Shown here piece after piece: positions 1 to 24,375 of a stretch of 24,375 bases of DNA; position 1 is the stretch's first letter; every line of letters starts with the position of its first letter. The position numbers were made by a program, and so were the translations under genes. The stretch is from NCBI GenBank assembly GCA_045600785.1, contig JAZRYO010000225.1, positions 1-24,375 on the forward strand. Reading direction: 5' to 3'. The stretch comes from Christensenellaceae bacterium. Lineage in GTDB: Bacteria > Bacillota > Clostridia > Christensenellales > Borkfalkiaceae. Under the pieces are notes generated by a model that ran no database searches, was not told where the DNA came from, and was given only the letters and a program-made list of their open reading frames with translations.

Positions 1-1682
1 AAGTCAACCATTTCGTATCCTGCAAGGAATCCGTTTTTAGACGCTTCTTCGATACCCTTTCTGACGGGTTCGATATATTCCTTGGGAATAGAACCGCCGA
101 CCGTTTCGTCAACGAATTCAAATCCTTTGCCGGGTTCCAAAGGCTCAAAGTGAACTTTACAATGTCCGTATTGTCCTTTACCACCCGATTGTCTTTTATA
201 CATTCCTTCGGCGTCAACAGCCTTTCTGAACGTTTCTTTATAAGATACTTGGGGCTTACCGACAGTCGCTTCAACCTTAAATTCACGAAGAAGTCTATCG
301 ACGATTATTTCAAGGTGAAGTTCGCCCATTCCGGCGATTATCGTTTGTCCCGTTTCTTTATCGGTATAGAACTTGAAAGTCGGGTCTTCTTCGGCGAGTT
401 TCAAAAGCGCCATAGTCATCTTCTCTTGACCTGCTTTCGTCTTGGGCTCGATAGCAACTTGAATAACGGGTTCGGGGAATTCCATATTCTCCAAAATTAT
501 AGGATGCGCTTCATCGCAAAGCGTGTCGCCCGTAGTCGTGTCTTTAAGTCCGACGATTGCACAAATATCACCCGAATAAACTTCGTTTATTTCTTCTCTG
601 TGATTTGCGTGCATCAAAAGAAGTCTTCCGACTCTTTCTTTCTTGCCTTTGGTCGAGTTATATACGTAAGAACCCGATTCCAAAACACCCGAATATGCTC
701 TGAAATATGCAAGTTTTCCGACGAACGGGTCTGCGACCATCTTGAACGCTAAACCTGCGAAAGGTTCGTTGTCGTCCGTCTTTCTTTCTTCTTCTTGGTC
801 GGTATCGGGGTTGACGCCTTTAACGTGGTCAACGTCGATAGGACTCGGAAGATAGTCTACGATTGCGTCCAAAAGGTGTTGAACGCCTCTGTTTTTATAA
901 CTCGAACCGCAAAGAACGGGTGTCATATTCATAGATATCGTAGCCTTTCTTATTGCATACTTCATATCTTCTACGGAAAGTTCTCCGCTTTCGAAGAATT
1001 TTTCCATTAAAGCGTCGTCTTGTTCGGCACAAGATTCCATAAGTTTTTGTCTTGCTTCGTTGGCAAGGTCAACGTAATCTGCGGGGATAGGTCCGACCGT
1101 AAAGTCTTTTCCTAATTCGTCGTGATAAATAATGGAATTGTTTTCTACAAGGTCGATAATACCTTGGAAGGTTTCTTCTTTACCGATAGGAAGAGTGATA
1201 GGCATTGCGTTTGTTTTAAGCCTTTCTCTCATCATATTTACGGCGTTATCGAAGTTTGCACCGTTTATATCCATTTTGTTGACGTACGCAATACGGGGAA
1301 CGTGATACTTGTCCGCTTGTCTCCAAACGGTTTCCGATTGCGGTTCAACTCCGCCTTTTGCACAGAACGTAGCGACTGCTCCGTCTAATACACGCAAAGA
1401 CCTTTCAACTTCGACCGTAAAGTCAACGTGGCCGGGTGTGTCGATTATGTTAATTCTGTTTTCCTTCCAAAAACAAGTCGTTGCGGCGGAACAAATCGTG
1501 ATACCTCTTTCTTGTTCTTGTACCATGAAGTCCATAGTAGCCGAACCGTCGTGAGTTTCACCGAGTTTATGAGTCTTACCTGTGTAGAATAAAATTCTTT
1601 CGGTAGTAGTCGTCTTTCCGGCGTCGATGTGCGCCATAATTCCGATGTTTCTGGTATGTTGTAAGTCAAATTGTCTTGGCAT
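1..1682 (-). CDS. fusA: Elongation factor G, 5' part (560 codons; truncated by the window start)
   Basis: Manual translation from ATG at 1682 gives [35 protein letters not shown]...[22 protein letters not shown]...NKMD. The same frame near base 200 gives [13 protein letters not shown]. Follows rpsG. Absent from the ORF track because no stop lies in the window. Confidence 0.98.
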
Positions 1683-1694
1683 AATGTCTCCCGA

Positions 1695-2165
1695 TTACCA
1701 GCGATAATGCGCAAAAGCCTTGTTTGCTTCCGCCATCTTGTGAGTGTCTTCTTTCTTCTTGACTGCTCCGCCGGTACTATTGTAAGCGTCAACGAGTTCG
1801 TTTGCAAGTCTTTCGCTCATGACCTTTTCACTTCTCTTTCTCGCACTTGCGACTATCCAACGGATAGCGAGAGTTTGTCTTCTCTCCGGTCTGATTTCGA
1901 TAGGAACTTGGTAGTTCGAACCGCCTACTCTTCTCGCTTTAACTTCGAGAAGGGGCATAACGTTGTTCATTGCTTGTTCAAAAATATCCATCGGTTCAAC
2001 GCCTAACTTTTCTTTTGCTTCGTTAAGTGCGTCGTATACGATGGTTTGCGCAGTTCCCTTCTTACCGTCAAGCATTACTTGATTGATAAGTTTGGTAAGC
2101 ACTTTGCTTCCGTATATGGGATCCGGCAAAACGTCCCTCTTGGGAACGCCACCTCTTCTTGGCAT
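1695..2165 (-). CDS. rpsG: 30S ribosomal protein S7
   Basis: [20 protein letters not shown]...[11 protein letters not shown]...[15 protein letters not shown]; SD AAGGAGG upstream. Confidence 0.99.
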
Positions 2166-2190
2166 TTTAATATCCTCCTTTAATTTTTGT

Positions 2191-2317
2191 AGGGTACGAT
2201 ATACCCTGTATGCTATCGCTCTTAAACCGCTTTTGCGGGAGCGAACCTTCTGGCAACCGTGTTGCCATACTGCCTACTTTTCAGGTAAAAATTCAGAATT
2301 TCCACTATGTAAGTAGG
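2191..2317 (-). promoter_or_regulatory. Structured rpsL-rpsG intercistronic RNA (candidate S7-responsive element)
   Basis: Complementary pairs: AGGGTA/TACCCT (2191-2207), TCGCTC/GAGCGA enclosing CCGC/GCGG (2216-2244), TGGCAAC/GTTGCCA (2251-2267), CCTACTT/AAGTAGG (2273-2317). Confidence 0.5.
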
Positions 2318-2337
2318 GTTTTTGTTTTTTCGTTTGA

Positions 2338-2709
2338 TTACTTGGGGCGTTTAGCGCCGTACTTGGATCTTGCTTGATTACGCTTTTGAACGCCGGCAGT
2401 ATCTAACGTACCACGAATAATGTGATATCTTACGCCGGGCAAATCTCTGACTCTTCCGCCACGGATAAGTACCGAACTATGCTCTTGAAGGTTGTGTCCT
2501 TCGCCTGGAATATAGATAGTACCTTCCTGCTTGTTAGTCAAACGAACTCTTGCGATTTTACGAAGTGCAGAGTTGGGCTTCTTGGGAGAAGTCGTAGTAA
2601 CGGATAAACATACTCCACGCTTTTGCGGACAGTTGTTCAAAATGGGCGCTTTGCTCTTTTCTTTCGCCGTTACTCTGCCTTGTTTAATCAGTTGGTTGAT
2701 TGTTGGCAT
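2338..2709 (-). CDS. rpsL: 30S ribosomal protein S12
   Basis: MPTINQL...[10 protein letters not shown]...GHNLQEHS...[12 protein letters not shown]; SD GGAGGT. Confidence 0.99.
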
Positions 2710-2817
2710 TTTTTACCTCCTTATTTAGTGTAATATTCTGAAAACGGACCCTATTCCGCTTAAAGAAAGCACGTTTTCGGGCGGACGACAGTTTTCGCCC
2801 ATACCCATTGCTTGTAA

Positions 2818-2846
2818 ATTTTATCATATTTTTTTAACTCAGTCAA
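2818..2846 (-). promoter_or_regulatory. sigmaA-type promoter of the str operon
   Basis: TTGACT (2846-2841), 17 nt, TAAAAT (2823-2818), with TG one base upstream of the -10. Confidence 0.75.
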
Positions 2847-2910
2847 CGTTTTTAACGGATATATATAATATATTTAACATTTTTTTTGATATTTTACCCC
2901 TAAAAAGCAC

Positions 2911-2940
2911 AAAAAAAGGCGTGTGAAAAACTCACACGTC
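2911..2940 (-). terminator. Rho-independent terminator after the tldD-tldE-lipoprotein operon
   Basis: Minus strand CGTGTGA-gtttt-TCACACG followed by CC and T7. Confidence 0.8.
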
Positions 2941-2954
2941 TTAATTTTGTTAAT

Positions 2955-4445
2955 TCAGAAGCCTATTTGCGCTCCAAATGTCGCCGAGAAGAAATACTTG
3001 CCGTTAAATATCTCGGTCAATAATTTTCCGAGTGGAAGGGTAAACGATAAAACGTTTTCTTCTTCGATTTTTTCAACCTTAAAGAAGGGATTTTCTTCAA
3101 ACGCCGAAAGGTCGGCGTCGCCACACGGAATACTTACGGGAACGTCAAACTCTATCTCTCCTGCGTTTGCCGTGTATCCGAAATTGAAAGTCGCTTTTGC
3201 GTCGGTTAAAATTCCGTCGGTCGTTTTTACTTCCGTTTCATAAGAAAGCACGTCGACGAAAACTTTATTTATAAGTTCGAATATCGGCAAAACTTTTCCG
3301 CCGAATATTCTTCTCGATAAAGCGTCAGTCCACTCGTTTAACGTCTTGGTCTTAAACTTCGGAACTAAAACTTCTCCTATAAGGTGTTCAAGTTTCGCAC
3401 TTTGGTCGCCAACTATCATTTGATACAATTCGTTTAGAGAGTATTTGCCGACCTGCGCCATAAGATAATCGTATGCGCCTTCGCCGTCTTTTAGGTCGGG
3501 AAGATTAAACCCGAATTTTTCGTTTACGCTATCTATTACGCTTTGAACGTCCAAAGAAAGTATCTTGAAAATTAAATCGACCGTTTCACGCAAAGAAAAA
3601 TCTTGGTCTTTTAGTTGACTTCTTAAAAGTGCGTCTAAAAATATGGCTAAAGTCGATATGCGCATATTGACGACGCCGTCGGTATCGTCTTGGTCGTCGC
3701 CGAATAAAAGCGGTAATATCTCGTCTAAAAATTCGTCGCAACTTTCCGTCCCTATAAGTTCGTACAAAGTCTTGTCTTTGAACCCGTATAAATCTTCCAA
3801 AACTTCGTTTGCAAGCAAGCCGATATTTTCGTAATCTCTATCCGTCTTAACTCCCTTTTCGGCGTCTTTCGTCTTGTAAAGTCCGTACGCCAAATCCGCT
3901 ATCTTGCCGTATAGTTCGTTATAACGCTTAGTAAGTTCTACGCTGTTTTGTTCTTCGACGAAATCTTTAATACTTTTTTCTATCTCTTTAAGCGTGCCTA
4001 TACGGAAGGATATTTTTTTATCTTCCGGTCCGTAAAGAATTTCGACTGCTCCGTCCTTATAAGTCAAAGTGCTTTCGAATAAAATTATACTCGAAACGCC
4101 TTCGCCGTACGCCCTGACTCTGATACTCGCAAAAAGGTCGAATCCGTCGTCGGTGTTTTCAAGCAACACTCCCAAATCGGCATCGAACACGCCACGACCT
4201 AAAACGAACTCGCCGTCCTTTTTCTCGGCGGTAAATTTATGAGTAAAGTTGCCTACCGCAAGCCCGTCCGTAAATATAGGTAAACCGTCGATGAGTTGAA
4301 CGAGTGAAACCCCGTCGAAACTCTCTCTTTTAAGTTCGATTGCCTTCGTTTCATCTTCCGTTTTTTCTTGCTTTTGACAAGAACATACGAAAAGCGTACA
4401 GCACGACAAAACTACCGCTAATAATACTGCTAAAAATTTTCTCAT
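2955..4445 (-). CDS. Hypothetical lipoprotein, 496 aa
   Basis: Basic N-terminus MRK, hydrophobic stretch and lipobox-like VCSC (Cys23); SD AAGGAG; no family recognised. Confidence 0.75.
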   Translation of the reverse strand: MRKFLAVLLAVVLSCCTLFVCSCQKQEKTEDETKAIELKRESFDGVSLVQLIDGLPIFTDGLAVGNFTHKFTAEKKDGEFVLGRGVFDADLGVLLENTDDGFDLFASIRVRAYGEGVSSIILFESTLTYKDGAVEILYGPEDKKISFRIGTLKEIEKSIKDFVEEQNSVELTKRYNELYGKIADLAYGLYKTKDAEKGVKTDRDYENIGLLANEVLEDLYGFKDKTLYELIGTESCDEFLDEILPLLFGDDQDDTDGVVNMRISTLAIFLDALLRSQLKDQDFSLRETVDLIFKILSLDVQSVIDSVNEKFGFNLPDLKDGEGAYDYLMAQVGKYSLNELYQMIVGDQSAKLEHLIGEVLVPKFKTKTLNEWTDALSRRIFGGKVLPIFELINKVFVDVLSYETEVKTTDGILTDAKATFNFGYTANAGEIEFDVPVSIPCGDADLSAFEENPFFKVEKIEEENVLSFTLPLGKLLTEIFNGKYFFSATFGAQIGF

Positions 4446-4464
4446 ACTTCTCCTTGCAAAACGG

Positions 4465-5736
4465 TTAAACGATATTCATACCGTCTAATACCATTTTCGA
4501 CGGTCCTTCGTAAGAACCCCTTATAGTCTTTATTTTGTTTAATCTTACGGTATTTAATACCTTGCTTAATCTACCGCTCATAGAAACGCCCGTTATCGAA
4601 CGGGTTTGCTTGCCGTCGTAGTAGTAAGCAAGTCTTATTTCTCCGCCTATATAGTCGTTATATAAATCGACTTGTATGCCCGATAAGGATACACACTCGA
4701 AATAAGGCTCTTTTTTTAATTCCTTTTCGGTAAGCGTTCCCGTGTCTAATTTCATACAGGAAAGCATACCCGTAGGTTGTTCTTTTAAGTATTCGGCAAA
4801 TCTTACCGTGCCGTGATTTGCAACTACTTTGCCGTCTTTTATTATCGTCTTGTCGGCAAGAGAATAGCCGTCGTCGTCAAACGCAGAAGAAAATACCGAA
4901 CCTTTTATTTGCGCTTTCATTGTAAGCGTCAATTTGTCGCCCTTGGGGGCGGTTTGTATCTTACCGTTTTTCTTAAATAAATTCGACTTCGAATATACGC
5001 TTGCAAAGTCTAAATCGGAAACGTAATTTCTCAAAAGTTCTTGTATCTCGTGTGCGCCCAAAACGACTTTACACTTAATCTTTTCGGTAGGCTTTTCGGC
5101 GTTTCTTCTATCCCTAACTTCTCTCATTTTGCCGTCTATCTCGGCGGTAATTTCTTCGGGGATAAGTTCGGTAAACTCGTAGTTCTCGTAAAGTTCGACC
5201 GACTCGCCTTCGTTCCACGTCGGAATTGCTTCGACCATCGCCCTATACTTTACTTGCGTCTTATCGACGCCTTTGCTGTTCTTGACGTTTACCGTCTTTT
5301 TATAGACGAAAATTTCGGTTGCGTTTATCGAACCGTTTTTATAGTTGTCCGCCTTAAAGACGGCTTTCGCTATTTCTTCGGCAACCGACTTTAACTCTTT
5401 TCCTTCGAAGTTCGATTTGACCGTATAACTTCCTTTACCGCCACCTACGATATCGTAATTTTGGTTGGAAACGAGTTTCGCCCTTGCGGTCGCTTTCTCG
5501 ATTTTGTCCTTGACTTCGGCTTCGGTATTACCTTCGAAAACCGAGAAGGAACTCTCGCCCTTAAAACCGTCGTGGTCAACGTAAACGGTTACGAACTTTT
5601 CGTTGACGTCGGTCGCACGGGCAGTTTCTATTTTTTTCTTAACGTAAAAAAGTTGATAAGAAGATACTTCGCTACTTATTACTTTATAGTCCGAAACGCC
5701 TTCGGACTTTTTCAATAATTCAAAAACGTCTATCAT
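4465..5736 (-). CDS. TldE/PmbA-family partner of the TldD metalloprotease
   Basis: AFDDDGY motif, YYYDG-like C-terminal region, no HExxH; ATGA overlap with the upstream tldD-like gene. Confidence 0.8.
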   Translation of the reverse strand: MIDVFELLKKSEGVSDYKVISSEVSSYQLFYVKKKIETARATDVNEKFVTVYVDHDGFKGESSFSVFEGNTEAEVKDKIEKATARAKLVSNQNYDIVGGGKGSYTVKSNFEGKELKSVAEEIAKAVFKADNYKNGSINATEIFVYKKTVNVKNSKGVDKTQVKYRAMVEAIPTWNEGESVELYENYEFTELIPEEITAEIDGKMREVRDRRNAEKPTEKIKCKVVLGAHEIQELLRNYVSDLDFASVYSKSNLFKKNGKIQTAPKGDKLTLTMKAQIKGSVFSSAFDDDGYSLADKTIIKDGKVVANHGTVRFAEYLKEQPTGMLSCMKLDTGTLTEKELKKEPYFECVSLSGIQVDLYNDYIGGEIRLAYYYDGKQTRSITGVSMSGRLSKVLNTVRLNKIKTIRGSYEGPSKMVLDGMNIV

Positions 5737-7130
5737 CCTAATTTAACCCTCACTTTCAAGTTGGGTCCGCCGTCGGCAACCCTAACCCACTCTTTATATC
5801 CTTTTCCGCAACTACCCGAACCTATGACTTCGGACTTGTCCGATATCATAGTTATCGACTTCAAAAGTTCGGGTACCGAACCGCTCATAACGACGGGCGA
5901 TACGTAATTGTCTGTAAGTTTTCCGTCGATTATTTCTATGCCGTATTCGGCGGTGCATTGTATTTGCCAGTTCTTCGGGTCTTCCATACCGTTGTTGGTA
6001 TCGAATAACATATAGCCGTGTTTAATCGACTTTATCATATCCGAAAGTTTGTCTTTTCCTGCGTCGAAGAAAGTGTTGGTCATACGGGAATAAGCCTTGT
6101 TTTTGAAACTCTCTCTCCTGCCGTTGCCCGACGGTTTGACTTTAAGTTCGGTCGCACTCGTCAAGTCGGAAAGTCCGTTTACCAAAATTCCGTCTTTAAT
6201 GATTTGAGTGTTTTGCGCCAAAACGCCGTCGTCGTCAAAGAAGTACGACGCAGCCGACAAAGTCGCCCCCGCACCGTCTCTCATATTAGATATAGGCGAC
6301 GCAACGTATTTGCCGACGTATGATTTCGCAAGCGCCCTATCCTTTACGAATTGGTCCATTTCAACGCCGTGTCCGAACGCTTCGTGGGCGATTAAGCCCG
6401 TTATCGAACTGTCGGTTATAACGTCGTAAACCCCGGGAACTATGGGTTTTGCCTTGTCGAGTTTATGCGCAAGGTCGATAACTTTATCTGCCTTTTTAGT
6501 TAAGTCGGACATTACTTTTTTAAGCATGTTTCCGTTTGCGCTTTCAACTGCCTGAACTACTCTCTCGCCCTTATATATGACTACCAAAAAGGCGTTTGCC
6601 CAACCGTAATGTTGGTCCAAAACTTTATTGTTCGATACGAAAAGTTTTGATACGGTATAAGGACGGACGGATACGAAAGCGTTTAGTATCTTGTCGTCTT
6701 TTTTAAGCGTTTCGTTCATAAGGGAAGAACAGTACGACAATACTTTTTCGTCCGAAAACTTATCGAAATCGCTTTCTCTTAAAAAGGACTCGACGTGCTT
6801 TTCGTCCTTGATTTTTTGGCACTTTATCGTGTCGCCTTTAAGTTTTTTGGTGAGTTCGACCGAAGATAAAATCTTCTTCGCAAGTTCTTTTTTGTCCCCC
6901 GAAATATCCGATACCGAATATTCGTAGAAGGCGTCTTTTTTGTGCATTTTAACGACAAATCCACAGTCGTTTTGACCTTCTCTAATCATCGACGCCGCAC
7001 GGTTTGCTGTGTAGAACGTTTCTCTGACGTCAGTCCCTAAAACGCTGACGTAAGAAAAATGTTTCTTCAATTCTTTAACGAGTAAAACGGCGTCTTGTTT
7101 TCTACTTTGTAAAAATTCTGAAAACGGCAT
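5733..7130 (-). CDS. tldD: TldD-family metalloprotease (465 aa from ATG 7130)
   Basis: HEAFGHG zinc motif, FFDDDG, GNGRRES...SRMTNTF, GSCGKG; SD AAGGAG before ATG 7130. Confidence 0.9.
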   Translation of the reverse strand: MPFSEFLQSRKQDAVLLVKELKKHFSYVSVLGTDVRETFYTANRAASMIREGQNDCGFVVKMHKKDAFYEYSVSDISGDKKELAKKILSSVELTKKLKGDTIKCQKIKDEKHVESFLRESDFDKFSDEKVLSYCSSLMNETLKKDDKILNAFVSVRPYTVSKLFVSNNKVLDQHYGWANAFLVVIYKGERVVQAVESANGNMLKKVMSDLTKKADKVIDLAHKLDKAKPIVPGVYDVITDSSITGLIAHEAFGHGVEMDQFVKDRALAKSYVGKYVASPISNMRDGAGATLSAASYFFDDDGVLAQNTQIIKDGILVNGLSDLTSATELKVKPSGNGRRESFKNKAYSRMTNTFFDAGKDKLSDMIKSIKHGYMLFDTNNGMEDPKNWQIQCTAEYGIEIIDGKLTDNYVSPVVMSGSVPELLKSITMISDKSEVIGSGSCGKGYKEWVRVADGGPNLKVRVKLG

Positions 7131-7157
7131 TTTTTTCTCCTTTTCTTTTTTTAGACA

Positions 7158-7186
7158 ATTATATATCCTTTTCCCGTCTTTTTCAA
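7158..7186 (-). promoter_or_regulatory. sigmaA-type promoter of tldD
   Basis: TTGAAA (7186-7181), 17 nt, TATAAT (7163-7158). Confidence 0.75.
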
Positions 7187-7245
7187 CTGATTTTATATTC
7201 TTTTTTCTTTTACCGACTATTTGCCCCACTTATACTCCCCAAAAA

Positions 7246-7369
7246 TCACTCGCCGTAGGCGTACTTCACTGCACCGCAACTTCACTTGCGTTAGCAAACT
7301 TCACTGCGTAGCAACTTCACTTGTCGTAAGACAAACTTCACTTGCGCCAGCAAACTTCACTGCTCCGCA
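7246..7369. repeat. Array of ACTTCAC linkers alternating with variable mini-hairpins
   Basis: Exact ACTTCAC at 7263, 7279, 7298, 7314, 7335 and 7354, plus partial TCAC at 7246. Each is followed by a 9-14 nt self-complementary unit. Confidence 0.92.
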
Positions 7370-7378
7370 ATTCTCAAC

Positions 7379-7416
7379 AAAAAAAAAAGAGATGCGATAA
7401 AACGCATCTCGTTTTT
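7379..7416 (-). terminator. Rho-independent terminator of rplM-rpsI (possibly bidirectional)
   Basis: GAGATGCG/CGCATCTC stem (7389-7410), T10 tail on minus, T-rich tail on plus. Confidence 0.88.
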
Positions 7417-7418
7417 TG

Positions 7419-7832
7419 TTATCTCTTTGAGAATTGCGGAGCACGTCTTGCTTTCTTTATGCCGTACTTCTTTCTTTCCTTCATTCTCGGGTCTCTCGTT
7501 AAGAAACCTGCTTTTTTAAGCGTCGGACGGAGTTCGGGTTCTGCGACGATAAGCGCTCTCGAAATTCCGTGTCTTATTGCACCTGCTTGACCGGTAAATC
7601 CACCGCCGATTACGTTTACGAATACGTCGTACTTTCCGTCGGTTTCGGTCAAAACAAGGGGTTGACGAATAATGAGTTTTAACGTGTCAAGGTCGCAATA
7701 CTCGTCAATGCTTCTTCCGTTTATGTTGATAGCGCCCGTTCCGCCAGGGATAAGTCTAACCCTTGCGATTGCGCTCTTTCTTCTTCCTGTTCCCCAGTAT
7801 TGAAGTTTCTTTTTAACAGATACTTTTGCCAT
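7419..7832 (-). CDS. rpsI: 30S ribosomal protein S9
   Basis: [12 protein letters not shown]...[19 protein letters not shown]...[12 protein letters not shown]...[10 protein letters not shown]. Confidence 0.99.
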
Positions 7833-7849
7833 ACTCTTTTCTCCTTACC

Positions 7850-8284
7850 TTATTTACCGATTTTAAGTTCTACGGGTTTTTGTGCTTGATGATTGTGTTC
7901 TGCGCCTTTGTAAACACGAAGTTTAGAAAGCATTTGTGCGCCCAAAGTGTTCTTGGGAAGCATGCCCTTTACCGCTTCGTAAACAACGACGTCCGACTTT
8001 TCGTCCATCATTCTTCTGTATGGCGTTTGCTTTAATCCGCCGACGTATCCCGTGTGATAAGTGTAAAGTTTTTGGTCGAGTTTTTTACCCGTTAAAACTA
8101 CCTTGTCGCTATTTATTACTATTACGAAATCGCCCGTATCGACGTTGGGAGTGAATATCGGCTTGTTCTTTCCACGAAGAACGGTTGCAACTTGCGATGC
8201 AAGTCTTCCGAGAGTAAGTCCCGTAGCGTCGACAACGTACCATTTTCTTTCAACTTGTTGGTCCTTTGCCATATAAGTTTTCAT
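7850..8284 (-). CDS. rplM: 50S ribosomal protein L13
   Basis: [40 protein letters not shown]...HTGYVGGLK...GMLPKN. Confidence 0.99.
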
Positions 8285-8375
8285 TTTTATTCTCCAAATT
8301 TGTATGTTTTATATATATAAGGTCGTATCGGATAGGGGCTAAACTATGCGAAACTTCCCTTATAGATGCTAAACT

Positions 8376-8404
8376 ATTTTAGTAAAATAACTTTTCTTTG
8401 TCAA
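8376..8404 (-). promoter_or_regulatory. sigmaA-type promoter of rplM-rpsI
   Basis: TTGACA (8404-8399), 17 nt, TAAAAT (8381-8376). Confidence 0.8.
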
Positions 8405-8421
8405 GCGTTTTTATCTATTTT

Positions 8422-8625
8422 TTAATAATCTTTTCTTCCAAGCAAATAATCTGTCGATACTTCGAAAAAATCGGCAAGCAAAATAATGTACGACGCTTTC
8501 GGTTCGTTTACTCCCCTTTCCCAATAGTCGATAGCCTTTTGACTTGTCCCTATTGCTTTGCCCAATTCCAACTGCGACATTTTTCTCTCTTTTCGCAGTT
8601 CCTTTATAATCTCTCCTATTTTCAT
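8422..8625 (-). CDS. Small XRE/Cro-C1 family helix-turn-helix regulator, 67 aa
   Basis: IKELRKERKMSQLELGKAIGTSQKAIDYWERGVNEP...LADFFEVSTDYLLG is a typical HTH_3 pattern. Confidence 0.92.
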   Translation of the reverse strand: MKIGEIIKELRKERKMSQLELGKAIGTSQKAIDYWERGVNEPKASYIILLADFFEVSTDYLLGRKDY

Positions 8626-8637
8626 AATTAAAATTTT

Positions 8638-8688
8638 AGAAGAAAACTTCTTGTTTTTGTTGACAAAGAAGATTTCTTCTTGTATAAT
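8638..8688 (+). promoter_or_regulatory. Consensus promoter of the PH-domain gene with two palindromic operator candidates
   Basis: TTGACA 8660-8665, 17 nt, TG-TATAAT 8683-8688; AGAAG-N4-CTTCT at 8638-8651 and 8667-8680. Confidence 0.75.
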
Positions 8689-8733
8689 TATGTCTATAAT
8701 TCGTGTTTTTACACGTAAAATAAGGAGATTTTT

Positions 8734-9279
8734 ATGGAAAAGTATGCAGACAAAAACTTGTTGTCCGACGAGAAAATCGAACTTCGTGCGAAGTTTAGCG
8801 TTTTTTGTTTAGTTGGACCTATTCTATGGCTTATCGTAGCGTTAGTCATAGTCTTTACCATCGGTGGTGCGACCAAAGATATTGACGAACTTGATAGCAT
8901 GCTTAAAGTTTTCAAACTTGTGTTGATTGTTTTAGGCGTTCTTCCCCTTTTGAAGAAGATTATCATTTTAATGACGACCGACCTTGCGATAACCAATAAG
9001 CGTGTTATCGGAAAAACGGGCGTATTGAAAATCGAAACTCTTGACCTTCATATAGACAAGGTTGAAAGCGTAGAATTAAAAGCAAAGTTCTTTGAAAGAT
9101 TATTCGGATTAAACTCAATAGGCGTTAAGGGTTCGGGGGCATCTTCAATAACTTTATTCCACGGCATTGCTAACGCAACTCAATTTAAGAACGCCGTAAC
9201 GGAATCTATTGAAAAACACGCTGCCGAAGCACGTAGGGCGCAAGCCGAAGAAATCGCAAGAGCGATGGGCAAGAAATAA
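8734..9279 (+). CDS. Membrane protein with a bacterial PH-like (bPH_2/YdbS-like) domain, 181 aa
   Basis: Two hydrophobic segments, then DLAITNKRVIGKTGVL...LHIDKVESVEL...FERLFGLNSIGV; SD AAGGAG. Confidence 0.7.
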   Translation: MEKYADKNLLSDEKIELRAKFSVFCLVGPILWLIVALVIVFTIGGATKDIDELDSMLKVFKLVLIVLGVLPLLKKIIILMTTDLAITNKRVIGKTGVLKIETLDLHIDKVESVELKAKFFERLFGLNSIGVKGSGASSITLFHGIANATQFKNAVTESIEKHAAEARRAQAEEIARAMGKK

Positions 9280-9330
9280 TTTGTATTAAAAGGCTTAAGT
9301 TTTTTAACAAAATTTTATTGAAATACGAAA

Positions 9331-9375
9331 TTATGGGGGTATTTTTTCAAATTCCTTGAAAAAATACCCCCATAA
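9331..9375. repeat. Perfect 20-bp inverted repeat with 5-nt loop
   Basis: TTATGGGGGTATTTTTTCAA-attcc-TTGAAAAAATACCCCCATAA. Confidence 0.95.
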
Positions 9376-9379
9376 CGTT

Positions 9380-9447
9380 ATAAAACCCGTTTCGGGATTT
9401 TAGAAACGGGTTTTTAATATTCTACTTTTTTTAAGGTTAGACCTTCG
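9380..9447. repeat. Direct repeat copy 1 (68 bp): orphan duplicate of the truA 3' end and terminator
   Basis: Identical base for base to 10838-10905; encodes EGLTLKKVEY* on minus, followed by the AAAACCCGTTTC/GAAACGGGTTTT hairpin. Confidence 0.97.
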
Positions 9448-9565
9448 AGAATAAAATTTTGTCCGTCCTATTATTTGAAAACTTTGTCACAATTTGTCGT
9501 ATTTTTTCATCTGCTTGAAAATTTTTATAAAAAACGGTTAAATTTTTCATTTGGTTGAAAAAAAC

Positions 9566-9594
9566 TTGACATTTCTATTGTTATATATTATTAT
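9566..9594 (+). promoter_or_regulatory. sigmaA-type promoter of the ATPase gene
   Basis: TTGACA 9566-9571, 17 nt, TATTAT 9589-9594; SD AAGGAG 9601-9606. Confidence 0.7.
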
Positions 9595-9612
9595 AGACGT
9601 AAGGAGCGAAAT

Positions 9613-10806
9613 ATGATAATCAGAAACGAGTATTTGTCAGAATTACAATCTTTCAGAGAAAAAAAGTTAATAAAAGTTATTACCGGAATAAGACGTTGCG
9701 GAAAATCCACTTTGTTATTACAATATATCGACACGCTAAAACGTAGCGGAATAAAAGATAATCAAATTATTCATATAAATTTTGAAGCGCTGGAATATGA
9801 AGATTTACTTGATTATAGAAAATTATACGATTACATAAAACAAAGGTTAAGACCGAACGAATACACCTACGTTTTTTTAGACGAAGTTCAAAAAGTAAAA
9901 GATTTTCAAAAAGCCGTCGACAGTTTATATATTCAAAATTTTACAGACGTTTATATAACGGGTTCTAATTCCGATTTGTTATCAAGCGAAATTGCGACGC
10001 TGTTAACCGGAAGATTTGTTGAAATAAAATTACTTCCTTTATCGTTTAAGGAATATTTTTCGGTTCAAGATAAAAACATAGACAGGGATAAATTATTTTT
10101 TGAGTATCTAAAAACCGGTTCTTTACCTTACTTAACCGAATTGCCTGAAAAAAAAGCAAGAGAAATTTATATGGAAGGTTTATTCAACACGATAATGACC
10201 GTTGATATTGCAAAAAGACACCCGTCTGTAGATTTGTCGGTTTTAGATAGCATTTTCAAGTTTATCTTACATAATATAGGCAATTTGGTTTCGTCAACGG
10301 CTATATCTAACACTCTAATGTCAAACAACCGTAAAACGTCGTATAATTCAGTTGAAAAATACATTGCTTATCTTAAAGAGTGTTTTCTGATATACGAAGC
10401 AAAAAGATATGACGTTAAAGGTAAACAAAACCTAAAATCACTTGCTAAATATTACGTTGTAGATAACGGATTCAGAAATTTATTATTATCTAACAGCGAG
10501 TCCGATATAGGACACGTTTTGGAAAACGTTATTTATTTAGAACTTGTCCGTCGTGGTAATACGGTTTCCGTCGGAAAATTAGACGATAAAGAAGTCGATT
10601 TTGTCGTGGAAAACTCAAACGGTACGGAATATTATCAAATTTCGGCAACCGTTATGGACGAAACGAAATTTAAGTCGGAAATCGAACCGCTTAATAAAAT
10701 CAAAAATCATTATCCTAAATATTTAATTACGCTTGACAGATACGATTTCGGAAATTATCACGGTATAAAAATAATAAACGCCGTTGACTTTTTGTTGGAA
10801 GAATAA
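9613..10806 (+). CDS. AAA+ superfamily ATPase, AAA_14 plus DUF4143 (COG1373-type), 397 aa
   Basis: Walker A GIRRCGKS, Walker B VFLDEVQ, YITGSNS, KYYVVDNGF, LENVIYLEL, EVDFVV C-terminal motif. Confidence 0.88.
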   Translation: MIIRNEYLSELQSFREKKLIKVITGIRRCGKSTLLLQYIDTLKRSGIKDNQIIHINFEALEYEDLLDYRKLYDYIKQRLRPNEYTYVFLDEVQKVKDFQKAVDSLYIQNFTDVYITGSNSDLLSSEIATLLTGRFVEIKLLPLSFKEYFSVQDKNIDRDKLFFEYLKTGSLPYLTELPEKKAREIYMEGLFNTIMTVDIAKRHPSVDLSVLDSIFKFILHNIGNLVSSTAISNTLMSNNRKTSYNSVEKYIAYLKECFLIYEAKRYDVKGKQNLKSLAKYYVVDNGFRNLLLSNSESDIGHVLENVIYLELVRRGNTVSVGKLDDKEVDFVVENSNGTEYYQISATVMDETKFKSEIEPLNKIKNHYPKYLITLDRYDFGNYHGIKIINAVDFLLEE

Positions 10807-10833
10807 GCCGTTAAATCATCTGATAATTATATA

Positions 10834-10874
10834 AAAAATAAAACCCGTTTCGGGATTTTAGAAACGGGTTTTTA
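10834..10874. terminator. Bidirectional terminator between the convergent ATPase and truA genes
   Basis: 12-bp stem AAAACCCGTTTC/GAAACGGGTTTT (10840-10872) with T-runs on both strands. Confidence 0.8.
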
Positions 10875-10905
10875 ATATTCTACTTTTTTTAAGGTTAGAC
10901 CTTCG
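10838..10905. repeat. Direct repeat copy 2 (68 bp): functional truA 3' end and terminator
   Basis: Identical to 9380-9447. Confidence 0.97.
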
Positions 10906-11606
10906 GGGGCAAGGGTTATGCCTGCCGACTGTCTTTTTCCGCTTTTTATAACGTTTTTTACTTCTTTCGGCTTTATCTTTCCTTCGCCGACTTTTACGAG
11001 CGTCCCCGCCATTATCCTTACCATATTATATAAAAAGCCGTTGCCTTGAACCGTGAAGATAATATCTTCTCCCCTTTTTTCGACTTTGGCTTTATATATG
11101 ACTCTAACCGTGTCTTTGACTTTTGAATTACTCGCCAAAAAACACTTGAAATCGTGCTTGCCCAAAAAATACTTACACGCCTTTTTCATTTTTTTAACGT
11201 CAACGGGAAATTTTAGCCTATAAAATCTCTCGTCTTTTAAGGGGTGGGGAACGGGAGAATAATACATTTTATATTCGTAGGTTTTTTTCTTCGCCGAAAA
11301 CCTTGCGTGAAAGCCGTCATATTTCAGAAAACTTTCTACAACCGATACGTCGCTATCTAAATAGGGGTTTATGGCAAAGGCGAATTTTTCGGGCGGGATA
11401 TTAGAATTAGTATCAAAATGTGCGATTTGACCTTCGGCGTGAACTCCGCTATCCGTTCTTCCGCTACCGACCAAATTGACCTTTTCGCCCGTCGCCTTTT
11501 CTATTGCCTTTTCGATTTCTTCTTGCACCGTTCTTTTATCGGGTTGTGTTTGAAAACCGCAAAAGTTTTTTCCGTTATACTCTATTTTAAGGACTATTCT
11601 TCTCAT
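10872..11606 (-). CDS. truA: tRNA pseudouridine(38-40) synthase
   Basis: IEYNGKNFCGFQTQ...GSGRTDSGVHAEGQ (catalytic Asp)...FHARFSA...GNGFLYNMVRIMAG. Confidence 0.98.
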   Translation of the reverse strand: MRRIVLKIEYNGKNFCGFQTQPDKRTVQEEIEKAIEKATGEKVNLVGSGRTDSGVHAEGQIAHFDTNSNIPPEKFAFAINPYLDSDVSVVESFLKYDGFHARFSAKKKTYEYKMYYSPVPHPLKDERFYRLKFPVDVKKMKKACKYFLGKHDFKCFLASNSKVKDTVRVIYKAKVEKRGEDIIFTVQGNGFLYNMVRIMAGTLVKVGEGKIKPKEVKNVIKSGKRQSAGITLAPEGLTLKKVEY

Positions 11607-11610
11607 AACT

Positions 11611-12414
11611 TTATACCACCGTTTTACTTATAAATACGACGGCAAAAATAAACACCGCCGTCAAAGCGGTTGCGATTAAATCGCATAAAGAAAATTTGAG
11701 TTTTTTGTATTTCGTTCTCTTTCCGTTTCCCGAATAACACCTTGCGTCCATAGCGTCGCCGAGTTCGTCGGCACGACGAAATGCGGATACTAAAAGGGGT
11801 ATAAGTACGGGGATAAGCGCCTTAATACGCTTTATTACGTTTCCGCTTTCGAAATCTCCGCCCCTTGCTTTTTGGGCGCAAATAATTCTGTCCGTTTCGT
11901 CGGTAAGAGTCGGAATAAACCGTAATGCAATCGACATAATAAGCGCAAGTTCGTGGACGGGGAATTTGATTTTATTAAGCGGTTTTAATAAACTTTCAAG
12001 TCCGTCGCAAATGCCGACCGCCGTCGTCGTCAAGGTTAAAACCGAACTTCCCATAACGAGTGCGATAAGTCGTACCGACAAAAAAAGCGCACTTATTAAA
12101 CCTTCTTTATATATAACCCAAAAGAGTTTCGTGTCGCCGTCTTTTGCCGAGTAAAAACAAACGTTGATAATCGCCGTAAAGACGACCAAAACGATTATCC
12201 CTTTCATAGATTTTAAGACTGTTAATGGGGGAACTTTGGATAATATTATCGCAACGAGTAAAAAGGCAACGCAAAAGGAAAGCGCAATAAAATTTTGCGC
12301 CAAAAAGACTGCGACGATATATGCAATTAAAAGCAGTATTTTGGTTCTCGGGTCTAATTTGTGGATAGCCGACGAAACGGGATAATACTGTCCGAACGAT
12401 ACGTCCCTTAACAT
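11611..12414 (-). CDS. ecfT: ECF transporter transmembrane component T
   Basis: GQYYP...IHKLDPRTK...SIALRFIPTL...AQKARG...AMDARCY. Confidence 0.95.
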   Translation of the reverse strand: MLRDVSFGQYYPVSSAIHKLDPRTKILLLIAYIVAVFLAQNFIALSFCVAFLLVAIILSKVPPLTVLKSMKGIIVLVVFTAIINVCFYSAKDGDTKLFWVIYKEGLISALFLSVRLIALVMGSSVLTLTTTAVGICDGLESLLKPLNKIKFPVHELALIMSIALRFIPTLTDETDRIICAQKARGGDFESGNVIKRIKALIPVLIPLLVSAFRRADELGDAMDARCYSGNGKRTKYKKLKFSLCDLIATALTAVFIFAVVFISKTVV

Positions 12415-13268
12415 TTTTTCTTTATAATCTCTTTAATAAAATTTTCGGTCGAATAATCTAAATCTAAATTTACTCCGACTTTTTTAAGTTCGTCTTGTAA
12501 ATACTTGGTTATAGGTTCTTCAAGTCCTATTTCCTTTATTTCTTTGGTATCGAAAAACACTTCTTTGGGCGTTCCGAATTTAACAATTTTTCCGTGCGAA
12601 AATACTGCGACTTTATTACAGTTGTCGCACACTTCGTCCATATCGTGAGATATGATAACTACGGTTTTTGCGAACTCGCCGTGAAGTTTATGAAGTAAGT
12701 TCATAAGTTCTTTTTTGCCCTTGGGGTCAAGTCCCGCCACCGGCTCGTCTAAAACTAAAATCTCGGGTTTCGATACGATTACGCCCGCTATTGCCACCCT
12801 TCTTTTTTGTCCGCCCGAAAGGTCAAACGGCGAACGGCTTAAAACGGATAAGTCAAGCCCGACTTTTTCTACTGCGTCGATTACCGCCGACTTTACTTCT
12901 TCTTCGCTACTTTCTTTATAAAAATTTCGGTATCCGAAAGCGACGTCGTCGAAAACCGTTTCGGCGAAAAGTTGGTGTTCGGGGTATTGAAATACCATAC
13001 CCACTTTTTTGCGTAAGTTTATTAAATTCTTTCTCTCTTTTTTCTTTACTTTCGAAAGGTCGAATTCCCCTATTTGTAAGTTTCCTTCTTGGACGGGGAT
13101 AAGCGAGTTTAAGTGTTGGACGAAAGTCGATTTACCGCTACCCGTATGCCCTATTATTCCGAAAAAGTCCCCTTCTTCTATCTCGACGGAAACGCCGTCC
13201 AACGCCTTGACGGAGAATTTGCTTTTCTTATTATAAGTAAAGGTTAAGTTTTTTGCAGTAATTTGCAT
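12408..13268 (-). CDS. ecfA2: ECF transporter ATPase A2
   Basis: GHTGSGKST, VFQYPEHQLF, LSGGQKRRVAIAG, LDEPVAGLDP. Confidence 0.93.
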   Translation of the reverse strand: MQITAKNLTFTYNKKSKFSVKALDGVSVEIEEGDFFGIIGHTGSGKSTFVQHLNSLIPVQEGNLQIGEFDLSKVKKKERKNLINLRKKVGMVFQYPEHQLFAETVFDDVAFGYRNFYKESSEEEVKSAVIDAVEKVGLDLSVLSRSPFDLSGGQKRRVAIAGVIVSKPEILVLDEPVAGLDPKGKKELMNLLHKLHGEFAKTVVIISHDMDEVCDNCNKVAVFSHGKIVKFGTPKEVFFDTKEIKEIGLEEPITKYLQDELKKVGVNLDLDYSTENFIKEIIKKKC

Positions 13269-14101
13269 AGTTCTTTTGCCAAACTCTCCTTTGATAAAAT
13301 TCCGTCGCTTAAAGGTATTCCTTGCCTTTTAAGTTCATTTGCGATAATCGAAGCCTTGGGAAGTTCAAGACCGCACTTTTTAACCGTTTCATAGTCTTGA
13401 AAAACTTCGGCGGGAGTACCCGTTTTAACTATTTCGCCCTTTGATAAAATCATTATTTTATCGGCTTCTACCGCTTCGTCCATATAGTGAGTTATGTCTA
13501 TAACGGTCATACCGTTTTCTTTATTTAACTTTTTGACAACGTCTAAAACTTCCCGTCTGCCCTTGGGGTCTAACATAGAAGTCGCTTCGTCTAAAATGAG
13601 AATTTTAGGGTTGATTGCGATTGCTCCTGCGATTGCCACTCTTTGTTTTTGACCGCCCGACAATCTCGAAATTTGACTGTGCCTAAATTCTTCTAACCCT
13701 GCGACTTTAAGCGAATAGGTTATCGCCTTTTCGATATCGTCCCTTTCCATACCTATATTTTCAGGACCGAAAGCGATATCGTCTTCAACCATAGACGCTA
13801 TTTGTTGGTTGTCGGGATTTTGAAAAACCGTGCCTACTCTTTTTCTGACTTCGAGTAATTTGGAAGTGTCTTTAAGGTTAATGCCGAAAACTTCGACTTC
13901 GCCTTGGTCGGCACGCAAAAGTCCGCTCAAAAGTTTTGCGCAAGTACTTTTACCGCTACCGTTTTCGCCGAGTAGCGCAACGAAAGAACCTTGCTCTATT
14001 TTAAGAGTAAGGTTTTTAAGCACTTGTTTTTTAATTGACTTGCCGTTTTCGTCTGTTTTATCGTACGAAAATTCGACGCCTTTCATTTCAACGGAATTCA
14101 T
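13244..14101 (-). CDS. ecfA1: ECF transporter ATPase A1
   Basis: GENGSGKST, VFQNPDNQ, LSGGQKQRVAIAG, LDEATSMLDP. Confidence 0.93.
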   Translation of the reverse strand: MNSVEMKGVEFSYDKTDENGKSIKKQVLKNLTLKIEQGSFVALLGENGSGKSTCAKLLSGLLRADQGEVEVFGINLKDTSKLLEVRKRVGTVFQNPDNQQIASMVEDDIAFGPENIGMERDDIEKAITYSLKVAGLEEFRHSQISRLSGGQKQRVAIAGAIAINPKILILDEATSMLDPKGRREVLDVVKKLNKENGMTVIDITHYMDEAVEADKIMILSKGEIVKTGTPAEVFQDYETVKKCGLELPKASIIANELKRQGIPLSDGILSKESLAKELCKLLQKT

Positions 14102-14108
14102 AGGAAAT

Positions 14109-14137
14109 ATTATAGAGTAATTTACCGATTTTCACAA
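14109..14137 (-). promoter_or_regulatory. Candidate leaderless promoter of ecfA1
   Basis: TTGTGA (14137-14132), 17 nt, TATAAT (14114-14109), 7 nt, ATG; no SD. Confidence 0.55.
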
Positions 14138-14228
14138 CTGTTTGCATCCATAAAGATTATTTTAACAAAATTTAGGAAAAAATAAATAAAAAAAGGCTAA
14201 ATTTTACGGTGTTTTTAGTCGAAAATTA

Positions 14229-14257
14229 TTGACTATATATTATTAAAGGTTTATAAT
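14229..14257 (+). promoter_or_regulatory. sigmaA-type promoter of nifJ
   Basis: TTGACT 14229-14234, 17 nt, TATAAT 14252-14257; SD GGAGG. Confidence 0.78.
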
Positions 14258-14291
14258 TACATAGAATAAAAAATTTTATGGAGGATATCTT

Positions 14292-17200
14292 ATGAAAATT
14301 ATGACTATCGACGGTAATACCGCTGCAAGCCACGTCGCTTATGCGTTTTCCGAAGTTGCTGCGATTTACCCGATAACCCCTTCTTCGCCTATGGCGGAAG
14401 TTGCGGACGAATGGTCAACTGCAGGCAGAACGAATATGTTCGGTCAAAAACTCCGTTTGGCAGAAATGCAATCGGAAGCAGGTGCTGCGGGCGCAGTTCA
14501 CGGCTCACTCTCGGCAGGTGCTTTGACCGTCACTTATACGGCTTCGCAAGGCTTACTCTTGATGATTCCGAACATGTACAAAATCGCAGGCGAACTTTTA
14601 CCCTGCGTATTCCACGTCAGCGCAAGAGCACTTGCCGCACACTCTCTTAACATCTTCGGAGACCACTCCGACGTTATGGCTTGCCGTCAAACCGGTTTTG
14701 CTATGCTTGCGTCTAACTCCGTTCAAGAAGTTATGGACTTGGCACTCGTCGCACACCTTTCGACTTTGAAGGCAAAAGTTCCTTTCCTTCACTTCTTCGA
14801 CGGTTTCAGAACAAGCCACGAAGTAAGCAAAATCGAAGCGATTGACTATGAAGATATGAAAAATCTCGTCGATATAAAAGATATCGAAGATTTCAGAGCA
14901 AGGGCGTTAAACCCCGAACATCCTATCCAAAAGGGTACTGCGCAAAACAGCGATACTTATTTCCAAAACAGAGAATCGGCAAACGTTTATTACGAAGCCG
15001 TTCCCGCTATCGTTCAAAAGAATATGGATAAGGTTTCCGCTTTGACGGGCAGAAGTTATCACCTTTTCGATTACGTCGGCGCACCCGATGCGGAAAACGT
15101 AGTCGTCATTATGGGTAGCGGTGCTGAAGCAATCGACGAAACGATAACCAAACTCAACAAAGAAGGTCATAAACTCGGCCTTATCAAAGTTAGACTTTAC
15201 AGACCTTTCTCGACCAAAGCGTTCGTTAAGGCTATTCCCAAGACTTGTAAGAAGATTGCGGTATTAGATAGAACCAAAGAACCCGGTTCTTTGGGCGAAC
15301 CTTTATATCTCGACGTTTGTACGGCTCTTACCGAAGCAAACAAGAAGAAGATTAAAGTCGTCGGCGGTAGATACGGTTTAGGTTCTAAAGAATTTAACCC
15401 GTCTATGATTTACGCAGTTTATAAAAATCTCGAACTCGATAAACCGAAGAATCATTTTACGGTAGGTATTTACGACGATTTGACCAACACTTCGTTGGAC
15501 TTCTCTACTCAATATAACGCCGCACCCGAAGGAACTATAAGTTGTAAGTTCTACGGCTTGGGTTCTGACGGAACGGTCGGTGCAAACAAGAACTCCATTA
15601 AGATTATAGGCGACCATACGGATATGTATGCGCAAGGTTATTTCTTCTACGACAGTAAGAAGTCGGGCGGTATAACCGTATCTCATCTCCGTTTCGGTAA
15701 AACTCCTATTCAATCTTCTTACCTTATAGACGCAGCGGACTTCATCGCTTGCTCGCAACCTTCTTATCTTACGAGATACGATATGGCGGGCGACTTAAAA
15801 GACGGCGGTAAATTCTTACTCAACTGCGAGTGGGATTCTGCCGAAGCAATCGAAAACAATCTCCCTGCGGAAATGAAACAAAACCTTGCTAAAAAGCACG
15901 CTAAACTTTACGTTATCGACGCTATTAAGATAGCACAATCTATCGGTCTTGGCGGAAGAACAAACGCAATAATGCAAGCGGCGTTTTTCAAGGTCAACCC
16001 CGAAATAATGCCTTATGCGGAAGCAGAAGAATGGATGAAACAATACGTTAAGAAGTCGTACGGAAAGAAAGGCGACGCCGTCGTCAATATGAACTATGCG
16101 GCTATCGACAAGGCGTCAAGCGAACTTAAAGAAATTCAAATTCCTTCGTCTTGGGCAAACGCAACTACGGGTGCTACTCCCAACAAACTTGCGGATAACG
16201 ATTACTTCAAGGAAGTTATTCATCCTATCCTTGCCCTTAAAGGCGACAAACTTCCGTCTTCTAAATTCAATGCCGACGGACACGTTCCTACCGGAACTAC
16301 GAAGTTCGAAAAGCGTGGCGTTGCGGTTAAAATTCCTTCTTGGAACGCAGAAAACTGTATTCAATGTAATCAATGTGCTTTCGTATGTCCGCACGCTTGT
16401 ATCCGTCCTTGCCTTGTTAAAGACGGCGAAAAAGTTCCGTCTTCGTTCACGACGAAAGTCGCTATCGGCTTAAAGGGATATTCGTACCGTATGCAAGTAT
16501 CTCCGCTTGACTGTATGGGTTGCGGAGTTTGCGTACAAGTATGTCCTACCAAAGAAGAAAGCCGTGCGCTTACTATGGTCGCTTTGGAATCGGTTGTTAA
16601 ACCCGAATCCGAAAACTACGAGTTCAGCGAAAAGGTAGAAAAAGTCGACGTTTCCGCAACGTTTAAGCCTACTACCGTCAAGGGATCTCAATTTAAGAAA
16701 CCTTTATTCGAGTTCTCGGGCGCTTGCGCAGGCTGTGGCGAAACGCCTTACGTTAAAGTTATAACTCAAATGTTCGGCGACAGAATGGTAGTTGCAAACG
16801 CAACCGGTTGTTCGTCCATTTACGGCGGTTCTTCGCCGACGTGTCCTTATACTAAAAACGACGAAGGACACGGTCCTGCTTGGGCTAACAGTTTGTTTGA
16901 AGACAACGCCGAATTCGGATACGGTATCAACCTTGCTTACGCTCAAAGAAGAAGTAAACTTGCCGACGTTATGAGACAAGCACTCGATTTGGGACTTAAA
17001 GGCAGAGTCGGTGATTCGTTTAAGACTTGGCTTGAAAACAAGAAGAGTCCCGAAATAACCAAACAAGTTGCGTCTTCGTTGGAACTTGCATTGCCGTCGG
17101 CAATCAAGAACGCAAAGGGCGACTTAAAGGAACTTTTGAAAGACGTTCAAAAATCTCTCGACTGTATCGTTAAGAAATCCGTTTGGATATTCGGTGGCGA

Positions 17201-17819
17201 CGGTTGGGCATACGATATCGGCTACGGCGGACTCGACCACGTTCTCGCTATGGGCGAAGACGTTAACGTTTTAGTCGTAGATACCGAAGTTTACTCTAAC
17301 ACCGGCGGACAAGCAAGTAAATCTACTCCTACGGGTTCGGTTGCGAAATTCGCATCGGGCGGTAAGAGAGTCAAGAAGAAAGACCTTGGTATGATGGCTA
17401 TGAGTTATGGATACGTTTACGTCGCACAATGCGCTATGGGTTCGAATAAGCAACAATTCTTGAACGCTATAACCGAGGCCGAGGCGTACGACGGTCCTTC
17501 GCTTATCATTTGCTATGCGCCTTGTATCAACCACGGTATCAATATGACCAACTCGCAAAACGAAGAAAAGAAGGCTGTTGACGCAGGATACTGGCACTTA
17601 TACAGATATAATCCCGACAAAGTCGGAACTGACGTCAATCCGTTCACTTTGGACAGTAAAGACCCGACCGAAAGTTATCAAGACTTCTTACTCGGCGAAA
17701 CCCGTTATGCTTCGCTTAAAAAAGCACAACCCGAACTTGCCGACACTCTCTTCGGAAAGGCAGAAGAAGAAAACACCGCAAGACTTAACAAATATAAGAA
17801 ACTTGCAGGAAAAGAATAA
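14292..17819 (+). CDS. nifJ: Pyruvate:ferredoxin (flavodoxin) oxidoreductase, 1175 aa
   Basis: YPITPS, EMQSEAGAAG, two CxxCxxCxxxCP ferredoxin motifs, GACAGCGETPY, ATGCSSIYGG, GGDGWAYDIG. Confidence 0.98.
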   Translation: MKIMTIDGNTAASHVAYAFSEVAAIYPITPSSPMAEVADEWSTAGRTNMFGQKLRLAEMQSEAGAAGAVHGSLSAGALTVTYTASQGLLLMIPNMYKIAGELLPCVFHVSARALAAHSLNIFGDHSDVMACRQTGFAMLASNSVQEVMDLALVAHLSTLKAKVPFLHFFDGFRTSHEVSKIEAIDYEDMKNLVDIKDIEDFRARALNPEHPIQKGTAQNSDTYFQNRESANVYYEAVPAIVQKNMDKVSALTGRSYHLFDYVGAPDAENVVVIMGSGAEAIDETITKLNKEGHKLGLIKVRLYRPFSTKAFVKAIPKTCKKIAVLDRTKEPGSLGEPLYLDVCTALTEANKKKIKVVGGRYGLGSKEFNPSMIYAVYKNLELDKPKNHFTVGIYDDLTNTSLDFSTQYNAAPEGTISCKFYGLGSDGTVGANKNSIKIIGDHTDMYAQGYFFYDSKKSGGITVSHLRFGKTPIQSSYLIDAADFIACSQPSYLTRYDMAGDLKDGGKFLLNCEWDSAEAIENNLPAEMKQNLAKKHAKLYVIDAIKIAQSIGLGGRTNAIMQAAFFKVNPEIMPYAEAEEWMKQYVKKSYGKKGDAVVNMNYAAIDKASSELKEIQIPSSWANATTGATPNKLADNDYFKEVIHPILALKGDKLPSSKFNADGHVPTGTTKFEKRGVAVKIPSWNAENCIQCNQCAFVCPHACIRPCLVKDGEKVPSSFTTKVAIGLKGYSYRMQVSPLDCMGCGVCVQVCPTKEESRALTMVALESVVKPESENYEFSEKVEKVDVSATFKPTTVKGSQFKKPLFEFSGACAGCGETPYVKVITQMFGDRMVVANATGCSSIYGGSSPTCPYTKNDEGHGPAWANSLFEDNAEFGYGINLAYAQRRSKLADVMRQALDLGLKGRVGDSFKTWLENKKSPEITKQVASSLELALPSAIKNAKGDLKELLKDVQKSLDCIVKKSVWIFGGDGWAYDIGYGGLDHVLAMGEDVNVLVVDTEVYSNTGGQASKSTPTGSVAKFASGGKRVKKKDLGMMAMSYGYVYVAQCAMGSNKQQFLNAITEAEAYDGPSLIICYAPCINHGINMTNSQNEEKKAVDAGYWHLYRYNPDKVGTDVNPFTLDSKDPTESYQDFLLGETRYASLKKAQPELADTLFGKAEEENTARLNKYKKLAGKE

Positions 17820-17832
17820 TTTTCAAAAAATT

Positions 17833-17864
17833 AGTCGTAGCGAATTTTCGCTACGACTTTTTTT
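17833..17864. terminator. Terminator between the convergent nifJ and birA genes
   Basis: AGTCGTAGCGA-attt-TCGCTACGACT followed by a T-run on plus; A-run before the stem. Confidence 0.88.
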
Positions 17865-17871
17865 ATGCCGT

Positions 17872-18543
17872 TTATTTAATTTTAGTAATCTCGGCGGAAG
17901 ATAATTTTTTGCCACCGCTTAAAACTATTCGCCCGTCGGTTAATATATCTTCGCATTTGGTTTGATAACTCTTTCCGTTTTCTTCTACGGTTATCTCTTT
18001 TCCTATTATACAACTTTTCGTCTTATATTCTAAAAAATCATAGTCCGTTTGCAAATTGAAAATCAAAGTGAAAAGCACCGAATTAAAATCTACTTCGCAA
18101 TTTAATTCGTTTTTCATAGTCGTCGCAATATTTTCGATGTCGCAAGGTAAATCGTTATTTGCGTTAAGTCCTATCCCGACGTACGAACGGACTACGTCAT
18201 CTTTCGACAAGACGTTCTCCGTTAAAATTCCGCATATCTTTTTGCCGTTTACTATTATATCGTTCGGCCATTTGATTTTTGCGTCTAAATTAAAAGCCTT
18301 CAAAGTTTTGCATACTGCCATCGACGAATTTACGACGAGTGAAAATGCGTCGCTTGACTTACAGGGGTTAAGCGATATTTTCGTCAAATATATTCCGCCA
18401 TACTCGGAAGAAAAACTTCGCCCCTTTGTTCCCATACCTTTCGTTTGCCGTCTTGCGACTATCACCGTGTCTTCGCTGATTTTCTTTAATTTTTTGGCGT
18501 AAGAAAAGGACGAATTAAGTTTGTTTTTAATAATCGTCTTCAT
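17872..18543 (-). CDS. birA: Biotin-protein ligase family protein without an N-terminal HTH
   Basis: KWPNDIIVNGKKICGILTE and VGIGLNAN; the biotin-loop motif is degenerate (QTKGMGTKGRSF). Confidence 0.8.
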   Translation of the reverse strand: MKTIIKNKLNSSFSYAKKLKKISEDTVIVARRQTKGMGTKGRSFSSEYGGIYLTKISLNPCKSSDAFSLVVNSSMAVCKTLKAFNLDAKIKWPNDIIVNGKKICGILTENVLSKDDVVRSYVGIGLNANNDLPCDIENIATTMKNELNCEVDFNSVLFTLIFNLQTDYDFLEYKTKSCIIGKEITVEENGKSYQTKCEDILTDGRIVLSGGKKLSSAEITKIK

Positions 18544-19147
18544 CTTTAATTATACTTTCGACTGCCGATTTCGATACGTCGTAGTCGAACCCTTTTGAAA
18601 GTAGATATTTATAGCACTTTAATTTAGTCGCTTTATCTCTCGGTTTGTTTTTCAAATATTTTTCGGCGACGAAAATTGCGCTTTCGTTTTCGCCGTCCAA
18701 AGTTTTAATCGCATTTTCTATATCTTTATCCGACACGCCCTTTCTTTTAAGTTCTAAAACAAGCAGTCTTTTCCCCTTGGTTTTTTTATAGACACGGATA
18801 TAATCTTCGGCGTATTCTTCGTCGCTTAAATATCCGTAAGACGAAATTTTATCGATTACTTCACTTATAAGTTCACTTAAATACCCTTTGCCTTTAAGAT
18901 AAGTTTCGACTTGCTTTTTGGTCTTTTTCGTCCTTGAAATATAGTTAAGCGCTTTGTCGGTTGCGATAAGCCTTTCGGAATCGGACTGCATTTTTTTTAT
19001 TGCGTCTTCTTCCACCGTTTGCCCGATTTTAAGTCTGTTTTTTATGACCGTTTCAAGTTCTAATCCGCAATAGTAGGCGTTATCCAAATATATATTTACA
19101 CGCTTTTTATTTTTAACTTGCGCTTTTAAGTCGGTTATCGTTTTCAT
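18527..19147 (-). CDS. recX: RecX regulatory protein (long Firmicutes form)
   Basis: KRVNIYLD N-domain, ALNYIS, YGYLSDEEYA, ELKRKGV, LLSKGFDYD; start 19147 chosen from the TAATG overlap with the yigZ stop. Confidence 0.88.
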   Translation of the reverse strand: MKTITDLKAQVKNKKRVNIYLDNAYYCGLELETVIKNRLKIGQTVEEDAIKKMQSDSERLIATDKALNYISRTKKTKKQVETYLKGKGYLSELISEVIDKISSYGYLSDEEYAEDYIRVYKKTKGKRLLVLELKRKGVSDKDIENAIKTLDGENESAIFVAEKYLKNKPRDKATKLKCYKYLLSKGFDYDVSKSAVESIIKDEDDY

Positions 19148-19764
19148 TATAGGCAAATATATTCTTCTCCTATTTTTTCTACCGTCATTTGACCGTTAAA
19201 TAAGTCGAAAAGTCCGTCTATATATTGATTTTCCGATTTTTTGACGGCTATCGTCATTTTAACTCCGTCCGAAAATTCGGAATTTAATACCTTCGTTTTT
19301 TTGTTTTCGTTATACTTGATAAAAAGAGAATATTTATCGTAAGAAAAATTCAACGATAAAATTTGCGACAAAAAAACTTCTTCTTTTTTTGCGCTTTCCA
19401 AACAGGCTTTTGCCGTCTTTCCGTAAGCCCTTACGAGTCCGCCCGTTCCGAGTTTAATTCCGCCGAAATATCTTACGACCGCAACGACCGTATCGACAAG
19501 CCCCAACCCTTTTATGCTCTCTAAAATAGGCAGTCCTGCCGTGCCTTGCGGTTCGCCGTCGTCCGAAAATCTCGATATTTCACCTTTCTCTACTATAAAC
19601 GCAAAACAAACGTGCGTCGAAAAGGGGTGCAGTTTTTTGATTTTATCCAAAAACTCCCGTGCCTTTTCTTCGGTTTCGACTTTTTCCGCAAACGCTATAA
19701 ACCGAGATTTTTCTATTTTTTCTTCTACGGTAAAAAATTCTTTTACTCTTAAATATTCGTCCAT
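19147..19764 (-). CDS. IMPACT family (YigZ) protein
   Basis: IEKSRFIA, STHVCFAF, FSDDGEPQGTAG, VVRYFGGIKLGTGGLVRAY. Confidence 0.92.
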   Translation of the reverse strand: MDEYLRVKEFFTVEEKIEKSRFIAFAEKVETEEKAREFLDKIKKLHPFSTHVCFAFIVEKGEISRFSDDGEPQGTAGLPILESIKGLGLVDTVVAVVRYFGGIKLGTGGLVRAYGKTAKACLESAKKEEVFLSQILSLNFSYDKYSLFIKYNENKKTKVLNSEFSDGVKMTIAVKKSENQYIDGLFDLFNGQMTVEKIGEEYICL

Positions 19765-19776
19765 ATTATAATTTAA

Positions 19777-19798
19777 GGCCGTTGCAAATGCAACAGCC
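19777..19798 (-). terminator. Hairpin after jag (weak U-tract; partial terminator or stabiliser)
   Basis: Minus GGCTGTTGC-attt-GCAACGGCC followed by TTAAATT. Confidence 0.45.
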
Positions 19799-19811
19799 TT
19801 TATCTTTTTCG

Positions 19812-20564
19812 TTAATTATTGTCGTCTTTAAGACTGTTTCCTAAAAACGTTCCCCAACCGCTCGTTTTAGGTCTTGGAGTTTTGGGCGCAAAATCTTTTT
19901 TGTCGCCGTAGTCTTTTCTATGACCGTCCTTGCGGTTTTTATCGTAGGGTTTTAAGTTGTTAGGGATAATGACTACAAATCTATTCGGTTCTTTACCTTC
20001 GGACTGCGTTTTGACTTCGGTCGAATCGGAAAGTGCCGAGTGCAAAATTCTTCTTTCGTACGGATTCATAGGTTCGAGAGATACTTTTCTACCCGTTCTG
20101 ACTGCCTTGTCGGCAAGTTTTTTAGCAAGCGCAACGAGTGTTTCTTCTCTCTTTTCTCTATAACCTTCGCAGTTTACGACTACTCGCCTATAATCGTCTT
20201 TTCCGATATTTGCAACCGCTCCTGCCAACGTTTGAAGGGCGTCTAATACTTCTCCCCTGTATCCTATAAGCGTCGGCGAATTGTCGGTTATAACGTCGAT
20301 GACGAGTTTGTCTTCTTCGCTTTTGAGATTACACTTTGCCGTAATTCCCAAAATTTCGAAAAGTCCGTCTAAAAACGAAACCGCCTTTTCTCCGTCCGAA
20401 CTTATTTTATTGATTTCAACTTCCGCTTTTTTTGTCGTTATGCCGAAAAATCCTTTCGTTTCTTCGCAAATAACCTTAATTTCGGCTTCTTCTTTTTTAA
20501 GGTTTAATTCATTAAGACCGTTTTCTATCGCTTCGCTTACGGTCTTTCCGTAAAATCTTGACAT
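19812..20564 (-). CDS. jag: RNA-binding protein Jag/EloR/KhpB (Jag_N, KH, R3H)
   Basis: GKTVSEAIENGLNEL, KGFFG, LIGYRGEVLDALQ, EPMNPYERRILH. Confidence 0.95.
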   Translation of the reverse strand: MSRFYGKTVSEAIENGLNELNLKKEEAEIKVICEETKGFFGITTKKAEVEINKISSDGEKAVSFLDGLFEILGITAKCNLKSEEDKLVIDVITDNSPTLIGYRGEVLDALQTLAGAVANIGKDDYRRVVVNCEGYREKREETLVALAKKLADKAVRTGRKVSLEPMNPYERRILHSALSDSTEVKTQSEGKEPNRFVVIIPNNLKPYDKNRKDGHRKDYGDKKDFAPKTPRPKTSGWGTFLGNSLKDDNN

Positions 20565-20588
20565 TTTTAACTCCTTTATTTTAAGAGA

Positions 20589-22277
20589 TTATCTTCTCTT
20601 TCCGTATCTCGCTTGTCCGAATTTATCGTCAATTTCTTCTTGTATTTTTTTGTTGAACTTTCTCTCGACGAGTTTATTTATAAGTATAGTAGATATCGTC
20701 GATAAAAGCGTACTCGTTATCATATATATCGAAAAGCCCGCCGAATATATAAACGCAAATATACCGAAAGTTATCGGCATAATCCACATCATCATTTTTT
20801 GAGATTGTGCCGCCGTGCCTTCGTTTCCGTCAACCGTGGATAATTCCATTTGCGTCTTTTGTTGTTTGGACGATATAAGCGTTGACAGTAGCATCGACGC
20901 AATAGATAAAACTATTAAAACGAAATAGCCGTTTCCTTTGCCGAAACCCTTTTCCTTTTCTTCGGGAAGATACGCCGTCGCTTCGTCGTAGGTGTATTCG
21001 TATCCGCTCGTTATAAGAGTATTTTTATTGCCGTTTACTCTCGACGTAAAACTCGAAAAATCGGAAATTGCAGTATTAAAAGGACTGTCCGCTACCCAAA
21101 TATTTTTAACCCAGAAAAATACGTTCGACTTTGCTTTTACTTCGTCGTATTTATCCTTTGCGCTTTGTCTTGCTTTATCTAAAATTACGTCGTTTTTATA
21201 ATCTTCGATTACCGATTCTATGGCGAAATTTCCGACCGTCTTTTCGCTTAACATGTTGGCTTTTGCTATTAGTTCACCGTCCGAAAAAACTATCGCTGAC
21301 GCATCTATACCCTTGTTTTCGTCGAAATATACGGATAAATCTTCTTGAATATCTCCGCTAATAAACCAAGCGTTTACTTGTCTTATAAACGACGCTTTGT
21401 CGGTAAATTGATAATAGCCGTTTGGACGGAGTTTAACGCATTTTTCTCCGCTTATTAAACTGTCTTCCGAAATCGTTTGCAAAAGTTCGGACGGAACTTT
21501 TCTTATTATATAATCTTGTGCAACGCAACTTAAATTTTCTTTTAAGTTTTCGTTCTCGTAATTAAATTCGCCCGCAAACGTAAAATAATTTTTTATCTTC
21601 GGAAAATCTTTGAACAGTTTGTTATCGGGATTTTCTAACGTTGAAAATTTAAGCGAAACTTCTTCGACGTTTCCCGACCTTTCGGTAGGCAATTCGAAAA
21701 ATTCCGAATAGTTTTTAAGCGCACTGTCCGTATAAACGAAAAGTTCGCCGTCTTCGTCTTTTCCGACGGCTTTATTTCCGTCGTCGTCCAAGACCAAAAC
21801 GAGTTCTTCGTTATACGCTTTTGCCATTTCGTTTATAACTTTAAGTTCGCTTATTCTCGAATAACTCGAAAACGCACCTATAACTATTATAAAGAACACG
21901 AGTGAAACGATGGTCGGCAAACACGCCGAAAAAGCCGAATAACCGTTCTTTTTGTATAACGCCATCATTTTTTGTTGGTAAAGTTCTTTGTTGTTTGCGT
22001 ATTGTTTTTGTAATTTTTTCAAGTCGTCTTGCATCGCTTCCATTTTCAAAGAGTTCTTTTTCATAGACGCTCTCGAATAAATGTCGAGTGGCAAGGTGAT
22101 TAGTTTTAAGGCAACCGTAAATAATATTATTCCTATACCTACGTCGCTTATAAGTCCTATAAGCCAAGTAATTATTTTACTTATCAGCGGATATTTTACC
22201 GCCGCCGAAATAACTTCTTCGGAAATTACTGTAAGGGACGAAAAACTTACGGTTGAAAGAAGATTTACAAAATTCAT
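20589..22277 (-). CDS. yidC: Membrane protein insertase YidC with a large internal insertion, 562 aa
   Basis: GIGIILFTVALKLITLPL, coiled-coil region with QQKMMALYK, SACLP, FFWVKNIW, MMMWIMP, GFSIYMITS; position in the rpmH-rnpA-yidD-yidC-jag cluster. Confidence 0.9.
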   Translation of the reverse strand: MNFVNLLSTVSFSSLTVISEEVISAAVKYPLISKIITWLIGLISDVGIGIILFTVALKLITLPLDIYSRASMKKNSLKMEAMQDDLKKLQKQYANNKELYQQKMMALYKKNGYSAFSACLPTIVSLVFFIIVIGAFSSYSRISELKVINEMAKAYNEELVLVLDDDGNKAVGKDEDGELFVYTDSALKNYSEFFELPTERSGNVEEVSLKFSTLENPDNKLFKDFPKIKNYFTFAGEFNYENENLKENLSCVAQDYIIRKVPSELLQTISEDSLISGEKCVKLRPNGYYQFTDKASFIRQVNAWFISGDIQEDLSVYFDENKGIDASAIVFSDGELIAKANMLSEKTVGNFAIESVIEDYKNDVILDKARQSAKDKYDEVKAKSNVFFWVKNIWVADSPFNTAISDFSSFTSRVNGNKNTLITSGYEYTYDEATAYLPEEKEKGFGKGNGYFVLIVLSIASMLLSTLISSKQQKTQMELSTVDGNEGTAAQSQKMMMWIMPITFGIFAFIYSAGFSIYMITSTLLSTISTILINKLVERKFNKKIQEEIDDKFGQARYGKRR

Positions 22278-22284
22278 TTTTTAC

Positions 22285-22533
22285 CTATATTAGCCATTTT
22301 TTTATTTGCGGACTGTCTGGTACGGGGTCAAATCCACCCTTCCCCAAAGAATTACATCTTAAAATTCTCCAAATAATTAAAAAGAAAGCAATGAAAAAAT
22401 TACGCTTTTGCATCGCTTCTATTGCGTAAACCGAACAGGTCGGTTTGAATATACAACCGCTATTTAGTCCTGCCGATATATACTTTTTGTAGAATTTAAG
22501 AAGTTTTATCGCAAGCAAATTAAATATTTTCAT
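22285..22533 (-). CDS. yidD: Membrane protein insertion efficiency factor YidD
   Basis: CIFKPTCSVYA...WRILRCNSLGKGGFDPVP. Confidence 0.93.
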   Translation of the reverse strand: MKIFNLLAIKLLKFYKKYISAGLNSGCIFKPTCSVYAIEAMQKRNFFIAFFLIIWRILRCNSLGKGGFDPVPDSPQIKKWLI

Positions 22534-22847
22534 TACTTCAAATTATCTAAAAGAGAGACAAAGTCTTCTTTATACTCGTTAAAGAAATACCCGTCTCTGA
22601 CTTTTGGAATAACCACCATATAGAATTTCAAATTCTCTCTCCCTTTAATCGTTTGGTAAAAGGACGCACGAAGAAGCCTTTTTATTCTGTTTCTTTTAAC
22701 GGCGTTTCCGTGCCTTTTCCCGACCGAAAATCCGACTTTCAATTCGTCGGACGGAAGATAATTTATAGATAGCGTTTTTCCGTATATCCGTTTTCCTTTT
22801 TTGAAAACCCTGTCAAAGTCGCTATCTTTTTTTAATCTGCTTTTCAA
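22533..22847 (-). CDS. rnpA: Ribonuclease P protein component (TTG start)
   Basis: RLKKDSDFDRVFKKG, VGFSVGKRHGNAVKRNRIKR (RNR motif). Confidence 0.95.
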   Translation of the reverse strand: MKSRLKKDSDFDRVFKKGKRIYGKTLSINYLPSDELKVGFSVGKRHGNAVKRNRIKRLLRASFYQTIKGRENLKFYMVVIPKVRDGYFFNEYKEDFVSLLDNLK

Positions 22848-22849
22848 TT

Positions 22850-22984
22850 TTAGTACGTTAATCTCTTACGACCTTTATTACGTCTTCTTTTAAGAACGTT
22901 TCTTCCGCTTTTAGATGCCATTCTTTTTCTAAATCCGTGAACCTTGTTTCTCGTTTTTTTCTTGGGTTGGTAAGTTCTTTTCAT
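22850..22984 (-). CDS. rpmH: 50S ribosomal protein L34, 44 aa (below the ORF-track size cutoff)
   Basis: Manual translation [44 protein letters not shown]; SD AGGAG. Confidence 0.98.
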
Positions 22985-23019
22985 TTTTGTTTACTCCTAA
23001 ATTTTTTTATGCGTATTAA

Positions 23020-23049
23020 ATTATACTTTATTTTTTATTACTTTGTCAA
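23020..23049 (-). promoter_or_regulatory. sigmaA-type promoter of rpmH
   Basis: TTGACA (23049-23044), 18 nt, TATAAT (23025-23020). Confidence 0.75.
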
Positions 23050-23054
23050 TAAAT

Positions 23055-24161
23055 TTACTGCATTATACGAAGGGGAAGTACGAGATATAAATAATCTTCT
23101 CCCGAAAACGGCTTGATTATCGCCGGCGATATTGCGTTCGTAAAGAATATTTTAACAAATTCGTCGGTCGTCGCTTTAAGTGCGTCGCCTATATACCTTG
23201 CGTTAAACGCTATGCTTATATCCTTTCCTTCCATATTCGTTAAAACGTTTTCGTTTACGTTTCCTTTTTCGGACGCCGAAGATACCGCAATGTTATTGTC
23301 TTTAATATCGAGTTTAATTAAATTATTCTCGTTTTCTCTCGATACTATAAGCGCTCTTTCGAGTGCGTTTAATAAACTTAATCTGTTTACTTTGATATTA
23401 GTTAAAAACTCGGTCGGTATTATCTGATTGTAATTTATAAATTCGCCTTCTAAAAGCCTTGTGGTAAATACCGTATCATCGACTTCTATCATAAATAAAT
23501 TTTCTTCGGATATAAAGGTTATTTCTTCTTCGTCTTTATCTAATAATCTCGTAATTTCGGATAATGCCCTTGCGGGTATTATTATCTTAAAGTCCCCCGA
23601 AGAATTTTTAAGCGTCTTTTTGATTTTCGCCAACCTAAATCCGTCGAGTGCTACGACGCAAAGTTCACTTCCTTTAACTTCAAATAGACAACCTTTAAGT
23701 ATAGGACGGCTTTCGTCAACCGAACTGCAAAACGCAGTTTTATTTATAACGTCTTTGAAATCCTTTTGTAAAATAGAGAACGCTTTTTCTTTTAAGTCCT
23801 TTTTGATTATCGGATAATCGCTTGCGGACATACAAGAGAATATACTCGAACTTTCTCCATAACTTATTTTAAGTATTCCTTCTTCTTCGGTTATAAGTTC
23901 GACTTGGTCTTCAAATTCGAGTTTTTTGGTAAATTCAACGAATATTTTACCGTAAATAACGGTTTCGCCTTCTTCGTACGTATCCGCTCTTATCGTCTTT
24001 TCGATAGCAATTTCCAAATCGGTTGCAGTCAAAGTGAGTAAGTCCCCTTTAACCGATAACTTTATTCCTTCAAGTATTTGATTCGGCGTTCTTATACTTA
24101 TTGCCTTTGATACCTTCATTACTGCCGAAGATAAATCGTTTCCGTTCACGATAACTTTCAT
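23055..24161 (-). CDS. dnaN: DNA polymerase III beta sliding clamp
   Basis: ILEGIKL, ATDLEIAI, SRPILKG, VALDGFRLA, RLLEGEFINYNQIIP, IAFNARY, YLVLPLR. Confidence 0.97.
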   Translation of the reverse strand: MKVIVNGNDLSSAVMKVSKAISIRTPNQILEGIKLSVKGDLLTLTATDLEIAIEKTIRADTYEEGETVIYGKIFVEFTKKLEFEDQVELITEEEGILKISYGESSSIFSCMSASDYPIIKKDLKEKAFSILQKDFKDVINKTAFCSSVDESRPILKGCLFEVKGSELCVVALDGFRLAKIKKTLKNSSGDFKIIIPARALSEITRLLDKDEEEITFISEENLFMIEVDDTVFTTRLLEGEFINYNQIIPTEFLTNIKVNRLSLLNALERALIVSRENENNLIKLDIKDNNIAVSSASEKGNVNENVLTNMEGKDISIAFNARYIGDALKATTDEFVKIFFTNAISPAIIKPFSGEDYLYLVLPLRIMQ

Positions 24162-24189
24162 AAGCGGTCTCCTTGTTAGTTTATTTATT

Positions 24190-24375
24190 AAATAGTTTTA
24201 ATAATAGAAATAATAGTCTTTGTTGAAATGTTGACAAACTTTATTTTTTAAGGAAAATAAATTAAAAGTAATAAATTTTTGCCTTGATAACTTGTTAATT
24301 TAAGTTGACTAAAACTTGATAAACGGCAAGTTATCAACGTGGACTTTTCGTATAATAATATTATATATAATATAT
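24190..24375. other. Probable oriC unwinding region upstream of dnaN
   Basis: Tandem box-like 9-mers (24221-24237) adjacent to in-register TAA/TAG triplets (24199-24216), an AT-rich tract, and further TTATCAA motifs at 24282-24339. Confidence 0.65.

What the first reader, a model, noticed from the sequence alone, without database searches (positions are those of the whole stretch)
7246..7369. Comb-like array: fixed ACTTCAC linker plus variable mini-hairpins with ssDNA-type loops
Seen: six exact ACTTCAC linkers (periods 16, 19, 16, 21, 19 nt) separate seven self-complementary units: CGCC-GTA-GGCG, TGC-ACC-GCA, TTGC-GTTA-GCAA, TGC-GTA-GCA, TTGTC-GTAA-GACAA, TTGC-GCCA-GCAA, TGC-TCC-GCA. Stem sequence and length vary while pairing is kept, so this is not simple slippage. 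Five loops are G(N)nA on plus and one more is GGA on minus. Known: GNA and GNNA loops (e.g. d(GCGNAGC)) form unusually stable DNA mini-hairpins, while GTTA and GCCA are not RNA GNRA loops. Inference: a REP-like or modular element that acts as single-stranded DNA, possibly a substrate or product of an HUH/RAYT-type enzyme or a protein-loading site. It sits between the rpsI terminator and the tldD promoter. I cannot assign it to a named family.
Basis: partly seen in the sequence, partly recalled or inferred. Interest (0 to 1): 0.78.

Follow-up and report, generated by a model that had tools for sequence, protein, structure and literature searches.

The report
Orphan Gut-1-type hairpin-and-linker repeat array
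The comb of tiny hairpins joined by ACTTCAC is real, but it is a one-armed, expanded copy of a dispersed repeat of gut Clostridia that Rfam already lists as the unexplained 'Gut-1 RNA'.

Summary
There are six exact ACTTCAC words at 7263-7360, with the stated periods, and seven self-complementary units, lying between the rpsI terminator and the tldD-family promoter.

The array belongs to a described family. It matches Rfam Gut-1 (RF01706) on the minus strand at 35-38 bits, below the curated cut-off of 50. The same genome holds three other contigs with Gut-1 matches, two of them above the cut-off.

Family features found here:
- Exact ACTTCAC+hairpin arrays occur in dozens of gut and rumen Clostridia MAGs.
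- Copy number among 40 congeners ranges from 0 to 51.
- Complete copies have two arms with mutually complementary heptamers.
- All 10 testable Avd-like IVP genes (PF05635) of the genus have such a two-armed array directly upstream.

The window copy has one arm, no IVP gene nearby, and looks locally expanded.

The RAYT/IS200 and reverse-transcriptase readings are not supported. The window's genome has no Y1 transposase match, and neither do G050 and G046. None of the five genomes tested, including the four richest in arrays, has a reverse transcriptase match.

So a single-stranded form is likely, but RNA versus DNA stays open.

This scan has already noted the family on other DNA (276 notes, at least 191 genomes). 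Verdict: new member of a known kind, with modest interest.

The parts
7243..7262 (+). Degenerate first linker AAATCAC (7243-7249) and first hairpin CGCC-GTA-GGCG (7251-7261). The hairpin resembles the centre hairpin TTCGCC-GTnA-GGCGAA of complete elements. TTTGCCCC at 7220-7227 resembles their TAAGTTTGCCC closing strand.
   Evidence: read by eye against complete copies; homology of this part is inferred
7263..7369 (+). Six exact ACTTCAC linkers (7263, 7279, 7298, 7314, 7335, 7354), each followed by a perfect mini-hairpin. This is the single arm of the array. The unit ACTTCAC-TGCGTAGCA-ACTTCAC is shared with arrays in G020, contig C149 of the same genome and several other MAGs.
   Evidence: Rfam Gut-1 matches on the minus strand: 7238-7306 (35.0 bits), 7309-7378 (25.6 bits), 7274-7343 (38.5 bits)
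7361..7377 (+). Left arm of an exact 17-nt inverted repeat. It overlaps the last hairpin unit and is an inverted copy of the rpsI 3' end.
   Evidence: No such copy appears in the rpsI-downstream sequence of 29 congeners
7389..7410 (.). Bidirectional intrinsic terminator hairpin, with an A-run before it and a T-run after it. It ends rpsI on the minus strand and could end a plus-strand transcript of the array.
7427..7443 (-). Right arm of the 17-nt inverted repeat. It lies in the last codons of rpsI (RAPQFSKR, stop at 7419-7421).
7209..7236 (+). Promoter-like site TTTACC-16-TATACT just upstream of the array, 9 of 12 consensus matches. Not shown to be active.
7158..7186 (-). Strong promoter-like site TTGAAA-17-TATAAT for the TldD/PmbA-family gene (5733-7130, minus strand). 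It lies downstream of the array on that strand, so the array is outside that gene's mRNA.

Best explanation
The array is an orphan, one-armed and locally expanded copy of the Gut-1-type hairpin-and-linker repeat family of gut Clostridia.

In this family a constant heptamer alternates with short hairpins whose sequence is free but whose pairing is kept. The hairpin top is C(purine-N-A)G when read in the ACTTCAC sense. Complete copies have two inverted arms whose heptamers are exact complements, and they lie directly upstream of a gene for a small Avd-like four-helix-bundle protein (23S_rRNA_IVP, PF05635).

Inferred mechanism: the element acts as a folded single strand. The hairpins serve as clamps, and the heptamers are either displayed unpaired or, in two-armed copies, zipped arm to arm into a rod of stacked four-way junctions. 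The folded element is the nucleic-acid partner of the IVP protein.

The window copy has only one arm and no IVP gene nearby, and it sits in the gap between a terminator and a promoter. It is most likely an inert or at most decoy remnant. It grew by duplication of units and was fixed next to the rpsI terminator.

Shown: family membership, anatomy, the IVP association in this genus, and the lack of a transposase or reverse-transcriptase link. Inferred: protein binding, single-strandedness, and the lack of a local function.
For: - Rfam Gut-1 is the top hit on the array, with hairpins and linkers aligned unit for unit. Full copies in congener G020 reach the cut-off (50.2 bits).
- The window's genome also has Gut-1 matches on C18 (62.8 bits), C152 (52.9 bits) and C267 (42.7 bits, below the cut-off), with heptamers such as GTGATAT and GTGAAAT.
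About 50-59 of them have palindromic spacers, all from gut or rumen Clostridia MAGs.
- Gut-1 matches per genome among 40 congeners range from 0 to 51.
- All 10 IVP genes of the genus with upstream sequence available have a two-armed array directly upstream. Each has its own heptamer pair: GTTATAT/ATATAAC, ATGAAGC/GCTTCAT, GTGATGT/ACATCAC, ATGATGT/ACATCAT, ATGATATA/TATATCAT. The window genome's own IVP gene on C63 is one of them.
- ACTTCAC-type arrays lie 15-24 nt before IVP start codons in L032, L078 and L092. The L032 and L092 proteins match PF05635 at E 9e-28 and 6e-25.
- A full element folds through inter-arm heptamer pairing, z = -9.9.
- The loop and closing-pair bias is strand-specific in both arms.
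Against: - The window copy scores below the Gut-1 cut-off: 35-38 bits against 50.
- It has no second arm, and there is no IVP gene on its 24-kb contig.
- G020 (22 Gut-1 matches), G050 (51) and G053 (22) have no PF05635 match at all, so arrays persist without a resident IVP gene.
- In several loci a sigma-70-like promoter lies between array and IVP gene, and in the ATGATATA type the arm order relative to IVP is flipped. The array is therefore not simply an mRNA leader.
- No transcription of the array was seen, but the only RNA run that held this locus was far too thin to judge.
- Binding of IVP to the array is untested.
Confidence: 0.55

Rival explanations
1. Independent small RNA on the plus strand. 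Transcription would start at the TTTACC-16-TATACT site (start near 7243-7245), run through the array in the ACUUCAC sense and stop at the bidirectional terminator (about 7418). The roughly 175-nt RNA would display six unpaired ACUUCAC words between hairpins, as a sponge for a protein or for complementary GUGAAGU arms of other copies.
For: A promoter-like site and a terminator bracket the array on the plus strand. The purine-N-A loops and tandem G.A pairs lie in this sense. The plus-strand fold including the terminator gives z = -4.3.
Against: The promoter match is weak: 9 of 12, against 0.6 such sites expected per shuffle of a 600-nt region. No RNA contig covers the array (coverage very thin). 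The assembly holds no GTGAAGT-sense partner arm; its only two ACTTCAC arrays both read plus on their contigs. Solo arrays elsewhere show no consistent orientation to neighbouring genes and differ in orientation to adjacent terminators.
Confidence: 0.15
2. Selfish or neutral intergenic repeat with no partner protein. It would be a REP/BIME- or MITE-like DNA spread by an unknown host or element function and tolerated beside terminators. The IVP adjacency would reflect shared insertion preference rather than function.
For: Copy number among congeners ranges from 0 to 51. About ten roughly 400-bp composite copies in G020 are similar to each other but have unique flanks, and many sit at contig ends. 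In three of them the flanks are the two halves of a terminator-like stem. There is no orientation bias. Genomes rich in arrays can lack an IVP gene.
Against: No transposase travels with the arrays: Y1 and reverse transcriptase were tested and not linked. The 10-of-10 adjacency to IVP genes, each with a locus-specific and arm-matched heptamer, is hard to get from insertion preference alone. The strand-specific loop bias is kept although stems have diverged.
Confidence: 0.22
3. One reading: an ssDNA element that is the substrate or product of an HUH/RAYT-type Y1 enzyme, or of a reverse transcriptase.
For: The C-GNA-G and GNNA loop tops are those of very stable DNA mini-hairpins (established knowledge), and they are enriched family-wide in one sense.
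Against: PF01797 has no match in the window's genome, in G050 (51 arrays) or in G046 (25). It is present in genomes without arrays, such as G006 and G010. PF00078 has no match in any of the five genomes tested. The units lack the 20-40-nt REP form and its conserved tetranucleotide. The plus (ACTTCAC) strand as DNA folds only modestly (z = -2.8).
Confidence: 0.06

Closest known systems
Gut-1 RNA motif (Rfam RF01706; Weinberg et al. 2010, Genome Biol 11:R31, PMC2864571)
   Same: Both are short hairpins of free sequence joined by a constant G-U-G-A-x-x-U heptamer, with a pyrimidine-rich loop in that sense, and both come from gut Clostridia. The cmscan alignment matches linker to linker and stem to stem. 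The published seed alignment already shows two-armed copies, GUGAUAU then AUAUCAC.
   Different: The curated model has three hairpins and a GUGAAAU consensus. The window copy has seven hairpins, the heptamer GUGAAGU and one arm only, and scores 35-38 bits against a cut-off of 50. The paper says only that the motif occurs in human-gut environmental sequence. It reports no genome, no copy-number variation and no protein partner.
Arrays upstream of Avd-like 23S_rRNA_IVP genes (PF05635), an informal class from earlier notes of this scan
   Same: Same hairpin-and-heptamer grammar. The same ACTTCAC word sits directly before IVP genes in L032, L078 and L092.
   Different: Those copies are two-armed and gene-linked. 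The window copy is one-armed, longer, and not near any IVP gene. The IVP gene of this genome (C63) uses a different heptamer, ATGATGT/ACATCAT.
REP/BIME elements and their RAYT transposases
   Same: Intergenic, terminator-proximal, hairpin-forming, multi-copy and of variable number between relatives.
   Different: No RAYT/Y1 gene accompanies them. Units are 9-19 nt, not 20-40 nt. The conserved part is the linker, not the palindrome.
CRISPR arrays
   Same: A constant short word alternates with variable segments.
   Different: The constant word is 7 nt, and the variable parts are self-complementary 9-19-mers rather than captured spacers. Periods are 16-21 nt. The array matched no curated Rfam RNA family other than Gut-1.

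Membership tests
Gut-1 RNA motif (RF01706) | Three or more short hairpins joined by a conserved GUGA..U heptamer, as scored by the covariance model | tested here: met
   Gut-1 is the best Rfam hit on the array, aligned over the full model 1-77, twice in tandem on the minus strand.
Gut-1 RNA motif (RF01706) | Score at or above the curated gathering score of 50 bits | tested here: not met
   35.0, 25.6 and 38.5 bits; no hit at gathering threshold. Full copies in G020 reach 50.2, and loci C18 and C152 of the same genome reach 62.8 and 52.9.
Gut-1 RNA motif (RF01706) | Occurrence in gut bacteria | tested here: met
   All palindromic ACTTCAC arrays found come from gut or rumen Clostridia MAGs.
Gut-1 RNA motif (RF01706) | Expressed as a non-coding RNA in the GUGAAAU sense | tested here: inconclusive
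   One RNA run holds the locus at very low depth with no contig on the array, and contigs carry no strand. On the minus strand the array lies after a terminator and before the next promoter.
IVP-linked two-armed hairpin arrays | Two inverted arms with complementary heptamers | tested here: not met
   Only ACTTCAC-sense units are present at 7243-7369, and there is no GTGAAGT arm nearby.
IVP-linked two-armed hairpin arrays | PF05635 gene directly beside the array | tested here: not met
   The PF05635 matches of this genome are on C63 (78.4 bits) and C122 (20.8 bits, below the cut-off), not on the window's contig C225.
REP / RAYT system | Y1 HUH transposase (PF01797) in the genome, tracking the repeats | tested here: not met
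   No match in G000, G050 or G046, and no correlation with array counts across 40 congeners.
Retroelement-made repeats (DGR or retron type) | Reverse transcriptase gene present | tested here: not met
   PF00078 is not found in G000, G020, G046, G050 or G053.

The most novel reading that the evidence does not exclude
Gut-1 may not be a free-standing small RNA. It may be one arm of a dispersed two-armed module whose heptamers zip into a rod of stacked four-way junctions. That module would be the cognate nucleic-acid partner, or the mobile ends, of stand-alone Avd-like IVP genes, making an undescribed protein-nucleic-acid system. One-armed copies such as this one would be its orphans or decoys.
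Probability: 0.3. Interest if true: 0.7.

Novelty: new member of a known kind. Interest (0 to 1): 0.3.

Why it matters
This copy on its own matters little. It is one more sub-threshold and probably inert member of a family catalogued in 2010 and noted many times already in this scan.

The family still matters. It is widespread in uncultured gut Clostridia and varies from 0 to 51 copies among congeners. It has no known function, and it is tied to an equally unexplained Avd-like protein family.

Two results here are useful for that larger question:
- An independent check in a new genus: 10 of 10 IVP genes carry an arm-matched array directly upstream.
- Negative tests against Y1 transposases and reverse transcriptases.

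The results also show that the Rfam model misses expanded, one-armed and alternative-heptamer copies.

Tried and rejected
- **Rfam at gathering threshold:** nothing in the window. The relation to Gut-1 appeared only with permissive thresholds and through full copies in relatives.
- **Empty-site search:** the rpsI-downstream sequence of 29 congeners has a terminator but no array. The downstream gene also differs, so there is no strict empty site. Flanks of G020 copies matched congeners at only 65-83% identity with longer, unrelated spacers, and one query was swamped by a repeated gene segment.
- **Transcription:** the one RNA run holding the locus gave a contig only on the tldD 5' end. No conclusion is possible.
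- **G.U versus A.C mismatch asymmetry to name the RNA strand:** too few mismatches, 7 against 3 in arm II/solo units and 1 against 1 in arm I.
- **Orientation of solo arrays relative to neighbouring ORFs:** no bias.
- **Strict whole-genome detector** (four or more hairpins with 7-nt linkers that nearly match one consensus): it finds only this array in the assembly. The reversed-sequence control is invalid because reversal keeps palindromes.
- **Coding repeat:** rejected, because periods of 16, 19 and 21 are not multiples of three.
- **CRISPR, iterons, parS-like sites:** rejected on unit size, lack of helical phasing, and free stem sequence.
- **Literature:** nothing on these arrays beyond the 2010 catalogue entry and a benchmark mention.

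Full report
**What is in the sequence**

The plus strand holds ACTTCAC at 7263, 7279, 7298, 7314, 7335 and 7354, giving periods 16, 19, 16, 21, 19. The window has 9 copies of the word against 2.0 expected, and no shuffle reaches 9. Each linker is followed by a perfect mini-hairpin. A seventh hairpin (CGCC-GTA-GGCG, 7251-7261) precedes the first exact linker and follows a degenerate one (AAATCAC, 7243-7249).

The flanking genes are all on the minus strand:
- rplM, 7850-8284
- rpsI, 7419-7832
- a TldD/PmbA-family gene, 5733-7130

A bidirectional terminator lies at 7389-7410. A TTGAAA-17-TATAAT promoter for the TldD-family gene lies at 7186-7158. On the minus strand the array therefore sits in the gap between a terminator and the next promoter. 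On the plus strand a weak promoter-like site (7209-7236) and the same terminator bracket it.

- Five of the seven stems are TGC/GCA or TTGC/GCAA, and Tandem Repeats Finder reports a 35-nt two-unit period. This array partly grew by local duplication. Its own compensatory evidence is one paired T/A insertion plus the first unit.
- The last unit is the start of an exact 17-nt inverted copy of the rpsI 3' codons (7361-7377 against 7427-7443). None of 29 congeners has such a copy.

**It is a family, and a described one**

The window's genome is a MAG of 1.12 Mb in 267 contigs with 39% G+C. It has a second ACTTCAC array at the end of contig C149. Congener G020 has 41 pattern hits at ten or more loci, many at contig ends.

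The 50-59 loci with palindromic spacers are all gut or rumen Clostridia MAGs: Oscillospiraceae, Acutalibacteraceae, Christensenellaceae, Ca. Scatosoma and unclassified Clostridia. The remaining hits, from other phyla, have non-palindromic spacers.

Running Rfam permissively on full copies returned Gut-1 (RF01706) at 43.6-50.2 bits. On the window it is the top hit twice in tandem on the minus strand, at 35.0 and 25.6 bits, aligned unit for unit; a genome-wide run gave 38.5 bits. The curated cut-off is 50, so this copy is sub-threshold.

The same genome has Gut-1 matches on three other contigs: C18 (62.8 bits, mainly GTGATAT heptamers), C152 (52.9 bits, GTGAAAT/ATTTCAC, two-armed, next to a tRNA gene) and C267 (42.7 bits, below the cut-off, mostly GTTAAAT).

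The only published statement is that Gut-1 occurs in human-gut environmental sequence and in no sequenced organism (PMC2864571). Its seed alignment already contains two-armed copies with GUGAUAU then AUAUCAC.

**Anatomy of complete copies**

A complete copy contains, in order:
- a terminator-like hairpin
- the word AACTAAGT with a TTGCCC hairpin
- three or four GTGAAGT+hairpin units
- a centre hairpin followed by GGGCAAACTTA, which can pair back to the start
- three or four ACTTCAC+hairpin units

The heptamers of the two arms are exact complements. A full element folds through that inter-arm pairing, with z = -9.9.

I collected 206 non-redundant units flanked by exact ACTTCAC words:
- 182 are perfect hairpins with many different stems.
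- 190 are closed by 5'C:G3'.
- Read in the ACTTCAC sense, 175 loops begin with a purine and 174 end with A.
- This holds in both arms, so the favoured sense points outward from the centre on opposite DNA strands.

It does not decide between RNA and DNA. It also fits poorly with one transcript carrying both arms in their favoured sense.

**Partner gene**

Earlier notes of this scan gave a lead: complete arrays sit beside Avd-like IVP genes. I tested it in this genus.
- PF05635 matches eleven genes above its cut-off in nine of 40 genomes.
- Ten of them have upstream sequence, and all ten have a two-armed hairpin-and-heptamer array directly upstream.
- Each has its own arm-matched word: GTTATAT/ATATAAC, ATGAAGC/GCTTCAT, GTGATGT/ACATCAC, ATGATGT/ACATCAT, ATGATATA/TATATCAT.
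- The IVP gene of the window's genome, on C63, also has a short array downstream.
- ACTTCAC arrays end 15-24 nt before IVP start codons in L032, L078 and L092. The L032 and L092 proteins match PF05635 at E 9e-28 and 6e-25.

Roughly 190 Gut-1-like hits occur across 40 genomes, so ten of ten cannot be chance adjacency.

The link is one-way, however. Most arrays have no IVP gene beside them, and G020, G050 and G053 have 22-51 Gut-1 matches and no PF05635 match. In several loci a good sigma-70-like promoter lies between array and gene, and in the ATGATATA type the arm order is flipped. The array is therefore not simply the IVP mRNA leader.

The Y1/RAYT transposase family PF01797 has no match in the window's genome, in G050 or in G046. 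It does occur in array-free genomes. Reverse transcriptase PF00078 has no match in any of the five genomes tested, four of which have the most arrays in the genus. Solo arrays show no orientation bias to neighbouring ORFs. The plus strand of the array folded as DNA gives only z = -2.8. The RAYT, IS200 and reverse-transcriptase readings are not supported.

**Signs of mobility or turnover**

- Gut-1 matches among congeners range from 0 to 51.
- The G020 copies form a composite of about 400 bp with unique flanks. In L027, L151 and L016 those flanks are the two halves of a terminator-like stem.
- Arrays often follow tRNA genes or terminators.
- One DNA contig from another sample shows this same array with extra units (single contig, low depth).

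I found no strict filled/empty pair.

**Conclusion**

The window feature is a real but ordinary member of a known and still unexplained family: one arm, expanded to seven hairpins, and detached from any IVP gene. My preferred reading is that the family is a folded single-stranded scaffold partnered with the Avd-like protein, and that this copy is an orphan with little or no local function (confidence 0.55). The rivals are a neutral selfish repeat (0.22), a plus-strand small RNA (0.15) and the ssDNA/RAYT model (0.06).

The inverted copy of the rpsI end remains unexplained. It may record how the array was joined to the terminator.

Noticed in passing
window 7361-7377 and 7427-7443: An exact 17-nt inverted repeat brackets the rpsI terminator. 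The right arm is the last codons of rpsI. The left arm overlaps the last hairpin unit of the array. Together they extend the terminator into an imperfect palindrome of about 83 nt. No such copy appears in the rpsI-downstream sequence of 29 congeners.
   Followed up: partly
G020 loci L027:1445-1830, L016, L024, L151, L155 (locus coordinates approximate): About ten similar composite copies of roughly 400 bp. Each has a hairpin, two arms, a terminator-like hairpin and a conserved tail of about 110 nt ending in ...ATCACCC. In L027, L151 and L016 the unique flanks are complementary halves of a terminator-like stem, as if the element lay in the loop of a terminator.
   Followed up: partly
G000 contig C63, about 3390-3690 (upstream of the IVP gene at 2830-3090, minus strand): Direct repeats of a unit of about 190 nt (starting AGTGGGAAGGTCGCACAGG...) occur at least two and a half times just upstream of the IVP-linked array. 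They were not identified.
   Followed up: no
L092:1060-1500 and the same gene in L078: Directly after the IVP gene that follows an ACTTCAC array comes a gene with an N-terminal XRE-type helix-turn-helix. Its remainder looks like a GIY-YIG/T5orf172-type domain. This was read by eye from the translation and not scanned against profiles.
   Followed up: no
window 7315-7361, seen in public run X2: One low-depth DNA contig from another faecal sample repeats units 7315-7361 after an extra CGCC-GTA-GGCG hairpin. This suggests unit-number polymorphism of the array between strains.
   Followed up: no
L200, L201, L203 (congeners) and G000 C152:1351-1600: Several two-armed arrays, with or without an IVP gene, start right after a tRNA gene and its terminator hairpin. 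This hints at a preferred site.
   Followed up: no

What the first reader, a model, noticed from the sequence alone, without database searches (positions are those of the whole stretch)
9380..10905. Integrase-less single-gene cassette bracketed by an exact 68-bp duplication of the truA 3' end
Seen: 9380-9447 equals 10838-10905. The repeat covers the last 34 nt of truA (EGLTLKKVEY*) plus its terminator, and encloses only a promoter and an AT-rich ATPase gene. Known: integrative elements that target gene 3' ends restore the gene and leave such a duplication (attL/attR). Inference: a 1,458-bp circle integrated recently (repeats are still identical), either via a recombinase supplied in trans or via homologous recombination. 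Excision would cleanly restore truA, giving a reversible on/off or copy-number-variable cargo unit. truA would be a protein-coding target rather than the usual tRNA target.
Basis: partly seen in the sequence, partly recalled or inferred. Interest (0 to 1): 0.8.

Follow-up and report, generated by a model that had tools for sequence, protein, structure and literature searches.

The report
One-gene ATPase cassette, 68-bp target duplication
A foreign 1.4-kb piece of DNA carrying one candidate anti-phage ATPase-nuclease gene was inserted right at the end of the housekeeping gene truA, copying 68 bases of truA's end and terminator to both sides; this footprint recurs around this gene family and was so far described in print only for restriction-modification genes.

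Summary
9380-9447 and 10838-10905 are identical, and they are the only two copies in the genome. The repeat is truA's last 34 nt plus a bidirectional terminator hairpin.

Between the copies lie 1,390 low-GC bases (30% against 39%). They hold two operator-like palindromes, a strong promoter and one intact 397-aa gene (Pfam AAA_14 + DUF4143; PADLOC candidate PDC-S01). The model shows an ORC/STAND-like ATPase with a restriction-endonuclease-fold tail.

The duplicated TruA tail is conserved in 29 relatives, so the repeat is target-derived. Most relatives have truA next to rplM.

Close homologues at unrelated sites, and this genome's second paralogue, are also bracketed by locus-specific 49-166-nt direct repeats: 4 of 25 loci against 0 of 250 control ORFs.

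I found no integrase, transposase, tRNA, inverted ends or shared core. The best fit is "insertion with long target duplication", known for restriction-modification genes, here with a different nuclease-type cargo.

Circle, excision and switching remain untested. No close relative or adequate read set was available. One independent sample confirms the cassette-repeat-truA junction.

This scan has noted the same footprint around this gene family on other DNA many times (56 notes).

The parts
9380..9447 (.). Left copy of the 68-nt direct repeat. It holds the bidirectional terminator hairpin (9382-9414) and an orphan copy of the last 34 nt of truA (9414-9447).
9448..10837 (+). Unique 1,390-bp insert (the cassette): low GC (30.3%), no inverted ends, no recombinase gene.
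9504..9521 (.). Operator-like palindrome 1, TTTTCA-N6-TGAAAA.
   Evidence: 5 such sites in the 1.12-Mb genome, 3 of them at this locus; TTTCA-N6-TGAAA lies 57-146 nt upstream of the start in 10 homologue loci
9544..9561 (.). Operator-like palindrome 2. It abuts the -35 hexamer and lies 40 nt from palindrome 1. It is conserved together with the -35 in the P0010 homologue locus (L130).
9566..9594 (+). Cassette-borne promoter TTGACA-17-TATTAT (11 of 12). The AAGGAG ribosome-binding site is at 9601-9606.
9613..10806 (+). 397-aa ATPase-nuclease-fold gene: Pfam AAA_14 + DUF4143, PADLOC PDC-S01. Walker A and B are intact. The C-terminal domain (about 296-397) has a PD-(D/E)XK fold.
10838..10905 (.). 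Right copy of the 68-nt repeat. It acts as the shared terminator of the ATPase gene (+) and truA (-), and it holds the functional 3' end of truA (10872-10905).
10872..11606 (-). truA (tRNA pseudouridine synthase), intact. It is the target gene whose 3' end is duplicated.
9331..9375 (.). Perfect 20-bp-stem hairpin just left of the left repeat. It is the likely terminator of the bPH_2 gene and lies outside the duplication.
8422..9279 (.). Neighbouring inserted module: an HTH_3 (XRE) gene (8422-8625, minus) divergent from a bPH_2 gene (8734-9279, plus). Together with the cassette it fills the truA-rplM gap, which is 170-380 bp in most relatives.

Best explanation
A 1,390-bp foreign cassette was inserted at the junction of truA's 3' end and its terminator, and the insertion duplicated 68 bp of the target. 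The cassette consists of two operator-like palindromes, a promoter, a ribosome-binding site and one gene. That gene is of the PDC-S01 type: an ORC/STAND-like AAA+ ATPase with a PD-(D/E)XK-fold domain.

This is an instance of 'insertion with long target duplication'. That class was described for restriction-modification genes, including solitary Type IV nuclease genes.

Shown:
- The repeat is target sequence.
- The insert is compositionally foreign and carries its own conserved control region.
- No recombinase, transposase, tRNA or inverted ends are present.
- The same footprint, with locus-specific repeats of 49-166 nt, recurs around close homologues and around the genome's second paralogue.

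Inferred:
- Incoming DNA was joined into the chromosome by host break-repair or recombination functions, not by a dedicated integrase.
- The two joints lay 68 bp apart, either as staggered breaks or as breaks in two sister copies around the terminator hairpin. Filling in or joining then left the 68 bp on both sides.
- The nuclease-type cargo may itself provoke the break.

Consequences, also inferred:
- truA stays intact.
- The cassette has no terminator of its own and uses the duplicated one.
- RecA recombination between the 68-bp copies can delete the cassette precisely or amplify it.
- Once formed, the structure can spread within the species by ordinary homologous recombination.
For: - Exact, unique repeat.
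- The duplicated TruA tail P.GLTL..VEY is conserved in 29 relatives.
- truA is followed by rplM in 22 of 29 relatives, mostly 170-380 bp apart.
- Cassette GC is 30.3% against 39.0% for the genome, below the first percentile of 1.2-kb windows.
- The promoter and palindromes move with the gene. TTTCA-N6-TGAAA is found upstream of 10 homologue loci, always with N6.
- Flanking direct repeats at other loci:
  - P0011 lineage: 161 nt at 89%.
  - P0004: 49 nt at 92%.
  - L064: 126-166 nt at 83-85%.
  - Own paralogue on contig C221: 43 and 37 nt at 95%.
- Under one uniform test, 4 of 25 ATPase loci have such repeats against 0 of 250 control ORFs (Fisher p 5e-5).
- The repeats share no sequence between loci.
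- No tRNA is involved.
- The genome has only Xer-like recombinases.
- RecA, DprA and ComEC are present.
- Published class, from PMC2853133:
  - target duplications over 30 bp, often overlapping a neighbour gene's 3' end;
  - no mobility genes in the insert;
  - all restriction-modification types, including a solitary mcrA gene;
  - double-strand breakage proposed as the common cause;
  - amplification through the repeats shown.
- The REase fold of the C-terminal domain is supported by Bax1, Can2/Cdn1, Hjc and McrC matches.
- ATPase pieces in samples X1 and X2 are 98.9% identical, while truA and ecfT pieces are 93.3% identical (p 6e-8). This hints that the cassette is younger than those lineages.
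Against: - No empty-site allele could be found for this species. The nearest TruA is 65% identical, and exact look-ups failed.
- The mechanism of long target duplication is unknown even for restriction-modification genes.
- Most homologue loci (about 80%) show no strong repeats. More distant family members in the genus show none or almost none. The footprint is therefore either short-lived or not obligatory.
- In the C221 paralogue the upstream repeat copy contains the promoter. Not all brackets are therefore simple target duplications.
- The comparison of X1 and X2 identities rests on few short contigs that may come from more than one organism.
- The canonical (D/E)xK lysine is not evident in the sequence (QxS at 342-344), so nuclease activity is unproven.
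Confidence: 0.5

Rival explanations
1. Integration of a 1,458-bp circle (cassette plus one repeat copy) by a site-specific recombinase supplied in trans. The repeats would then be attL and attR, and the unit an integrase-less, cis-mobilisable element.
For: The geometry is that of attL and attR at a gene's 3' end, with the gene restored. Two tyrosine recombinase genes exist elsewhere in the genome. The assembly is only 86% complete, so an integrase could have been missed.
Against: - Both recombinases look like housekeeping Xer enzymes. One lies beside a D-Ala-D-Ala carboxypeptidase gene and the other beside parA.
- No serine recombinase was found.
- No integrase-bearing element lies at truA in the relatives searched.
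- The second paralogue and the homologue loci have unrelated repeats of very different lengths, 49-166 nt, with no shared core.
- No tRNA is involved.
Confidence: 0.15
2. Campbell-type single crossover by RecA between the chromosomal 68 bp and a circularised DNA fragment that already carried the same 68 bp. Such a fragment could come from a sibling strain taken up by transformation.
For: - The product is exactly repeat-cassette-repeat.
- 68 bp of perfect homology is usable by RecA.
- RecA, DprA and ComEC are encoded.
- A related strain (X2) carries the cassette at the same truA junction.
Against: - It explains spread, not origin, because the first circle must already contain target sequence.
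- It does not explain why unrelated sites in unrelated hosts show the same footprint around this gene family.
Confidence: 0.15
3. Self-mobilisation. The encoded ATPase and REase-fold protein itself makes widely staggered cuts at terminator hairpins and drives insertion of its own gene. This would be a recombinase-free, single-gene mobile element.
For: - The footprint is enriched around this family.
- The cargo has a nuclease fold and an ORC-like DNA-binding ATPase.
- The repeats usually contain hairpins.
- Copy number in the genus ranges from 0 to 12.
- Nearly identical COG1373 genes are shared between gut genera (PMC10782964).
Against: - No conserved cassette termini or inverted repeats were found.
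- Most copies lack repeats.
- There is no biochemical evidence of nuclease activity.
- The same footprint occurs with restriction-modification genes of unrelated folds. That points to a host repair pathway and not to a dedicated enzyme.
Confidence: 0.1
4. The assembly misrepresents the structure. The sample would hold an empty site plus a free circular or tandem cassette, and the assembler threaded them into one contig through the 68-nt repeat.
For: The source is a fragmented metagenome bin of 267 contigs. The repeat is exact. The left junction has no independent confirmation.
Against: - Junction words cannot be invented, so the repeat abuts both cassette ends in real DNA.
- An independent sample has a contig running from the cassette through the repeat into the truA body.
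- Imperfect repeats (83-95%) around homologues cannot be assembly artefacts.
- 68 nt is shorter than ordinary reads.
Confidence: 0.05

Closest known systems
Insertion with long target duplication of restriction-modification gene complexes (Nobusato et al. 2000, Gene 259:99; Furuta, Abe and Kobayashi 2010, PMC2853133)
   Same: - A small insert without mobility genes.
- A locus-specific direct repeat longer than 30 bp made of target sequence, often overlapping the 3' end of the neighbouring gene.
- An insert with deviant GC content.
- A nuclease-type cargo, including a solitary Type IV nuclease gene.
- Repeats that allow amplification or loss.
   Different: - The cargo is not a restriction-modification system. 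It is a single AAA_14/DUF4143 ATPase with an REase-fold domain and its own operator and promoter.
- No empty-site genome was available here to complete the published criteria.
- The host is an uncultured gut Clostridia-type bacterium.
PADLOC phage-defence candidate PDC-S01 (Pfam AAA_14 + DUF4143; COG1373)
   Same: Full-length match at E 2e-150. It shares the two Pfam domains and the single-gene, patchy, horizontally moving distribution.
   Different: The family is defined by sequence only, and defence has not been shown experimentally (PMC12988326). Its mode of insertion is not described in the papers I could search.
Integrative elements that target gene or tRNA 3' ends, and their integrase-less derivatives (cis-mobilisable elements)
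   Same: Direct repeats that restore the target gene's 3' end, and cargo lying between attL-like and attR-like copies.
   Different: - No integrase in cis and no candidate in trans.
- No conserved core between copies of the family.
- Repeat length varies widely between loci.
Integron gene cassettes with attC sites
   Same: A single-gene unit bounded by hairpin-containing repeats.
   Different: - The repeat contains truA coding sequence.
- The cassette has its own promoter.
- There is no integron integrase; the best tyrosine recombinase scores 64 bits against a cut-off of 265 for the integron integrase model.
- There is no cassette array.

Membership tests
Insertion with long target duplication (criteria of Furuta et al. 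2010) | Direct repeat longer than 30 bp flanking the insert | tested here: met
   68 nt, 100% identical
Insertion with long target duplication (criteria of Furuta et al. 2010) | Insert under 20 kb with no integrase, transposase or other mobility gene, and repeats not multi-copy in the genome | tested here: met
   The 1,390-bp insert holds one ORF. The repeat occurs only twice in the genome. No tRNA is present.
Insertion with long target duplication (criteria of Furuta et al. 2010) | The repeat aligns with a single copy at an empty site in a related genome | not testable with these tools
   The nearest TruA is 65% identical. Indirect support only: the duplicated TruA tail is conserved in 29 relatives, and truA-rplM adjacency is ancestral.
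Insertion with long target duplication (criteria of Furuta et al. 2010) | Cargo is a restriction-modification system | tested here: not met
   The cargo is AAA_14 + DUF4143 with no methyltransferase. Its REase-fold domain resembles McrC, Hjc, Bax1 and Can2. It therefore works like the class but is not an R-M case.
Site-specific integrative element (attL/attR) | A cognate integrase in cis or in the genome | tested here: not met
   None in the window. The genome has two Xer-like tyrosine recombinases and no serine recombinase, at 86% completeness.
Site-specific integrative element (attL/attR) | A common core shared by elements of the same family, or other elements at the same site | tested here: not met
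   The repeats of the C221 paralogue and of the homologue loci are unrelated. No element lies at truA in the relatives searched.
PADLOC PDC-S01 / Pfam AAA_14 + DUF4143 | Full-length profile match and both domains | tested here: met
   PDLC04787 E 2.3e-150; PF13173 E 1e-35; PF13635 E 1e-17
PADLOC PDC-S01 / Pfam AAA_14 + DUF4143 | Intact ATPase motifs and a PD-(D/E)XK fold | tested here: met
   G25-K31-S32 and D90-E91 are invariant. The C-terminal model has pLDDT 87 and matches Bax1, Can2, Hjc and McrC. The canonical lysine is not evident, so the active site remains inconclusive.
PADLOC PDC-S01 / Pfam AAA_14 + DUF4143 | Protection against phage | not testable with these tools
   Reported as not yet validated (PMC12988326)
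Integron gene cassette | An attC site recombined by an integron integrase; a promoterless cassette in an array | tested here: not met
   It has its own promoter. The repeat holds truA coding sequence. No integron integrase is present.
Transposon or insertion sequence | Transposase, terminal inverted repeats, short target duplication | tested here: not met
   There is no transposase ORF and no inverted repeat at the cassette ends. The duplication is 68 bp.

The most novel reading that the evidence does not exclude
PDC-S01-type genes would be autonomous one-gene selfish elements. Their ORC/STAND-like ATPase with a restriction-endonuclease-fold domain would recognise terminator hairpins next to highly expressed housekeeping genes and make widely spaced staggered breaks. 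It would thereby drive, or force the host to carry out, insertion of its own gene with a long target duplication. Their reputation as the fourth commonest 'defence' gene could then partly reflect this mobility.
Probability: 0.1. Interest if true: 0.9.

Novelty: new member of a known kind. Interest (0 to 1): 0.55.

Why it matters
PDC-S01 genes are reported as among the commonest candidate defence genes in bacteria and archaea (PMC12988326). How they move is not described in the literature I could search.

This window offers a very clean case:
- an exact 68-bp duplication that includes coding sequence of a conserved housekeeping gene;
- a cassette with its own conserved operator and promoter;
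- a second bracketed paralogue in the same small genome.

Together with the recurrence at other loci, this suggests that 'insertion with long target duplication' is a general route by which nuclease-type single genes enter core operons without any integrase. That route has been documented for restriction-modification genes but remains mechanistically unsolved.

The case gives a testable system for that mechanism, and for clean loss or amplification of defence genes through the flanking repeats.

Tried and rejected
- **Empty site in this species.** Exact-protein look-ups for the ATPase, TruA and RplM found nothing. The best TruA homologue in 5.8 billion proteins is 65% identical. The 39 same-genus genomes are too distant for DNA comparison.
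- **Reads.** Only two runs hold fragments, with 0.09-0.11 of the sampled words, as Logan contigs. These gave one contig across the right junction. Nothing crossed the left junction, the empty site or a circle junction.
- **Empty site for other bracketed loci.**
  - All 16 contigs with the exact neighbour protein of the P0011 locus carry the ATPase, and one copy is frameshifted.
  - Relatives of the L064 genome have the right-hand neighbour gene without the ATPase, but their intergenic DNA does not align.
- **tRNA att site.** No tRNA was found in the window or in the bracketed loci.
- **Known RNA in the repeat.** None was found.
- **Integron, IS and Xer/dif readings.** See the membership tests. 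The repeat is not multi-copy, and the window lies near dnaN and rpmH, not near a terminus.
- **Conserved cassette termini.** None was found between loci, apart from the promoter-operator block shared with L130.
- **Plasmid and phage vehicles.** The family occurs on 253 plasmid records and 18 phage records, all below 50% identity. Two plasmid copies checked have no flanking repeats.
- **The 9331-9375 hairpin.** Its core resembles the palindromes, but the spacing is N7, not N6, and it looks like an ordinary terminator.
Full report
**Observation.** The sequence at 9380-9447 is identical to 10838-10905: 68 nt, spacing 1458. A search of the whole 1.12-Mb, 267-contig assembly finds only these two copies.

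The genes around the repeat are:

| Gene | Coordinates | Strand |
|---|---|---|
| rpsI | 7419-7832 | minus |
| rplM | 7850-8284 | minus |
| HTH_3 regulator | 8422-8625 | minus |
| bPH_2 protein | 8734-9279 | plus |
| AAA_14 + DUF4143 ATPase | 9613-10806 | plus |
| truA | 10872-11606 | minus |
| ecfT | 11611-12414 | minus |
| ecfA | 12408-13268 | minus |

The right repeat copy contains truA's stop codon and its last ten codons (EGLTLKKVEY). It also contains a 12-bp-stem hairpin flanked by A and T runs that folds equally well on both strands, that is, a bidirectional terminator. The left copy is an orphan.

I applied the same flanking-repeat test to 202 ORFs of 300-600 aa in this genome. Only this ORF passes.

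**Is the repeat target sequence?** Yes. All 29 TruA orthologues fetched from the same genus end in the same motif, P.GLTL..VEY. The 34 duplicated coding bases are therefore truA's native end.

In 22 of 29 relatives truA is followed directly by rplM, in 21 of them after only 170-380 bp. In the window the gap is 2.6 kb. It holds two inserted modules: the divergent HTH/bPH_2 pair and the ATPase cassette.

Where relatives lack rplM downstream of truA, the neighbours are ordinary metabolic genes, not integrases or elements.

**The insert.** The 1,390 unique bases (9448-10837) have 30.3% GC against 39.0% for the genome. That is below the first percentile of 1.2-kb windows.

They carry:
- a TTGACA-17-TATTAT promoter at 9566-9594;
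- an AAGGAG ribosome-binding site;
- the 397-aa ORF;
- two copies of the palindrome TTTTCA-N6-TGAAAA, at 9504 and 9544, 40 nt apart, the second abutting the -35 hexamer.

Only five such palindromes exist in the whole genome, and three lie at this locus.

The core TTTCA-N6-TGAAA, always with a 6-nt spacer, lies 57-146 nt upstream of the start codon in ten homologue loci from other organisms. Several have two copies 39-40 nt apart. The block of palindrome plus -35 is 93% identical to that of a homologue whose protein is only 65% identical. The control region therefore travels with the gene, and autoregulation is a reasonable inference.

The cassette has no terminator of its own. The ORF ends 31 nt before the duplicated hairpin.

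**The protein.** It matches PADLOC's phage-defence candidate PDC-S01 over its full length (E 2e-150). That family is reported as very common in bacteria and archaea, built from an ATPase and a PD-(D/E)XK-superfamily domain, and not yet validated experimentally (PMC12988326; PMC3424549).

- The full-length model is confident (pLDDT 90, pTM 0.90).
- It resembles the archaeal Walker ATPase PABY2304, Orc1/Cdc6 and STAND NTPases.
- The C-terminal 106 residues, modelled alone (pLDDT 87), match only nuclease-fold proteins: Bax1, Cdn1/Can2, SfsA, Hjc, McrC and EcoRV.
- Walker A and B, E304, K322, E327, D329 and Q342 are invariant or nearly so.
- A canonical (D/E)xK lysine is not evident, so activity is not established.

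**Recurrence.** Homologues in the collections sit as solitary genes in unrelated contexts. Examples are a site between EPSP synthase and a chloride channel, one beside a methyltransferase on a conjugative-type element, one between rpoB and rplL, and one beside glmU-like genes.

Several are bracketed by direct repeats that differ from locus to locus:

| Locus | Repeat length | Identity |
|---|---|---|
| P0011/P0014 lineage (one old event, seen in two species) | 161 nt | 89% |
| P0004 (inside the 3' end of the methyltransferase gene) | 49 nt | 92% |
| L064 | 126-166 nt | 83-85% |
| This genome's second paralogue (contig C221) | 43 + 37 nt | 95% |

The C221 paralogue lies about 870 nt upstream of the S10 ribosomal operon.

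Under one uniform test, 4 of 25 ATPase loci have such repeats against 0 of 250 control ORFs (Fisher p 5e-5). Leaving out the window, which was chosen for its repeat, the count is 3 of 24 against 0 of 250. More distant family members in the genus show none or almost none. The repeats share no sequence with each other, and no tRNA is involved.

**Recombinases.** The window has none. The assembly (86% complete) has two tyrosine recombinases that score best against Xer models. One sits beside a D-Ala-D-Ala carboxypeptidase gene and the other beside parA. There is no serine recombinase. RecA, DprA and ComEC are present.

**Independent samples.** Two public runs hold low-depth fragments of a related organism. 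One 450-nt contig from a faeces metagenome spans 10503-10949 at 96% identity. The cassette-repeat-truA junction therefore exists outside this assembly. Nothing spans the left junction, an empty site or a circle junction.

Pieces inside the ATPase gene are 98.9% identical to the window (5 of 473 positions differ). Pieces of truA and ecfT are 93.3% identical (124 of 1852 differ; p 6e-8). This hints that the cassette is younger than the divergence of those lineages. The pieces are short, however, and may come from more than one organism.

**Comparison with what is known.** Furuta, Abe and Kobayashi (PMC2853133), following Nobusato et al. 2000, describe 'insertion with long target duplication':
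- the inserts are restriction-modification genes of all types, including a solitary mcrA;
- they carry no mobility genes;
- their locus-specific direct repeats are over 30 bp, for example 46 bp overlapping the last 15 bp of a neighbour gene;
- insert GC often deviates from the genome;
- the cases occur mostly in competent species;
- double-strand breakage is proposed as the shared cause;
- amplification through the repeats has been demonstrated.

The window meets every criterion I could test. Two things differ: the cargo is not a restriction-modification system, and no empty-site genome is available.

Integron, transposon, tRNA-integrase and Xer-type readings each fail a defining feature (see the membership tests). 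I found no paper that describes this footprint for DUF4143, COG1373 or PDC-S01 genes. One paper lists COG1373 among genes shared nearly identically between gut genera (PMC10782964).

**Earlier notes of this scan.** Look-ups returned 56 notes, from at least 56 genomes, that hold all the search words for DUF4143 ATPase genes bracketed by direct repeats. Among them are truA-like cases at rpoC and rmuC. Several follow-ups reached the same comparison with long target duplication. Others read the brackets as the gene's own operator repeats.

I treated these notes as leads. The literature comparison, the target origin of the repeat, the recurrence statistics and the operator were all checked here on this window and on loci I fetched myself.

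[quoted passage not shown] The nuclease-type cargo may trigger it.

A trans-acting integrase is not supported. A circle, excision and switching are plausible consequences of 68 bp of perfect homology, but they remain untested.

It is a new member of a known but mechanistically unsolved kind. Its value lies mainly in the family-wide pattern.

Noticed in passing
window 9504-9561; L130 2921-2948; upstream regions of L043, L044, L051, L060, L061, L063, L118, L126, L131: The palindrome TTTCA-N6-TGAAA is conserved in front of this ATPase subfamily. It occurs once or twice (39-40 nt apart) next to the -35 hexamer. It is probably a cassette-borne operator.
   Followed up: partly
own genome contig C221 (L144) 6170-6252, 6267-7463, 7476-7586: The second DUF4143 paralogue (40% identical) lies about 870 nt upstream of rpsJ. 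It is bracketed by a duplicated pair of hairpins, one an AT-rich palindrome and one a GC-rich terminator. The upstream copy has a 31-nt insert holding a perfect TTGACA-17-TATAAT promoter. The contig ends inside the repeat.
   Followed up: partly
window 8285-9379: The divergent HTH_3 (XRE) and bPH_2 gene pair is also an insertion into the truA-rplM gap, which is 170-380 bp in most relatives. It has no flanking direct repeat. With the cassette it forms a small accessory islet inside a ribosomal-protein neighbourhood.
   Followed up: partly
window 7238-7378, minus strand: Two adjacent sub-threshold matches to Rfam Gut-1 RNA (RF01706; 35 and 26 bits against a gathering score of 50) lie just downstream of rpsI.
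   Followed up: no
L131/L132 3001-4194: A 63%-identical homologue sits with a RelB antitoxin gene and an HTH_31 gene between rpoB and rplL. This is another insertion into a core transcription and translation cluster.
   Followed up: no
L078 4124-5283: In one human-associated sample the P0011-type ATPase gene is split into two ORFs (frameshift). It lies at a locus where all 16 retrieved contigs carry the gene.
   Followed up: no
plasmid collection: 175 of the 253 plasmid records with a family member are Acinetobacter plasmids. One copy checked lies between a rep gene and an IS30 transposase gene and has no flanking repeats.
   Followed up: partly
same-genus genomes G010, G017, G049: In three relatives a DUF4143 gene lies 9-10 kb from truA on the same contig. 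This suggests repeated insertion of family members into this ribosomal and ECF neighbourhood.
   Followed up: no
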